From: Candidatus Omnitrophota bacterium
GTDB lineage: Bacteria; Omnitrophota; Gorgyraeia; DTHP01
Length of the DNA stretch: 64,000 bases
Assembly: GCA_023819145.1 (NCBI GenBank)
Contig: JAMWCW010000003.1
Span: 4,321 to 68,320, forward strand
Reading direction: 5' to 3'
The notes under the pieces are model-generated. The model was not told the origin of the DNA, did not search any database, and worked only from the letters and a program-made list of their open reading frames with translations. Positions within the stretch are counted from its first letter, which is position 1; every line of letters starts with the position of its first letter. Below are positions 1 through 64,000 of this stretch, piece after piece. The position numbers and the translations under genes are program-made.

Positions 1-9816: not shown

Positions 9817-11067
9817 ATGAATAAGGTTGTAGGAGTAGTTTTGGCAGCGGGTAAAGGCGTGAGGATGAAATCAGCATTCCCCAAAATGCTACATTCTCTT
9901 TGGGGAAAACCACTTATTAATTATCCCATAGAAACTTTAAGGAGAATAGGGGTAAATAAAATTTTTGTAGTGTTAGGGTATAAAAAAGAAACATTATTAC
10001 CCTATCTTAAAGAGGTAAAAATAATAGTCCAGAAGAGCTTGTTGGGAACAGGGCATGCTTTATTAACTACCGAACCTTATTTAAAAGATTTCAAAGGAAC
10101 AATACTTGTTATCTCAGGAGATGTTCCCTTAGTAAGGGAAGCGACGCTACAAAAATTAGTAAAACAGCATCAATCTTTGAATTCTACAGTTACAATTTTG
10201 GTGGCTAATATTCAGGAACCGTGGGGTTATGGTCGAATATTGCGTGATAAAAATAGCAAAGTTATAAAAATCTGTGAAGAAACGGATTTGGAAAAAGGTC
10301 TGAGTGGAATAGAAGAGGTAAATAGCGGAATCTATTGTTTTAAGGGTTCTTTACTATTCCGATACCTCAAAAAAATAAAGCTCAATCCAAGAAAAAAGGA
10401 ATATTATCTTACGGACATAATTGGTTTAATGGCAGGAGAAGGAGAAAAAATTTCTACACTATGCATAGAAGACAACGAAGAGCTTTTGGGTATTAATACA
10501 CGTGAAGATTTGAGCAGGGCGGAAAAAGTTCTTAATAAAAGAATGGTTAAGAGACTGATGGATGAAGGGATTACAATAGTTGACCCTTCAAATACCTATA
10601 TTGGAGAAGGAGTGGAAATTGGTCAAGATACAATTATCTTTCCTTTTACTGTGATTGAGTCAGGGGTTTCTATTGGGAGAAATTGCAGAGTTGGTCCATT
10701 TTGTCATTTAAGGGAAAAAACAGTAATTGGAGATAATGTAGAATTGGGAAATTTTGTAGAGTTGGTAAGAACGAGGATGGATAGCTTTAGTAAAGCGAAA
10801 CATTTGACTTACTTGGGAGACACTTGTGTAGGTAAAGATGTTAATATCGGTGCAGGGACAATCGTAGCTAATTTTGATGGCAAGAAGAAAAATAAAACTA
10901 TTATTTACGATAAAGCATTTATTGGGAGCGGAACAATCCTTATTTCTCCCGTTAAGGTAGGTAAAGGAGCAGTTACAGGTGCAGGAACAGTGGTTACGAG
11001 GAATAGAGATGTTCCTCCTGGCAAAACTGTAGTGGGAGTTCCCGCAAAGATTTTAACAAAGGAGTGA
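9817..11067 (+). CDS. glmU: bifunctional UDP-GlcNAc pyrophosphorylase / GlcN-1-P N-acetyltransferase
   Basis: 416 aa; N-terminal LAAGKGVRMKS nucleotidyltransferase motif and C-terminal left-handed beta-helix hexapeptide repeats. Confidence 0.9.
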   Translation: MNKVVGVVLAAGKGVRMKSAFPKMLHSLWGKPLINYPIETLRRIGVNKIFVVLGYKKETLLPYLKEVKIIVQKSLLGTGHALLTTEPYLKDFKGTILVISGDVPLVREATLQKLVKQHQSLNSTVTILVANIQEPWGYGRILRDKNSKVIKICEETDLEKGLSGIEEVNSGIYCFKGSLLFRYLKKIKLNPRKKEYYLTDIIGLMAGEGEKISTLCIEDNEELLGINTREDLSRAEKVLNKRMVKRLMDEGITIVDPSNTYIGEGVEIGQDTIIFPFTVIESGVSIGRNCRVGPFCHLREKTVIGDNVELGNFVELVRTRMDSFSKAKHLTYLGDTCVGKDVNIGAGTIVANFDGKKKNKTIIYDKAFIGSGTILISPVKVGKGAVTGAGTVVTRNRDVPPGKTVVGVPAKILTKE

Positions 11068-12008
11068 ATATGGCTAATGAGCTCTTGCTTTTTACAGGAA
11101 ATGCTCATCCCCTTTTGGCAAAAGAAATTTGTAAGATTCTTAAAATTTCCTTAGGCGATATGCTGGTTTCTCGTTTTAGTGAAGGAGAGATTAGGGTTAA
11201 GGTTAATGAAAACGTAAGAGGCAAGGATGTTTTTCTTATTCAACCTACTTGCCCTCCTACCAATGATAATATGATGGAGCTTCTCATTATCATTGATGCT
11301 CTTCGTCGGGCTTCTGCACGGCGTATCACTGCGGTTTTGCCTTACTTTGGTTATGCCCGTCAGGATAGAAAAGACCAACCGCGCGTTCCTATTACGGCAA
11401 AATTGGTAGCTAATCTCATTACCACCGCTGGTGCGGATAGAGTTTTGACTATAGACCTCCATGCAGGACAGATTCAGGGGTTCTTTGATATCCCTGTAGA
11501 CCATCTTTTTGCGGTAAAGGTATTTGAAGAGTATATCAGAAAAGAGAAGATGAGAGATTTAGTGATAGTTTCCCCCGATGTGGGCGGGATTAAGATGGCC
11601 CGTGCTTATGCAAAAAGGCTTGCAGCAGGACTAGCAATTGTAGACAAACGCCGCATAAGTCCCGAAGCAACGGAGGCAATGCATATTCTAGGTGAGGTCA
11701 AAGGGAAAAATGCGGTGATTGTGGATGATTTGATTGCTACAGGGGGGTCATTAATAGAGGCAAGTTTTGCCTTAAAGAAGGCGGGAGCAAAAAAGATTTA
11801 TGGTGCAATTACGCACGCCGTTCTTTCAGGAGATGCGGTGAGAAAGATTGATAATTCTCCCTTAGAAGAATTACTGGTTACCAATACTATCCCACTCGCT
11901 AACGAAAAAAAGCATCCTAAGATTCATGTATTAAGCATTGCGCCGCTTTTAGCAGAGGCAATTAAACGCATTCATCACGAGGAATCAGTAAGTTGTTTGT
12001 TTGAATAA
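11064..12008 (+). CDS. prs: ribose-phosphate pyrophosphokinase
   Basis: 314 aa; PYFGYARQDRK and VIVDDLIATGGS PRPP synthetase motifs; ATGA overlap with glmU. Confidence 0.9.
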   Translation: MNMANELLLFTGNAHPLLAKEICKILKISLGDMLVSRFSEGEIRVKVNENVRGKDVFLIQPTCPPTNDNMMELLIIIDALRRASARRITAVLPYFGYARQDRKDQPRVPITAKLVANLITTAGADRVLTIDLHAGQIQGFFDIPVDHLFAVKVFEEYIRKEKMRDLVIVSPDVGGIKMARAYAKRLAAGLAIVDKRRISPEATEAMHILGEVKGKNAVIVDDLIATGGSLIEASFALKKAGAKKIYGAITHAVLSGDAVRKIDNSPLEELLVTNTIPLANEKKHPKIHVLSIAPLLAEAIKRIHHEESVSCLFE

Positions 12009-12017
12009 GGAGGAATA

Positions 12018-12725
12018 ATGGAAGAAGTAAGTCTATTGGCAAAATCTAGAGAGGTAAAAGGTAAAAAAGTTAAAAATTTGAGAAAAGAAGGGTGGGTTCC
12101 TGGAGTAGTATATAAGAGGGGCGAAGAAAATGTCCTACTTCAGCTGAATAAAAAGGACCTACTGAAAATTTTGCATACTTCTCTGGGAGGGAATGTAATA
12201 ATATCTTTAAAAATTGATAAGGGTTCTCCTTCTGTTAAAAAAGGCAGAACGCAGGATGTTAAGACGGTGATTATCAAAGATATTCAGAAAGACCCCCTTT
12301 CGGATGAAATACTTCATGTGGATTTACAACAGATTTCTCTTACCGAGAACATTGTGGTTAATGTTCCTATTGCTCTGGTAGGTGAATCTTTAGGAGTTAA
12401 GAGAGATGGAGGCATATTAGAACATCTCATTTGGGAAATACAAGTGGAATGTCTTCCTACCAGTATCCCCGAAAAGATAGAGGTAGATATTACTCAGTTG
12501 GAACTGGGACATTCTGTATATGTAAAGGATTTAAGAATCCCCGAAGGGGTAAAGGTCCTTACCAATCCTGAACAAATGGTTGTTACTGTAAGTATGCCCA
12601 AAGAAGAGAAGATAGAAGAAAAAGTGGAAGAGGAACTTGTTGAACCAGAGGTGATTAAGCAGAAGAAACCAGAGACAGAGGAAGAAGCTCCAGAGAAGGG
12701 CAAGCGAGAGGAAGAGAAAAAATAG
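12018..12725 (+). CDS. rplY: 50S ribosomal protein L25 / general stress protein Ctc
   Basis: 235 aa; L25/Ctc fold with acidic/lysine-rich C-terminal extension; conserved position between prs and pth. Confidence 0.85.
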   Translation: MEEVSLLAKSREVKGKKVKNLRKEGWVPGVVYKRGEENVLLQLNKKDLLKILHTSLGGNVIISLKIDKGSPSVKKGRTQDVKTVIIKDIQKDPLSDEILHVDLQQISLTENIVVNVPIALVGESLGVKRDGGILEHLIWEIQVECLPTSIPEKIEVDITQLELGHSVYVKDLRIPEGVKVLTNPEQMVVTVSMPKEEKIEEKVEEELVEPEVIKQKKPETEEEAPEKGKREEEKK

Positions 12726-12782
12726 GTTTTATTTTGTTCTCTATTAATCGTCGGATGTGTAAATTTTATTTATTTTATATTT

Positions 12783-13334
12783 ATGAAGTTAGTTGTAGGA
12801 CTGGGTAATCCTGGTGAGAGATATAAACATACTCCGCACAATCTGGGGTTTTTAGTAATTGATGAGTTGGCAAAGGAAATTAAAATTAAGTTAAAAAAAG
12901 CAAATAAATTTGAATGGGGACAGTTTGAGTTTGATAAAGAAAAAATTTTTTTAATGAAACCCTTGACCTTCATGAATCTTTCCGGTAGAGCGGTAGTTGA
13001 CTTTGTAAATAAGAAAGGCATTAATGTAAAAGATATGCTTGTTATCTGTGATGATATAAACTTACCTTGGGGAAAGATTAGAATAAGACAAAAAGGCTCC
13101 GACGGAGGACATCTGGGTTTGCGGTCAGTTATTGGGGAAATAAAAACGCAGGATTTTCCGCGTTTAAGGATAGGGATAGGTAAACCAGGATTAGAAGATT
13201 TGTCAAAGTATGTTTTGGAAAAATTTACTCCTTCCGATGCAAGGGAGATTAAAAAGATACTGGGAGTTATTAGAGAAGTGATTTTCTTTTTTCTAAAAAA
13301 TGGTTTAGAAAAAACAATGAGTAGATTTAACTAA
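12783..13334 (+). CDS. pth: peptidyl-tRNA hydrolase
   Basis: 183 aa; LVVGLGNPG...HNLGF N-terminal motif. Confidence 0.9.
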   Translation: MKLVVGLGNPGERYKHTPHNLGFLVIDELAKEIKIKLKKANKFEWGQFEFDKEKIFLMKPLTFMNLSGRAVVDFVNKKGINVKDMLVICDDINLPWGKIRIRQKGSDGGHLGLRSVIGEIKTQDFPRLRIGIGKPGLEDLSKYVLEKFTPSDAREIKKILGVIREVIFFFLKNGLEKTMSRFN

Positions 13335-13361
13335 TTTAAAAGTAAAGGAAAAGTAAAGGAG

Positions 13362-13658
13362 ATGATGATGAGAAATTACGAAGCCCTGATTTTGGTAAGC
13401 CCAGATTTGAATGACGAATCTTTAGGGAAAGAAATTAAACGTCTTTCGCAAGCAATTACTAACAATAATGGTCAGATAGTCGGTTTTGAAAAATGGACAA
13501 AGAGACCACTTGCCTACAAGATTAAGAAATTTAAGGAAGGGATTTATCTTCTGGCAAATTTTAAAACAGATCCTCTTTCACTCAAGGAAATAGAGAAAAA
13601 CTGGAAATTGAATGAGAACGTTTTGCGAGTGATGATTATTTCTCAGGAAAGGAATTAG
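13362..13658 (+). CDS. rpsF: 30S ribosomal protein S6
   Basis: 98 aa; RNYEALILVSPDL start; rpsF-ssb-rpsR-rplI order. Confidence 0.85.
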   Translation: MMMRNYEALILVSPDLNDESLGKEIKRLSQAITNNNGQIVGFEKWTKRPLAYKIKKFKEGIYLLANFKTDPLSLKEIEKNWKLNENVLRVMIISQERN

Positions 13659-13677
13659 GATTAAGAGAGGAGGTAGA

Positions 13678-14112
13678 ATGGCGAGTCTAAATAAGGTTTT
13701 TTTAATCGGAAACCTAACCCGCGACCCAGAATTACGCTATACTCCCACAGGAACAGCGGTGGTAAATTTTGGAATAGCAGTCAACCGTCGTTTTACAGAT
13801 TCTTCAGGAGAGAAGAAAGAAGAAGCCTGTTTTGTGAGAATAGTGGTTTTTGGTAAACAGGCAGAAAGTTGCAATCAATATCTTGCCAAAGGAAGACTTG
13901 TTTTTGTGGAGGGTAGACTCCAATATCGCAGTTGGGAAGCAGGAGGTGAGAAAAAGAATAGTTTAGATGTAGTGGCAGAGCGTGTTCAATTCTTAGGAAC
14001 GCCCAAGGAAGAGGTAGAGGTTGTAAATGAAGAAGGTATAAATAGTGCTGCTACGGCTCATGCAGACGGGGGAAAAGAAGAGATTGTCGAGGAGGAGAAT
14101 CCTCCCTTTTAG
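13678..14112 (+). CDS. ssb: single-stranded DNA-binding protein
   Basis: 144 aa; OB-fold N-terminus and acidic C-terminal tail ending EEENPPF. Confidence 0.9.
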   Translation: MASLNKVFLIGNLTRDPELRYTPTGTAVVNFGIAVNRRFTDSSGEKKEEACFVRIVVFGKQAESCNQYLAKGRLVFVEGRLQYRSWEAGGEKKNSLDVVAERVQFLGTPKEEVEVVNEEGINSAATAHADGGKEEIVEEENPPF

Positions 14113-14124
14113 AAAAGGAGGGAT

Positions 14125-14370
14125 ATGGCTAAACCAGTTAGAAAAATAATCAGAACCGGGTTTGTACGTAAGAAGTATTGCCGTTTTTGTAGAAATAAAG
14201 TTAAAGACATTGATTATAAAGATGTAGAATTCTTGCAGAAATTTATTTCCGAAAGAGGTAAGATACTTTCTACGCGAATCAGCGGCAATTGCACCAAGCA
14301 TCAACGTAAAATAAGTCAGGCAATAAAGAGAGCACGGATTATGGCTCTTCTTCCTTTTATAGGAGAGTAA
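14125..14370 (+). CDS. rpsR: 30S ribosomal protein S18
   Basis: 81 aa; [24 protein letters not shown] motif. Confidence 0.9.
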
Positions 14371-14371
14371 A

Positions 14372-14815
14372 ATGAAAATTGTATTAAGGAGAGATATAGA
14401 TAAACTTGGTAAATTTGGAGACATTATTATTGTAAAAGATGGATATGCCAGAAACTATTTAATCCCGAAAGGTTTTGCTTTTGAAGCAACTGAAAGTAAT
14501 TTTAAGTTGATTGAAAAAGAGAAGGAAGAACTGAACAGAAGAAAAGAGAAAGAGAAACGGGAAGCTTATTCGCTGGCGGATAAGATAAAAAATTCCTCCT
14601 GCACTATTACGGTAGAAGTAGGAGAAGATGGCAAGATGTTTGGGGTAGTGACTAATCACGATATTGCTAAAGCTTATGAAGAAATGGGGATAAAGTTAGA
14701 TAAGCGGATGATTGAATTGAACGAACCCATTAAAGAGGTAGGAATTTTTTATGTTCCCATAAAATTACACTCTGAAGTTTCTGTAGAGGCGAAGGTATGG
14801 GTGGTTAAGAAATAA
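14372..14815 (+). CDS. rplI: 50S ribosomal protein L9
   Basis: 147 aa; MKIVLRRDIDKLGKFGDIIIVKDGYARNYLIPKGFA. Confidence 0.9.
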   Translation: MKIVLRRDIDKLGKFGDIIIVKDGYARNYLIPKGFAFEATESNFKLIEKEKEELNRRKEKEKREAYSLADKIKNSSCTITVEVGEDGKMFGVVTNHDIAKAYEEMGIKLDKRMIELNEPIKEVGIFYVPIKLHSEVSVEAKVWVVKK

Positions 14816-14848
14816 GTGCAAAATTTTGATATTTGGTTTTAGTATAGT

Positions 14849-16195
14849 ATGATGAACGAAAAAGAGATAAGTCTGGATAGAATGCCACCGCAGAACATAG
14901 AGGCGGAAATGGCTCTTTTGGGTTCGATGCTTATTGATGAACAGGCAGTGGCGATGGGCATTGAAAAAGTAGAGCCCGAATATTTTTATAAGGACAGTCA
15001 TAAGAAAATCTTTCAGATTATTGCTCAGTTATTTAATAACAATCAGGCAATAGATGTAGTTACAGTAGCGGATGCCTTAAAGAAAGCAAATCTTTTAGAG
15101 GAAATAGGAGGGCCTGCTTATTTAGCCAGCCTTGCTTCTCTTGTGCCTACATCTGCAAATGTAGGTTATTATGCAAAGATGATTAAAGAGAAATATATTT
15201 TAAGAAGTTTAATTCATGCATCAACCCGGATCATTAACGATTGTTATGAGTCTGTTACAGATGCAGATGAGCTTCTTGACCAAGCAGAATCTTCTATTTT
15301 TGAAATTGCCACTCACAAAGTAGAGGGGAGTTTTGTTTCTATAAAAGAGATTATAAAGAGTAGTATTGAAACCATCGATAACCTTTATCAAAGGAAAGCA
15401 AATATTACAGGAATTTCTACGGGTTTTATAGAATTTGATATTACAACTGCAGGACTTCAACCTTCTGATTTTATTGTTGTTGCAGGAAGGCCTTCAATGG
15501 GGAAATCGGCATTTGTGACCTCTATTGCCGAACATGTAGGAATTGCGGAGAAGAAACCTGTGGCAATTTTTAGCTTGGAGATGTCTAAAGAACAGCTTGT
15601 GCAACGCATGCTCTGTGCTCATGCAAGGGTTGATGCACACAAGGTAAGAACAGGATTTCTTACTCAATCGGATTGGCCCAAATTAACTAATGCAGCAGGA
15701 AAACTTTCCGAGGCTCCTATTTTTATTGATGATACACCTGCTATTTCTGTTTTGGAGTTAAGAGCCAAGGCGAGGAGACTTAAATCTACTAAAGATATTC
15801 AGCTACTTATTTTAGATTATCTTCAGTTAATGAGGGGACCTTCTAATATAGAAAATCGTCAACAGGAAATTGCAGAGATATCGCGTTCCTTAAAAGCTCT
15901 GGCAAGGGAATTGGGTATACCCGTGATAGCGGTAAGCCAACTCTCTCGGGCAGTAGAGACAAGAGCTGACCATCGGCCACAATTATCTGATTTGCGTGAG
16001 TCAGGAGCCATTGAACAAGATGCAGACGTAGTGGTTTTACTTCTGCGAGAAGAGTATTACAATCCTACGGAAGAGAATCGGGGGCTTGCGGAAATAAATA
16101 TTGCTAAACAAAGAAATGGTCCGACAGGAACAATTAGGCTTGCTTTCGTAAAGGAATATGCGCGTTTTGAAAATTTGGCGCGAGAAGAAATTTGA
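14849..16195 (+). CDS. dnaB: replicative DNA helicase
   Basis: 448 aa; Walker A GRPSMGKSAF, DnaB N-terminal domain; no intein. Confidence 0.9.
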   Translation: MMNEKEISLDRMPPQNIEAEMALLGSMLIDEQAVAMGIEKVEPEYFYKDSHKKIFQIIAQLFNNNQAIDVVTVADALKKANLLEEIGGPAYLASLASLVPTSANVGYYAKMIKEKYILRSLIHASTRIINDCYESVTDADELLDQAESSIFEIATHKVEGSFVSIKEIIKSSIETIDNLYQRKANITGISTGFIEFDITTAGLQPSDFIVVAGRPSMGKSAFVTSIAEHVGIAEKKPVAIFSLEMSKEQLVQRMLCAHARVDAHKVRTGFLTQSDWPKLTNAAGKLSEAPIFIDDTPAISVLELRAKARRLKSTKDIQLLILDYLQLMRGPSNIENRQQEIAEISRSLKALARELGIPVIAVSQLSRAVETRADHRPQLSDLRESGAIEQDADVVVLLLREEYYNPTEENRGLAEINIAKQRNGPTGTIRLAFVKEYARFENLAREEI

Positions 16196-16249
16196 AATTG
16201 ACATAACGGTCAATTTTTGCTAAACTTTTAACAAAATTAAATAAATAAA

Positions 16250-18535
16250 TTGAGAAAATTTTTTGTCATAATACTATTTGTATTTTCCTTCTTCCAGGAA
16301 GAGGTTGTTTTTGCTGAAGATAATCAACCCAAGGTCATCAGTTCTATCCAGGTCTTGGGTAATATCACCGTCAGTTCCTCAACCATCCTTTCCAAAATAA
16401 AATCAAAAGTAGGACAGGCTTTTTCTCAAAAAGAATTGGATGAGGATTTAAAAAGACTCTACGCTACGGGTTATTTTTCCGATATAAGAATTGATTTAAG
16501 GGAAACTGCAGAGGGATTGATGGTGATTTTTAATGTTAAGGAACGTCCGGTTGTAGAAAGTATCGTTTTTGAAGGTAATCGTATTTTTAAGAAAGAGAGA
16601 TTAGAAAAAGCAGTTGGTTCCAAACCAAATGATTTTTTAAATCCCCGTCAGATTAAACAGGATAAGGATGAAATTATACGGATGTATAAAGATAAAGGAT
16701 ATACTCAGGTAGAAGTAACGGATGCGGTGGAGGTAGATTCTCAAACAAATTATGCTAAAGTTAAGTTTGTAATTAATGAACAATTTAGGGCGCGGATTAG
16801 AAAGATTTCGGTGGAAGGAAACGACGCCTATAAACGAGGAAAGATTCTAAAACTGGTTAAGACCAAACCCGCCGGATTCTTTAGGTCGGGTGTTTTTAAG
16901 CCCGAGGTTCTTGAGGAGGATATTGAGCGAATTAAGGTATTTTATCAGAATTCAGGTTATATGGATGTGGAAGCAACTTCTTCGGTAGGATATGAAAAAC
17001 AGTGGATTTACATCACTTTGAAAATCAACGAAGGTAAAAAATATTTTGCTAACGAGGTAGCTATTGCTGGTAACAGCGTATATACTACCGAAGAGTTAAA
17101 AAAAGTACTTAAGATGGTTAAAGGTAAGCCATTTAGGCAGGAGGGCTTGCGCGAAGATATTGTTCGTATTCAGGAGTTATATTTTGATAAAGGATATATT
17201 CAGGCAGAGGTAGATGTGAAAACGCGGTTATTAGAAGGGACGGATAAGATAGATATAAATTACCTCATCACTGAACATGATGTGGCTTATGTAGAAAAGA
17301 TAGATATTCGGGGGAATGTAAGGACAAGAGATTTGGTTATCCGAAGAGAATTACGTCTCCATCCTGGGGAACGTTTTGATGGTAAGAAATTAAAGAGAAG
17401 CAGAGAGCGTCTCAATAATTTGGGGTATTTTGAGGAGATAAACTTCGATATAGAACCTGGAACTACAGCAGATAGAAAGAATTTGGTTGTTTCGGTAAAA
17501 GAGACCAAGACAGGAGAGTTTAGTTTTGGTGGAGGATATAGTTCAGTTGACCAATTCATTGGTTTTGTTGAAATTACCCAGCGCAATTTTGACCTGTTTA
17601 ACTTCCCTTATTTTACAGGTGCGGGGCAGTTTCTGAGACTAAGAGCTCAAATAGGAACGGTGAGGCAAGATTATGAATTGAGTTTCACTGAACCTTGGAT
17701 ATTAGGCTATCCTTATTCTTTCGGCTTTGACCTTTATCAAAGGACTAGAGATAAGGAACGCGACATCGGTTTTGCTTTTAATGAAAAAAGAAGAGGAGGT
17801 GCTCTGCGTTTGGGAAAGGAGTTTACAGATTATACCCGGGGAGATTTAGTGTATCGGATGGATAAGATAAAAATTTCGGATATTGATGCTGAAGAATCGA
17901 GTGACTTGAGACAAGAAGAAGGGGACAACACGGTTTCTGCGGTACTTTTCCGTCTCACCCAAGACACCCGTGATTACATATTCGACCCCACCAGTGGCTA
18001 TGTAATTTCTGGTTCCATAGAATGTGCGGGAGGGCCTTTTGGAGGAGACAAAGATTTCTTGCGTTACATTAGTAGTGGAAGTGTGTACTTTACACCTTTT
18101 GAAAAGATAGTATTAGAAATGAGAATTCGTGCGGGGATAGTGGATGAGTTTGGGAATTCAACTTATGTCCCTATTTATGAGCGCTTCTTCGCAGGGGGTG
18201 CTAATACTATTCGGGGATATAAAGAAAGACGCGTTGGTCCAAGAGACCCCAATACTGGAGATCCCATTGGTGGAGAAGCAATGTTATTGGGAGGGATGGA
18301 GTTTACTTTTCCCCTTGTAGAAAATATCAAAGGAGCGGTTTTTTATGATATGGGTAATGTATGGAAAGAAGCAGATGATTTTGGCTCAGGAGGAATGAAG
18401 TATTCTGTGGGAACGGGGCTTCGTATAAAAACCCCCATAGGCCCCATAAAATTGGATTTCGGATATCCTTTGGAGACCGAAGTTGGGGAAAGGAAGAGTG
18501 GACGATTCCATTTTAGCATGGGTCAGCGGTTTTAA
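16250..18535 (+). CDS. bamA: outer membrane protein assembly factor BamA (Omp85)
   Basis: 761 aa; signal peptide, POTRA repeats, C-terminal beta-barrel ending in F. Confidence 0.9.
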   Translation: MRKFFVIILFVFSFFQEEVVFAEDNQPKVISSIQVLGNITVSSSTILSKIKSKVGQAFSQKELDEDLKRLYATGYFSDIRIDLRETAEGLMVIFNVKERPVVESIVFEGNRIFKKERLEKAVGSKPNDFLNPRQIKQDKDEIIRMYKDKGYTQVEVTDAVEVDSQTNYAKVKFVINEQFRARIRKISVEGNDAYKRGKILKLVKTKPAGFFRSGVFKPEVLEEDIERIKVFYQNSGYMDVEATSSVGYEKQWIYITLKINEGKKYFANEVAIAGNSVYTTEELKKVLKMVKGKPFRQEGLREDIVRIQELYFDKGYIQAEVDVKTRLLEGTDKIDINYLITEHDVAYVEKIDIRGNVRTRDLVIRRELRLHPGERFDGKKLKRSRERLNNLGYFEEINFDIEPGTTADRKNLVVSVKETKTGEFSFGGGYSSVDQFIGFVEITQRNFDLFNFPYFTGAGQFLRLRAQIGTVRQDYELSFTEPWILGYPYSFGFDLYQRTRDKERDIGFAFNEKRRGGALRLGKEFTDYTRGDLVYRMDKIKISDIDAEESSDLRQEEGDNTVSAVLFRLTQDTRDYIFDPTSGYVISGSIECAGGPFGGDKDFLRYISSGSVYFTPFEKIVLEMRIRAGIVDEFGNSTYVPIYERFFAGGANTIRGYKERRVGPRDPNTGDPIGGEAMLLGGMEFTFPLVENIKGAVFYDMGNVWKEADDFGSGGMKYSVGTGLRIKTPIGPIKLDFGYPLETEVGERKSGRFHFSMGQRF

Positions 18536-18551
18536 TTGAGAGGAGAAAGAG

Positions 18552-19079
18552 ATGAGGAAAAATATTTTATTTTTAGCAAGCGTTGTGCTTCTGGGAGTTT
18601 CTTTATGTTATGCAGCAGATTTAAAAATAGGTTATATTGATGTTTCGCGGGTTTTTGATGAATATAACCGCACAAAAGAGGAAGATCAGATTCTGGAGAA
18701 GAAAGGCAGTGAGAAAGAGGCACAACGGGAAAAGATGGTTAATGAAATCAAAAAAATTAAAGAAGAATTAGACCTTGCTTCGGATAAAGTAAAACCCGAT
18801 AAACAAAAACTTTTGGATGAGAAGATAAAAAATCTACAGGGATATGACCGCACAACCCGGGAGGACCTCCGTAAAGAAAGAGATGGTATTGTAAGGGAAA
18901 TATTGAAAGAGATAGACGGAGTAATACAGGAATTAGGGAAGAAAGAAGGATATACCGTTATTGTTAATGAACGCTTGCTTCTCTATAGAGATGAATCTCT
19001 TGACCTTACGGGAAGAGTGATAAAGATTCTTAACGAGCAGTACGATAAGAAGAAGTCATCTGCTAAAGAGAAGAAATGA
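18552..19079 (+). CDS. skp: periplasmic chaperone Skp/OmpH
   Basis: 175 aa; signal peptide plus coiled-coil OmpH-like; canonical position between bamA and lpxD. Confidence 0.75.
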   Translation: MRKNILFLASVVLLGVSLCYAADLKIGYIDVSRVFDEYNRTKEEDQILEKKGSEKEAQREKMVNEIKKIKEELDLASDKVKPDKQKLLDEKIKNLQGYDRTTREDLRKERDGIVREILKEIDGVIQELGKKEGYTVIVNERLLLYRDESLDLTGRVIKILNEQYDKKKSSAKEKK

Positions 19080-20158
19080 GAAAGACACTTGCTGAGATAG
19101 CGGCGATTATTGAAGGAGAGGTAGTTGGAGACCCTAATACTATTATTACGGGAATATGCGGGATAAAGGAAGCAAAGGAAGGAGATATTACTTTCGTAGC
19201 AAATTCAAGATATCTCTCTTTGATGAATCAAACACACGCCTCTGCCATAATTACTTCACGCGAAGTCAAATCTGCACCTAAGCCAATTGTCCGCACCGAG
19301 AACCCCTCCCTTGCCTTTGTAAAAATGGTTTCACTTTTTGCCCCAAATGAGGTGCATCATCCCAAAGGTATTCATCCCACTGCAGTTATCGGTAAAGATG
19401 TGAAGATTGGCAAGAATGTTTCTATACATGCCTATGCGGTAATTGAGGATAAGGTAGAGCTGGGAGACAATACGGTGATTTATCCCTATGCTTATGTTGG
19501 GCATTATACAAAGATTGGTTTTGATTGTTTAATACATTCACACGTTTCTATAAGAGAGAGGGTTACGATTGGAAACAGGGTTTGTATTCATAGTGGAACA
19601 GTAATAGGTAGTGATGGATTTGGTTTCGCTACGGTTAAAGGTGTGCATCATAAAATTCCACAGATTGGAACGGTGGTGATAGAGGATGATGTGGAAATTG
19701 GTGCGAATGTAACAATTGATCGTGCTCGTTTTGGCAGGACATTTATTGGCAAGGGGACGAAGATTGATAATCTTGTACAGATTGCTCACAATGTAGAAAT
19801 TGGAGAGAATTCAATTATTGTTGCTCAAACAGGTATTTCCGGAAGTACGGTAATTGGTAAAGGAGTTACTTTAGCAGGTCAGTCGGGCATAGTAGGACAT
19901 ATTACGATAGGGGATAATGCAGTAATCGCTGCCCAAGCAGGGGTTACCAAATCGGTTCCTCCCAACACTTGCGTTTCAGGTTATCCTGCTAAGCCACACA
20001 GTTTGGCGAAAAGGATAAATGCCTGTATTCAGAGATTACCTAAATTGTTTGAAACGGTTGCGGAATTAAAGAATAAATTACAAGATTTATCTCAAGAGTT
20101 GTCCAACCTGACGGTAAAGGAGAATATAGATAATGGAGTATCAAAAGACAATCGGTAA
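19076..20158 (+). CDS. lpxD: UDP-3-O-acylglucosamine N-acyltransferase
   Basis: 360 aa; hexapeptide-repeat left-handed beta-helix; lpx cluster context. Confidence 0.9.
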   Translation: MRKTLAEIAAIIEGEVVGDPNTIITGICGIKEAKEGDITFVANSRYLSLMNQTHASAIITSREVKSAPKPIVRTENPSLAFVKMVSLFAPNEVHHPKGIHPTAVIGKDVKIGKNVSIHAYAVIEDKVELGDNTVIYPYAYVGHYTKIGFDCLIHSHVSIRERVTIGNRVCIHSGTVIGSDGFGFATVKGVHHKIPQIGTVVIEDDVEIGANVTIDRARFGRTFIGKGTKIDNLVQIAHNVEIGENSIIVAQTGISGSTVIGKGVTLAGQSGIVGHITIGDNAVIAAQAGVTKSVPPNTCVSGYPAKPHSLAKRINACIQRLPKLFETVAELKNKLQDLSQELSNLTVKENIDNGVSKDNR

Positions 20159-21458
20159 AGAGGTGGAATTGAAAGGAACGGGTTTACACACCGGAGAAGA
20201 AGTAAGAATTAAATTTAAACCTTCTTTACCGGACGCAGGAATAGTTTTTAAGCGTATAGACCTGCCAGGCAAGCCTTTTATTCAAGCCACGATGAATAAT
20301 ATAATCGATATAAACAAGAGTCCACGCCGGACTTCTATAGGGAGCAATGGCGGAGAAGTCCATACTATTGAACATTTGATGGCAGTTCTCTCTATTCTTA
20401 ATATCGATAATATCTTGATAGAGATTGATGGACCGGAAGTTCCGGGGATGGATGGCAGTGCGTTCCCTTTTCTGGAGGTTTTGGAAAATGCCCGCATAGA
20501 AACGCAGAATGCTTTACGAAAGCTTTTTCAGATTAGAGACCCTATTTGGATTAGTGAAGGAGATTCCAGTATAGTAATTTTACCCAGCCAAGAATTTAAA
20601 ATTTCCTATCTTCTTTCTTATGACCACCATCCCTATTTAAGACCTCAGTATTTAAATTTTGTGGTCAATAGAGATATCTTTATGAAAGAGATTGCTCCTG
20701 CGAGAACATTTTGTCTTAAGGAAGAAGTGGAAGTTTTAAAAAATCAAGGGTTAGGTTTGGGTGCTAATTATGAGAATACCGTAGTGGTGGGAGAGAAAGG
20801 AATATTGAAAAACAGATTGCGTTTTGAAGACGAATTTGCACGTCACAAGGTTCTCGATTTGATTGGAGACCTTTATCTCTTGGGATACTCTTTGAAGGGG
20901 CATGTAATTGCCATAAAGAGTGGGCATCCCCTCAATATAAAAGTGTTGCAAAAAATTGAACAGCAGCGAATTCGTCTTGTTGAAGGAGCAATAAAATCTG
21001 TTTCTACAAATTTTGAATTAGAGAAAGCCTATTTAGATATAAATGATATCCAAAAAATTTTGCCTCATCGCTATCCTTTCCTTTTTGTAGATAAGATAAT
21101 AGAAATCCAGGAGGACAAACGGGCGGTGGGTATAAAGAATGTGACCATCGACGATTACTACTTTCAAGGGCACTTTCCAGGAAGGCCGGTAATGCCAGGA
21201 GTGCTTATTGTAGAGGCGATGGCCCAGGTTGCAGGGGTGCTTATGCTTTCTAAGAAAGAGAATCAAGGGAAACTTGCTTATTTTATGAGCATAGACAATG
21301 TAAAGTTTAGACGTACTGTTCTTCCGGGAGACCAATTGCATTTAGAAGTAGAGGTGGTTCGATTAAAATCTAAAACAGGTCAAGTCCATACCAAGGCATT
21401 CGTGGATTCTAAGATTGTAGCGGAGGCTGATTTGATGTTTGCCTTGGTAGATGCTTGA
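20133..21458 (+). CDS. lpxC: fused UDP-3-O-acyl-GlcNAc deacetylase / 3-hydroxyacyl-ACP dehydratase (LpxC-FabZ)
   Basis: 441 aa; N-terminal LpxC domain, C-terminal FabZ hot-dog domain ([27 protein letters not shown]). Confidence 0.9.
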
Positions 21459-21525
21459 AACGATATATTTTGGGATACATAATGATTACAGTGATAGTAC
21501 ATTGTAATCAATTTTTTTATTGGAA

Positions 21526-22299
21526 ATGGTTAATATCCATTCTACCGCAATAGTTTCCCCCGGAGCGCGCTTAGCTAAAACAGTTAGTGTAGGAGCTTAC
21601 TCTTTTATTGGTCCCGATGTTATCATTGATGACAATACCGTTGTAGGAACATCTTGCGTAATTGAAGGAAATACAAAAATTGGTAAGAATTGTCGTATTT
21701 TTACGGGAGCGGTAATTGGCAGCATTCCTCAGGATTTGAAGTTTAAAGGAGAAAAAACTTTTCTGGAAATAGGCGATAATAATATTATCCGCGAATATGT
21801 CACCATTAATCTAGGGACCAAGGCTACGGGGAAAACGGTAATTGGTAATAACAATCTTATTATGGCTTACTCGCACATTGCACATGACTGCCGTATTGGC
21901 AACGGCGTAATTATTGCCAATGTAGGGACCTTGGCAGGACATGTGACTATTGAAGATAAGGTAGTGGTTGGAGGGATGGTAGCAATTCATCAATTTGTGC
22001 GTGTGGGAAAACTTGCGATTATTGGTGGTTGTTCAAAAGTAATTCAGGATATTCCTCCCTTTTCTATTTGCGATGGTCATCCGGCAAGGTTTTATGGATT
22101 AAACGTAGTAGGGCTAAGAAGGGCAGGAATGAAACCTGAAGTGAGGAATAGTTTAAAAACCGCATTGAAACTTCTTTTTCAATCAGGCCTATCCACTTCC
22201 CATGCCCTGGAGGAAATCAAGAAAAGATTGGCTCCCAATGAAGAGATAAAGCACCTTATAGATTTTGTGAAAAATTCTCAACGTGGAGTCTGTCGTTAG
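21526..22299 (+). CDS. lpxA: acyl-ACP--UDP-GlcNAc O-acyltransferase
   Basis: ATG at 21526 (MVNIHSTAIV); hexapeptide repeats and C-terminal helical domain; ORF track start 21520 is TTG inside T-run. Confidence 0.9.
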   Translation: MVNIHSTAIVSPGARLAKTVSVGAYSFIGPDVIIDDNTVVGTSCVIEGNTKIGKNCRIFTGAVIGSIPQDLKFKGEKTFLEIGDNNIIREYVTINLGTKATGKTVIGNNNLIMAYSHIAHDCRIGNGVIIANVGTLAGHVTIEDKVVVGGMVAIHQFVRVGKLAIIGGCSKVIQDIPPFSICDGHPARFYGLNVVGLRRAGMKPEVRNSLKTALKLLFQSGLSTSHALEEIKKRLAPNEEIKHLIDFVKNSQRGVCR

Positions 22300-22337
22300 G
22301 ATTATTCTTTCAAGAAGTTAAGTTACTGATAACTAAG

Positions 22338-23150
22338 ATGGAAAAAATGAGAAAAATCGGATTGATTGCCGGAAGGTCGCGTTATCCCTTGCTTCTTGCA
22401 GAAAAGGCAAGAGAACAGGGGTTTACTATTGTTGCTATAGGCATAAAGGGTGAAACTTTACCAGAGATAGTAAATTATGTTTCTGAGACTCACTGGTTAG
22501 AAGTTGGAGAATGGGGGAAATTGGTAGGCATATTAAAACGCGCAGGTATTAAAGAAGCAATCATGGCAGGAGGCATTAAGAAAACTCTTCTTTTCAGAAA
22601 CGATGTCCATATTGATAAAGCCGTTTTAGAGCTCATTGATTCTTTAAGGGACAAAAAAGACATGTCTATATTAAATGCTTTTGCACAACAGTTAAAGAGA
22701 GAAGGGATAGAACTCTTAGATTCTGCTTCTTTTCTGGAGGATCTTTTACCCTCCAAAGGATGTCTCACCGAACGCATCCCCAATTCTTTAGAATGGGAGG
22801 ATATAAAATTTGGTTGGGATATAGCTAAAGAAATAGCGCGGGTTGATATCGGTATGACTGTAGTAGTGAAAAATAAGGCCGTGTTGGCAGTAGAAGCGAT
22901 AGAAGGGACAGACGAGACAATAAAGAGAGGGGCTTTGTTGGGCGGAGAAGGGACAGTAGTAATAAAGGTTTCTCGTGTAGAACAGGATAGGAGGTTTGAT
23001 TTGCCAGTGATAGGATTGAATACCATTAAAATAATGGAAGAGGCTAAGGCAAGAGTTTTGGCTATCGAAGCAAACCAGGTGCTTTTTATTGATCAGGAAA
23101 GAGCAATTGAAGAAGCAAACAAAGCAAATATTTCTATTGTAGCTATATGA
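22338..23150 (+). CDS. lpxI: UDP-2,3-diacylglucosamine hydrolase, LpxI (DUF1009) type
   Basis: 270 aa; DUF1009-like size and position immediately after lpxA; no LpxH homolog seen in window. Confidence 0.7.
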   Translation: MEKMRKIGLIAGRSRYPLLLAEKAREQGFTIVAIGIKGETLPEIVNYVSETHWLEVGEWGKLVGILKRAGIKEAIMAGGIKKTLLFRNDVHIDKAVLELIDSLRDKKDMSILNAFAQQLKREGIELLDSASFLEDLLPSKGCLTERIPNSLEWEDIKFGWDIAKEIARVDIGMTVVVKNKAVLAVEAIEGTDETIKRGALLGGEGTVVIKVSRVEQDRRFDLPVIGLNTIKIMEEAKARVLAIEANQVLFIDQERAIEEANKANISIVAI

Positions 23151-23854
23151 AAGAAAAAAAACCCTTGTTTGTTAAACAACTTAAGGCATTATCAAAAATT
23201 AGTGAAGCCATTACCTCAGATTTATATTTAGAAGATATTTTAAAATTAATTGTTAATGTTACTGCGCAGGTAATGGATTCTAAAATTTGTTCCCTTTTTC
23301 TCTTAGATGAAAAGAAAAAAGAACTGGTCGTTAAGGCTACGCAGTCAATTTCTGAAGCCTATAACAAAAAACAAAATCTGAAATTGGGAGAGGGGATTGC
23401 GGGTAGGGTAGCACAAGAAGGACGGCCGATTATAGTTTTAGATGTACGTAAAGATCCACGTTATGTAAATCAATCGATTGCTAAGAAAGAGGGGCTCTGT
23501 TCTCTCCTTAGCGTTCCGTTAAAGGTTAAAGGGAGAGTAATTGGTGTGCTTAATATATATACTGCAAACCTTCACCGTTTTAGCAAGGAAGAGGTTGATA
23601 TTCTGATGACGGTAGCTAATCAGGCAGCAATTGTTATTGAGAATGCTTGTTTGATAGTGGAATCGAAAGTTATCCGCGAAGAATTAGAAGCACGTAAATT
23701 TATTGAGCGAGCAAAGGGAGTTTTAATGAAAGAAGAAAAACTTTCTGAAGAAGATGCTTATCGTAAAATACAGAAATTTGCGATGGACAATCGTCGGACC
23801 ATGCGCGAAGTAGCTGAGGTTATTTTACTTAGTTACAAGATGAAAAAAAGGTAA
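23147..23854 (+). CDS. GAF domain / ANTAR RNA-binding antitermination regulator
   Basis: 235 aa; N-terminal GAF-like region, C-terminal ANTAR-like helices (ELEARKFIERAKGVLM...AYRKIQKFAMDNRRTMREVAE). Confidence 0.75.
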   Translation: MKEKKPLFVKQLKALSKISEAITSDLYLEDILKLIVNVTAQVMDSKICSLFLLDEKKKELVVKATQSISEAYNKKQNLKLGEGIAGRVAQEGRPIIVLDVRKDPRYVNQSIAKKEGLCSLLSVPLKVKGRVIGVLNIYTANLHRFSKEEVDILMTVANQAAIVIENACLIVESKVIREELEARKFIERAKGVLMKEEKLSEEDAYRKIQKFAMDNRRTMREVAEVILLSYKMKKR

Positions 23855-23878
23855 TAGTTTTAGAAGAGATTATATCCA

Positions 23879-23911
23879 GCCCACAGAATAAAAAGTGGGC
23901 ATTTTGTTTTT
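23879..23911 (+). terminator. intrinsic terminator after GAF-ANTAR gene
   Basis: GCCCAC-agaataaaaa-GTGGGC then ATTTTGTTTTT. Confidence 0.65.
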
Positions 23912-23917
23912 GTTGAT

Positions 23918-25783
23918 ATGAATAAATTTGACATAATTGTAATTGGCGCAGGACATGCGGGTATTGAAGCCTCTTTAGCAGCAAGTAGAATGGGGCGTAG
24001 CGTTTTACTTATTACTTTAAAAAAGGAAACGATTGGTTTAATGTCCTGCAATCCCGCAATTGGCGGAGTGGGTAAAGGGCAGTTAGTAAAAGAGATAGAT
24101 GCGTTGGGTGGGGAGATGGCAAAAGCAGCAGATAATACAGGAATTCAATTTCGGATGCTTAACACATCCAAGGGGCCCGCGGTTTGGTCTTCTCGTTGCC
24201 AAGTAGATAGAAGGTTGTATCAAAAATATATGGAAAGCACGGTACTTAATCAAGAAAACCTTGTGGTTAAAGAGGGAGAAGTGGTGGGTTTAATAATAGA
24301 GCATAACAAAATTTTGGGTGTGGAGATGCTTAATGAGACAATATATGCAAAAGCGGTGGTTATTTCTACAGGAACTTTTTTAAATGGAGTTATCTATATC
24401 GGTTTAGATAGTTATCCTGCAGGAAGAATAAATGAACCTCCAAGCATAAGGTTAGCTCAAGCGCTTAGAAGTCTGGGTTTAGGAATGGGCCGGTTAAAAA
24501 CATGCACTACCGCTCGTTTGGATGGTAAGACAATAGATTTTTCTAAAATGATTGTTCAAGAAGGAGACGATGTTAGGAGGCCCTTTTCTTTTTTTACACT
24601 GGGTGCACAATTACCTCAAAAACCATGTTATTTGACTTACACAAATAAAAAGACCCATCGCATTATCTTAAAAGCCTTAAGAGACAAAAAACTTTTACAT
24701 ATTATAAGTCAAGGAGTAAATCCCCGGTATTGTCCTTCTATCGAAGAGAAAGTGTTGCGTTTTTCTGAGCGAGAAAGACACCAGATATTTGTTGAACCCG
24801 AGGGTTTAGATAGTGAAGAGTATTATACCAATGGATTATTCACTTTTTTGCCGAAAGAAGTGCAAAGAGAGTTTATTCAAACAATCCCAGGAATGGAAAA
24901 GGCAGAGATAACCAAATTTGGTTATGGGATTGAGTATGATTATGTTTATCCCACCCAGCTTTACCCAACATTAGAATCGAAATTAATCAAGAATCTATTT
25001 TTAGCAGGGCAAATCAATGGAACCACTGGTTACGAAGAGGCAGCCAGTCAAGGTTTAATTGCAGGTATTAATGCGGTTAAGAAAGTAGGGGGAGAAGAGC
25101 CATTCATTCTTGGACGTGACCAGGCATACATTGGGGTTTTAATTGATGATTTAGTAACCAAGGGAACAAACGAGCCGTATCGAATGTTTACCTCTCGTTG
25201 CGAGTATAGGCTCATTTTACGTGAGGGTAATGCGGATATTCGTTTAAGTGAGTTTGGCCATAAACTTGGCTTAATTAGAAAAGAGACATTTGGCAAAGTT
25301 AAAGAGAAAAAAGAGGCGATTCATAAAGGGATAGAATTACTTAAGAAGAAAAAACTTAAACCAAGTCCAGAGGTTAATCGTTTATTTAAAAATTTTGGTA
25401 TTCCTGAATTAAAAAAAGCCATTAGTTTTGCCCAATTGCTAAAAAGACCAGGGATTAATTGTGCTCATTTTAAAGAACTTGATATGAATCTTGAGAAAGT
25501 TATTTCCGAAAATGCTTTTTCTGAGATAGAAATTGAAATAAAGTACGAAGGCTATATTAATCGCCAGAAGGAAGAAGTGCGCCGGATGCAAAAGATAGAA
25601 AGAATTAAAATTCCTTCGGGATTTGAATATGCAAAAATTCCTGCTCTTTCAAGTGAAGTAAAAGAGAAACTTAATAAATTTAAGCCCTTAACCCTGGGGC
25701 AAGCCTCGAGAATATCCGGAGTTAATCCTTCTGCAATTTCTATTTTATGGGTATATTTAGAGAGAAAAAACTTAGTTAAATAA
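23918..25783 (+). CDS. mnmG: tRNA uridine-5-carboxymethylaminomethyl modification enzyme MnmG (GidA)
   Basis: 621 aa; FAD-binding FDIIVIGAGHAGIEA N-terminus and GidA-type C-terminal domain. Confidence 0.9.
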   Translation: MNKFDIIVIGAGHAGIEASLAASRMGRSVLLITLKKETIGLMSCNPAIGGVGKGQLVKEIDALGGEMAKAADNTGIQFRMLNTSKGPAVWSSRCQVDRRLYQKYMESTVLNQENLVVKEGEVVGLIIEHNKILGVEMLNETIYAKAVVISTGTFLNGVIYIGLDSYPAGRINEPPSIRLAQALRSLGLGMGRLKTCTTARLDGKTIDFSKMIVQEGDDVRRPFSFFTLGAQLPQKPCYLTYTNKKTHRIILKALRDKKLLHIISQGVNPRYCPSIEEKVLRFSERERHQIFVEPEGLDSEEYYTNGLFTFLPKEVQREFIQTIPGMEKAEITKFGYGIEYDYVYPTQLYPTLESKLIKNLFLAGQINGTTGYEEAASQGLIAGINAVKKVGGEEPFILGRDQAYIGVLIDDLVTKGTNEPYRMFTSRCEYRLILREGNADIRLSEFGHKLGLIRKETFGKVKEKKEAIHKGIELLKKKKLKPSPEVNRLFKNFGIPELKKAISFAQLLKRPGINCAHFKELDMNLEKVISENAFSEIEIEIKYEGYINRQKEEVRRMQKIERIKIPSGFEYAKIPALSSEVKEKLNKFKPLTLGQASRISGVNPSAISILWVYLERKNLVK

Positions 25784-25793
25784 TTACAAACAG

Positions 25794-26759
25794 ATGCAAG
25801 AAAAGATTATCAGTTTTCTACGCAAAAGTAAAGATTATATCTCAGGAGAAGAATTAAGTAAACTTACAGGAATTACCCGAGCGGAAGTTTGGAAACAAAT
25901 AGAGAGTCTGAGAAATCTTGGTTACGATATAGAAGCCTTACCACATTTGGGATATCGCTTGATAAGCCCTCCAGATAAGTTATTACCCGAGGAGATTACT
26001 TGGGATTTAGGGACAAAACTTATGGGAAAGAAGATTTTCTCATTTGAGGTTTTGGATTCCACTATGGATTTTACCCATGAATTAGGAATAAGGAACTTTC
26101 CCGAAGGAACAGTTGTTTGTAGTGAAACTCAGAAGAAAGGCAGGGGAAGAAGAGGCAGAGAGTGGTTTTCCCCAAAATATAAAGGATTATATTTTTCTAT
26201 TCTTTTGAAACCACAAATCTCTCCTAATCAAGCTCCACAGTTAACTATCCTTTCTGCGGTAGCGGTGAGAGAGGCCATATCTAACATTACGGGTTTAGAA
26301 TGCTTAATTAAATGGCCAAATGATATTTTAATTAGTGGGAAAAAGGTAGGGGGGATTCTTACGGAAATGGCGGAAATGGGGGCAGAAACCGAGAAAATTA
26401 AGTTTATTGTTCTAGGAATAGGCATAAATGTGAATACTGAAAAACACCTTCTTCCTACACAGGCAAGTTCTTTAAAAGAGGAAAGAAGGGAAAAATTTTC
26501 ACGCATTGAGTTATTGAAAGAAATTTTGCGTAAAATAGAAAGATACTATTTTTTATTTAAAGAGAAGGGCTTTTCTCCACTGGCTGAAGAGTGGAAGAAA
26601 TATTCTTGTATCCTTGGCCATCGGATAAAAATAATTTCCCAGCAAAAGGCCATAGAAGGAGAAGCAATTGACCTCGATAGAGAAGGCGCCCTTTTAGTGA
26701 GGAAGGATTCAGGATTTATAGAAAGAGTTTTTGCAGGAGATGTTGTAAAAATACGTTGA
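25794..26759 (+). CDS. birA: bifunctional biotin--[acetyl-CoA-carboxylase] ligase / biotin operon repressor
   Basis: 321 aa; N-terminal HTH, GRGRRGREW biotin-binding motif. Confidence 0.85.
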   Translation: MQEKIISFLRKSKDYISGEELSKLTGITRAEVWKQIESLRNLGYDIEALPHLGYRLISPPDKLLPEEITWDLGTKLMGKKIFSFEVLDSTMDFTHELGIRNFPEGTVVCSETQKKGRGRRGREWFSPKYKGLYFSILLKPQISPNQAPQLTILSAVAVREAISNITGLECLIKWPNDILISGKKVGGILTEMAEMGAETEKIKFIVLGIGINVNTEKHLLPTQASSLKEERREKFSRIELLKEILRKIERYYFLFKEKGFSPLAEEWKKYSCILGHRIKIISQQKAIEGEAIDLDREGALLVRKDSGFIERVFAGDVVKIR

Positions 26760-26840
26760 ATTTTTTTTGTTAAATTTTTATTCTTGCTTATAAAATGTAA
26801 ATGATGATTTAGAATTGTTTGATAAAAATTAAAAATTTTC

Positions 26841-26868
26841 TTGACATAAGTTTTAATTATCATAAAAT
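26841..26868 (+). promoter_or_regulatory. sigma70-like promoter upstream of ATP-grasp/kamA cluster
   Basis: TTGACA (26841-26846), 16-nt spacer, TAAAAT (26863-26868). Confidence 0.45.
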
Positions 26869-26937
26869 ATTAACAGAAATCCTTAAAAGTAAAGGAGGTT
26901 GTAGTTAATTAAAATTGGATAAATTGTATTTATTTTA

Positions 26938-26967
26938 AGAGGCAAAAAAGAGAGCCTCTTTTTTTTT
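26938..26967 (+). terminator. intrinsic terminator-like hairpin in leader of ATP-grasp gene (candidate attenuator)
   Basis: AGAGGC-aaaaaagaga-GCCTCT followed by nine T; sits between promoter and ATG 26996. Confidence 0.6.
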
Positions 26968-26995
26968 GCCAAAAGAATCAAAAGAAGGAAATAAA

Positions 26996-27985
26996 ATGGG
27001 GAAGGTTGTAGGATTAACTTATGATTTAAAACAGGAATACGTTTTTAAGGAAGACGACCCTCCTGATGCCAATGCTGAATTCGACCATTGGCAGACAATC
27101 GATGCGATAGAGAGCGCTTTGGCAAAAGGAGGGCACAAGGTAGTAAAAATTGGAAATGTTTGTAATCTTCTTAGAAAATTAGACAAGATAAAAGCAGATA
27201 TCGTTTTTAATATCGCGGAAGGCATTCAGGGGAGAAATAGAGAATCGCAGGTTCCTGTAATCTTAGAACTAAAAGGTATTCCCTTCGTTGGTTCGGACGG
27301 ATTAACTTTAGCCCTTACTTTGGATAAACTTTTTGCAAAAAAAATTTTTATTGCCGAAGGTATTCCTACCCCCCGCTTCTTAGAAATTTCCCAACCCGAT
27401 ACTATAGGAAAATTTAATCTCAATTTTCCGCTTATTGTTAAACCACGTTACGAGGGTTCGAGCAAAGGGCTTTCTTTCGATTCCATGGTTAGAGATGTAA
27501 GGAGTTTGCGTGAGAGAGCAAATTGGATAATAAAGGCATACCGCCAACCTGCAATAGCAGAAGAGTTTATAAAAGGCAAGGAGTTCACAGTGGTGGTCTT
27601 AGGAAACAATCCTCCTAAAGCCCTCCCGCCGGTGCAAATAAGTATTGATGGAAGACTCAACTTGGGAGAGAGATTCTATACTTTTGGACACATTCGTTCA
27701 CGTTCCTTAAAATACATCTGCCCTGCAAAAATTTCTCAACGATTGCTTAAGCGAATCGGGGATTTAGCGATAGAAGTTTATCGAGCAGTGGAGTGTCGAG
27801 ACTTTGGGAGGGTGGATATAAGGGTTAATGAAAACGACGAACCGTTTGTATTAGAAATAAATCCTCTTCCCAGTCTTTCTTTAGCGGATGTATTTCCTAT
27901 TGTAGGAAGGCAGGTTGGTATGAAATACAAAGATATGATTAACCAAATTCTTAACTGTGCTTTAGAAAGGTATGGACTTTTATGA
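26996..27985 (+). CDS. ATP-grasp ligase, D-Ala-D-Ala ligase family (paralog 1)
   Basis: ATG at 26996 (ORF track TTG 26966 lies inside terminator T-run); Ddl-like blocks FNIAEGIQG, IPFVGS, LIVKP..EGSSKG, EEFI.GKEFTV, LEINPLP. Confidence 0.8.
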   Translation: MGKVVGLTYDLKQEYVFKEDDPPDANAEFDHWQTIDAIESALAKGGHKVVKIGNVCNLLRKLDKIKADIVFNIAEGIQGRNRESQVPVILELKGIPFVGSDGLTLALTLDKLFAKKIFIAEGIPTPRFLEISQPDTIGKFNLNFPLIVKPRYEGSSKGLSFDSMVRDVRSLRERANWIIKAYRQPAIAEEFIKGKEFTVVVLGNNPPKALPPVQISIDGRLNLGERFYTFGHIRSRSLKYICPAKISQRLLKRIGDLAIEVYRAVECRDFGRVDIRVNENDEPFVLEINPLPSLSLADVFPIVGRQVGMKYKDMINQILNCALERYGLL

Positions 27986-29013
27986 ATATTCTTCTTGTTT
28001 ATAATCTTAAGAGAAAGAATCTTTCTAAAGGAGTCCCTCCTGATTTTTATTCTGAATTCGATTCATATAAAACAGTAGGTTCTATTGCCGAGGCTTTAAG
28101 GAAAAAGGGACACAAGGTTAATTTGGTAGAGGCTAACAACCAACTAATCGCTTATCTTTTAAGAAATAGAGAGAAGATAGATTTTGTTTTTAATATTGCC
28201 GAGGGCATAAATGGTTATTCCAGTCGAGAATCTCAAATTCCCGCTATTCTCGATTTCCTTAGAATTCCCTATACCGGTTCAAACGTCTTGGCTATGGCAG
28301 TTGCCTTGGATAAAGCCTATACTAAGAAACTGTGTCTTGCAGAAGGCATCCCTACTCCAAAATTTCAACTCTTTGTTACCGGAAGAGAAAAGTTAGATTC
28401 CGCTCTTCGTTTTCCTTTGATTGTTAAGCCTAATGCGGAAGGTTCTGCCAAAGGTATTTATCGAGATTCGGTTGTCTATGATAGAAAGAACCTTTTAGAG
28501 AAGATAAAAAGGGTAATGTGCAATTATAAACAGTCAGTATTAGTTGAAGAATTTATTGTTGGTAAAGAACTAACTGTAGGAATTATTGGTAATGATAGCC
28601 CATTAGTTCTTCCTATCCTTGAGATCGATTTTAGTTCCTGTCGTGGTTCAGGAGAATTTTTTTATTCTTGGAGGATGAAAGAGTTTCAAGGAAACCAAGA
28701 ACAACATCTTACTCCCACTTTTTACTGTCCCGCAAGATTAAAACCTGATACAGCAGCAGAAATTTCTCATTTAGCTTTGAAAGCTTACAAGGCTTTGGGA
28801 TGTTACGATTTCTGTCGTATAGATTTTAGGTTAGATAAAAAAAACAGGCCGTATCTTTTGGAGATAAATCCTCTACCGGGGCTAGATCCCCTGGAGAGTA
28901 ATTTACCTTTGATGGCAAGGACCGCGGGAATAAATTATAACCAGTTGATTAATAAAATATTAGAATCGGCAGTAAAAAGAGTAAATGGAAAGTTGAACAG
29001 GGGAAAGAAATGA
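27982..29013 (+). CDS. ATP-grasp ligase, D-Ala-D-Ala ligase family (paralog 2)
   Basis: 343 aa; IPYTGS, LIVKPNAEGSAKG, EEFIVGKELTV, YLLEINPLPG; ATGA overlap with paralog 1. Confidence 0.8.
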   Translation: MNILLVYNLKRKNLSKGVPPDFYSEFDSYKTVGSIAEALRKKGHKVNLVEANNQLIAYLLRNREKIDFVFNIAEGINGYSSRESQIPAILDFLRIPYTGSNVLAMAVALDKAYTKKLCLAEGIPTPKFQLFVTGREKLDSALRFPLIVKPNAEGSAKGIYRDSVVYDRKNLLEKIKRVMCNYKQSVLVEEFIVGKELTVGIIGNDSPLVLPILEIDFSSCRGSGEFFYSWRMKEFQGNQEQHLTPTFYCPARLKPDTAAEISHLALKAYKALGCYDFCRIDFRLDKKNRPYLLEINPLPGLDPLESNLPLMARTAGINYNQLINKILESAVKRVNGKLNRGKK

Positions 29014-29029
29014 AAGGAGGGAGGTTCAT

Positions 29030-30301
29030 TTGAATACGCTTATTTATAGCAATAGAGTGACCAGTCTATGGCAAGATGTCTCTGAAGAGGAGTGGGAAGA
29101 TTGGCATTGGCAGTTAAAGAATCGGATTACCACCTTAAATGAATTACGGCAGGTTATTCAAGTTGTTCCGGAGGAGGAAGAAGGAATAAAGGTTTCACGG
29201 GGAAGGCTTGCTATGGCCATTACTCCTTATTTTGCGAGCCTTATGGACCCTCTGAGACCAAATTGCCCTATCCGAAGACAGGCAGTTCCTTTACTTGATG
29301 AAACTTTTATTAGTTCTTATGATATGCTTGACCCTTGCGGAGAGGACAAATCTTCTCCTGTTCCGGGCCTCGTCCACCGCTATCCTGACCGAGTCCTTTT
29401 ATTAGTTACTGAACATTGTGCGATGTATTGCCGTCATTGTACCAGACGGAGGATGGTAGGAGAAAAAGAATCTTGCCTTGCCCCAAACCACCTTGTCCAG
29501 GCATATGATTATATCCGTTCCAACAAAAAAGTTCGCGATGTGCTTATTTCCGGTGGCGACCCCTTAATACTTTCCGATGAAAAGTTAGAGGAAATTATTA
29601 AGAATATCCGTGCCATACCTCATGTAGAATTTTTACGCATTGGAACACGTGTGCCCGTAACCTTGCCCATGCGTGTTAATTCTGAGTTAGTTTCCATGTT
29701 AAAACGTTATGCACCTATTTGGATAAGTCTTCATTTCAATCACCCCAAGGAAATAACTAAGAGGTGTAAGATTGCTTGTGATATGCTTACTGATAACGGA
29801 ATTCCTTTAGGTAGTCAGACGGTGCTTCTTAAGGGAATAAATGACCGTCCCTATATCATGAAAAAACTAATGCACGAACTTTTAAAGATTAGGGTCCGGC
29901 CTTATTACATCTATCAATGCGACCTCGCCCGCGGTACAAGTCACTTCCGCACGCCTGTTTCGGTAGGGATAAATATTATAGAAAAGTTGAGGGGGCATAC
30001 TACGGGTTATGCAGTGCCTACTTATGTTGTAGATGCTCCAGGGGGAGGCGGGAAAATTCCTGTGGCACCTAACTATATTATATCTCAGGCTAAAAACCAA
30101 TTTATCTTGCGTAATTACGAAGGCAAGGTATTTACTTATTTTGAAGATTCCACTAGTTATCTTACCGGGACAAGAAAATACTTTACAAACATCCCTTTTT
30201 TTGGTAGACTGAAATACAAACAGGAGACCTTGCAAAAACAATTCTTTTTTGATTTCTTAGAAACAAAGAAAGAAGAAAATTCCCTTTCCCGGGCGGCATA
30301 A
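29030..30301 (+). CDS. kamA: lysine 2,3-aminomutase (radical SAM, KamA family)
   Basis: 423 aa; CAMYCRHCTRRR 4Fe-4S motif, PVPGLVHRYPDRVLLL, VDAPGGGGK; TTG start with AGGAGGGAGG RBS. Confidence 0.9.
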   Translation: MNTLIYSNRVTSLWQDVSEEEWEDWHWQLKNRITTLNELRQVIQVVPEEEEGIKVSRGRLAMAITPYFASLMDPLRPNCPIRRQAVPLLDETFISSYDMLDPCGEDKSSPVPGLVHRYPDRVLLLVTEHCAMYCRHCTRRRMVGEKESCLAPNHLVQAYDYIRSNKKVRDVLISGGDPLILSDEKLEEIIKNIRAIPHVEFLRIGTRVPVTLPMRVNSELVSMLKRYAPIWISLHFNHPKEITKRCKIACDMLTDNGIPLGSQTVLLKGINDRPYIMKKLMHELLKIRVRPYYIYQCDLARGTSHFRTPVSVGINIIEKLRGHTTGYAVPTYVVDAPGGGGKIPVAPNYIISQAKNQFILRNYEGKVFTYFEDSTSYLTGTRKYFTNIPFFGRLKYKQETLQKQFFFDFLETKKEENSLSRAA

Positions 30302-30359
30302 GCAGGGCCCGTTTATATAGATTAATTCCTTTTAAAAGGGAAAAAGGAGGTGAAGTAAA

Positions 30360-31040
30360 ATGAACTGGAAAGAACTTTTGGTAGATCCGTTTAAAGAAAT
30401 GCTTGCACGGTTTTTTGGTTTTCTGCCTACCTTGGTAAAAGTTTTAGTAGTACTTATTGTAGGTTGGCTTCTCGCTAAGTTTATTCAGAGGCTTATTACC
30501 CGTGGGCTTAAGCTAGCAAGACTTGATGTTTTAGCAGAGCGCTGTGGAATTCACCGGTTTCTCTCTAAAGGGGAAATAAAACATACCCTCTCTGAGCTTT
30601 TGGGAATTCTTGTTTATTGGTTTATGCTTATTGCCGTGGGCATAACGGTGATAAACGTCTTGGGACTTACGGTAGCGCAGGACCTTTTTAGCAAAATAGT
30701 CCTCTATATCCCGAAAGTGGTCGCCTCCATATTTATTCTGGTTGTGGGAATATTTTTTGCCACTTTTATGAATACCAGTGTACGCACCGCTTCTACAAAT
30801 GCGGGAATTAGTCAAGCCAGATTATTAGGGCAACTCACCCAAATTGCCATTATCATTTTCTCAATAGCTATTGCTGCGGAGCAACTAAATATCGGAACCA
30901 GAATAATCAGTTCTTTGGTAACTATCCTTTTAGGTTCTATTGGACTGGCGGTAGGTCTGGCTTTCGGTTTGGGTTGTAAAGAAATGGCAGCCAGATTTCT
31001 TCAGGATTGGTTAGAAAAGACTAAAACAAAAACTTGGTAG
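30360..31040 (+). CDS. integral membrane protein with MscS-like conserved TM-helix repeats
   Basis: 226 aa; several hydrophobic helices with repeated basic-flanked segments; family assignment tentative. Confidence 0.6.
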   Translation: MNWKELLVDPFKEMLARFFGFLPTLVKVLVVLIVGWLLAKFIQRLITRGLKLARLDVLAERCGIHRFLSKGEIKHTLSELLGILVYWFMLIAVGITVINVLGLTVAQDLFSKIVLYIPKVVASIFILVVGIFFATFMNTSVRTASTNAGISQARLLGQLTQIAIIIFSIAIAAEQLNIGTRIISSLVTILLGSIGLAVGLAFGLGCKEMAARFLQDWLEKTKTKTW

Positions 31041-31066
31041 AGAAAATTTATTATTTATAGAAGAAA

Positions 31067-31098
31067 GGGAGAGCGAGAGCTCTCCCTTTTTGTATTTT
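31067..31098 (+). terminator. intrinsic terminator after membrane protein gene
   Basis: GGGAGAGC-gaga-GCTCTCCC hairpin followed by TTTTTGTATTTT. Confidence 0.75.
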
Positions 31099-31113
31099 GA
31101 AAGAGGTGAAGAT

Positions 31114-32169
31114 TTGAAAATAGGCATTATAGGTCCGCCCTTAAGTGGGAAAACGTTACTTTTCAATACTTTATTGGGTGGTGTTTCTTTTAAGAAAGGA
31201 GAGCATATGCCTGAAGGGATAACGCTCCATTTAGGAACAATAAAATTGGAAGACGAGCGTCTCTATAATCTTGCAAAGAAGGTTGGCTCAAAGAAAATAA
31301 CTTTTTCTGAAATAGGGATCATCGATTTGGCTTTGTACGAACAGAATAAGAAGAATTGTTTTGACTCTTCTTTCTTACGAGAAGCCGATGGTTTTGTAGT
31401 GGTTGTAAGATGTTTTGAGTATCCCGGCGCAATCTCTTTTAATCCTTTAAAGGATGCGAAAGGTATTGAGGAAGAATTAATCTTGAAAGATCTGGAAGTT
31501 ATTCAGAAAAGAATGGATAGGATTGAGCAAGATATTAAAAAAGGTAAAAAAGAAGAAAAAGAATTGGAAGTTTTAAGAAAGCTTAGCCAGCATCTGGAAG
31601 ATAATAAGGCGTTAAGGAATGTGCGACTTGAAGCGGGAGAAGAGAAGCAGCTGTGTGGTTTTAAATTTTTGAGCCAGAAACCCATATTTTTTGTTCTAAA
31701 CGTAGATGAAAGAATGGGCTTAACAGAGATAGAAGAAATAGGTAAGTCCTTTACTCAAGAGGGGTATAATTTTATTCTTACCTCATTGAAAATTGAGAAC
31801 GAGTTGAACGAAATGGAAGAAAAAGAACGCTTTGTTTTTTTGGAAACTTTTGGCTTTAAAGATTTGATAAAAGAACGCTTCCTTTCTGCCTGTCTGAGTT
31901 TTTTAAACTTAGTAAGTTTTTTTACAGTGAAAGGAGAAGAGGCAAAGGCATGGCTTATTGAGAAAAACACTCCTGCCATCAAGGCAGCAGGGAAGATTCA
32001 TTCAGATATAGAAAAGGGTTTTATAAAAGCAGAGGTTATAAACTATAAAGACTTCGTAGAGGTAGGTTTTTCTTTCAGCGAAGCCAGAGCAAAGGGGTTA
32101 GTCCATCTGGAATCAAAAGATTATATTGTTAATGATGGAGACATAATTGACTTTCGTTTTGCTATTTAG
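31114..32169 (+). CDS. ychF: ribosome-binding ATPase YchF-like (Obg-family P-loop NTPase with TGS domain)
   Basis: TTG at 31114 with AAGAGG RBS; GPPLSGKT P-loop, VVVRCFE, AGKIHSDIEKGFIKAEVI, KDYIVNDGDIIDFRF. Confidence 0.8.
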   Translation: MKIGIIGPPLSGKTLLFNTLLGGVSFKKGEHMPEGITLHLGTIKLEDERLYNLAKKVGSKKITFSEIGIIDLALYEQNKKNCFDSSFLREADGFVVVVRCFEYPGAISFNPLKDAKGIEEELILKDLEVIQKRMDRIEQDIKKGKKEEKELEVLRKLSQHLEDNKALRNVRLEAGEEKQLCGFKFLSQKPIFFVLNVDERMGLTEIEEIGKSFTQEGYNFILTSLKIENELNEMEEKERFVFLETFGFKDLIKERFLSACLSFLNLVSFFTVKGEEAKAWLIEKNTPAIKAAGKIHSDIEKGFIKAEVINYKDFVEVGFSFSEARAKGLVHLESKDYIVNDGDIIDFRFAI

Positions 32170-32182
32170 TAGGATATATAAT

Positions 32183-32767
32183 ATGAATAAACAGACGATA
32201 GGAAAGAATATTTTTTGGGGAGCAATATTTTTGTTATTTGCTTTTATGAATTTTTCTTGCGCCTTGAAGATAACGGAAGAGGATATTAAAAAAGTAGAAA
32301 ATTTTGACCCTCAGTTCAAAACACTTCTATCCCAAAAGAGAAATATCGCAGAAAAGGTTATGGTTTTAGAGCATAAGATTACTTTGGAAAAGTTAGAGAC
32401 AGATAAGCAAATAGAGGTAATTAGAGGTCAGTTTAGAGATAAGAAGAAAGAGATTGAAAAAGAAATTATTGAGGTTAGAAAAGGGCTTGATCCCGGAATG
32501 AATGGGATAAAGGACAAAATAAAAGAACTTAATCAGAGCCTTTCTTCTTTAATGAAGAGACTTTCTACTATAGAGAATATGCTTAAAAATACAAAAAACT
32601 TAATGAGAAAGTCTCAAGAGACAAGCATTGTCCTTAAAGATAAAACAGATTGGGAAAGGGAGATTAGCGTCTTAGAGAAAGAGAAAGAAGAAATTAATAC
32701 CAAGATTCAAGGGATTAGAGAAGAAATTGCTCTTTATGAACTAGAGTTGAGAATACTGAGACAATAA
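32183..32767 (+). CDS. secreted or membrane-anchored coiled-coil protein, hypothetical
   Basis: ATG at 32183 (MNKQ); hydrophobic N-terminus, then heptad-rich K/E sequence. Confidence 0.55.
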   Translation: MNKQTIGKNIFWGAIFLLFAFMNFSCALKITEEDIKKVENFDPQFKTLLSQKRNIAEKVMVLEHKITLEKLETDKQIEVIRGQFRDKKKEIEKEIIEVRKGLDPGMNGIKDKIKELNQSLSSLMKRLSTIENMLKNTKNLMRKSQETSIVLKDKTDWEREISVLEKEKEEINTKIQGIREEIALYELELRILRQ

Positions 32768-32826
32768 ATTTTATTGACAGGATATTTTATTTACAGTAAA
32801 CTTAAGAAAGAAATGAGGTGATTATT

Positions 32827-33006
32827 ATGGCAAAGGTAGTAGTAAGACCAGGGCAGTCTATTGAAGGAGCAATCCGAGCTTTTCGCAAAAAATGTCAAGA
32901 GGAGAGGATTATTCAAAACTATAAAAGAGCTTCACGTTATGAAAAACCTTCTGCTGCACGGCGCATAAAACAGAAAGAAAGTCGTATGCGCGGTAGGGGG
33001 AGGTAG
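32827..33006 (+). CDS. rpsU: 30S ribosomal protein S21
   Basis: MAKVVVRPGQSIEGAIRAFRKKC...; GAGGTG RBS; ORF track start 32818. Confidence 0.85.
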   Translation: MAKVVVRPGQSIEGAIRAFRKKCQEERIIQNYKRASRYEKPSAARRIKQKESRMRGRGR

Positions 33007-33068
33007 CTTTATAAAGATAGGCTTGACAACTTTGGAATTTTTGCTAAAATTTTAAAACCAAAAGACAA

Positions 33069-33108
33069 AGGCGTCTCTGTAGCAAAAGAAGACGCCTTTT
33101 TGTTTTTT
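33069..33108 (+). terminator. intrinsic terminator downstream of rpsU
   Basis: AGGCGTCT ... AGACGCCT stem followed by TTTTTGTTTTTT. Confidence 0.7.
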
Positions 33109-33124
33109 ATTGGGGAATAGTTAG

Positions 33125-33967
33125 ATGGTAGAGATAATTTGCAAGAAGATAATTGCTTATAGTTTAGGAACACGTATCGTCCAACTGGAGTTAAAGTCTC
33201 CTCTAATTGCAAAAAAAACTCTCCCGGGGCAATTTGTAGTGTTAATGGTTTCCGAGAAAGGAGAGCGCATTCCTCTGACAGTAGTAGATAAAGATGAAGA
33301 AAGAGGGACAATTACCTTAATTTTCCAAGAAGCAGGGTTTACCACACGGTCTTTAGGAAGTTTGAAAGAAGGGGATTTTTTATATGCTTTGGTAGGACCA
33401 TTAGGAAATTATACAGAGATAAAGAATTATGGAAAAGTAGCTTTGGTTGGAGGAGGGGTGGGAATTGCGGAAATTTATCCGGTAGCCAAGGCTTTGAGAA
33501 AGGAAAACAATCATCTTATTACCATATTAGGTGCAAGAACCAAAGATTTATTGATTTTAGAAAAAGAACTAAAACAAGTATCTCAGGAATTGTATGTTAC
33601 TACCGATGATGGTTCTTATGGTAGAAAAGGATTTGTTACCGATGTTTTGCAAGAATTATTAACTATACACTATGCGCTGAATGCTATAGAATTAATCTAT
33701 GCGGTCGGTCCTGTTCCTATGATGAAAGGGGTTTCTCAAATTGCTAAAGATAGGGGAATAAAAGCCATTGTTTCTTTGAATGCTTTAATGGTCGATGCTA
33801 CAGGAATGTGCGGATGCTGTAGAGTAACCGTTGATGGAAAGACAAAATTTAGTTGCATTGATGGGCCAGAGTTTGAAGCCCAAAGTATAGATTGGGAGGA
33901 ATTAGGGAAAAGAACAAAGATGTATCAGGATAAAGAAACTCATATTTGCAAACTATACAACCGATGA
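33125..33967 (+). CDS. NfnA/SudB-like FAD/NAD-binding electron-transfer subunit (PyrK family) with [2Fe-2S] site
   Basis: 280 aa; ferredoxin-NADP reductase-like fold and C-terminal CGCC..C cluster motif; paired with GltD-like subunit. Confidence 0.7.
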   Translation: MVEIICKKIIAYSLGTRIVQLELKSPLIAKKTLPGQFVVLMVSEKGERIPLTVVDKDEERGTITLIFQEAGFTTRSLGSLKEGDFLYALVGPLGNYTEIKNYGKVALVGGGVGIAEIYPVAKALRKENNHLITILGARTKDLLILEKELKQVSQELYVTTDDGSYGRKGFVTDVLQELLTIHYALNAIELIYAVGPVPMMKGVSQIAKDRGIKAIVSLNALMVDATGMCGCCRVTVDGKTKFSCIDGPEFEAQSIDWEELGKRTKMYQDKETHICKLYNR

Positions 33968-35412
33968 GAAAAGAGCCAGTTAAAGTAAAAGAAATTAATA
34001 TTGAGGAAAGAACCAAAAGTTTTAAAGAGGTGGTTTTGGGTTATACTGAAGAAGAGGCAATTCTTGAAGCAAAAAGGTGTTTACAGTGCAAAAATCCTAC
34101 CTGTATCCTGGGGTGTCCTGTAGGAATAGATATAAAGAAATTTATTAATCAGATTGCCCAAAAAGATTACGAAGGTGCATATTGTACAATTAGAGAAAAA
34201 AATAATTTTCCCTCTATCTGTGGAAGGGTTTGCCCTGCAGAATATCAGTGTAGAAAAGCTTGTGTTTTGACTAAACGAGGTTCTATTTTTGCCTCTTTTG
34301 AAGCGATAAATATTCATTTCTTGGAGAGATTTGTGGGAGATTGGGGAATGATAAATATAAATTCTAAATCCGAAGCTCTAAATCCGAAGGTAAAGGGAAT
34401 AAAGAATTTAAACTTGAAATTTAGAGATAAAAGAGTGGCAGTTGTGGGTTCCGGGCCTGCAGGGCTATGTTGTGCGGGAGAGCTTGCGCGTCGTGGAATT
34501 GCAGTAGATATCTATGAAAGTTTACACAAACCAGGAGGTGTTTTGCGTTACGGAATACCTAATTTTCGTTTACCTCAAGAGATTTTAGATAGCGAGATAA
34601 ATTACCTGAGAGAGTTAGGAGTAGAAATAATGACTAATTTTGTCATTGGGAAATTAAAAACCGTAGATGAACTTTTTAAAGAGGGTTATTCCGCTATTTT
34701 TTTAGGTTTGGGTGCAGGAATCCCTACTTTTTTAGGAATTAAAGGAGAAAATCTCTGCAACATCTACTCGGCAAATGAGTTTTTAACCCGCGTTAACCTT
34801 ATGTTTGCTTACAAATTTCCCGATTATCATACGCCTCTAAATATAGGAGAGAGAATTATAGTAATTGGTGGAGGAAATACGGCAATGGATGCGGCAAGGT
34901 CTGCTTTAAGACTTCAGGTAATGAATAGAATTAAACCCGATGTTACGATACTTTATCGACGTACAGAGAGTGAGATGCCTGCAAGGCGTTTAGAGATTGC
35001 TCATGCTCAAGAAGAGGGAGTTAAATTTAAATTTTTAGTCCAGCCGCAGGAATTTGTTTCTGATAAACAAGGGTTTCTTAAAGGGCTTGTTTGTTTAGAG
35101 TGCAAGTTAGGAGAACCTGATGATTCTGGAAGACCAAAATCTATTCCTGTTCCAGGAAGTGATTTTCTTTTGGAAACGGATTTAGTAATCGTGGCTGTGG
35201 GCTTAAGGGCAAATCAGTTGCTTACTAGGGTTACTCCTGAGCTTAAGGTTGATAAGTATGGCGATATCATTGTTAATCCGGAGACGATGGAAACTTCGTT
35301 AAAGAATGTTTTTGCTGGTGGAGATATTGTAGGCGGAGAAGGGACAGTAATTGAAGCAATGGGTATGGCAAAGAAGGCAAGCGCTTCTATAATTAATCTC
35401 CTTTTCCCCTAA
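33964..35412 (+). CDS. NfnB/SudA-like subunit (glutamate synthase small-subunit family; 2x[4Fe-4S], FAD, NADPH)
   Basis: ATG at 33964 (ATGA overlap with upstream gene); Cys clusters CLQCKNPTC..C and CGRVCPAEYQC; Rossmann VAVVGSGPAGL. Confidence 0.7.
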   Translation: MRKEPVKVKEINIEERTKSFKEVVLGYTEEEAILEAKRCLQCKNPTCILGCPVGIDIKKFINQIAQKDYEGAYCTIREKNNFPSICGRVCPAEYQCRKACVLTKRGSIFASFEAINIHFLERFVGDWGMININSKSEALNPKVKGIKNLNLKFRDKRVAVVGSGPAGLCCAGELARRGIAVDIYESLHKPGGVLRYGIPNFRLPQEILDSEINYLRELGVEIMTNFVIGKLKTVDELFKEGYSAIFLGLGAGIPTFLGIKGENLCNIYSANEFLTRVNLMFAYKFPDYHTPLNIGERIIVIGGGNTAMDAARSALRLQVMNRIKPDVTILYRRTESEMPARRLEIAHAQEEGVKFKFLVQPQEFVSDKQGFLKGLVCLECKLGEPDDSGRPKSIPVPGSDFLLETDLVIVAVGLRANQLLTRVTPELKVDKYGDIIVNPETMETSLKNVFAGGDIVGGEGTVIEAMGMAKKASASIINLLFP

Positions 35413-35429
35413 TTTTTTCCAGGATTGAT

Positions 35430-35457
35430 TTGACAGAACTGAAATTTAGGATATAAT
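35430..35457 (+). promoter_or_regulatory. sigma70-like promoter upstream of gdhA
   Basis: TTGACA (35430-35435), 16-nt spacer, TATAAT (35452-35457). Confidence 0.5.
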
Positions 35458-35494
35458 AGAGAATCTAATAAAAAACAAAATAAGGAGGGATAAG

Positions 35495-36832
35495 ATGTCT
35501 AAGTATGTAGAAGATTTTATGGCAAAGGTAATCAATAATAATCCTCAGGAACCGGAATTTCATCAGGCGGTAAGAGAAGTAGTGGAATCAGTGATAGATT
35601 ACATAGACAAAAATCCTAAATACAAAGAATACAAAATCTTGGAAAGAATGGTCGAAGCAGAGCGAATAATTATTTTCCGTGTACCTTGGTTGGATGATAA
35701 GGGAGAAATTCAAGTAAATCGTGGATACCGTGTAGAGATGAATAGTGCAATTGGTCCTTATAAAGGAGGGATACGTTTTCATCCCACAGTTAATTTAAGT
35801 ATTCTTAAATTTCTGGCCTTTGAACAGGTCTTCAAAAATGCCCTGACTACTCTTCCCATGGGAGGTGGCAAGGGGGGTTCTGATTTTGACCCCAAAGGAA
35901 AGTCTGACAATGAAGTGATGAAGTTTTGTCAAAGTTTTATGAACGAGTTGTTCAGACACATCGGTCCTGATACCGATGTTCCTGCAGGTGATATCGGCGT
36001 AGGTTTGCGTGAAATTGGCTATATGTTTGGGCAGTATAAAAAACTGCGTAATGAGTTTACAGGGGTTTTTACCGGTAAAGGTCTTAAATGGGGAGGGAGT
36101 TTAATTAGACCCGAAGCAACAGGATACGGTTGTGTATATTTTGCCCAGGAGATGTTGAAAACACGTAAGGAAGCATTAAAGGGTAAGGTTTGCGCTATTT
36201 CGGGTTCAGGCAATGTTGCGCAGTATACTGCAGAAAAACTTATCCAGTTAGGAGCCAAAGTAGTAACCATGTCGGATTCCAATGGATTTATTTATGATGA
36301 GAAAGGGATTGATAAGAAAAAATTAGATTTTATTTTTGAACTTAAGAATATAAAACGTGGAAGAATCAAAGAATATGCGCAGAAATTTAAATGCAAATAT
36401 TTCGAAAATCAAAAACCTTGGGGGATAAAATGTGATATTGCCTTTCCCTCTGCTACGCAGAACGAAATAAGCGGAGAAGAGGCAAAAACTTTGGTTAAGA
36501 ATGGTTGCTTCTTAGTAGCCGAGGGAGCAAATATGCCCACAACACCCCAAGGCATTGATGTTTTTCAAAAGGCAAAAATTCTATACGCTCCGGGTAAAGC
36601 GGCTAATGCGGGAGGAGTAGCTACCTCGGGATTAGAAATGACGCAGAATAGTATAAGACTTTCTTGGACACGCGAAGAGGTTGATAAAAAACTTCAGGAA
36701 ATAATGATTGCTATCCATGAACAGTGTGTGAAATACGGAAAAGAAGGTAACTACATCAACTATGTAAAGGGTGCTAATATTGCTGGTTTTGTAAAAGTAG
36801 CAGATGCGATGATAGAGCAGGGGTTGGTGTAG
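35495..36832 (+). CDS. gdhA: NADP-specific glutamate dehydrogenase
   Basis: 445 aa; GGGKGG active-site region (PMGGGKGGSDFDPKGKS) and Rossmann GSGNVAQY. Confidence 0.9.
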   Translation: MSKYVEDFMAKVINNNPQEPEFHQAVREVVESVIDYIDKNPKYKEYKILERMVEAERIIIFRVPWLDDKGEIQVNRGYRVEMNSAIGPYKGGIRFHPTVNLSILKFLAFEQVFKNALTTLPMGGGKGGSDFDPKGKSDNEVMKFCQSFMNELFRHIGPDTDVPAGDIGVGLREIGYMFGQYKKLRNEFTGVFTGKGLKWGGSLIRPEATGYGCVYFAQEMLKTRKEALKGKVCAISGSGNVAQYTAEKLIQLGAKVVTMSDSNGFIYDEKGIDKKKLDFIFELKNIKRGRIKEYAQKFKCKYFENQKPWGIKCDIAFPSATQNEISGEEAKTLVKNGCFLVAEGANMPTTPQGIDVFQKAKILYAPGKAANAGGVATSGLEMTQNSIRLSWTREEVDKKLQEIMIAIHEQCVKYGKEGNYINYVKGANIAGFVKVADAMIEQGLV

Positions 36833-36833
36833 C

Positions 36834-37313
36834 TTACTCTACAATTTCTCCGATGTAGCTGAATTGCCAGCATTCGATAGCAATCGCCCGTAAGTGCTCT
36901 ACGGTTCCGGGTTGATAGGTTACTGCATAGTCTATCGCTACTTCCTCTTTAACCTCTCCTCCCAGCGTAGAGTAGGGTTTTTCTAAGATTTCTTTTAGTT
37001 TCGGGTCAGTGACATTGATTACCAGTTTACCTCCTCTTAACTCCGCGGTTCCTAAAAACTCACCCTTGGTTGCTTTTTCGGGGTCAAGAGCATAAAAATT
37101 TACTCGCATTTCTACTTTCTCTTCTGGTTTTGTAGGTTCTGAAGAAGTGCTGGGTGAAAGAATAGGAGTAGGTTCTTCACGCGTATTTTGGATTACGGGA
37201 ATTTCTCTCTCAAGGGAAATATATTTTTTTTCCTTTTTGGGCAACCTTAGCACAAAAATAATAGCGCTGATAAGCAAGATGATTAAGATAAAATTTAACT
37301 TCTTCATTATCAT
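36834..37313 (-). CDS. hypothetical membrane-anchored protein
   Basis: Minus-strand ORF 36834..37346; ATG at 37313 preferred; N-terminal TM helix then Pro/Ser/Thr-rich linker; no family recognised. Confidence 0.45.
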   Translation of the reverse strand: MIMKKLNFILIILLISAIIFVLRLPKKEKKYISLEREIPVIQNTREEPTPILSPSTSSEPTKPEEKVEMRVNFYALDPEKATKGEFLGTAELRGGKLVINVTDPKLKEILEKPYSTLGGEVKEEVAIDYAVTYQPGTVEHLRAIAIECWQFSYIGEIVE

Positions 37314-37396
37314 TTTTAGTCTAAATCTTCCTTTACTGTTTGTCAAGATAAATCAAACTTGCAGAAAAAGAGTTGTTTTGTTAAGATAATTCTAAA

Positions 37397-38014
37397 ATGG
37401 TTGCGATTATCAATTATAGAATGGGCAATTTGAGAAGCGTAGCTAAAGCTTTTGAAAAAGTAGGCGCAGGAGTGTTAGTTACTTCTAAAATTAAAGATTT
37501 AAAAGAAGCAAAAGCGATAGTCTTACCAGGAGTAGGAGCTTTTGGGCAGGGAATGAAGCATCTTAAAGAATTGGGAATTATCTCAGTTCTAAAGGATGAG
37601 ATAAATAAAAGGAAACCTTTTTTGGGAATCTGTTTAGGAATGCAACTTTTACTTAGTTATAGCGAGGAACATGGGAAACACAAGGGTCTAGATATCATCA
37701 AGGGATTTGTAAAACGTTTCCCAGAAAATTTTAAAATTCCCCATATGGGATGGAATCAAGTAAAAATCCGAAATCCGAAATCCGAAATCCGAAACAAGAT
37801 TTTAAAAGGAATCCCAGATGGTTCTTATTTTTATTTTGTTCATTCCTATTATGTGGTGCCTGAGGATAAGAAGGTAATCGTAGCGACCACAGACTATGGG
37901 ATAGGATTTCCTTCAGTAATACAAAAAGAGAATATTTGGGGAGTGCAATTTCATCCGGAAAAGAGTCAAGAATGGGGGTTAAAGATAATTAAAAATTTTG
38001 TTAATTTTGTTTAA
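37397..38014 (+). CDS. hisH: imidazole glycerol phosphate synthase, glutamine amidotransferase subunit
   Basis: 205 aa; GICLGMQLL catalytic Cys, HMGWNQV, YFYFVHSY; contains in-frame heptamer repeat tract. Confidence 0.9.
   Translation: MVAIINYRMGNLRSVAKAFEKVGAGVLVTSKIKDLKEAKAIVLPGVGAFGQGMKHLKELGIISVLKDEINKRKPFLGICLGMQLLLSYSEEHGKHKGLDIIKGFVKRFPENFKIPHMGWNQVKIRNPKSEIRNKILKGIPDGSYFYFVHSYYVVPEDKKVIVATTDYGIGFPSVIQKENIWGVQFHPEKSQEWGLKIIKNFVNFV
37764..37794 (+). repeat. tandem heptanucleotide repeat (ATCCGAA x4) inside hisH
   Basis: aaatccgaaatccgaaatccgaaatccgaaac read directly; encodes KIRNPKSEIRNK. Confidence 0.9.
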
Positions 38015-38117
38015 TTAGTTAATTTCGTTTAATCGTTATGTTCGTTACTCTCGTGAGGGATAATCTATTTAGTTAAACGAACAAAACGAGCCACGCGTAC
38101 AAAAGAAAGGACCGGTT

Positions 38118-38942
38118 ATGTTAGCAAGAAGAATTATTCCCTGTCTGGATGTTAAAGATGGTCGCGTAGTAAAAGGGATAAATTTTGTTAATTTACGCGA
38201 TGCCGGAGACCCTGTGGAGCAGGCAAAGATTTACGATAAAGAAGGAGCGGATGAGTTGGTTTTTTTGGACATTACTGCCAGTTTTGAAAAACGCTCTCCC
38301 ATCATTGAGGTGATAAAGAAAACTGCGGAGGCGATTTTTATTCCTCTTGCAGTGGGAGGAGGAATAAGAAATTTGGAGGACATTCGCCTCTTGCTTTCTT
38401 CAGGAGCAGATAAGGTTTCTGTAAATACTTTTGCAGTAAAAAACCCCAAGTTGGTTAAAGAAGCAGCGAAGGAATTTGGTAGTCAGTGTATTGTGGTAGC
38501 GATAGATGCTAAGAGAAAAATGAAATCCTCACCCTTGCGAGATAAGGCGTGCCCAACAAAGTTAGGCGGTGAATCCCGAAATCCAAAATTAAAGTGGGAA
38601 GTGTATATTCATGGAGGCAGAACCCCTACTGGTCTTGATGTTATAGAGTGGGCAAAGCGTGTTTATGATTTAGGAGCAGGAGAAATTCTCTTAACCAGTA
38701 TGGATAGGGATGGGACAAAATTAGGATATGACTTAGAATTGACCAGGAAAGTTGTTGAAGCGGTTAGAATTCCCGTGATTGCTTCTGGTGGAGCAGGGAA
38801 CTTAAAGCATCTTTTTGAGGCGTTTAAATTCGCTTTTGTAGATGCGGTTTTAGCTGCTTCCATATTCCATTACGGAGAATATTCCATTTCCCAAGCAAAA
38901 GATTATTTAAAGAAAAGAGGTATTCCCATAAGAGGAAATTAA
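38118..38942 (+). CDS. hisF: imidazole glycerol phosphate synthase, cyclase subunit
   Basis: 274 aa; (beta/alpha)8 HisF motifs ([32 protein letters not shown]); about 20-aa insertion after AIDAKR. Confidence 0.9.
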
Positions 38943-38945
38943 GAG

Positions 38946-39638
38946 ATGAAAGAAAGAATTTTAATCATCGAAGATGACAAAAATATTTCTAAACTTATTA
39001 AATATAATTTAGAGAAAGAAGGATTTAATTGTTTTACTGCTTTAAAGGCAGAAGAGGCTTTAGAGACCCTGAAGAGATTTGCTATAGATTTAATCATTCT
39101 CGACATTATGCTTCCGGATATGGACGGATTTGAGTTGTGTCGTTTGATAAAGGAAGAGAAAAAATTAAAAAGTATTCCTGTTATTATGCTTACCGCTAAG
39201 GGCGAAGAAGTTGATAAAGTGGTGGGATTTCAGTTGGGAGCAGACGACTACATGGTTAAACCTTTTAGTCCGCGGGAGTTAATTATGAGGATAAAAGCGG
39301 TGTTACGCCGGGGTAAAAAAGAAGAGGATAAAAAAGAAATTCTTCAGAGTGGAAATTTATTAGTGGATATTCCTCGGCACAAAGTTTTTATAAATGATAG
39401 AGAAGTTGAGCTTACTGCTTTAGAATTTAAACTCTTAGCTACACTTATGGAAAGGCGCGGTAGGGTCCAATCAAGAGAACTCCTTCTTTCTGATGTCTGG
39501 GGTATTTATACCCAAGTAAATACACGCACCGTAGATACACACATAAAACGTTTACGTCAGAAATTAGGAAAACTCGGGAAATTAATTGAAACAGTAATTG
39601 GACTTGGTTATCGGTTTAAGGAAGAAGATGAGAATTAA
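38946..39638 (+). CDS. OmpR-family response regulator, likely PhoB-like
   Basis: 230 aa; receiver domain (LILDIMLPDMDG) and winged-helix output; adjacent to kinase and pst operon. Confidence 0.85.
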   Translation: MKERILIIEDDKNISKLIKYNLEKEGFNCFTALKAEEALETLKRFAIDLIILDIMLPDMDGFELCRLIKEEKKLKSIPVIMLTAKGEEVDKVVGFQLGADDYMVKPFSPRELIMRIKAVLRRGKKEEDKKEILQSGNLLVDIPRHKVFINDREVELTALEFKLLATLMERRGRVQSRELLLSDVWGIYTQVNTRTVDTHIKRLRQKLGKLGKLIETVIGLGYRFKEEDEN

Positions 39639-41400
39639 TGTCCATTGGAAATTAACTTTTGTTTTTTTCTTTTTAATAACCCTTATACTTTTTATAACTT
39701 ATTTTTATCTTAATAAAAATCTTAGCGTCTTTTTGGAGAATCGCCTTCAAGATAATTTGAAAAAAGAGTTATTTTTGAGTAAAAAATTAATAGAAACTAA
39801 TCTTATAGAAAAACAAGAGACCTTAGATTGGGATAGTTTGGCAGATGAGATAGGTAAGCTCTTGGAGTTGAGGGTGACCCTTGTGGATTTAAAAGGGGTT
39901 GTTCTGGGAGATTCCGAACTAAATAAGAAAGAGTTGGAAGAAGTAGAAAGTCATCTTAGCCGGCCAGAGATTCAGTCGGCAATTAAAGAGGGATTTGGCC
40001 AGAGCAAAAGATTCAGTTCTACGCTTGGCAAGGATATGCTTTATGTAGCTATGCCTTTCGGTAAGCCCGAACCCTACGGCATAGTTAGACTATCGCTACC
40101 TGTATTAGAGGTAGAGTTATTAGAGGCCAATTTAAAGAAAATAGTCTTATTATCCATTTTCCTCGTATTTATTTTATCTGCGCTATTTAGTTTTCTCTTA
40201 GCCAAAATGGTCTCCCGCCCCATTTTACGTATGTCTAATCTAGCAAAAGAAATAGCCAAAGGTAATTATCCTCACCAACCGCTATTCTATGCACACGATG
40301 AGATAGGCGAGTTGGCTAAATCTCTGCAACAGATGTCAGAAGAGATAAGGAATAAGATTGCTTATATCAGTTCCGAGGAGGCAAAATTAAAAACAGTGCT
40401 TTCCAGCATAGTTGAAGGTTTAATGGTGATGGATAAAAAGGGAGAGGTAGTTTTGGTTAACGATAGTCTAAGAAAGATGTTTTGTTTAGATGCTCAGATT
40501 ATGGGAAAAAGGCCGTTGGAGTTAATCCGCAACAATAAAGTTCAGAAAATAACCGACGGTATCTTAAAAGAAGGGCATAGATTTTTGAGTGATGAGATAG
40601 AAGTAAATTTTCCTCAAGAGAAAATAGTGCGTATCAATGGAACTCCAATTATAAAAAATGGAGAGATAGAGGGAGTAGTTATTGTTTTTCATGATATTAC
40701 AGAACTGAAGCGCTTAGAGAAAATAAGACAGGATTTTGTTGCTAACGTATCTCATGAATTGCGCACCCCTTTAACGAGTATAAAGGGATATGCGGAAACG
40801 CTTTTAGAGGGTGCGTTGGAAGATAAAAAAAACGCCAAAGAGTTTTTAGAGATTATTTATCGGGACGCAGAACGTCTTTCCCGTCTGATTGACGACCTCT
40901 TAGACCTTTCGCGGATAGAATCGGGTAAACTAAAGATGCATTTTTCAAAGGTTGATTTAGCTAAAATTATAAAACACTCGCTAAGAATAATGGATGAGCA
41001 ATTGAATAATAGAAATATTACTGTTGAATTAAATTTGCCAGAAAATTTATCCCCGGTATTAGCAGATGAGGCAAGAATTACCCAAGTTATGCTTAATCTT
41101 TTAGATAATGCTATTAAATATAATGTAGATAGAGGTAAAATAGAGATTTCTGTTCTGGAAAAAGATAATTTTATGGAAGTAAATATTAAGGATACAGGCA
41201 TCGGCATTCCCGAGAAGGACCTCCTTCGCCTATTTGAAAGATTCTATCGCGTGGATAAGGCACGTTCACGCGAATTAGGCGGAACAGGTCTGGGACTATC
41301 TATTGTGAAACATATTGTGCAAGCCCACCAAGGAGAAGTTTTTGCTAAATCGGAATTTGGTAAAGGTTCCACTTTTTCTTTTACCCTTCCCAAAGCATAA
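39628..41400 (+). CDS. sensor histidine kinase, likely PhoR-like (TM, HAMP, PAS, HisKA, HATPase)
   Basis: ATG at 39628 in frame with ORF 39598; H-box SHELRTPLTSIKGY; G-boxes GTGLGLSIV. Confidence 0.85.
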   Translation: MRINVHWKLTFVFFFLITLILFITYFYLNKNLSVFLENRLQDNLKKELFLSKKLIETNLIEKQETLDWDSLADEIGKLLELRVTLVDLKGVVLGDSELNKKELEEVESHLSRPEIQSAIKEGFGQSKRFSSTLGKDMLYVAMPFGKPEPYGIVRLSLPVLEVELLEANLKKIVLLSIFLVFILSALFSFLLAKMVSRPILRMSNLAKEIAKGNYPHQPLFYAHDEIGELAKSLQQMSEEIRNKIAYISSEEAKLKTVLSSIVEGLMVMDKKGEVVLVNDSLRKMFCLDAQIMGKRPLELIRNNKVQKITDGILKEGHRFLSDEIEVNFPQEKIVRINGTPIIKNGEIEGVVIVFHDITELKRLEKIRQDFVANVSHELRTPLTSIKGYAETLLEGALEDKKNAKEFLEIIYRDAERLSRLIDDLLDLSRIESGKLKMHFSKVDLAKIIKHSLRIMDEQLNNRNITVELNLPENLSPVLADEARITQVMLNLLDNAIKYNVDRGKIEISVLEKDNFMEVNIKDTGIGIPEKDLLRLFERFYRVDKARSRELGGTGLGLSIVKHIVQAHQGEVFAKSEFGKGSTFSFTLPKA

Positions 41401-41489
41401 TTTCCCTTTATTTTAATTTCACTTAAATTTTTCTTTTCCTTAACTTTTCTGTCATATTAGGTTTTTATAATTTCTCCCAAATAGAAAAG

Positions 41490-41798
41490 ATGATAAAAGA
41501 TATTTTAGTGATATTTTTGGGTCTTTTAATTTTAGGAATAGTTCTTTTTTCTCTACGTTTGGTAAAGGCCAAGAGGAACTATGAGTTTATAACTGATTTG
41601 TTCAACCAATTAGATATTGATAATGGAGAAAAAGAGCCAGATAAAGTTCACCAAAAATTCACAAAGATGCAACCGTGTTGTAAAGGCGGTAGTGTAGAAT
41701 TTCCCAAAAGAAAGGAGGTGAGAGACAAGCAAAAAAGATGGGAATTTAGCTATAAAGCACGCAAATATCTTTTAAACGAAAGGAGGAGAGTGAAATGA
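41490..41798 (+). CDS. small membrane-anchored basic protein, hypothetical
   Basis: 102 aa; single N-terminal TM helix; no recognisable domain. Confidence 0.4.
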   Translation: MIKDILVIFLGLLILGIVLFSLRLVKAKRNYEFITDLFNQLDIDNGEKEPDKVHQKFTKMQPCCKGGSVEFPKRKEVRDKQKRWEFSYKARKYLLNERRRVK

Positions 41799-43057
41799 AA
41801 AAATTTTTCTGGTTGTTAGGAGTTTCAAGTGTAGCCTTTGTTTGGGTAGTTTCTAATTTATTTGCAGGAGAAATTGATATCTTGGTGCAGAAATTGGTGG
41901 AAAAAGGGATTTTGACCCCTGGCGAAGCTCAGGAGATTATCGTGGAGACAAAAGAAGAAATCAAAAAAGAGATTGCCATGGGAAAACACGAGACCCTTCC
42001 CACTTGGCTCCAGACGATTAAACTAAAGGGTGATTTTCGTGCCCGTTATCAGTTCACCGATAAGAAAGGTCAAGAGGATAGGCACCGGGAAAGAATTAGA
42101 CTGAGATTAGGTGCGGATGCTATGGTTAATGAACAGATGAAAGTGGCATTAGGTTTGGCTACCATGGGAAAATCAAATGACCCGCGTTCGACCAATGTTA
42201 CCTTAGGCCAGGGGAGAGATGAAGCCGCGGGCAATCCCGGAACATTTAAGGATATAGGTTTAGACTATGCTTATGCCGAGTATTATCCCTTTAGTTGGCT
42301 AACTTTGAGTGCGGGAAAGATTAAAAATGCGCTCTGGGAGCCTTCAGATTTACTCTGGGATACAGATATTAATCCTGATGGAGGAGCAATAAGACTTGGT
42401 TATAAAGTCAATTCCGGGGTAGAGTTTTTTATGAATAATATGGTTTATGTTTTGAGCGAATCGTCCTCGGATACCTCTGACCCTTTTATGCTTGCGTTTC
42501 AGCCAGGTTTAGACTGGAGAATCAACGATAATCTTAACCTTAAATCTGCTCTTAGCTTCTATTATTTTAATAGTGTTAAGAATAAAACTAAATATACACA
42601 TCAAGCCACTAACACCTTGGTGGGGAGTATGTACAAATATGACTACAATGTGTGGAGTCCGGCAGTGGAATTAAGAATCAAAGAACCCTTTTGGGGATTT
42701 TTTCCTTCCTTAGCTTTTTTTGGAGAATATGTAAACAATCCTGACCCGGAGGATAATAATCAAGGTTACGCGTTTGGATTGAAATTTGGGGCAGAAAGAA
42801 TCAGGGATAAAGGAGAATGGCAGGTAACTGCTTTGTATACCAAATTAGAGAAAGATTCTTGGTTAGATATTTTCCCGGATTCTGACCGCTATAGCGGGAG
42901 GACGCGGATGAAGGGTTATGAGGCAATCTTTTCCTATGGATTAGGTAAGAATACAAGTTTAGGGATAGATTATTATTACACCAAGGATTTGCAAAAAACT
43001 GGTAATACTTATGTTCCCGAGCAGCTTTTGCAGATTGATTGGAATCTTAAATTTTAA
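41795..43057 (+). CDS. outer-membrane beta-barrel porin, possibly phosphate-selective (OprO/P-like)
   Basis: 420 aa; signal peptide, alternating amphipathic strands, C-terminal ...NLKF; immediately upstream of pstS. Confidence 0.55.
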   Translation: MKKFFWLLGVSSVAFVWVVSNLFAGEIDILVQKLVEKGILTPGEAQEIIVETKEEIKKEIAMGKHETLPTWLQTIKLKGDFRARYQFTDKKGQEDRHRERIRLRLGADAMVNEQMKVALGLATMGKSNDPRSTNVTLGQGRDEAAGNPGTFKDIGLDYAYAEYYPFSWLTLSAGKIKNALWEPSDLLWDTDINPDGGAIRLGYKVNSGVEFFMNNMVYVLSESSSDTSDPFMLAFQPGLDWRINDNLNLKSALSFYYFNSVKNKTKYTHQATNTLVGSMYKYDYNVWSPAVELRIKEPFWGFFPSLAFFGEYVNNPDPEDNNQGYAFGLKFGAERIRDKGEWQVTALYTKLEKDSWLDIFPDSDRYSGRTRMKGYEAIFSYGLGKNTSLGIDYYYTKDLQKTGNTYVPEQLLQIDWNLKF

Positions 43058-43074
43058 GGGAAAGGAGGAGAGAA

Positions 43075-43887
43075 ATGAATAAGTTTTTGAAGATTTTATT
43101 AATCGGCTTTTTGAGTTTAGCGTGTTCTTCTTTGGTGTATGCCGAAAGAATCGTTTTAGAAGGCTCAACCACCGTGTTACCCATTGCCCAGAAGATTGCC
43201 GAGGTTTTTATGCAGAGGAATAAAAACGCCGAAGTTATTGTGCGCGGAGGAGGTTCAGGAGTAGGCATTGCTTCGCTCATCGATGGAAACTGTGATATTG
43301 CCAATTCCTCGCGCTCCATAAAAGATACCGAGATTCAAAAAGCAATGAGCCGGAAAGTAGAGCCTAAAGCCCACGTCATTGCTATGGATGGAATTGCGGT
43401 GGTGGTGCATCCTTCTAACCCCATTAAAGGTTTGAGCAAAAAACAGATAAAGGATATTTATACGGGAAAAATTTCTGATTGGTCACTCTTAGGCGGAGAA
43501 AAGGGTAAAATTGTAGTAATTTCGCGGGATACTGCAAGTGGAACTTATGAAGCTTTTAATGAACTTGCTTTGAGCAAAGCGAAAGTAAGGCGGGATGCTT
43601 TGATGCAAGCCTCAAATCAGGCAGTTGCCTCTACCGTTGCTAAAACGCCTCAGGCAATAGGCTATGTTGGTCTGGCTTATCTCTCCGATAGCGTGAAAGC
43701 AATTGAAGTGGAGGGAGTTCCGCCAAAAAAAGAAACTGTACTTGCCAATAAATATCCTATTTCTCGACCGTTGTTTATGTACACCAACGGTACTCCGCGG
43801 GGTTTGGTGAAGGAGTTTATTGATTTTATTAAAAGTCCTGTAGGGCAGAAGTTGGTAGAAGAGATAGGATATGTGGGTCTAAAATAG
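43075..43887 (+). CDS. pstS: phosphate ABC transporter substrate-binding protein
   Basis: 270 aa; signal peptide; GSTTVLP...RGGGSGVG PstS motifs. Confidence 0.9.
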   Translation: MNKFLKILLIGFLSLACSSLVYAERIVLEGSTTVLPIAQKIAEVFMQRNKNAEVIVRGGGSGVGIASLIDGNCDIANSSRSIKDTEIQKAMSRKVEPKAHVIAMDGIAVVVHPSNPIKGLSKKQIKDIYTGKISDWSLLGGEKGKIVVISRDTASGTYEAFNELALSKAKVRRDALMQASNQAVASTVAKTPQAIGYVGLAYLSDSVKAIEVEGVPPKKETVLANKYPISRPLFMYTNGTPRGLVKEFIDFIKSPVGQKLVEEIGYVGLK

Positions 43888-43893
43888 GTTAGC

Positions 43894-44784
43894 ATGATAG
43901 TAGGATTGATAAAAGAAAAGGTTTATTGCTGGTTATTTAGAATCTTGGCTTTTTCCTCGCTTTTTTTCTTGACAGGAATAGCCACCGTGATATTTATCGA
44001 GGGGATACCGGTATTTAAGGAAGTTTCTTGGTTAAATTTTATTTTTGGTAAAGAGTGGTATCCTACCTATGAACCCCCGGAATTTGGAATTTTGCCCCTT
44101 ATCCTGGGTTCATTCTGGGTGACTATCGGTGCTCTTTTTATTTGTGTTCCTTTAGGTATAGGGAGTGCTTTGTATATCAATGAACTTGCTAATCCTCTTC
44201 AGAGGGCAATCTTGAAGCCCTTGGTAGAAATTTTAGCCGGTATTCCCTCGGTAGTTTACGGATTTTTTGGCATGGTGATACTTAGCCCTTTTCTGCAAAG
44301 GTTCTTTAAGCTCCCGGTGGGGTTGTGTGCTCTTAATGCCAGCATCATCTTGGGGATAATGGCGACTCCGTTTATCTGTAGTATTGCTGAGGATGCCTTA
44401 AGCTTTGTTCCCCGGTCTTTTCGTGAAGCCTCTTTTTCTTTGGGAGCTAATCGTTGGCAGACTTTAACGAAAGTAGTAATTCCTTCTGCGGGTTCCGGGC
44501 TTTCTACCGCGGTAATCTTGGGTATGAGTAGGGCAATTGGAGAAACGATGACCGTGCTTATGGTTGCGGGGGGTGCAGCAGTAATTCCCAAATCTTTTTT
44601 TGACCCCGTGAGGCCAATGACCGCTACCATTGCAGCAGAAATGGGCGAAGCTCCCATGGGAAGCGCCCATTATCATTCACTTTTTGCCATTGCTATCTTT
44701 TTGTTTTTGATTACTTTTGTCTTTAATATTTTAGCCGAAATTGTAAGTAAGAGATTTAGAATAAAATTAGGTTTGGCAGGATGA
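43894..44784 (+). CDS. pstC: phosphate ABC transporter permease PstC
   Basis: 296 aa; multi-TM with EAA-like loop (SFREASFSLGANRWQT). Confidence 0.9.
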   Translation: MIVGLIKEKVYCWLFRILAFSSLFFLTGIATVIFIEGIPVFKEVSWLNFIFGKEWYPTYEPPEFGILPLILGSFWVTIGALFICVPLGIGSALYINELANPLQRAILKPLVEILAGIPSVVYGFFGMVILSPFLQRFFKLPVGLCALNASIILGIMATPFICSIAEDALSFVPRSFREASFSLGANRWQTLTKVVIPSAGSGLSTAVILGMSRAIGETMTVLMVAGGAAVIPKSFFDPVRPMTATIAAEMGEAPMGSAHYHSLFAIAIFLFLITFVFNILAEIVSKRFRIKLGLAG

Positions 44785-45632
44785 AAAAACAAATTGTGCA
44801 AAAATTAGGATTTTCTCTTATTTTTTTATGTATGCTCATCACTTTGTTTTTTCTATTTCTAATCATCTATTTTATTACCACAAGAGGTATAAAAGTAATT
44901 TCTTGGGAATTTCTTACTGCTCTCCCCCACGAAGAGATGACGAAAGGGGGCATTGCTCCTGCTATTTTGGGAACTTTTTACCTTACTCTGGGAGCAATTC
45001 TTGTCTCTTTGCCTCTGGGTATAGCTTGTGCTATTTATCTTTGCGAATATACCCCCCAGGGTTTTTTATTAAATATTATTCGGATGAGCATCAATAATCT
45101 TGCCGGAGTTCCTTCGGTGGTTTTTGGGCTGTTTGGTTTAGCAATTTTTGTAAAATTTTTTGGTTTTGGAGTTTCTATCATTTCTGGTAGTTTAACCTTA
45201 GGAATTTTAATCCTTCCTTTAATTATTTCTGCGGTTCAGGAAGCGCTTATGGCGGTGCCGGTTTCTTTGAGAGAGGCTTCTTTTGCTTTGGGAGCAACTA
45301 AATGGCAGACGATTAAAAAAGCCGTTCTGCCCAACGCTTTATCCGGTATTCTTACGGGAACAATTTTAAGTATTGGAAGGGCCGCGGGAGAGACCGCCCC
45401 CATAATTTTTACAGCGGTTGCTTTTTATACTAAGGGCTATCCCAAATCTTTATTTTCAGAAGTGATGGCCCTTCCTTATCATATCTACGCTTTAATGACA
45501 GAAGGAATATATCCGGAGGCACAAACCTCTATTGCTTACGGTTGTAGTCTAATTCTTTTATTTTTGGTTTTGTCGCTTTCTTCCGTAGCAATTCTGATTA
45601 GGCAGAGAAGAAGGAGTTTGCATTATGGATAA
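44781..45632 (+). CDS. pstA: phosphate ABC transporter permease PstA
   Basis: 283 aa; multi-[18 protein letters not shown] motif. Confidence 0.9.
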
Positions 45633-46380
45633 AGTTATAAGAATTAGAACCGAGGGTGTAAATTTCTTTTATGGAGAGAAACGGGTTCTTAACGATATCA
45701 ATATGGACATTTTTGCTAATAAAGTTACCGCTATTATCGGACCTTCCGGTTGTGGTAAATCTACATTTATTCGACTTCTTAATCGGATGAATGAACTTAT
45801 TCCCCATACGCGTTTTGAGGGGAAAATTGAACTCGATGGAAGAAGTATTCATAATGTAGATGTGGTAGAAGTTAGAAGAAAAATAGGGATGGTTTTCCAG
45901 AAACCTAATCCTTTTCCAAAGTCCATTTTTCATAACATAAGTTATGGGTTAGAGATAAATGGCATAAGCGATAAAGCGCTTATGGAGCAAAAGGTAATGC
46001 TTGCGCTTAAGAAAGCGTTTCTCTGGGAAGAAGTGAAGGATAGGTTAAAGGAAAATGCTTTAAAACTTTCAGGAGGCCAGCAACAACGGCTCTGCATTGC
46101 CCGTGCCTTGGTAGTAGAACCAGAAGTAATTCTTTTTGATGAACCTTGCGCCAGCCTTGACCCCATTTCTACTGCCAAGATAGAAGAGTTGATTTTGGAA
46201 CTCAAAAAGGATTATACTATAATAATTGTTACCCATAATATGCAACAAGCAGCACGTGTTTCCGATTACACTGGATTTTTCTTGCTGGGAGAGTTAGTTG
46301 AGTTTGGAGAGACAGAAGATATTTTTAAAGCGCCACGAGATAAAAAGACAGAGGACTACATTACCGGTAGGTTTGGTTAA
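45625..46380 (+). CDS. pstB: phosphate ABC transporter ATP-binding protein
   Basis: 251 aa; Walker [10 protein letters not shown], signature LSGGQQQRL, Walker B ILFDEP. Confidence 0.9.
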
Positions 46381-46775
46381 TGGATAAGAAGAAAATTCTC
46401 TTTGTCTGTGTCGAGAATTCCTGTCGTAGTCAGATTGCAGAAGGTTTTGCCAATCATTTAGGAAAAGATAAGTTGGTAGCTTATAGTGCGGGCTCAAAAC
46501 CTGCTTATACCATAGAACCAAAGGCGGTAACAGTGATGCGAGAACTGGGTATAGATATTTCTCAACAAAATTCAAAGGGTTTTAACGACCTCACAGTTAA
46601 AAACTTCGACTATGCAATCACCTTGGGTTGTAAAGATATCTGTCCCTTTGTTCCGGCAGAAAAACACATCCACTGGGACATTGAAGACCCTAAGGGAAAA
46701 AGTATAGAATTTTTCCGAAAAGTGCGTGATGAGCTTAAGCAAAAGATAGAAGATTTAATTAAAAATTTAGCTTAA
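46380..46775 (+). CDS. arsC: arsenate reductase (thioredoxin-coupled ArsC) / LMW phosphotyrosine phosphatase family
   Basis: 131 aa; CVENSCRS C-x5-R P-loop and downstream GCKDIC cysteine pair; TAATG overlap with pstB. Confidence 0.65.
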   Translation: MDKKKILFVCVENSCRSQIAEGFANHLGKDKLVAYSAGSKPAYTIEPKAVTVMRELGIDISQQNSKGFNDLTVKNFDYAITLGCKDICPFVPAEKHIHWDIEDPKGKSIEFFRKVRDELKQKIEDLIKNLA

Positions 46776-46796
46776 TTTATTAGAGAAAGGATAGAA

Positions 46797-47462
46797 ATGG
46801 AAAGACATTTGGACAACGAGTTAAAAGAATTAACAAAAAAACTTTTAGAGATGGCGGGGCTTGTAGAAGAATCGATTTATAAAGCTATTGATTCTTTGAA
46901 AACGCAGAATAAAGATAAGGCAGAAGAGATAATAAACAACGACAAGAATATCGATGAACTGGAACTTGTTATTGAGGATAAATGTTTAAGCTTACTCTCG
47001 CTTTTTCAGCCCCAGGCAAGCGATTTAAGATTTATTACCAATGCCACAAAGATAAATGCGGAATTGGAACGCATTGCGGATTTATCAGTAGACATTGCTC
47101 AACGGGTTATAGAGTTGGTGGATAAGCCTTTGATTAAGCCGCTTGTGGATATTCCTAAATTAGCAGAAGTTGCTCAGAAGATGGTTAAGGAAGCAATAGA
47201 CGCTTTTGTAAATCGCGATGAAGAGCTGGCTAAAAAAGTAGTACTTTCTGACCGCGAAGCGGATTCTTTGCGCAACCTTGTGCACCGCGAGTTGGTTTAT
47301 GACTATATAGTAAAGGATGGAACTACCGCTCCTCGTGCTGTTCCTCTTTTGTTAGTTGCTCGGCACTTAGAACGGATATGCGACCATGCTACCAATATTG
47401 CTGAAGATGTAATTTATATGGTTTCTGCTAAAGTAGTTAAGCACCATCCTGAGAAATTATAA
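46797..47462 (+). CDS. phoU: phosphate signalling complex protein PhoU
   Basis: 221 aa; two PhoU repeats (ELERIADLSVDIAQ / LERICDHATNIAEDVIYM). Confidence 0.9.
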   Translation: MERHLDNELKELTKKLLEMAGLVEESIYKAIDSLKTQNKDKAEEIINNDKNIDELELVIEDKCLSLLSLFQPQASDLRFITNATKINAELERIADLSVDIAQRVIELVDKPLIKPLVDIPKLAEVAQKMVKEAIDAFVNRDEELAKKVVLSDREADSLRNLVHRELVYDYIVKDGTTAPRAVPLLLVARHLERICDHATNIAEDVIYMVSAKVVKHHPEKL

Positions 47463-48590
47463 CATCATCTCTAAGATTATTTTTGCTGCTTGCTCTACTG
47501 CTCCGGATGTTCCCAGCCTGTTTTTAACCATCCTTAATTTTTCTTTCATTTTTTTTAGTTCTTCAGGGTTATTTAAGATTTCCATTACTTTTTGGGAGAT
47601 TTTCTCTGGCTTTGTTTTATGTTGAATAAATTCAGGAACTATCCTTTCTCCCGCAACAATATTTACCATTCCAATATAAGGGATTCTTATCTGTGGTCTA
47701 ATTATAAGCCATGTTAAAAAAGATGTTTTGTAAATGACAAACATTGGTTTTTCTAAAATAGCGGTTTCTAAAGTGGCAGTTCCTGAGGAGACAAGAACAA
47801 AATCTGCCAGTTCAATACAGTCGTAACTATTTTTTATAATTTTAATGTTAAACGCACAATGTTTAAGGTGAGGATAAAAGAGATTTTCCGGAAGGTTTGA
47901 TGATTGGGAAAGGGCGAATTGAATATTAGGGAATTTCTTAGAAATTAATTTTGCAGTTTTTAACAATATTGGTAAATGTCTTTTAACCTCTATTTCCCTT
48001 GAACCGGGAAGTAAAGAAATGATTCTTTTTGAGGGGTCAAATTTATATTTTTCCAACAGTTCGCTCTTTTTCTCTATGGGTTTGACAATGTCCAATAACG
48101 GATGACCTACAAATACGGCATCGATGTTATGAGCCTTGTAGAGGTTTTCTTCAAATTTAAAGATTACAATCATTTTATCTACCAATTTTTTTATCAATTT
48201 AATTCTATTTTTTCCCCAAGCCCAGACCTGAGGCGAGATGTAATAAGCCAATTTAATGTTTCTTTTTTTTACCTCTTTTGCAAAGCGGAGGTTAAATCCT
48301 GGATAATCAATGAGTATAACCAAATCGGGTTTTGTTTCATCAAGTTTTCTCACCAGAAGATTGAAAATTTCTTTAATTTTTCTAAGATTCTTAAGCACTT
48401 CCCAAAACCCCACAACTGCTAAATCTAAAAAATTATAAAAAATTTCTACACCTTGGGATTTCATCAATAGTCCCCCCGCACCGCAGATTCTTATCTTTGG
48501 GTCTATTTCTTTTATGGCTTTGGCCAAGCTTGCTCCGTGGAGGTCTCCTGAAGACTCACCGGCAACGATGAAAATTGTTTTTTCGCTCAT
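47457..48590 (-). CDS. lpxB: lipid-A-disaccharide synthase
   Basis: Minus ORF 47457..48623; ATG at 48590 (MSEKTIFIVAGESSGDLHG) preferred; GT-B LpxB motifs. Confidence 0.85.
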   Translation of the reverse strand: MSEKTIFIVAGESSGDLHGASLAKAIKEIDPKIRICGAGGLLMKSQGVEIFYNFLDLAVVGFWEVLKNLRKIKEIFNLLVRKLDETKPDLVILIDYPGFNLRFAKEVKKRNIKLAYYISPQVWAWGKNRIKLIKKLVDKMIVIFKFEENLYKAHNIDAVFVGHPLLDIVKPIEKKSELLEKYKFDPSKRIISLLPGSREIEVKRHLPILLKTAKLISKKFPNIQFALSQSSNLPENLFYPHLKHCAFNIKIIKNSYDCIELADFVLVSSGTATLETAILEKPMFVIYKTSFLTWLIIRPQIRIPYIGMVNIVAGERIVPEFIQHKTKPEKISQKVMEILNNPEELKKMKEKLRMVKNRLGTSGAVEQAAKIILEMML

Positions 48591-49503
48591 TTTCTTTAAT
48601 CTTCTCAAGAATCTGAAAAGCAAGTTTTAAGGCAAGATAGGCTTCTTCTCCGGAGACAATAGGATTTGATTTCTTATGCAGGCAATTTATGAAAGAAGTT
48701 ATTTCTGCTTTTAAAGGTTCTTCTTTTTTTACAGAAAGTAAGCGAGACACAATTCTTTTCTTCTCTTTACGATAAACCATTACCTCCTGCTTGAAGTAAT
48801 CTAAGGAGATATAAGCACTCTCTTTGAAAATACGTATCTTACGCATTATCTCATCGGAAACACGGCTGGCAGTAAGATTACAGATTGTTCCGTCAGTAAA
48901 TTTAATTCTTGCGTTGGCAATGTCTTCATATTTAGTAAGAATTTTTACTCCCATCGCATCGATTGTTTCGATACTTGCTTTAACTAAAGTGAGGATGATA
49001 TCGATATCATGAATCATTAAATCTAAGACTACGCCCACATCTTTTATGCGTGGACTAAATTTGCCTAAGCGATGGCACTCAATAAACCGCGGTTTCCCCG
49101 GCAGTTTCATTATAGTTTGGATTGCTGGGTTAAAACGTTCAATATGACCTACCTGGAGAATGCATTTTTTTTCTTTAGCAATTTTAAGAAGCTCTTCTGC
49201 TTCTTTTATATCTGCCGTAAGCGGTTTTTCTATGAGACAATGGACGCCATTTCTCAAAAAATCTTTCCCAATAGCATAATGGATAGTGGTAGGAACAGCA
49301 ATGCTTACTGCTTCCACCAGAGGGATTATTTTATGGTATTGGGGATAATAGTTTGTTTTTAATAATCGGGCAAGTTTTTTCGCCTTTTCTGGGTTTATAT
49401 CACATACGCCTACCAATTCTACATTCTTCATCTCAGAATATACCCGCGCATGGATAGAACCCAGTTTCCCTACTCCAATAACCGCAACTTTTATCTTATG
49501 CAT
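48556..49503 (-). CDS. Gfo/Idh/MocA family NAD(P)-dependent oxidoreductase (possibly GnnA-like)
   Basis: 315 aa; N-terminal Rossmann KVAVIGVGKLGSIHA; directly upstream of lpxB on same strand. Confidence 0.75.
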   Translation of the reverse strand: MHKIKVAVIGVGKLGSIHARVYSEMKNVELVGVCDINPEKAKKLARLLKTNYYPQYHKIIPLVEAVSIAVPTTIHYAIGKDFLRNGVHCLIEKPLTADIKEAEELLKIAKEKKCILQVGHIERFNPAIQTIMKLPGKPRFIECHRLGKFSPRIKDVGVVLDLMIHDIDIILTLVKASIETIDAMGVKILTKYEDIANARIKFTDGTICNLTASRVSDEIMRKIRIFKESAYISLDYFKQEVMVYRKEKKRIVSRLLSVKKEEPLKAEITSFINCLHKKSNPIVSGEEAYLALKLAFQILEKIKENERKNNFHRCR

Positions 49504-49829
49504 AATGGATAAAATTTTTTATATTATACTACAAACATTTGGATGAATAAAGTCATTTTATCTTAAGTTGGAATGAGATTATTTATTAGAGATATAATTT
49601 CTATTTTCCTAAGATTGAGCTTGACAGAATGTTTTTTTCTTTTCTATAATAAATTTGCTTTTAAAGCGGAAGGAATTTTAGAGTAAACTGTATTTATAGT
49701 TTTAATAACCGTTTTTTAAAATAGTTTTTGCTGAAGTAAATCTTTTTCTAATCCTTCCGCCATTTTTACCTCCAAACACAAATTGTCGTGCATTGGTAAG
49801 TTGATTAATACAAAATGTTGTGTTTTTTC

Positions 49830-49858
49830 TTGACAGTTTTTTTGATGTCTGTTATGAT
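49830..49858 (+). promoter_or_regulatory. sigma70-like promoter proximal to nrdJ
   Basis: TTGACA (49830-49835), 17-nt spacer, TATGAT (49853-49858); flanked upstream by two NrdR-box-like 16-mers. Confidence 0.45.
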
Positions 49859-49900
49859 TTCCCTATAGTTTTTTCGCAAAATGAATAAAGGAGATGAAAA

Positions 49901-52177
49901 ATGGAATATCCTGAGCCAAAACTGAGCGAAAATGCACTGAAGGTTTTAGAGAAGCGCTATCTCTCAAAGAACGAGGAAGGCAAGGTTGTGGAAACGCCGC
50001 GTGAAATGTTTATCCGTGTGGCTAAATATATTGCCTCGGCAGATAGATTGTATGGGAAATCTATAGAAGATACGGATAATCTCTCCGCAAAATTTTATGA
50101 AGTAATGGCTGAAGGTGAATTTATGCCCAATTCTCCCACTTTGATGAATGCTGGAAAGGAGCTTGGGCAACTTTCTGCCTGTTTTGTGCTTCCTGTAGAA
50201 GATTCTATGGAGAGTATTTTTGGAGCAGTGAAGTCAACGGCTTTAATCCACAAGACAGGCGGAGGCACGGGTTTTGATTTCTCAAAACTCCGTCCGAAGA
50301 ATAGTCCGGTGAGGACAACCGGAGGAGTTTCTTCAGGGCCTGTTTCTTTTATGAAAGTATTTAATGCTGCTACGCAGGCGATTAAGCAGGGTGGAACACG
50401 TCGGGGAGCAAATATGGGAATTTTAAGAGTTGACCATCCGGATATTTTGGAGTTTATTACCTGTAAACAGGAAGATAAAGAAATTACCAACTTTAACATC
50501 TCCATTGCGCTCACCGAAGATTTTATGGATAAAGTAAAGAATAGTGAAGAGTATGATTTGGTTGACCCGCGTACCGGCAAAATGGTAAAGAAACTTCCGG
50601 CGCGCGAGGTCTTTGAGCTGATTGTTAAACAGGCCTGGAAAAATGGTGAACCAGGAATCATTTTTATTGACAGAATGAACAAAGACAATCCCACTCCCCA
50701 TTTAGGAAAGATTGAATCAACAAATCCCTGCGGAGAACAGCCCCTTCTTCCTTACGAAAGTTGCAATTTAGGAAGCATCAATTTAGCAAAGATGCTGAGG
50801 TTGGGTGAGGGGAAAACTGAAGTTGACTGGGAAAAATTACGTACCGTTGCCCATGTGGCGGTACATTTTTTGGATAATGTCATTGATATGAATAGATTTC
50901 CTTTACAGGAGATTGAAGAGCGGACAAAACTTACCCGAAAAATTGGTTTAGGAGTGATGGGTTGGGCAGACATGCTTGTAGAATTGGGAATTCCCTATAA
51001 TTCGGAAGAAGCCCTTACTCTTGCAGATAAAATAATGGGTTTTGTTTTAGAGGAAGCGGAGCATAAATCGCAGCAATTGGCAGAGGAGCGGGGGGTGTTT
51101 CCTGCTTTTGAGGGGAGTAGAATTGCCCAACAGGGAAAAAGATTACGTAACGCCACGCTTACTACCATCGCCCCTACAGGAACTATCAGTATCATCGCAG
51201 GAGCCTCAAGTGGGATAGAACCACTTTTTGCCCTCGCCTACACCAGGCACGTTATGGATAATGATAAATTGGTAGAAATAAATCCTTATTTTGAAAAAGT
51301 CGCCCGCGAAAAAGGTTTTTATTCCCGAGAACTAATGGAAAAAATTGCGGAAAAAGGTTCTTGTCAGGATATACCGGAGATTCCCGATGATGTGAGGAAG
51401 GTTTTTGTTACTGCTCACGATATTTCTCCCGAGTGGCATATCCGCATGCAGGCAGTATTTCAAAAATACACGCATAATGCAGTTTCTAAGACGGTAAATT
51501 TCCCTCATCAGGCCACAGTTGAGGATGTTAAAAAAGTTTATCTTCTGGCATATCAATTAGGATGTAAAGGAGTAACTATTTATCGCGATAAAAGTAGAGA
51601 GGAACAGGTTTTAAATATCGCTTCTTCAAAATCGGAAAAACAGGGAAATTCTAAAGAACAAGAAGAACGTTTTACCCCTCGCCCCCGTCCGGAGGTAATG
51701 CGTGGAAGCACTACCAAGATTAATACCGGTTGCGGCAATCTTTACATTACCATCAACGAAGATGAAGAAAAACATCCTTTTGAGGTATTTATGCAGATGG
51801 GAAAAGCAGGAGGTTGTGCTGCTTCGCAACTGGAGGCGATTGGGAGATTGGTTTCTCTGGCACTTCGTTCGGGAATAGACCCGGTACCAATTATTGAACA
51901 GTTAAGGGGAATCAGGTGTCCCTCTCCTTCTTGGGAGAGTGGAGGAACACGTATCTTCTCTTGCGGAGATGCTATTGCCCGAGTTTTGGAACGGCGATTG
52001 GCACAGATGAAAAAATCTTCTCCAGAGATAAAAGTGAAAGTTCTTCATTCCGTTGAAGAAAATAATGTTTATTCGAGAAGGGTTAATATTGTGGGTGTTT
52101 GTCCTGACTGCGGCGAGCCACTAAAGCACGAAGAGGGTTGTGCCAAATGTGAAGCCTGTGGATATGCAAAGTGCTAA
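49901..52177 (+). CDS. nrdJ: adenosylcobalamin-dependent ribonucleoside-diphosphate reductase (class II)
   Basis: 758 aa; NPCGEQPL active-site region, C-terminal Cys-rich zinc finger CPDCGEPLKHEEGCAKCEACGY. Confidence 0.9.
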   Translation: MEYPEPKLSENALKVLEKRYLSKNEEGKVVETPREMFIRVAKYIASADRLYGKSIEDTDNLSAKFYEVMAEGEFMPNSPTLMNAGKELGQLSACFVLPVEDSMESIFGAVKSTALIHKTGGGTGFDFSKLRPKNSPVRTTGGVSSGPVSFMKVFNAATQAIKQGGTRRGANMGILRVDHPDILEFITCKQEDKEITNFNISIALTEDFMDKVKNSEEYDLVDPRTGKMVKKLPAREVFELIVKQAWKNGEPGIIFIDRMNKDNPTPHLGKIESTNPCGEQPLLPYESCNLGSINLAKMLRLGEGKTEVDWEKLRTVAHVAVHFLDNVIDMNRFPLQEIEERTKLTRKIGLGVMGWADMLVELGIPYNSEEALTLADKIMGFVLEEAEHKSQQLAEERGVFPAFEGSRIAQQGKRLRNATLTTIAPTGTISIIAGASSGIEPLFALAYTRHVMDNDKLVEINPYFEKVAREKGFYSRELMEKIAEKGSCQDIPEIPDDVRKVFVTAHDISPEWHIRMQAVFQKYTHNAVSKTVNFPHQATVEDVKKVYLLAYQLGCKGVTIYRDKSREEQVLNIASSKSEKQGNSKEQEERFTPRPRPEVMRGSTTKINTGCGNLYITINEDEEKHPFEVFMQMGKAGGCAASQLEAIGRLVSLALRSGIDPVPIIEQLRGIRCPSPSWESGGTRIFSCGDAIARVLERRLAQMKKSSPEIKVKVLHSVEENNVYSRRVNIVGVCPDCGEPLKHEEGCAKCEACGYAKC

Positions 52178-52278
52178 AGTTTCGTTAATAAGCGAAACAT
52201 AACCCCAGAGGAAGGGGAGAGATATTTTTTTATTTTTGGTTCTTTTGGTCTTTTAAAAAATTTTTATTAACCCCCCCC

Positions 52279-52307
52279 TTGACAATTTAGGAAAAGTATG
52301 CTATAAT
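52279..52307 (+). promoter_or_regulatory. sigma70-like promoter driving structured leader and small-ORF cassette
   Basis: TTGACA (52279-52284), 17-nt spacer, TATAAT (52302-52307). Confidence 0.5.
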
Positions 52308-52314
52308 TAGCTTG

Positions 52315-52440
52315 GAAGTTTTAAAAAGGGAGCCGGCCTAAGAGTAATTCCGGTGCAAGGTAGCCGGGGTATTATACGGTTATCCCGGCGAAGGAGATAG
52401 ATGTGCAGAGAAACAAGTTTAACCAAAAAGGAGGTGTAAG
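52315..52440 (+). promoter_or_regulatory. GC-rich structured 5' leader (two CCGG-based hairpins), candidate cis-regulatory RNA
   Basis: GCCGG...CCGGU and GCCGGG...CCCGGC stems read from sequence; RBS AAAGGAGG before ATG 52441; no family assigned. Confidence 0.3.
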
Positions 52441-52641
52441 ATGAAGAAGGGAATTTTGATTTTGGCGGTGATTTTGGTAACGAGTTTGATGGTTGGTTCA
52501 GTCCACGGTGTCACCCCTAATAATGATAAGAAAGAAATTGGTGTTCTGCCACCATATGATCCAAAGGCAATAGAAAGAGGATTAGATAGTATTAGGAATA
52601 AACAACTTTTCAACTTTATCTTGATTCACCAGATAATATAA
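52441..52641 (+). CDS. small secreted protein (signal peptide), hypothetical; possibly 5' part of a frameshifted gene
   Basis: 66 aa; MKKGILILAVILVTSLMVGSVHG signal-like N-terminus; downstream ORF frame open from 52602 and overlaps this ORF's end. Confidence 0.4.
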   Translation: MKKGILILAVILVTSLMVGSVHGVTPNNDKKEIGVLPPYDPKAIERGLDSIRNKQLFNFILIHQII

Positions 52642-52673
52642 CAAGAGTATTAGAATTATTAGCATTATTTAAG

Positions 52674-52741
52674 GAAAAATTTGTGCCACCGAATCAAAAA
52701 CAAGCTTATTTCTATTTAAATCATTTAGAGGAGCCCCCAAC
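52674..52741 (+). repeat. 68-nt exact direct repeat, copy 1
   Basis: gaaaaatttgtgccaccgaatcaaaaacaagcttatttctatttaaatcatttagaggagcccccaac; identical copy 147 nt downstream. Confidence 0.9.
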
Positions 52742-53330
52742 AGATTACAAAATATATGAAAAACTGGAGCAGAAATCACTACTGACAGAACAATTTATAC
52801 AAGAACTAATAAAAGCGTTTGAAAAATTTGTGCCACCGAATCAAAAACAAGCTTATTTCTATTTAAATCATTTAGAGGAGCCCCCAACTAAAGCCGATGT
52901 TCTAGATTTTTTAAAAGGTTTAGGAGGATTTGATCAAGCCAGTGAGTCGGCAATCAAAAGTTTTATAGCAGACTTAGAGAATGGTAAGGTAGTACTGGGA
53001 GATGTTATACTTACTGGCCATCTTGATCGCCCAGACACAACCGCCGGCGGTGATTTTACCGGGAGTTTTCCCGTATCGACCCTCACTTTGACCATTAATG
53101 TGAGTCCAGTTGGGCTCGATGTTCCCGGTGGCAAACTTGAGATAACATTCGGTAGCCACGGAATGGATGGAAAAATTTCCGAGGGAGTATATGGTCTTTT
53201 GGCATCGGCTCCTAAAGGGCAAATATGGGTTTCTCCTGTATTATTAGCTCTTGTAGGGGAAGGGATAAAGAGTGCACAAGATTCTCGTCGCGCTACCTAT
53301 ACCACGGTACCAATGGGAACAAACGAATAG
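52683..53330 (+). CDS. hypothetical protein with tandem duplicated N-terminal segment (VPPNQKQAYFYLNHLEEPP x2)
   Basis: 215 aa, GTG start; internal 147-nt period with 68 nt identical; C-terminal half Gly/Thr-rich and GC-richer; followed by terminator. Confidence 0.45.
   Translation: MPPNQKQAYFYLNHLEEPPTDYKIYEKLEQKSLLTEQFIQELIKAFEKFVPPNQKQAYFYLNHLEEPPTKADVLDFLKGLGGFDQASESAIKSFIADLENGKVVLGDVILTGHLDRPDTTAGGDFTGSFPVSTLTLTINVSPVGLDVPGGKLEITFGSHGMDGKISEGVYGLLASAPKGQIWVSPVLLALVGEGIKSAQDSRRATYTTVPMGTNE
52821..52888 (+). repeat. 68-nt exact direct repeat, copy 2
   Basis: Identical to 52674..52741 by direct reading; in-frame (147 nt = 49 codons) within the same ORF. Confidence 0.9.
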
Positions 53331-53357
53331 TATTTTACCTTAACTAATTTCCCATCG

Positions 53358-53398
53358 ACCCCCGGAATTTATTTAGCGCAGGTTCCGGGGGTTTTTTA
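53358..53398 (+). terminator. intrinsic terminator closing the 52.3-53.3 kb cassette
   Basis: ACCCCCGGAA ... TTCCGGGGGT stem followed by TTTTTTA. Confidence 0.8.
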
Positions 53399-53399
53399 T

Positions 53400-53428
53400 T
53401 TGCCAACTTCTCTTTTATTTGGTATAAT
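53400..53428 (+). promoter_or_regulatory. sigma70-like promoter upstream of apgM
   Basis: TTGCCA (53400-53405), 17-nt spacer, TATAAT (53423-53428). Confidence 0.45.
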
Positions 53429-53450
53429 ATTTTCATAAAATAATCTAAGG

Positions 53451-54722
53451 ATGAGAAAGATTCTTTACATTGTTTTAGATGGTTTAGGCGACCGGCCACA
53501 TCCAAATTTTGGGGACCAGACTCCTTTGGAGTCAGCAGCTATTCCTTACCTTAATCGGCTGGTAGAAGCAGGGCAGTCAGGTTTGGTTTATACGGTGGGG
53601 AAGAACATTGCTCCTGAATCTGATGTGGCGGTAATTAGTATATTGGGTTATGATGCGCATAAATATTATACCGGTCGTGGTCCCTTAGAGTGTTTTGCCG
53701 AAGGTTTAAAAGTAAAGGATGGAGATTTGGCTTATCGCGTCAATTTTGCGACACTGGGGGAGAAAAGAGAGATAATTGACCGGCGAGTAGGGAGAAACCT
53801 TACTACTCCGGAAGCTACTCTTTTGGCAAAAGAGATAAATGAAAAAGTAAAACTCAGGGAAGCCGAGTTTGTTTTCAAAAATACCATTGGGCACCGCGGG
53901 GTACTACTTATCCGCTCTAAAAAAGGGAAATTGTCCGCCAAAGTTACCAACACTGACCCCGCCTATGGTAAAGAAGGAGTTTTTGGGGTTGCAAAAGAAG
54001 AATTTGAGAACTTTGTACAGAAATGCCTTCCCGAAGATTCTACCCAAGAGGCAAAATTAGCAGCAGAACTTACTAATGAGTTTATGGAGAAAAGTCAGGA
54101 GGTTCTTGCTAAATCAGAGATAAATAGGAAGAGAGTAAAGGAAAATAAGCTACCTGCCAATGTAATTTTAACCCGGGATGCTGGAGATAAACTGCCAAAA
54201 TTTCCCTCCCTAAAAGAGAAATTTGGGATAAATTTTGGTTGTTTTGTGGAGATGCCTGTAGAGAAGGGAATTGCTTTGCTTACGGGAATGGAGATTATAG
54301 ATTTGCCTCTTCCTACTGGAGATCTAAAGAACGATTATACTCTACGTGCTTCTCGGACTTTAGAAGCGATTAATAAATTTGATGGCCTCTATATCCATCT
54401 CAAGGGTCCCGATGAACCCGCCCATGATGGGAATTTTCTTAAGAAGAAGGAAATCATTGAAGCGATAGATCGATTTTTCTTTGGAAGGCTATTAACCTCC
54501 CTTGAACTTAAGGATTGTGTTATCGCGGTTACTGCTGACCATTCCACGCCCTGTATCCTTAAAGCGCATTCCGCTGACCCCGTACCGCTAGTTATCTCAG
54601 GTGGAAATATCCCAAGCGATGAAGTAAAGTTGTTTTCAGAGAATCAGGCTCGAAACGGAGCATTGGGAGAGTTGGAGGGAAGGGAGGTTCTTTCCAAGAT
54701 TATAGAGTTTGCTTCTCGTTAA
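53451..54722 (+). CDS. apgM: 2,3-bisphosphoglycerate-independent phosphoglycerate mutase, archaeal type
   Basis: 423 aa; LYIVLDGLGDRP N-terminus and C-terminal ADHSTP metal-binding motif. Confidence 0.85.
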   Translation: MRKILYIVLDGLGDRPHPNFGDQTPLESAAIPYLNRLVEAGQSGLVYTVGKNIAPESDVAVISILGYDAHKYYTGRGPLECFAEGLKVKDGDLAYRVNFATLGEKREIIDRRVGRNLTTPEATLLAKEINEKVKLREAEFVFKNTIGHRGVLLIRSKKGKLSAKVTNTDPAYGKEGVFGVAKEEFENFVQKCLPEDSTQEAKLAAELTNEFMEKSQEVLAKSEINRKRVKENKLPANVILTRDAGDKLPKFPSLKEKFGINFGCFVEMPVEKGIALLTGMEIIDLPLPTGDLKNDYTLRASRTLEAINKFDGLYIHLKGPDEPAHDGNFLKKKEIIEAIDRFFFGRLLTSLELKDCVIAVTADHSTPCILKAHSADPVPLVISGGNIPSDEVKLFSENQARNGALGELEGREVLSKIIEFASR

Positions 54723-54822
54723 TTTTTTTTCTTGCCATTTACCTTATTTTTAAGATAGAATTATAAAATAAAATAATAATTTTAGAGAGCAGAGTTTTTA
54801 ATTCTGCAAACCCCGGAGGTGA

Positions 54823-55983
54823 ATGATGGAAAAGAAAGATTTGGCTAAATTTACAAAAGAAGAACTTCTGGAACTGGCCAAGAAACTGAAAATTGTTGGC
54901 AGGTATGCGTATACTAAAGATGAGTTGATGGATAAGATTGTTAAAAGATATAAAACTCTGAATAAAAATAAGGCTAAACCTGCCCCTGAGAGGAAACTGC
55001 CACGGATAATTGAGAAAGTAAAAAAGGTTATTACTCGGGGAAGGAAGAAGAAAGAAGTTAGCCCTGTTGTTTTAGGAGAAAAAAGAGTAGAAGAAAGGGC
55101 CCCCCGGCCATATTGGGAGGCACCGGTAGAACCTGCTCAAACAGTTCCTCAGCCACAAAAGGAAGAAATTTCTGTAGCCGTTGCCCCTGCGCGAGAGGAA
55201 ATGTTTACCTTCCCTCGTGCATATGGTGATACTAAAATTGTTCTTTTAGTACGCGACCCTTGGTGGTTACATGCCTACTGGGAGATCAATAGGGAAAAAG
55301 AGGAAGAACTGAGGAAGAAATTGGGAGATTTATATGCTCGTTCAAAATACCTTTTAAGAGTTTATGATATTACGGATATTATTTTTGATGGGACAAATGC
55401 CCACTCCTATTTTGATATTGAGATTAATGGTGGAGCAGACAACTGGTATATTGAAGTGGGGAAACCCAATCGTTCCTGGTGTGTAGATTTGGGATTGTTG
55501 ACTCCCGACAAAAAATTCTTCTTAGTCTGTCGTTCCAACGTAGTGCGCACCCCCCGTTTTGGAATGTCGGAGATTACCGATGAAGAATGGATGAGTCTGG
55601 AAGAGGATTATTGGAAGTTATTTGGGGTAGCCGGCGGGTTTGGTTTAGGTAGTTCGCCTGTTCAGGCAAAGCGTGCCTTTAAACGTCGTTTCAAAGAAGA
55701 CATTTCTTCGGGTGCTCCCTGGAGTCTTTTTAGTCTGCTGGAGAAAGAGAAGGAACGCAAATTCTGGTTGGTAGTGAATACCGAGTTGATTGTCTATGGA
55801 GCAACCGAGCCCGATGCCAAGGTTACAGTGCAGGGGAAGCTAATTAAACTGCGCAATGATGGGACATTTACTCTGCGTTTTGCTTTGCCCGATGGAATGC
55901 AATACATCCCGGTAGAAGCAGTTTCTTCTGATGGAGTAGACAAGCGGAAAGTTACTCCGGTAGTTTCCCGTCGCACCGAATAG
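54823..55983 (+). CDS. DUF4912-like protein with Rho-N-like N-terminal domain
   Basis: 386 aa; N-terminal FTKEELLELAKKLKIVG motif; partner of downstream GH57 gene. Confidence 0.55.
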   Translation: MMEKKDLAKFTKEELLELAKKLKIVGRYAYTKDELMDKIVKRYKTLNKNKAKPAPERKLPRIIEKVKKVITRGRKKKEVSPVVLGEKRVEERAPRPYWEAPVEPAQTVPQPQKEEISVAVAPAREEMFTFPRAYGDTKIVLLVRDPWWLHAYWEINREKEEELRKKLGDLYARSKYLLRVYDITDIIFDGTNAHSYFDIEINGGADNWYIEVGKPNRSWCVDLGLLTPDKKFFLVCRSNVVRTPRFGMSEITDEEWMSLEEDYWKLFGVAGGFGLGSSPVQAKRAFKRRFKEDISSGAPWSLFSLLEKEKERKFWLVVNTELIVYGATEPDAKVTVQGKLIKLRNDGTFTLRFALPDGMQYIPVEAVSSDGVDKRKVTPVVSRRTE

Positions 55984-56051
55984 AAGAAAGCAAACTCAAA
56001 TTGCAAAAATCAAAAAAGTAAGAGGATTCTTGTTTTTCAAAAATTTACCAA

Positions 56052-57644
56052 ATGAATGAGAAAGGTTATCTTGCTTTAGTTTTACACGCCCATCTTCCTT
56101 TTGTCCGCCATCCGGAATACGAAGACTTCTTGGAAGAGCGTTGGTTATTTGAAGCCATTACGGAAACCTATATCCCTCTTTTAAATGTTTTTGAGCGTTT
56201 ATTAGAGGAGAATATGGATTATTGTCTTACCATGTCTATAACCCCGACACTTGCCTCTATGCTTACCGACCCCCTTTTACAGCAAAAATATTTAAGGAAT
56301 TTAGAAAAACTGATTGAGCTTGCCGATAAAGAAGTTACCCGCACCCGTTGGCAGAGTGATTTTCACCAGCTTGCACTGATGTATTATCACCGTTTTACCC
56401 ATACCCGCTATGTATTTGTAGATAAGTATAAAATGAATCTTATACCCGTCTTTCGCAGACTTCAGGAAGCAGGAAGGCTGGAGATTATTACCTGTGCAGG
56501 AACCCATGCTTATTTACCTCTGGCTTTACATCGTCAGGCAGTAAGGGCACAGATAAAGACAGGGGTAGATTTATATCAGAAGTTGTTTGGAACGCGTCCA
56601 AAGGGAATTTGGCTTCCAGAATGCGGTTATAATCCCGGTGACGATGAAATTCTTAAAGAGGAGGGTATAAAATATTTTATTATGGATACACATGGGATAC
56701 TTTTTGGCTCTCCCCGGCCAAAATATGGAGTTTATGCACCCTGCTATTGCAAATCAGGAGTGGCTGCTTTTAGCAGGGATATGGAATCTTCTAAATCTGT
56801 TTGGTCTTCTATTGAAGGTTATCCCGGAGATTATAATTACCGTGAATTTTATCGCGATGTGGGATATGACTTGGATTATGAATATATTAGACCCTATATA
56901 AATCCCGATGGAACAAGAGTAAATACCGGTATAAAATATTATCGGATTACCGGAAAAACCGACGATAAACAGCCGTATGTTCCAAGTTGGGCAACTGCCA
57001 AGGCAGCCGAACACGCCGGTAATTTTATGTTTAACCGGGAAAAACAAGTAGAGTACCTCTATAGCATTATGCATCCACGCAAACCCATTATTATTTCCCC
57101 TTACGATGCCGAGCTATACGGCCACTGGTGGTTTGAAGGACCACAGTGGCTTGACTTTCTTATTCGTAAAATAAATTTTGACCAGAAGACTATCAAATTG
57201 ATTACTCCTTCTCGCTATTTAGAAATTTATCCCAAGAATCAGGTGCTTACTCCTTCAATGTCTAGCTGGGGCTGGAAAGGTTATTCCGAGGTTTGGTTAG
57301 AGGGGTCCAATGATTGGATATATAGACATCTACATAAGGCAGCCGAGAGAATGGCGGAACTTGCAAAGGCAAACAATCATCCTCATGTGGATGGTCTTAA
57401 ACAGCGCGCTTTGAATCAGATGGCACGTGAACTGATGCTTGCTCAATCAAGCGACTGGGCCTTCATCTTGAAAACCGGAACTTTTACCACTTATGCAGTA
57501 AGGAGGATTCGCGACCACATTGCCCGCTTTACCTACCTTTATGAACAGGTCAAAGAAAACCGCATAGATGAGGGATGGCTGAAGTCAATTGAGGATAAAG
57601 ACAATCTCTTTCCGGAAATTAACTATCGAATCTATGCAGAGTAA
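56052..57644 (+). CDS. glycoside hydrolase family 57 alpha-glucan branching/processing enzyme
   Basis: 530 aa; LALVLHAHLPFVRHPE N-terminal GH57 signature. Confidence 0.8.
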   Translation: MNEKGYLALVLHAHLPFVRHPEYEDFLEERWLFEAITETYIPLLNVFERLLEENMDYCLTMSITPTLASMLTDPLLQQKYLRNLEKLIELADKEVTRTRWQSDFHQLALMYYHRFTHTRYVFVDKYKMNLIPVFRRLQEAGRLEIITCAGTHAYLPLALHRQAVRAQIKTGVDLYQKLFGTRPKGIWLPECGYNPGDDEILKEEGIKYFIMDTHGILFGSPRPKYGVYAPCYCKSGVAAFSRDMESSKSVWSSIEGYPGDYNYREFYRDVGYDLDYEYIRPYINPDGTRVNTGIKYYRITGKTDDKQPYVPSWATAKAAEHAGNFMFNREKQVEYLYSIMHPRKPIIISPYDAELYGHWWFEGPQWLDFLIRKINFDQKTIKLITPSRYLEIYPKNQVLTPSMSSWGWKGYSEVWLEGSNDWIYRHLHKAAERMAELAKANNHPHVDGLKQRALNQMARELMLAQSSDWAFILKTGTFTTYAVRRIRDHIARFTYLYEQVKENRIDEGWLKSIEDKDNLFPEINYRIYAE

Positions 57645-57775
57645 AGGCGGTATAAGACCATAATCGAGCAAATCCCATCCTCTCTTTTCAGCTTTATTTC
57701 CCCTAAGCTATTAAATTGATTTGACAGCATTAATTTTTAATGATAATATTATTCCCTAAAGAAAGGAGATTGAGC

Positions 57776-58729
57776 ATGGTTAAGAAAATTTTATGGTTTA
57801 TGGTTATTTCTCTCTTCTTTATTAATCAAGGTGTTCAAGCATACTGGATTTGGACACCTAAAACCGGAAAGTGGGTTAATCCGAAATATGCGGTAAAAGA
57901 CTCTCCCCAGGAACAATTAGAGTGGGCAATGAATTTATATATGAATAAGAATTACGAAGGGGCTATTGGCGAGTTTAAAAAATTAATCAAATATTATCCC
58001 AATTCTCCTCAAGCCTGTGATGCCCAGTATTTTATTGGTAAAGGGTATGAGGAGCTGGGTAAGTTTTACGAAGCTTTTAAGGCTTATCAAAAGGTAATTG
58101 ATACCTATCCGTATACACAAAAGGTAGAAGAAGTTATTGAGCGAGAGTATCGTATAGGAGACCTTTATTTCACTGGGCATCGAGATAAAATCTTAGGGAT
58201 GGGAATAGCTTCTCCGCTGGAACGTGCTCTGGAGATATTCCAAAAGGTAGTAGATAATGCCCCCTATGGCCAATATGCACCCCCCAGTCAGTATAAAATA
58301 GGTATCATTTTGGGGAAATTGGGGAGGAATGAAGAGGCAAAGCAGGCATTCTTGAAGCTGGAGAAAAACTATCCAGATTCAGAATTTGCCAAGGAGGCAA
58401 AATACCAGATCGGTCTTTTGGGCTATAAAGCTTCTCCCAAGTCTTTTTACTCCCAGGAAGAAACGGAGACTTCCATTAAAGAGGTAGAGGAATTCTTGCG
58501 CACCAATCCTTCCTCTTCCCTTAAAGACGATGCCCAGAAAATTCTGGGTGATTTAAGGAATAAGAAGGCAGAAAGCCTTTTTAAGACCGCGCAATTCTAT
58601 GAACGTCAGAAGTATTTTGATTCCGCAGTGTTATACTACGATGATATTGTTAATAATTATGCAGACACAGAATGGGCAGCTAAGTCATTGGAGCGTATTT
58701 CTATTATTAAAGAAAAGAGAAATAAATGA
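57776..58729 (+). CDS. TPR-repeat outer-membrane assembly protein, BamD/YfiO-like
   Basis: ATG at 57776 with AAAGGAG RBS; signal peptide; TPR pairs; promoter-like TTGACA at 57721. Confidence 0.55.
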   Translation: MVKKILWFMVISLFFINQGVQAYWIWTPKTGKWVNPKYAVKDSPQEQLEWAMNLYMNKNYEGAIGEFKKLIKYYPNSPQACDAQYFIGKGYEELGKFYEAFKAYQKVIDTYPYTQKVEEVIEREYRIGDLYFTGHRDKILGMGIASPLERALEIFQKVVDNAPYGQYAPPSQYKIGIILGKLGRNEEAKQAFLKLEKNYPDSEFAKEAKYQIGLLGYKASPKSFYSQEETETSIKEVEEFLRTNPSSSLKDDAQKILGDLRNKKAESLFKTAQFYERQKYFDSAVLYYDDIVNNYADTEWAAKSLERISIIKEKRNK

Positions 58730-59283
58730 ACAAAGATTTCAAACATTGTATTACAGAGGTTTTTCTATTCGTTGGAATTTACTGTTTACTGGTTACGGGA
58801 TTTAGTGGCTGTGGTTACACCACCCGTTCTGTTTTACCCTCTTCTTTTAAAACTATCTACATCCCTACTTTTGTAAATAGCATAAGATTTGACGACACTG
58901 GTTCAGAATATCGGACATACTACCCTGGTTTAGAAATAAAAATCACCAATGCAGTGGTAGACCGTTTCGTTTATGATGGTAATCTTCGTGTTGTCAGAGA
59001 AGAAAATGCAGATTTGAAATTAGAAGGGGATTTGGTAGATTATCTTAAACAGCCCTTGCGATATTCAGAGTCTGATGAAATTGAAGAATACAGAATCTCT
59101 CTTGTTGTAAATTTGGTTTTAAAAGATAGAGAAGGTAACATTGTTTGGGAAGAGAAAAATTTTATGGGAGATACGACCTATCGTCTTTCCGGTTCCTTAG
59201 CGAAGACTGAACAAGAAGCCTTGGGGGATGCTGCGGAAGATTTAGCGCGTCGAATAGTTAACCGGACCATAGAGCATTGGTAA
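58726..59283 (+). CDS. lptE: LPS-assembly lipoprotein LptE-like
   Basis: 185 aa; lipobox FSGC; conserved position directly upstream of holA. Confidence 0.6.
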   Translation: MNKDFKHCITEVFLFVGIYCLLVTGFSGCGYTTRSVLPSSFKTIYIPTFVNSIRFDDTGSEYRTYYPGLEIKITNAVVDRFVYDGNLRVVREENADLKLEGDLVDYLKQPLRYSESDEIEEYRISLVVNLVLKDREGNIVWEEKNFMGDTTYRLSGSLAKTEQEALGDAAEDLARRIVNRTIEHW

Positions 59284-59326
59284 AATCCTTTCTTTCTAAT
59301 CCTTTCGTACGACTTGCTAAGATAAA

Positions 59327-60283
59327 ATGGGGAGAGTTTTTCTCTATTTAGGGGAAGAAGATTTTCTTAAAAGAGAGGCTTTAATAAAATTAAGAGATTC
59401 TTATGGAGAGAAAACTGCTTATTTTTCATTTTGTCCAGAGGATGATGGTTTTAGGATGGAAGAAGTCATACGTTTAGCAAGGACCAATAATCTTTTTTCC
59501 CCCCACCAGATAATCGTGATAAAAGACATTGATAAGGTTTCACCATCAGATAAAGAGGTTCTTCTTTCTTATATAAAAAATCCCACCCATTATACCGATT
59601 TAGTTTTACTTACAAGATTGAAGATTAAAAAGTTGGATAATGAGGATAATCTCTGGATAAAAAAACTCTGTAATGAGCCAGGTGTAAAATTTAGAGAATT
59701 TTCTCCCCTTTCCGAAGAAGAACTTCGAAATTGGATAGTTGCTGAGGTTGATAAATGCGGTAAGAAAATTTCTCCTCCCGCTTTAGCTCTTTTGTTTAAC
59801 AAATTAGGCAATAATACCTTTCTTATCTCTCAGGCGATAGAGAAGGCTATTCTTTATATCAAGGATAAGAAAACAATAGAATGGGGGGATTTGGAACAGA
59901 CGGTCGGCAAGGAAATTTCTCTTGATGTGTACAAAATGCTTGGTGCATTTCTTAATGGAAAGATTTATGAAGGGATGGAGATATTACGGGATATACGGGA
60001 TTTTAATGTGAAACCGGATAAAATATTAGGAATATTAGTAGCAGAATGGAGGAAATTCTATCAGGCAAAGAAACTTCTCCGAAAAGGGCTATTACCTGCC
60101 CAGATTAAAAAAGAACTAAATTTATTTTACGCTGATATTTTCTTCTCTAATTTAAAAAAGATTACGCTAGATAAGATAGAGAAATCTCTGCGCGAGCTTC
60201 TTACTATAGATTACGCGATAAAAACAGGGAAATCAAAACCATTTTTTGCTCTGGAGTTGTGGTTCTTGAAGAATTTTAGTTAG
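59327..60283 (+). CDS. holA: DNA polymerase III delta subunit
   Basis: 318 aa; AAA+ clamp-loader delta-like layout; lptE-holA linkage. Confidence 0.8.
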   Translation: MGRVFLYLGEEDFLKREALIKLRDSYGEKTAYFSFCPEDDGFRMEEVIRLARTNNLFSPHQIIVIKDIDKVSPSDKEVLLSYIKNPTHYTDLVLLTRLKIKKLDNEDNLWIKKLCNEPGVKFREFSPLSEEELRNWIVAEVDKCGKKISPPALALLFNKLGNNTFLISQAIEKAILYIKDKKTIEWGDLEQTVGKEISLDVYKMLGAFLNGKIYEGMEILRDIRDFNVKPDKILGILVAEWRKFYQAKKLLRKGLLPAQIKKELNLFYADIFFSNLKKITLDKIEKSLRELLTIDYAIKTGKSKPFFALELWFLKNFS

Positions 60284-60560
60284 TTTTGTCTTTAGGCGAT
60301 ATTGCCTGGTTGAGTTTTTTATAAAGGCGAGAAATCTTGCGGCGAGCATTGTTTTTGTGGATGATGCCCTTTGTTTTTGCTTTACTGATTTTTGAAATAA
60401 GGAATTGAAGATATTTCTTTGCTTCCTCGGTTTTCTGTTCAGCAAGTAAGACGTTGAACTTTTTTATATAGGTTTTAAGGGCTGATTTTATCTGTTTGTT
60501 TTGCAGAGTTCTTTTTCTGTCTTTTTTTATTTGTTTATAGGCAGAATGGTGCACGGGCAT
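60276..60560 (-). CDS. rpsT: 30S ribosomal protein S20
   Basis: 94 aa basic helical protein; AYKQIKKDRKRTLQNKQIKSALKTYIKK; divergent from murJ. Confidence 0.85.
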   Translation of the reverse strand: MPVHHSAYKQIKKDRKRTLQNKQIKSALKTYIKKFNVLLAEQKTEEAKKYLQFLISKISKAKTKGIIHKNNARRKISRLYKKLNQAISPKDKTN

Positions 60561-60609
60561 AAGTACCTCCTATTTTTTATTTTTAATACTATAACATAAC
60601 TTACCTTTT

Positions 60610-62187
60610 TTGTCAAATATAATTATGGGAGAACTTGGTAAAGTCCATAGGAAATTAGCTAATTCGGCGGTAATAATTGGCATAGGGACAGCTATTAGCC
60701 GTTTCTTGGGTTTGATAAGGGATATAATCATTGCCCGTGTTTTTGGCACCTCAATTTTAGCAGATAGTTTTTTTGTTGCTTTTAGGATACCCAATCTTCT
60801 CCGCGACTTTGTAGGGGAGGGAGCGACCAATTCCGCTTTTGTTCCCGTTTTTAGTGAGTATTTGGTAAGAAAAGAATTTAATGAGTATCAGCGGTTGGTC
60901 AATGCTTTGTTCAAAATTGCTGTATTGATTCTCTTAACAGTAAGTATTCTAGGGATAATTTTTTCTCCGTTTATTGTAAGTATTATTGCCCCTGGTTTTA
61001 AATTAACGCTTAATAAATATCAAATTACTGTAAGCCTTACGAGAATAATTTTCCCTTACATATTTTTTATTGGTCTTACTTCCTTCTTTATGGGGATATT
61101 GCACTCCCATCAGCTTTTTGCCTCCTCTGCGTTCTCCCCTTGTATGTTAAATCTTGCTTTGATTATGGGAGCTGTTTGGTGGGTAAAGTACATTGGCGTT
61201 TATGGTCTTGCTTGGGCAGTAATTTTAGGTGGTATTCTACAGGTTCTAATTCAGATTCCTTCACTTAAAAGGACGAATTTTAAATTTAAATTAAAGGATT
61301 GCTTCAAACACCCCGGCGTAAATAAAATAGGTAAGCTTCTTCTTCCACGGGTCTTAGGTTCAGGTGTCTATCAGATAAATTTATTTGTGGATACTATTTT
61401 GGCTTCACTTTCTAAGATAGTAGGCGAGGGAGGAGTTTCTGCTCTATATTATTCCAACCGACTCGTTCAATTACCTTTAGCCATCTTTGGCATTTCCGTT
61501 GCTCAAGCAGCTCTGCCTACAATGGCGATTGAGTCTCAAGAGAATAATTTTGATAAATTGTCACAGACGATTTTATTCTCCTTGAGGAATGTTTTTTTTA
61601 TTACCCTACCTTCTGCGGTGGGCTTAATAGCACTCTCTGTTCCCATTACCCGCATCCTTTTTCAGCGAGGGGAGTTTGGGATATATTCTACCCAAATTAC
61701 TTCTTCGGCTTTGTTATTTTATTCTTTAGGGCTGTTCGCTTATGTAGGAATAAAAATTCTTGTTTCTGCTTTTTACTCACTCCAGGATACTTTTACGCCG
61801 GTAAAGATTTCCAGCCTTTCCTTACTTATAAATATAATCCTTAATGTTATTTTAATGTTTCCTTTGAAGGTTTCTGGTTTAGCTTTAGCCACTGCCCTTT
61901 CTGCCTCGTTTAATTTTTCTTTGCTTTTTAAACACCTTAGAAAGAGAATTGCGTCTTTAGAAGCAAAAGATTTGTTATTTTCTTCAATGCGCATTCTTCT
62001 TGCATCCCTGTGCATGGGAATAATGGTTAAGATTTCCTTTTATATTCTAAATTATCTTCTGAAAAACGAAATTTTACAAGTTTTGTTAGCAATTGGCATA
62101 GGTATAGTTTTTTATATTGTTTTTTGTTTTATCTTTAGGGTGAGAGAATTGTACCAGGTGAAGAAATGGATATTAGGGAGAAGATAA
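60610..62187 (+). CDS. murJ: lipid II flippase MurJ
   Basis: 525 aa; 14-TM MOP-superfamily protein; N-terminal AVIIGIGTAISRFLGLIRDIIIARVFG. Confidence 0.85.
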   Translation: MSNIIMGELGKVHRKLANSAVIIGIGTAISRFLGLIRDIIIARVFGTSILADSFFVAFRIPNLLRDFVGEGATNSAFVPVFSEYLVRKEFNEYQRLVNALFKIAVLILLTVSILGIIFSPFIVSIIAPGFKLTLNKYQITVSLTRIIFPYIFFIGLTSFFMGILHSHQLFASSAFSPCMLNLALIMGAVWWVKYIGVYGLAWAVILGGILQVLIQIPSLKRTNFKFKLKDCFKHPGVNKIGKLLLPRVLGSGVYQINLFVDTILASLSKIVGEGGVSALYYSNRLVQLPLAIFGISVAQAALPTMAIESQENNFDKLSQTILFSLRNVFFITLPSAVGLIALSVPITRILFQRGEFGIYSTQITSSALLFYSLGLFAYVGIKILVSAFYSLQDTFTPVKISSLSLLINIILNVILMFPLKVSGLALATALSASFNFSLLFKHLRKRIASLEAKDLLFSSMRILLASLCMGIMVKISFYILNYLLKNEILQVLLAIGIGIVFYIVFCFIFRVRELYQVKKWILGRR

Positions 62188-63563
62188 AGAATATTCCCGA
62201 TGCTCCGGGGGTTTATCTTTTTAAAGATAAAGAGGGAAAAGTGATTTACATCGGTAAAGCCTCTTCTTTGCGTAAGCGGGTAATGAGCCATTTTTCTCAG
62301 AAAGATTCTTTAAAAGAAGAAATCTTAAAGCATAAGGTTAGAGATGTAGAATATTTGCCCACCGTTGATGAAGCTTTCGCCTTGCTTTGGGAGGCAGCAT
62401 TGATTAGAGAAAAACAACCTACTTATAATGTTAATTATAGAGATGATAAGAGTTATCCCTTTCTGAAGATTAGCATAGCGGAAAAATTTCCCCGTATTTT
62501 TATCGGGAGGGGCAAGGGAGAAAAAAAGTGGTTGTATTTTGGCCCATATAGCAATGTTAAACTTCTTAGAGAAGCGGTAAAAACAATCCGCAAAATATTC
62601 CCCTTCCGTTCCTGTCGTGTTCTGCCTAAGAAACCCTGCCTCTATTATGCTTTGAGACTCTGTCCTGGACCTTGTGTAGGAAAGGTTAGCGAAGAAGAGT
62701 ATAGAAAAATAATTTCTCAGATAGTTCTTCTGTTAGAAGGAAGACGAGAAGAATTGGAGAAAGAGTTGATAAAAAAGATGCAAGAGAAAGCAGCACTACA
62801 CAATTTTGAAGAGGCAGCCCAAATAAGGGACCAGATTCAAGGTCTTTCCCAGCTGAAAGCCCTACGCCTGGGAACCGAAACTGTTTTAAAAGAGTTGAAA
62901 GATGTTTTGGGACTGAAGCGGTTTCCTTATCGTATTGAAGCCTTTGACCTTTCTCATCTTTCAGGCTCGGAGGCTGTGGGGGCAATGGTGAGTTTTTATA
63001 GAGGAGTTCCGGATAAAAATAATTATCGAAGGTTTAGAATCAAAACCGCACATCCTCAAGACGATTTATCGATGTTAAAAGAAGTTATCTGGCGTCGTTT
63101 TAGAAGACTTAGCGAAGAGAAAAAAGAACTACCGGAATTGGTTATTATTGATGGAGGGAAAACGCATCTGGAAACAGCTTTTAAGGAAATAGAGAAATTA
63201 GGTATAGAAATAGAGCTTATATCTTTAGCCAAGGGTGAAGAATTGATTTATACTTTAAAGAAAAAAGCGCCTTTAATTCTTCCTCGGGATTCAGTTGTTC
63301 TTAGATTTATCCAGCGCATTAGAGATGAAGTCCATCGTTTTGCGATAAATTATCATAAAAGATTGCATCGCAAAAATTTTCTTTTATCAAAACTGGACAG
63401 GATAAAGGGGATAGGTGATAAAAGAAAGAAAGAGTTACTGAAACATTTTGGTTCAGTAGAGATTCTTGAAAAAGCCAATCTGGATGAAGTTGCTAAAGTT
63501 AAAGGAATGAACCGGAAGATAGCCGAAACTTTGCTGAACTCTCTTAAGACTAATGAAAAGTAA
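62166..63563 (+). CDS. uvrC: excinuclease ABC subunit C (compact form)
   Basis: 465 aa; GIY-YIG (GVYLFKDKEGKVIYIGKA), UVR motif (EEAAQIRDQIQGL), C-terminal HhH pair. Confidence 0.8.
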   Translation: MDIREKIKNIPDAPGVYLFKDKEGKVIYIGKASSLRKRVMSHFSQKDSLKEEILKHKVRDVEYLPTVDEAFALLWEAALIREKQPTYNVNYRDDKSYPFLKISIAEKFPRIFIGRGKGEKKWLYFGPYSNVKLLREAVKTIRKIFPFRSCRVLPKKPCLYYALRLCPGPCVGKVSEEEYRKIISQIVLLLEGRREELEKELIKKMQEKAALHNFEEAAQIRDQIQGLSQLKALRLGTETVLKELKDVLGLKRFPYRIEAFDLSHLSGSEAVGAMVSFYRGVPDKNNYRRFRIKTAHPQDDLSMLKEVIWRRFRRLSEEKKELPELVIIDGGKTHLETAFKEIEKLGIEIELISLAKGEELIYTLKKKAPLILPRDSVVLRFIQRIRDEVHRFAINYHKRLHRKNFLLSKLDRIKGIGDKRKKELLKHFGSVEILEKANLDEVAKVKGMNRKIAETLLNSLKTNEK

Positions 63564-63849
63564 GTTAGATAATCATAAGCTAACTCCGTTTCAAAAAGAA
63601 GTTTATAAGGTGGTAAAGAAGATTCCTTTTGGGGAAGTGCGTAGTTATAAATGGGTAGCCGAGAGAATTGGTAAACCGCGGGCCTATCGTGCAGTGGGTC
63701 AGGCTTTAAAAAAGAATCCCTATACCCAAGTAATTCCCTGTCATCGAGTTATCTGTTCCAACGGTTCTTTAGGAGGATATGTAGAGGGATTGAAGAAAAA
63801 ACTCCTTCTTTTAGAAAAAGAAGGAGTTGACATAAAGCAAAGAAAGTAA
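63553..63849 (+). CDS. ogt: methylated-DNA--protein-cysteine methyltransferase, DNA-binding/active-site domain only
   Basis: 98 aa; IPCHRV active-site motif; overlaps uvrC stop. Confidence 0.8.
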   Translation: MKSKLDNHKLTPFQKEVYKVVKKIPFGEVRSYKWVAERIGKPRAYRAVGQALKKNPYTQVIPCHRVICSNGSLGGYVEGLKKKLLLLEKEGVDIKQRK

Positions 63850-63906
63850 TTTCGTTGTTTTTATTGTTTTCTTGTAATAAAATAAAATGGTAAAAAAGGA
63901 GTGGAA

Positions 63907-64000
63907 ATGCGTGAAGAATTAAAGTCACAGTGGAAAGATTTAGAGAAGAAATTGGAAGAACTAAGGGGGTATCTTTGAAGTAGATAAACGTTTTGAAGAG
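63907..64000 (+). CDS. prfB: peptide chain release factor 2, N-terminal fragment with programmed +1 frameshift (continues beyond window)
   Basis: ATG 63907; frame 0 ends LRGYL-TGA at 63976-63978; internal SD AGGGGG (63964-63969) plus CTT TGA site; +1 frame open to window end. Confidence 0.8.
63964..63978 (+). promoter_or_regulatory. prfB +1 ribosomal frameshift site (internal Shine-Dalgarno + CUU UGA)
   Basis: AGGGGGTATCTTTGA, matching the classical autoregulatory prfB frameshift element. Confidence 0.8.

Follow-up and report, generated by a model that had tools for sequence, protein, structure and literature searches.

The junction between nrdJ and apgM, the genes for a ribonucleotide reductase and a phosphoglycerate mutase, respectively, carries a self-contained transcription unit made up of a promoter, a leader, two ORFs, and a terminator (positions 52279 to 53399, forward strand, of the 64,000-nucleotide stretch of Omnitrophota DNA analyzed here, referred to below as the window). 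Our analysis indicates that this unit is probably a single clade-restricted, rapidly evolving gene for a Sec-exported protein, split in this copy by a frameshift. The gene is genuine but fairly ordinary and lineage specific; it is neither foreign DNA nor regulatory RNA. We infer export, the strength of expression, the nature of the frameshift, and the order of gain and loss from sequence, and the most likely role of the protein is that of a periplasmic or surface/extracellular structural or interaction protein.

The ORF list and codon scores place ORF1 (52441 to 52641, +, frame 1, 66 aa), comprising a signal peptide and the start of the mature protein, ahead of the protein body in frame 0 (52602 to 53330, +), which is open for 242 codons and is annotated as a 215-aa product starting at GTG 52683. 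The N terminus of ORF1, MKK followed by 16 hydrophobic residues and VHG, is of the classical Sec type and bears out the signal peptide that the sequence-only reading had assigned to it. It reads MKK-GILILAVILVTSLMVG-SVHG, with predicted cleavage after VHG (signal peptide at 52441-52509, +) and V as the next residue; the maximum 15-residue Kyte-Doolittle mean is 2.87. A positively charged n-region, a hydrophobic h-region of 10 to 16 residues, and small neutral residues at -3 and -1 together predict a Sec/SPase I signal. No L-x-x-C lipobox is present and ORF1 contains no Cys at all, which rules against a lipoprotein (SPase II) signal.

ORF1 and the open ORF2 frame share 40 nt, read in different frames (52602 to 52641, +), and this zone, recognized from the open frame and the switch in codon score, is where we place a -1 frameshift joining ORF1 to ORF2. 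The ORF2 frame is open from 52602, 81 nt upstream of the annotated GTG, and runs for 242 codons after the shift with no stop. At about 52600 the frame favored by the codon-usage score changes from 1 to 0: the ORF1 tail beyond this point is strongly negative for coding and is probably out of frame past about 52605, whereas the overlap read in the ORF2 frame scores like a genuine gene (0.273 per codon), with the body at 0.233 to 0.273 per codon against 0.269 ± 0.039 for the genes of the window. The open ORF2 frame upstream of the GTG, the change in codon usage at this point, and the counterpart in another Omnitrophota metagenome-assembled genome (MAG; L085), which is a single 202-aa ORF, make it most likely that the 66-aa and 215-aa ORFs belong to one gene interrupted by a -1 frameshift near 52602-52641. 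A single missing base, perhaps one from the TTTT run at 52607-52610, would split the gene in this way; the joined reading passes through NKQLFQLYLDSPDN and would give a protein of about 296 aa. The frameshift may have arisen very recently, as an inactivating mutation or a strain variant, or it may be an assembly error, and the lack of secondary stop codons argues that the event is recent or artefactual. Ten neighboring genes of the window were checked and each matched its domain over the full length, so frameshifts are not widespread on the contig. Comparison with L085 cannot locate the exact position of the shift, as the L085 protein has no N-terminal extension. A candidate third repeat unit in ORF1 (VLPPYDPKA against FVPPNQKQA, 137 = 3n - 1 nt from the next copy) would have pinpointed the loss of one base had it been significant, but it was rejected on shuffling (P of about 0.06 to 0.66).

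The L085 ortholog (L085:3209-3817) begins with the signal peptide MKAKAMLGVIVALVVGLVVSSAYG, which has the same layout as that of ORF1 (maximum Kyte-Doolittle mean, 3.05) and aligns with it. It lies at the same nrdJ-apgM junction, and its promoter, ribosome-binding site, and terminator can be aligned with those of the window. The homologous region, identified by BLASTP and Smith-Waterman alignment, covers residues 87 to 218 of the 242-aa reading (52860 to 53255, +) and includes the shared motifs ADVLDF and FIADLENGKVVLGDV. BLASTP gave 36% identity over 58 aa between ORF2 and the L085 protein, and the Smith-Waterman score over about 130 residues was 79, compared with 32.4 ± 5.4 for shuffled sequences (z = 8.7; reached by 0 of 2,000 shuffles). 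An apparent "ORFan" thus had a positional ortholog that sequence searches had passed over. The window and L085 proteins are the two family members found, both at one chromosomal position, and with two members arguments from conservation are thin.

The mature protein would consist of a helical N-terminal part with a recently duplicated or gene-converted 49-aa unit and a Gly/Thr/Pro-rich alpha/beta C-terminal domain with no recognizable fold, the signal peptide ahead of them being cleavable. The 49-aa unit appears at the DNA level as a perfect 68-nt direct repeat (family D1) with copies at 52674 to 52741 (+), encoding EKFVPPNQKQAYFYLNHLEEPPT, and 52821 to 52888 (+), 147 nt (49 codons) apart and in frame; the L085 protein has a single copy. 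Gly, Thr, and Pro make up 31.9% of the C-terminal half of ORF2 against a background of 15.3%, as the sequence-only reading had noticed, and AF2 run without an alignment modeled the full body with a pLDDT of 56 and the C-terminal domain with one of 73. Searches of Pfam, NCBIfam, PHROGs, PADLOC, and PDB sequences with both ORFs, the L085 protein, and a two-sequence profile gave only noise, in keeping with the earlier remark that no domain is recognizable; the best hit was SDHAF2 (E = 0.014, 17 bits), on the N-terminal part found only in the window. As for known defense or toxin-antitoxin modules, PADLOC was empty at E ≤ 1 and Pfam gave nothing above noise. When 5.8 billion protein clusters were searched by word index, first with the joined protein and then with the two-member profile, only the deposited protein itself came back; scans of metagenome and viral contigs with the protein were empty, and no paralog or DNA copy was found elsewhere in the window. 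The suggestion of an undescribed protein with a signal peptide therefore held, in that no family, fold, or Rfam match was found and export is predicted.

HMMER against 1.84 billion cluster representatives returned the protein itself and four others (P0002 to P0005), which are large receptor-kinase-like proteins with a repeat of about 50 aa ("EFQVNTYT...DGKFVVTW...GQDG...GIYGQ") for which neither Pfam nor PDB offers an identity. In the 242-aa reading, residues 149 to 204 or so are similar to one such unit (31 to 33% identity). Individual units score 8 to 13 bits against ORF2 (best single unit, 12.7) and the maximum for shuffled queries was 9.1 bits; since shuffled queries fall short, the similarity is not compositional, but the total of 56 bits is a sum over non-independent repeats. 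ORF2 differs from these proteins in having one unit only and in being modeled by AF2 as an alpha/beta domain, not a propeller blade, and kinship to their propeller-like repeats is unproven.

Upstream of the gene, the left boundary of the unit is a weak nrdJ terminator recognized by folding (52203 to 52237, +; a CCCC..GGGG stem and then a T-run), which aligns with the left flank of the L085 unit. It is followed by an AT-rich region (52238 to 52278, +) ending in a C8 tract (52271-52278) immediately before the -35 hexamer. The left flank and promoter together align between the window and L085 (z = 13.7), the upstream region being aligned to L085 positions 2966 to 3084. The predicted sigma-70 promoter (52279 to 52307, +), described earlier as near consensus, is in fact perfect: TTGACA-17-TATAAT matches at 12 of 12 positions, with an extended -10 TG at 52299-52300. 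Three perfect promoters occur in the 64-kb window against 0.13 expected from shuffles, all three upstream of genes. Both hexamers, the 17-nt spacer, the gene downstream, and retention in relatives (as TTGACA-17-TATACT in L085 and L087) are as expected of such a promoter. At the other end, folding and an inverted repeat (I19) define the unit's own predicted intrinsic (Rho-independent) terminator (53357 to 53399, +), a GC-rich stem-loop directly before a U-tract; the stem has 14 bp, the loop has 9 nt, and the T-run reads UUUUUUAU. At -22.2 kcal/mol (z = -4.0), the terminator is as strong as had been claimed; a simple terminator scan passed over it because its loop is longer than 8 nt. Its T-run abuts the -35 hexamer of the apgM promoter (53400 to 53428, +; TTGCCA-17-TATAAT in the promoter scan), which forms the right boundary and is kept in L004 and L085. 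Terminator and apgM promoter together align with L085 (z = 11.6). The promoter-to-terminator unit described in the sequence-only reading was thus recovered, with its promoter, leader, two ORFs, and terminator.

The leader, delimited by sequence and folding, runs from the predicted transcription start at about 52314 to the ATG at 52441 (52314 to 52440, +) and is about 127 nt long, close to the earlier estimate of about 125 nt, with a GGAGG ribosome-binding site at 52430-52434. Of the two CCGG-based hairpins attributed to it, hairpin 2 (52363-52389) is stable (-16.1 kcal/mol, z = -2.75), whereas hairpin 1 is on a par with shuffled sequence (-5.9 kcal/mol, z = -0.31). Neither the whole leader (z = -0.38) nor that of L085 (z = -0.90) folds better than shuffled sequence. 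The 3' end of the stable hairpin lies 52 nt before the ATG, and the L085 leader has a hairpin of different sequence at an equal distance from its start codon. The 3' part of the leader and the start of the gene (52412-52457, including the ribosome-binding site) align with L085 (z = 7.0); the 5' half is not conserved there, and the leader is absent in L087, where the same promoter is followed by one of only about 30 nt. No Rfam match was obtained for 52100-53500 even at E ≤ 10, the best scores of 11 to 17 bits against thresholds of 39 to 86 bits all belonging to unrelated eukaryotic or sRNA families, and a scan of the whole window at gathering thresholds found one tRNA only. A 12-codon upstream ORF (uORF) with its own GAAGGAG site (52401-52439) was considered as an element and rejected, as its ATG is missing in L085.

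In L004, L089, L003, and about a dozen other Omnitrophota, the gap between nrdJ and apgM is about 100 nt or less; the junction is therefore empty in most relatives, but L085 holds the ortholog. Other genes occupy it in L005, L008, L015, and L055, and in L087 a homologous promoter precedes different cargo, a 427-aa protein that was rejected as a family member (hhalign probability, 0.2%). In an apgM tree, a single-gene neighbor-joining tree without support values, the window is sister to L004/L089, with their empty junction, and L085 falls in a neighboring clade. The L004 spacer aligns to both the left and right flanks of the L085 unit, the two alignments meeting in a T-run, and its 5' part aligns with the L085 counterpart of the weak nrdJ terminator. 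To judge from these alignments, the empty 100-nt junction of L004/L089 seems to have arisen by a deletion that joined two T-runs. The common ancestor of the window and L085 species probably had the unit, and the L004/L089 lineage would have lost it later through a deletion with its ends in two T-rich terminator tails. The idea that the unit's terminator is the ancestral nrdJ terminator was rejected: in the alignment the hairpin of L004 falls on the left flank of the L085 unit and matches the place of the window's weak nrdJ terminator, not that of the unit's terminator.

The sequence-only reading had raised a foreign origin, and a horizontally acquired, GC-richer cassette inserted between nrdJ and apgM would fit the empty junction of the sister species and of most Omnitrophota, the different cargo seen in other relatives, and the absence, apart from the repeat-protein matches, of any homolog with E ≤ 1e-3 among representatives of the clusters into which about 15 billion proteins had been grouped. 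The compositional claim holds for one part only: the C-terminal half of ORF2 has a GC content of 0.480 (top 0.3% of same-size windows) and is the sole outlier, whereas the whole unit is ordinary at 0.396 (z = 0.65) and the leader reaches 0.465 (top 8%). The excess in the C-terminal half sits in codon positions 1 and 2 and stems from its Gly/Thr/Pro-rich amino acid content; its GC3 of 0.354 (range within the unit, 0.255 to 0.354) compares with 0.334 ± 0.051 for the genome, and the codon score of the unit differs by no more than 1 SD from that of the genes in the window. Neither mobility genes (integrase or transposase), a tRNA target, nor long flanking repeats were found at the unit, which is bounded by short T-rich stretches only; the single tRNA gene of the window lies at 9702. 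The empty L004 site is in line with a deletion between T-runs, and the presence of an ortholog of the unit at this site in L085, with flanks that can be aligned, favors vertical descent followed by loss over import. With host-like synonymous sites and codon usage as well, we regard foreign acquisition as very unlikely.

It is also unlikely, in our judgment, that the unit is a genuine two-gene operon encoding a secreted 66-aa peptide (about 43 aa when mature) and a cytoplasmic 215-aa protein from GTG 52683, for example a partner or immunity protein of the peptide. As annotated, neither ORF is interrupted, the 215-aa product is present in the NCBI record, an AAGGA motif 7 nt upstream of GTG 52683 could allow ORF2 to be translated alone, and the absence of frameshifted neighbors among the genes checked means that the shift may be real and tolerated. 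However, the ortholog joins signal peptide and homologous domain in one ORF, which speaks against a separate "signal-peptide micro-ORF"; past about 52600 ORF1 codes badly and the ORF2 frame well; and PADLOC and Pfam gave no match to toxin, immunity, or bacteriocin families. Very unlikely, too, is a regulated module, in which a leader riboswitch or attenuator, or a programmed or phase-variable frameshift, would set the level of full-length exported protein. The long leader, its stable hairpin with an equidistant counterpart in L085, the uORF, and the C8 tract against the -35 hexamer are what would suggest it. The empty Rfam scan and the lack of excess folding tell against it, as they did against the structured leader and "small regulatory module" proposed earlier, together with the unconserved 5' half, the short L087 leader, and the missing uORF start. 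A frameshifting signal is likewise lacking: the ORF1-frame codons at 52600-52641 (AAA CAA CTT TTC AAC TTT ATC TTG ATT CAC CAG ATA ATA TAA) contain no X XXY YYZ slippery heptamer, homopolymers in the overlap are no longer than T4, and the frameshift is not conserved, as the L085 ORF is uninterrupted.

On the reading of a single split gene, the deposited 215-aa protein, MCM8783618.1 (P0001; locus tag NC818_02410), is probably a signal-less fragment of the longer precursor, and its annotation should be corrected. The unit also offers a worked example of a false foreign-DNA signal, in which a local rise in GC came from amino acid composition. The phylum is full of uncharacterized lineage-restricted exported proteins, to which this adds one more, of little import in itself; within this Omnitrophota clade the junction serves as a variable slot whose strong promoter is conserved, which would be of use should the surface or secreted factors of these uncultured nanobacteria draw interest. 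Omnitrophota have been argued in one report (PMC10066038) to be largely ultra-small, host-dependent or predatory cells. A bolder reading, and an improbable one, is that the unit encodes a highly expressed, rapidly diversifying exported protein of unseen fold, confined to one small Omnitrophota clade and acting at the cell surface in cell-cell or host interaction, with the junction as a cargo-exchange slot and the frameshift as natural on/off variation between strains.

Besides the repeat proteins discussed above, three known systems invite comparison. The mRNAs of highly expressed envelope proteins, such as that of E. coli ompA, carry stabilizing hairpins in the 5' untranslated region, and our unit likewise has a long leader, a stable stem-loop, a strong ribosome-binding site, and a gene for a predicted exported protein; its hairpin, however, lies about 50 nt into the leader and not at the 5' end, in a comparison of two sequences. 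As in frameshift-split genes in MAGs, overlapping ORFs in adjacent frames together rebuild the single ORF of the ortholog, but the contig has no further split genes among those checked, and the in-frame GTG with its ribosome-binding-site-like motif could permit distal expression. With orphan SPase I-secreted proteins, the window protein shares the n/h/cleavage layout with small -3/-1 residues, the lack of a conserved domain, very rapid divergence (the best segment is about 36% identical, whereas the neighboring apgM is 79% identical), expansion of an internal repeat, and a strong promoter of its own, and it differs in that its two-member family is tied to one chromosomal position and the copy here is frameshifted.

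Between nrdJ (49901-52177) and apgM (53451-54722), on a 144-kb contig of a Candidatus Omnitrophota metagenome-assembled genome (MAG), lies a transcription unit whose deposited product is a 215-aa protein (MCM8783618.1, locus tag NC818_02410). Its promoter (52279-52307), described as near-consensus in the sequence-only reading, in fact matches TTGACA-17-TATAAT at every position and carries the TG of an extended -10. Three perfect promoters were found in the 64-kb window (35430, 49621, and 52279), against 0.13 expected from shuffles, and all three are on the coding strand just 5' of genes; a chance match is therefore very unlikely. The terminator at 53357-53399 (14-bp stem, -22.2 kcal/mol, z = -4.0, then a T-run) is as strong as had been claimed, although its loop, longer than 8 nt, hid it from a simple terminator scan. 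The leader of ~127 nt had been read as structured, with two hairpins; this held for hairpin 2 (52363-52389; -16.1 kcal/mol, z = -2.75), which exceeds shuffled sequence, but not for hairpin 1 (z = -0.31) or the entire leader (z = -0.38), which fold no better than shuffled sequence. An Rfam scan of the unit and the whole window, a check suggested by the same reading, found no family relevant to the leader, and with its shuffled-like folding we rejected a riboswitch.

A 12-codon uORF in the leader (MCRETSLTKKEV; 52401-52439) has its own GAAGGAG site and stops 1 nt short of the main ATG; the relative that carries an orthologous unit (L085) lacks the uORF start codon, and this uORF is probably not meaningful. 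A C8 homopolymer (52271-52278) adjoins the -35 hexamer; the corresponding bases are CCCACCC in L085 and CCCAGACC in another relative, L087, and the L085 leader contains a G9 run (L085:3125-3133). The length of such tracts could differ from cell to cell or from strain to strain.

Two open reading frames are found within the unit: ORF1 (52441-52641; 66 aa), with a textbook predicted Sec signal peptide, and ORF2 (GTG, 52683-53330; 215 aa), which contains a perfect 68-nt direct repeat with copies 147 nt apart. The ORF2 frame is open from 52602, 81 nt 5' of its GTG, and shares 40 nt with ORF1, in the -1 frame. The frame-specific codon score is positive in the ORF1 frame up to ~52600 and strongly negative thereafter, while the ORF2 frame is positive from there and gene-like in the overlap (0.273 per codon). 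One added base, e.g., in the TTTT run at 52607-52610, would give a 296-aa precursor.

The best argument for joining ORF1 and ORF2 in one gene comes from L085 (GCA_037442605.1; apgM 79% identical; L086 is another assembly of this sequence), which has an orthologous unit at the same junction. Its left flank and promoter align to window 52192-52309 (z = 13.7), its ribosome-binding site and start region to 52412-52457 (z = 7.0), and its terminator and apgM promoter to 53360-53452 (z = 11.6). The L085 gene is one intact 202-aa ORF whose signal peptide aligns with that of the window protein; the product has no Pfam match, contains only one copy of the repeat unit, and is homologous to ORF2 over ~130 residues (BLASTP, 36% identity over 58 aa; Smith-Waterman score of 79 versus 32.4 ± 5.4 for shuffles, reached by 0 of 2,000). 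Such weak similarity next to 79% identity in apgM indicates a far higher rate of evolution in this protein than in those encoded beside it.

The change of frame in the codon score and the single ORF in L085 thus argue against the separate signal-peptide micro-ORF that had been proposed, and on the same grounds a two-gene regulatory module was rejected; ORF1 and ORF2 are probably one gene, and the deposited 215-aa annotation is probably a truncated form. The overlap contains neither an X XXY YYZ slippery site nor a long homopolymer, making programmed frameshifting unlikely, and all 10 neighbouring genes checked in the window gave full-length domain matches, so the contig is not generally error-ridden. 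The frameshift reflects either fresh inactivation, strain variation, or mis-assembly.

The unit had also been taken for a GC-richer cassette of possibly foreign origin. The C-terminal half of ORF2 is indeed GC rich (0.480, top 0.3% among same-size windows), but the whole unit is ordinary (0.396, z = 0.65). The excess is confined to codon positions 1 and 2 (GC1+2 of 0.544, reached by 0 of 1,184 genic windows), whereas GC3 (0.354 versus 0.334 ± 0.051) and the ORF2 codon-usage score (0.233 per codon, <1 SD from 0.269 ± 0.039) are typical of the window's genes; it is thus amino-acid content that raises GC here. The Gly/Thr/Pro richness noted for this half was confirmed (31.9% versus 15.3% background). 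Composition gives no sign of foreign origin, and the unit is not foreign DNA.

As the sequence-only reading had anticipated, the protein has no recognisable domain: family, solved-structure, and fold searches found no match. Beyond the protein itself, the only database matches were four long, kinase-domain repeat proteins, whose ~50-aa unit resembles ORF2 residues 149-204; with only 8-13 bits per unit, and a total obtained by adding non-independent repeats, this kinship is an unproven lead. In these four large proteins, many ~50-aa "EFQVNTYT..DGKFVVTW..GQDG..GIYGQ" units follow one another in tandem (the unit has neither a Pfam model nor a PDB relative); they also have cadherin-like domains, a stalk rich in Ser and Thr, a transmembrane segment, and, at the C-terminus, a protein kinase domain.

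In the proposed working of the unit, the strong constitutive promoter would start transcription and the GGAGG site translation; Sec would export the precursor, signal peptidase I would cleave after VHG, and the mature protein of ~273 aa would come to lie either in the periplasm or at or beyond the outer membrane. The presence of lpxB, lpxC, and lpxD in the window indicates a diderm cell. The frameshift in the assembled sequence would separate signal peptide from body. Taken together, sequence comparison points to a real, autonomous unit coding for a new, clade-restricted, fast-evolving, predicted exported protein.

Elsewhere in the window, one 441-aa ORF directly 3' of lpxD (20133-21458) joins an LpxC domain (residues 4-275) to a FabA/FabZ-like dehydratase domain (residues 310-432), and a SpoVG homolog (9168-9620) matches the 82-position Pfam profile over residues 23-145, with a zinc-ribbon-like insertion at residues 80-102.

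Both neighbours of the unit have features of their own. The window nrdJ (758 aa) is without an intein; in-frame inteins occur in nrdJ of many relatives (L007, L085, L087/L088, L009, L010, L012, L058, and L076), including a 398-aa insertion at residue 277 in L007 (L007:3164-4357) matching LAGLIDADG_3 and Intein_splicing, insertions at residues 118 and 277 in L012, and two inteins in the 1,512-aa L085 product (L085:1-2909). The region 5' of nrdJ (49450-49900) is very AT rich (GC 0.25-0.28), with near-consensus promoters at 49621 (12/12) and 49830 (11/12) from which a leader of up to ~250 nt may arise; no Rfam family, cobalamin included, reached threshold there. The order apgM-DUF4912-GH57 glycoside hydrolase (53451-57644) is kept across the clade, in L001, L002, L003, L054, L084, L085, L087, and L091-L093, with an IS110-family transposase gene between the latter two genes in L087. 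A short repeat-rich element (ACGCACGGATAAAATCGCGGAACCACGCGG...ACGCAGAAC; L085:2941-2993 and L086:6661-6764) closely follows nrdJ and recurs in that genome, inverted and direct, in the space separating the DUF4912 gene from the GH57 gene. This element may belong to the REP-like intergenic repeats, and the L003, L004, and L087 spacers contain related ACGCAGA motifs.

We gathered apgM loci from 185,579 species genomes, JGI metagenomes, and exact look-ups of the closest apgM proteins. The closest apgM is only 82% identical, and public data contain this species only once, part of the reason for the protein's "ORFan" status. The synteny check suggested earlier gave a mixed answer: nrdJ lies next to apgM in most Omnitrophota (gap ~10-100 nt), and the junction is empty in the sister species L004/L089 (apgM 82-84%; 100-nt gap) and in L003, but it is occupied in L085. 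In an apgM neighbour-joining tree (single gene, no support values), the window is sister to L004/L089, L085/L087 lie in the neighbouring clade, and L003 falls outside both. The 5' end of the L004 spacer aligns to the L085 left flank (in the window, the weak nrdJ terminator region), and the 3' end matches the L085 right flank, with the apgM promoter. A T-run marks the point where these alignments join, the remnant expected from deletion between the T-tails of the two terminators. Most parsimoniously, the unit would have been gained once before the window/L085 split, then lost in L004/L089 and replaced in L087.

L087/L088 (apgM 76%) retain the left flank and promoter, with 74.6% identity to L085 across 134 nt, here driving an unrelated 427-aa HTH/Sigma70_r4 protein with a hydrophobic, signal-peptide-like N-terminus, followed by toxin-antitoxin-like genes; in L087 this cargo is a 3.5-kb island. 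Other occupants are dcd (dCTP deaminase) in L005 and L008 and an amino-acid permease fused to PTS EIIA in L015; the L014 junction holds ~480 nt of non-coding DNA, and L055 has MNT/HEPN and IS200-like transposase genes just 5' of apgM, with no nrdJ upstream. The strong promoter and AT-rich region just 3' of nrdJ are kept in three species (L087:1026-1160, L085:2954-3083, and window 52192-52309), and from these alignments the promoter appears either to predate its cargo or to be the more stable of the two. The nrdJ-apgM junction in Omnitrophota (window equivalent, 52178-53450) is a variable slot, and this slot behind a conserved promoter is the more interesting residue of the analysis.

Follow-up and report, generated by a model that had tools for sequence, protein, structure and literature searches.

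Within the 64-kb window analysed here (the whole stretch of DNA, to whose numbering all positions refer), two overlapping reading frames lie on the same strand between a class II ribonucleotide reductase (RNR) gene and apgM. The first, ORF1, opens with a signal-peptide-like segment, and the frame of the second, ORF2, contains two identical copies of a 68-nt sequence (Table 1). This arrangement raises the question of whether the locus holds one secreted-protein gene that has been broken, two genes, or a gene that is switched, and of how the repeat came about. We favour, with moderate confidence, a single gene for a secreted protein that grew at its N-terminal end and was split by a 1-nt indel, either a real mutation or an error of assembly or consensus.

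Table 1. Features of the RNR-apgM interval, numbered as in the window; L055 is the orthologous locus described in the text.
Feature	Position	Strand	Remarks
Lineage-restricted cassette, 1.27 kb	52178..53399	+	Follows the RNR stop codon and precedes the apgM promoter
Sigma-70-type promoter	52279..52307	+	TTGACA, 17-nt spacer, TATAAT, TG before the -10; 12/12 consensus matches
Predicted 5' UTR, ~127 nt	52314..52440	+	GGAGG Shine-Dalgarno at 52430-52434; read from sequence
ORF1, 66 aa	52441..52641	+	Signal-peptide-like N-terminus MKKGILILAVILVTSLMVGSVHG, then ~30 coding-like residues and a 13-codon tail of non-coding appearance
Frame-switch zone, candidate 1-nt indel site	52600..52641	+	ORF2 frame opens at 52602; ORF1 stop at 52639-52641; codon-usage switch
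ORF2-frame extension upstream of the GTG, TTFQLYLDSPDNITRVLELLALFKEKF	52602..52682	+	Putatively coding; codon score 3.51
Repeat copy 1	52674..52741	+	Read as derived, within the N-terminal expansion; flanks without counterpart in L055
ORF2, 215 aa, GTG start	52683..53330	+	NCBI NC818_02410, hypothetical protein; -1 frame relative to ORF1
Unique spacer, 79 nt	52742..52820	+	Encodes DYKIYEKLEQKSLLTEQFIQELIKAF; 3' part aligns where the mature L055 protein begins
Repeat copy 2	52821..52888	+	Context read as ancestral: ...EEPPT/KADVLDF aligns with L055 ...KQPVT/AADVLEF
Terminator-like hairpin	53359..53397	+	CCCCCGGAA, 15-nt loop, TTCCGGGGG, then T6; conserved with L055
apgM promoter	53400-53428		Promoter scan and sequence reading

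The RNR-apgM interval and its cargo

The gap between the two flanking genes measures 1273 nt in the window. Upstream lies the class II RNR gene (49901-52177, 758 aa), and downstream lies apgM, which encodes a 2,3-bisphosphoglycerate-independent phosphoglycerate mutase of 423 aa; a homologue of the DUF4912-family proteins is also among the neighbouring genes. RNR homologues of related loci contain the Ribonuc_red_lgN, Ribonuc_red_lgC and TSCPD domains.

One genome per species was scanned for relatives of apgM, and RNR was then sought in the same loci. The two genes are adjacent across Omnitrophota and neighbouring lineages, and 17 of the 23 related loci that carry both have a spacer of 5-122 nt. 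Among the closest relatives, the spacer is 103 nt in L004 (apgM ~82% and RNR 84% identical), 98 nt in L003 and 103 nt in the Logan contigs L057 and L059. Set against the 1273 nt found here, these short spacers indicate that the cassette is lineage-restricted.

In this clade the RNR-apgM junction is a variable slot with differing cargo. It holds a dCTP deaminase-like gene in L005 and L008 and an amino-acid permease fused to an EIIA domain in L015. In L061 and L062 it is occupied by ~3.5 kb of small genes, with a Sigma70_r4 protein, weak NTP_transf_5/DUF6036, DUF5678 and a weak match to a PHD-like, RelE/RelB-type antitoxin family. The changing cargo across relatives resembles that of variable genomic slots known between other core genes, but the cassette borders yielded neither an integrase nor an att-like flanking repeat nor a tRNA gene here.

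Two further observations concern the flanking genes of the relatives. Upstream of apgM, L060 has a HEPN gene and L054 another gene. The RNR of several relatives contains one or two inteins, as judged by Pfam matches to Intein_splicing and LAGLIDADG_3; intein-related RNR loci are L055:1-2909, L056:1-2754 and L061:1-451, and split RNR matches occur in L007, L009, L010 and L012, the split tblastn matches breaking at residue 277 with gaps of ~1.1-1.2 kb. The RNR of the window has no intein.

The cassette promoter is conserved in L055 at the -35 hexamer and in the sequence preceding that hexamer. The predicted leader folded no better than shuffled sequences (z = -0.42), and no Rfam riboswitch was found at E ≤ 10 in 52290-52450 or at E ≤ 1 in 51800-53800. 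In L055 the leader is similar in length and differs in its middle, with only the segment next to the ribosome-binding site conserved. By eye, part of the leader (CCGGCCUAA...CCGG...GGUAGC) resembles the second hairpin of a c-di-GMP-I (GEMM-I) riboswitch, a candidate that we rejected given the absence of an Rfam match and of a folding signal and the unconserved middle of the leader. The leader also contains a 9-bp GC-rich hairpin (52363-52389). At the other end of the cassette, the terminator-like hairpin was read from the sequence, the terminator scan having missed it since its loop exceeds 8 nt.

Reading frames and the orthologous gene

A cassette of ~1.1 kb occupies the same RNR-apgM position in L055 (GCA_037442605.1), whose apgM is 79% identical to that of the window. 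Four blocks of the two cassettes align: the promoter (CTTTTTAAAAATTTTT...CCCACCCTTGACAA...TATACT), the surroundings of the ribosome-binding site and start codon (TTTAACCAAAA...GTAAGATGAAG), the terminator and the apgM promoter. This alignment at the same place identifies the L055 cassette as an orthologue. The preliminary description of this locus had suggested looking for a single fused ORF in orthologues, and L055 provides one: a 202-aa ORF (3209-3817) that joins a putative signal peptide and the mature domain and is free of any internal repeat. Its N-terminus, MKAKAMLGVIVALVVGLVVSSAYG, aligns with the hydrophobic, signal-peptide-like N-terminus of ORF1, and its residues 40-97 are 36% identical to the ORF2 product over 58 aa (INLPKQPVTAADVLEF...FITNLEKGRVALSDV against LNHLEEPPTKADVLDF...FIADLENGKVVLGDV; E = 2e-5 in a single comparison). 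Aligned globally, the orthologues share ~35% identity, while the flanking apgM genes share 79%.

Set against the basic n-region, hydrophobic h-region and small-residue cleavage motif that characterise Sec signal peptides, the N-terminus of ORF1 consists of MKK, GILILAVILVTSLMVGS and VHG. Its 15-residue hydropathy peak is 2.5, as against 2.9 for L055, and it gives a weak NCBIfam signal-anchor match (E = 0.033). ORF2 alone has no hydrophobic N-terminus.

The frame of ORF2 is stop-free from 52602, just after a TAA at 52599-52601, and overlaps the last 13 codons of ORF1. One added base, or a -1 shift, anywhere within 52602-52638 would fuse the two frames. The preliminary description was thus accurate on both the extent of the open frame and the single-nucleotide indel that could join a signal peptide to the larger protein. 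A stop-free stretch of 27 codons occurs by chance in 9% of off-frame windows of this sequence, and 12% are expected from base composition; taken alone, the open stretch upstream of the start is weak evidence.

Codon usage was scored in fixed segments and sliding windows with a log-likelihood model trained on the long ORFs of the window. The 27 codons between 52602 and 52682 scored 3.51 in the ORF2 frame, close to true coding windows (4.05 ± 2.74); stop-free off-frame windows (n = 104) averaged -5.16 ± 3.51, and only 1% of them reach 3.51. Within the overlap, the 13 codons of the ORF2 frame (52602-52640) scored 1.52, in the top 3.7% of off-frame windows, and the 13 tail codons of the ORF1 frame (52600-52638) scored -1.11, which is typical of off-frame sequence and falls in the lowest 7% of coding windows. 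The preceding part of ORF1 (52441-52599) scored as coding. In this test of 13-27 codons, the coding signal therefore leaves the ORF1 frame for that of ORF2 at ~52600, the start of the overlap and well upstream of the GTG. The indel probably sits near the 5' end of the 52600-52641 zone.

The switch in codon usage and the L055 ORF together support the earlier suggestion of one secreted protein disrupted by a frameshift. They also bear on the proposal of two genuine operon genes, in which ORF1 would encode a 66-aa secreted peptide, ORF2 an independent cytoplasmic 215-aa protein translated from the GTG at 52683, and the open overlap would be coincidental. That GTG is preceded at 7 nt by a plausible Shine-Dalgarno-like AAGGA, NCBI annotates the 215-aa protein as a stand-alone gene, and the chance frequency of the 27-codon open stretch, given above, is in keeping with coincidence. 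However, the codons before the GTG look coding in the ORF2 frame while the end of ORF1 does not, and the repeat begins 9 nt upstream of the GTG, so that the duplicated peptide (EKF..) opens before the supposed start codon. Moreover, the orthologous domain is made in one ORF with the putative signal peptide attached, and a domain that is presumably secreted in the orthologue would here stay cytoplasmic. We consider two separate genes unlikely.

The 68-nt repeat and its history

A repeat search returned a 68-nt family of two copies at 100% identity, 147 nt apart start to start, confirming in every coordinate the exact, in-frame repeat noted in the preliminary description. Self-BLASTN of the region against the whole window found no third copy. 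An exact 68-mer cannot recur by chance within 64 kb. The two copies specify the same peptide, EKFVPPNQKQAYFYLNHLEEPPT, in the ORF2 frame; its final Thr codon is ACA in copy 1 and ACT in copy 2. The 147-nt period corresponds to 49 codons, a multiple of three, and the loss or gain of a copy would preserve the frame.

The repeat is not a simple in-frame tandem duplication. Such a duplication, if recent, would have yielded two identical units of 147 nt, whereas the copies agree over just 68 of the 147 nt, a shared length that is not divisible by three, and the identity breaks off sharply at both repeat ends. The 79-nt flanks on either side of the copies showed no similarity beyond that of shuffled sequences (nucleotide p = 0.83 and 0.39; protein p = 0.50), and a decayed tandem duplication with a homogenised core, though possible, gains no support from these flanks, which show no residual similarity. 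Tandem Repeats Finder reported no 147-nt array, its output being one AT-rich 9-nt match of 2.4 copies at 52648-52669. A bare 68-nt insertion would shift the frame, yet both copies and the stop-free spacer between them lie in one frame. The absence of any difference over 68 nt in a fast-evolving gene nevertheless points to a very recent event or to ongoing homogenisation. Of the earlier proposal of a very recent in-frame duplication, the recency is thus supported and the simple tandem origin is not.

Comparison with L055 suggests which copy is the older. There the putative signal peptide is followed almost directly by a segment that matches the tail of the spacer, copy 2 and the downstream domain. 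On this comparison copy 2 keeps the ancestral setting, and copy 1 falls within ~95 additional codons (roughly 52510-52793) that have no equivalent in L055. Copy 1 would accordingly be derived, a polarity that rests on two taxa, of which the sole orthologue is very divergent. The repeat-bearing segment 52683-52888 has atypical codon usage (score 2.19 over 68 codons, in the lowest 3.4% of coding windows) and a GC content of ~32%, as against ~46% in the C-terminal half of the gene. Both properties are consistent with a different or recent origin of the N-terminal expansion. Most likely, copying or gene conversion placed the repeat as a patch in an N-terminal region that had expanded beforehand; alternatively, the entire expansion may have arrived with a copy of the segment in it.

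Two other schemes were examined. The adenine-biased differences between variable and template repeats that mark a diversity-generating retroelement are absent, the copies being 100% identical. Deleting one 68-nt copy would bring the downstream sequence into the ORF1 frame, but ORF1-frame stops at 52639 and 52651 precede copy 1, and we rejected such a deletion as a repair of the ORF1 frame.

Could the duplication be an artefact of assembly, from misjoined or gap-filled contig ends or from a chimera of strains? A genuine scaffolding artefact is present in L056, a second assembly of the L055 species, in which identical 55-nt ends surround 100 Ns (3182-3391) inside the orthologous gene and truncate the gene call to 109 aa; users of that record should treat it with caution. 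This gene region thus tends to break assemblies, and the artefact resembles the present case as a short exact direct repeat in the same gene family. Unlike L056, however, the window has no Ns, and its copies are parted by 79 nt of unique, coding-like, in-frame sequence, the 3' part of which aligns with the L055 protein. In addition, 68 is not a usual k-mer length of assemblers, and repeat plus spacer span 215 nt, which lies within the reach of paired short reads. We regard an artefactual repeat as very doubtful.

Identical intragenic repeats are known from surface and secreted proteins such as the alpha C/Rib family of group B streptococci. The present repeat is similar in that nucleotide-identical, in-frame segments lie in a protein with a putative signal peptide, where recombination can change length, but it differs in having only two copies that are not head to tail and share 68 nt of each 147-nt period. 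In a more far-reaching proposal, the protein could be an effector of host or prey interaction under strong diversifying selection in an Omnitrophota lineage, with its 68-nt copies gene-converted and allowing reversible 147-nt length changes, and with the frame break an ON/OFF polymorphism of the population, not decay. We give this proposal only a slim chance.

The proposed frame break and the encoded protein

The preliminary description had also raised the possibility of a switchable gene, which found no support. Programmed -1 ribosomal frameshifting is known from dnaX and IS3-family transposases, and phase-variable contingency tracts typically comprise 7 or more units; under either mechanism some translations, or some cells, would here yield the fused secreted protein. 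The frame geometry demands exactly a -1 shift or a +1-nt change, the downstream ORF overlaps the end of the upstream one in the -1 frame as in the programmed systems, and U UUC at 52608-52611 could in principle permit single-tRNA -1 slippage. Regulated recoding or switching is nonetheless extremely unlikely, because the 42-nt overlap contains no X XXY YYZ heptamer in the ORF1 frame (codons AAT AAA CAA CTT TTC AAC TTT ATC TTG ATT CAC CAG ATA ATA TAA), the frame-switch region (52597-52641) has no homopolymer or short-repeat tract beyond A3, T4 and T3, and the downstream RNA (52590-52720) shows no stimulatory hairpin or pseudoknot of the kind expected 5-9 nt past a slippery site (MFE -13.3 kcal/mol, z = -0.25 against shuffles). 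Nor is the two-frame arrangement conserved, the L055 gene requiring no frameshift. The evidence thus supports neither programmed frameshifting nor phase variation at a homopolymer.

On the favoured reading, the broken state is ordinary gene decay or an assembly slip, and not a new mechanism. It matches the frameshift-split genes and young pseudogenes of bacterial genomes and MAGs, in which adjacent same-strand ORFs with overlapping frames jointly match one ORF of an orthologue and the coding signal switches frame at the overlap; it differs in that the sole orthologue is very distant. The remainder of the window consists of tightly packed, long intact ORFs, so indel errors are not widespread in it; a single consensus error is a possible source of the frame break. 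Exact-protein look-ups have ORF1, ORF2 and apgM not on record, and the collections queried thus offer no independent assembly of the organism for comparison.

Taken together, we propose one gene for a small, fast-evolving, putatively secreted protein, carried on a self-contained promoter-to-terminator cassette in the variable slot between the class II RNR gene and apgM of this Omnitrophota MAG. The ancestral gene would have had a Sec-type signal peptide directly before the mature domain, as in L055. In this genome ~95 codons would have been added between the two, bringing with them, through a copy or gene-conversion patch, the second and still identical 68-nt copy. The loss of one base within 52600-52641 would then have separated the frame of the signal peptide (ORF1) from that of the rest (ORF2). 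As assembled, the gene would be broken, as either a young pseudogene or the product of a consensus or assembly indel. Recombination or slippage between the two 68-nt copies could delete 147 nt in frame.

In a protein search ORF2 was recovered as NC818_02410, annotated as hypothetical and carried on a 144-kb contig of a Candidatus Omnitrophica MAG. Neither ORF1 nor ORF2 scored above cut-off against Pfam or NCBIfam, and the L055 protein has no Pfam match. Queries of 5.8 billion cluster representatives, first with the fused sequence and next with an alignment of the two members, retrieved only the protein itself; an exhaustive HMMER search of 1.84 billion representatives added only weak blade-repeat matches, and JGI metagenome contigs, IMG/VR viral contigs and phage genomes contained no relatives. 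By these searches the protein is an orphan, in a family of two known members.

The blade matches concern residues 118-203 of the ORF2-frame protein (window 52950-53210), which align weakly, at 28-32% identity, with ~1.5 units of a blade-like repeat; the E-value of 3.9e-10 overstates the match, since the target contributes 7 matching stretches. This repeat of ~55 aa ('EFQVNTYT...SDGKFVVTW.S.GQDG..GIYGQ') occurs in many copies in P0002-P0005, in the N-terminal, non-kinase portions of large receptor-kinase-like proteins, and matches no Pfam model at gathering score. The similarity is consistent with an extracellular beta-rich domain and is a lead, not a family assignment. A single-sequence AlphaFold model was poor (mean pLDDT 55.6), and Foldseek with that model returned nothing from the PDB at E ≤ 0.001.

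The value of these results is mainly one of annotation: the two NCBI-style ORFs are probably best regarded as a single secreted-protein gene, disrupted or mis-assembled. Its product defines a two-member orphan family in the variable RNR-apgM slot of Omnitrophota. Should reads reveal a mixture of frames, or a length polymorphism of 147 nt, the locus would be a modest case of a secreted protein that varies within a population of an uncultured lineage. Were it to encode an effector with an ON/OFF polymorphism, this uncultured phylum would have a simple system for varying a secreted protein.
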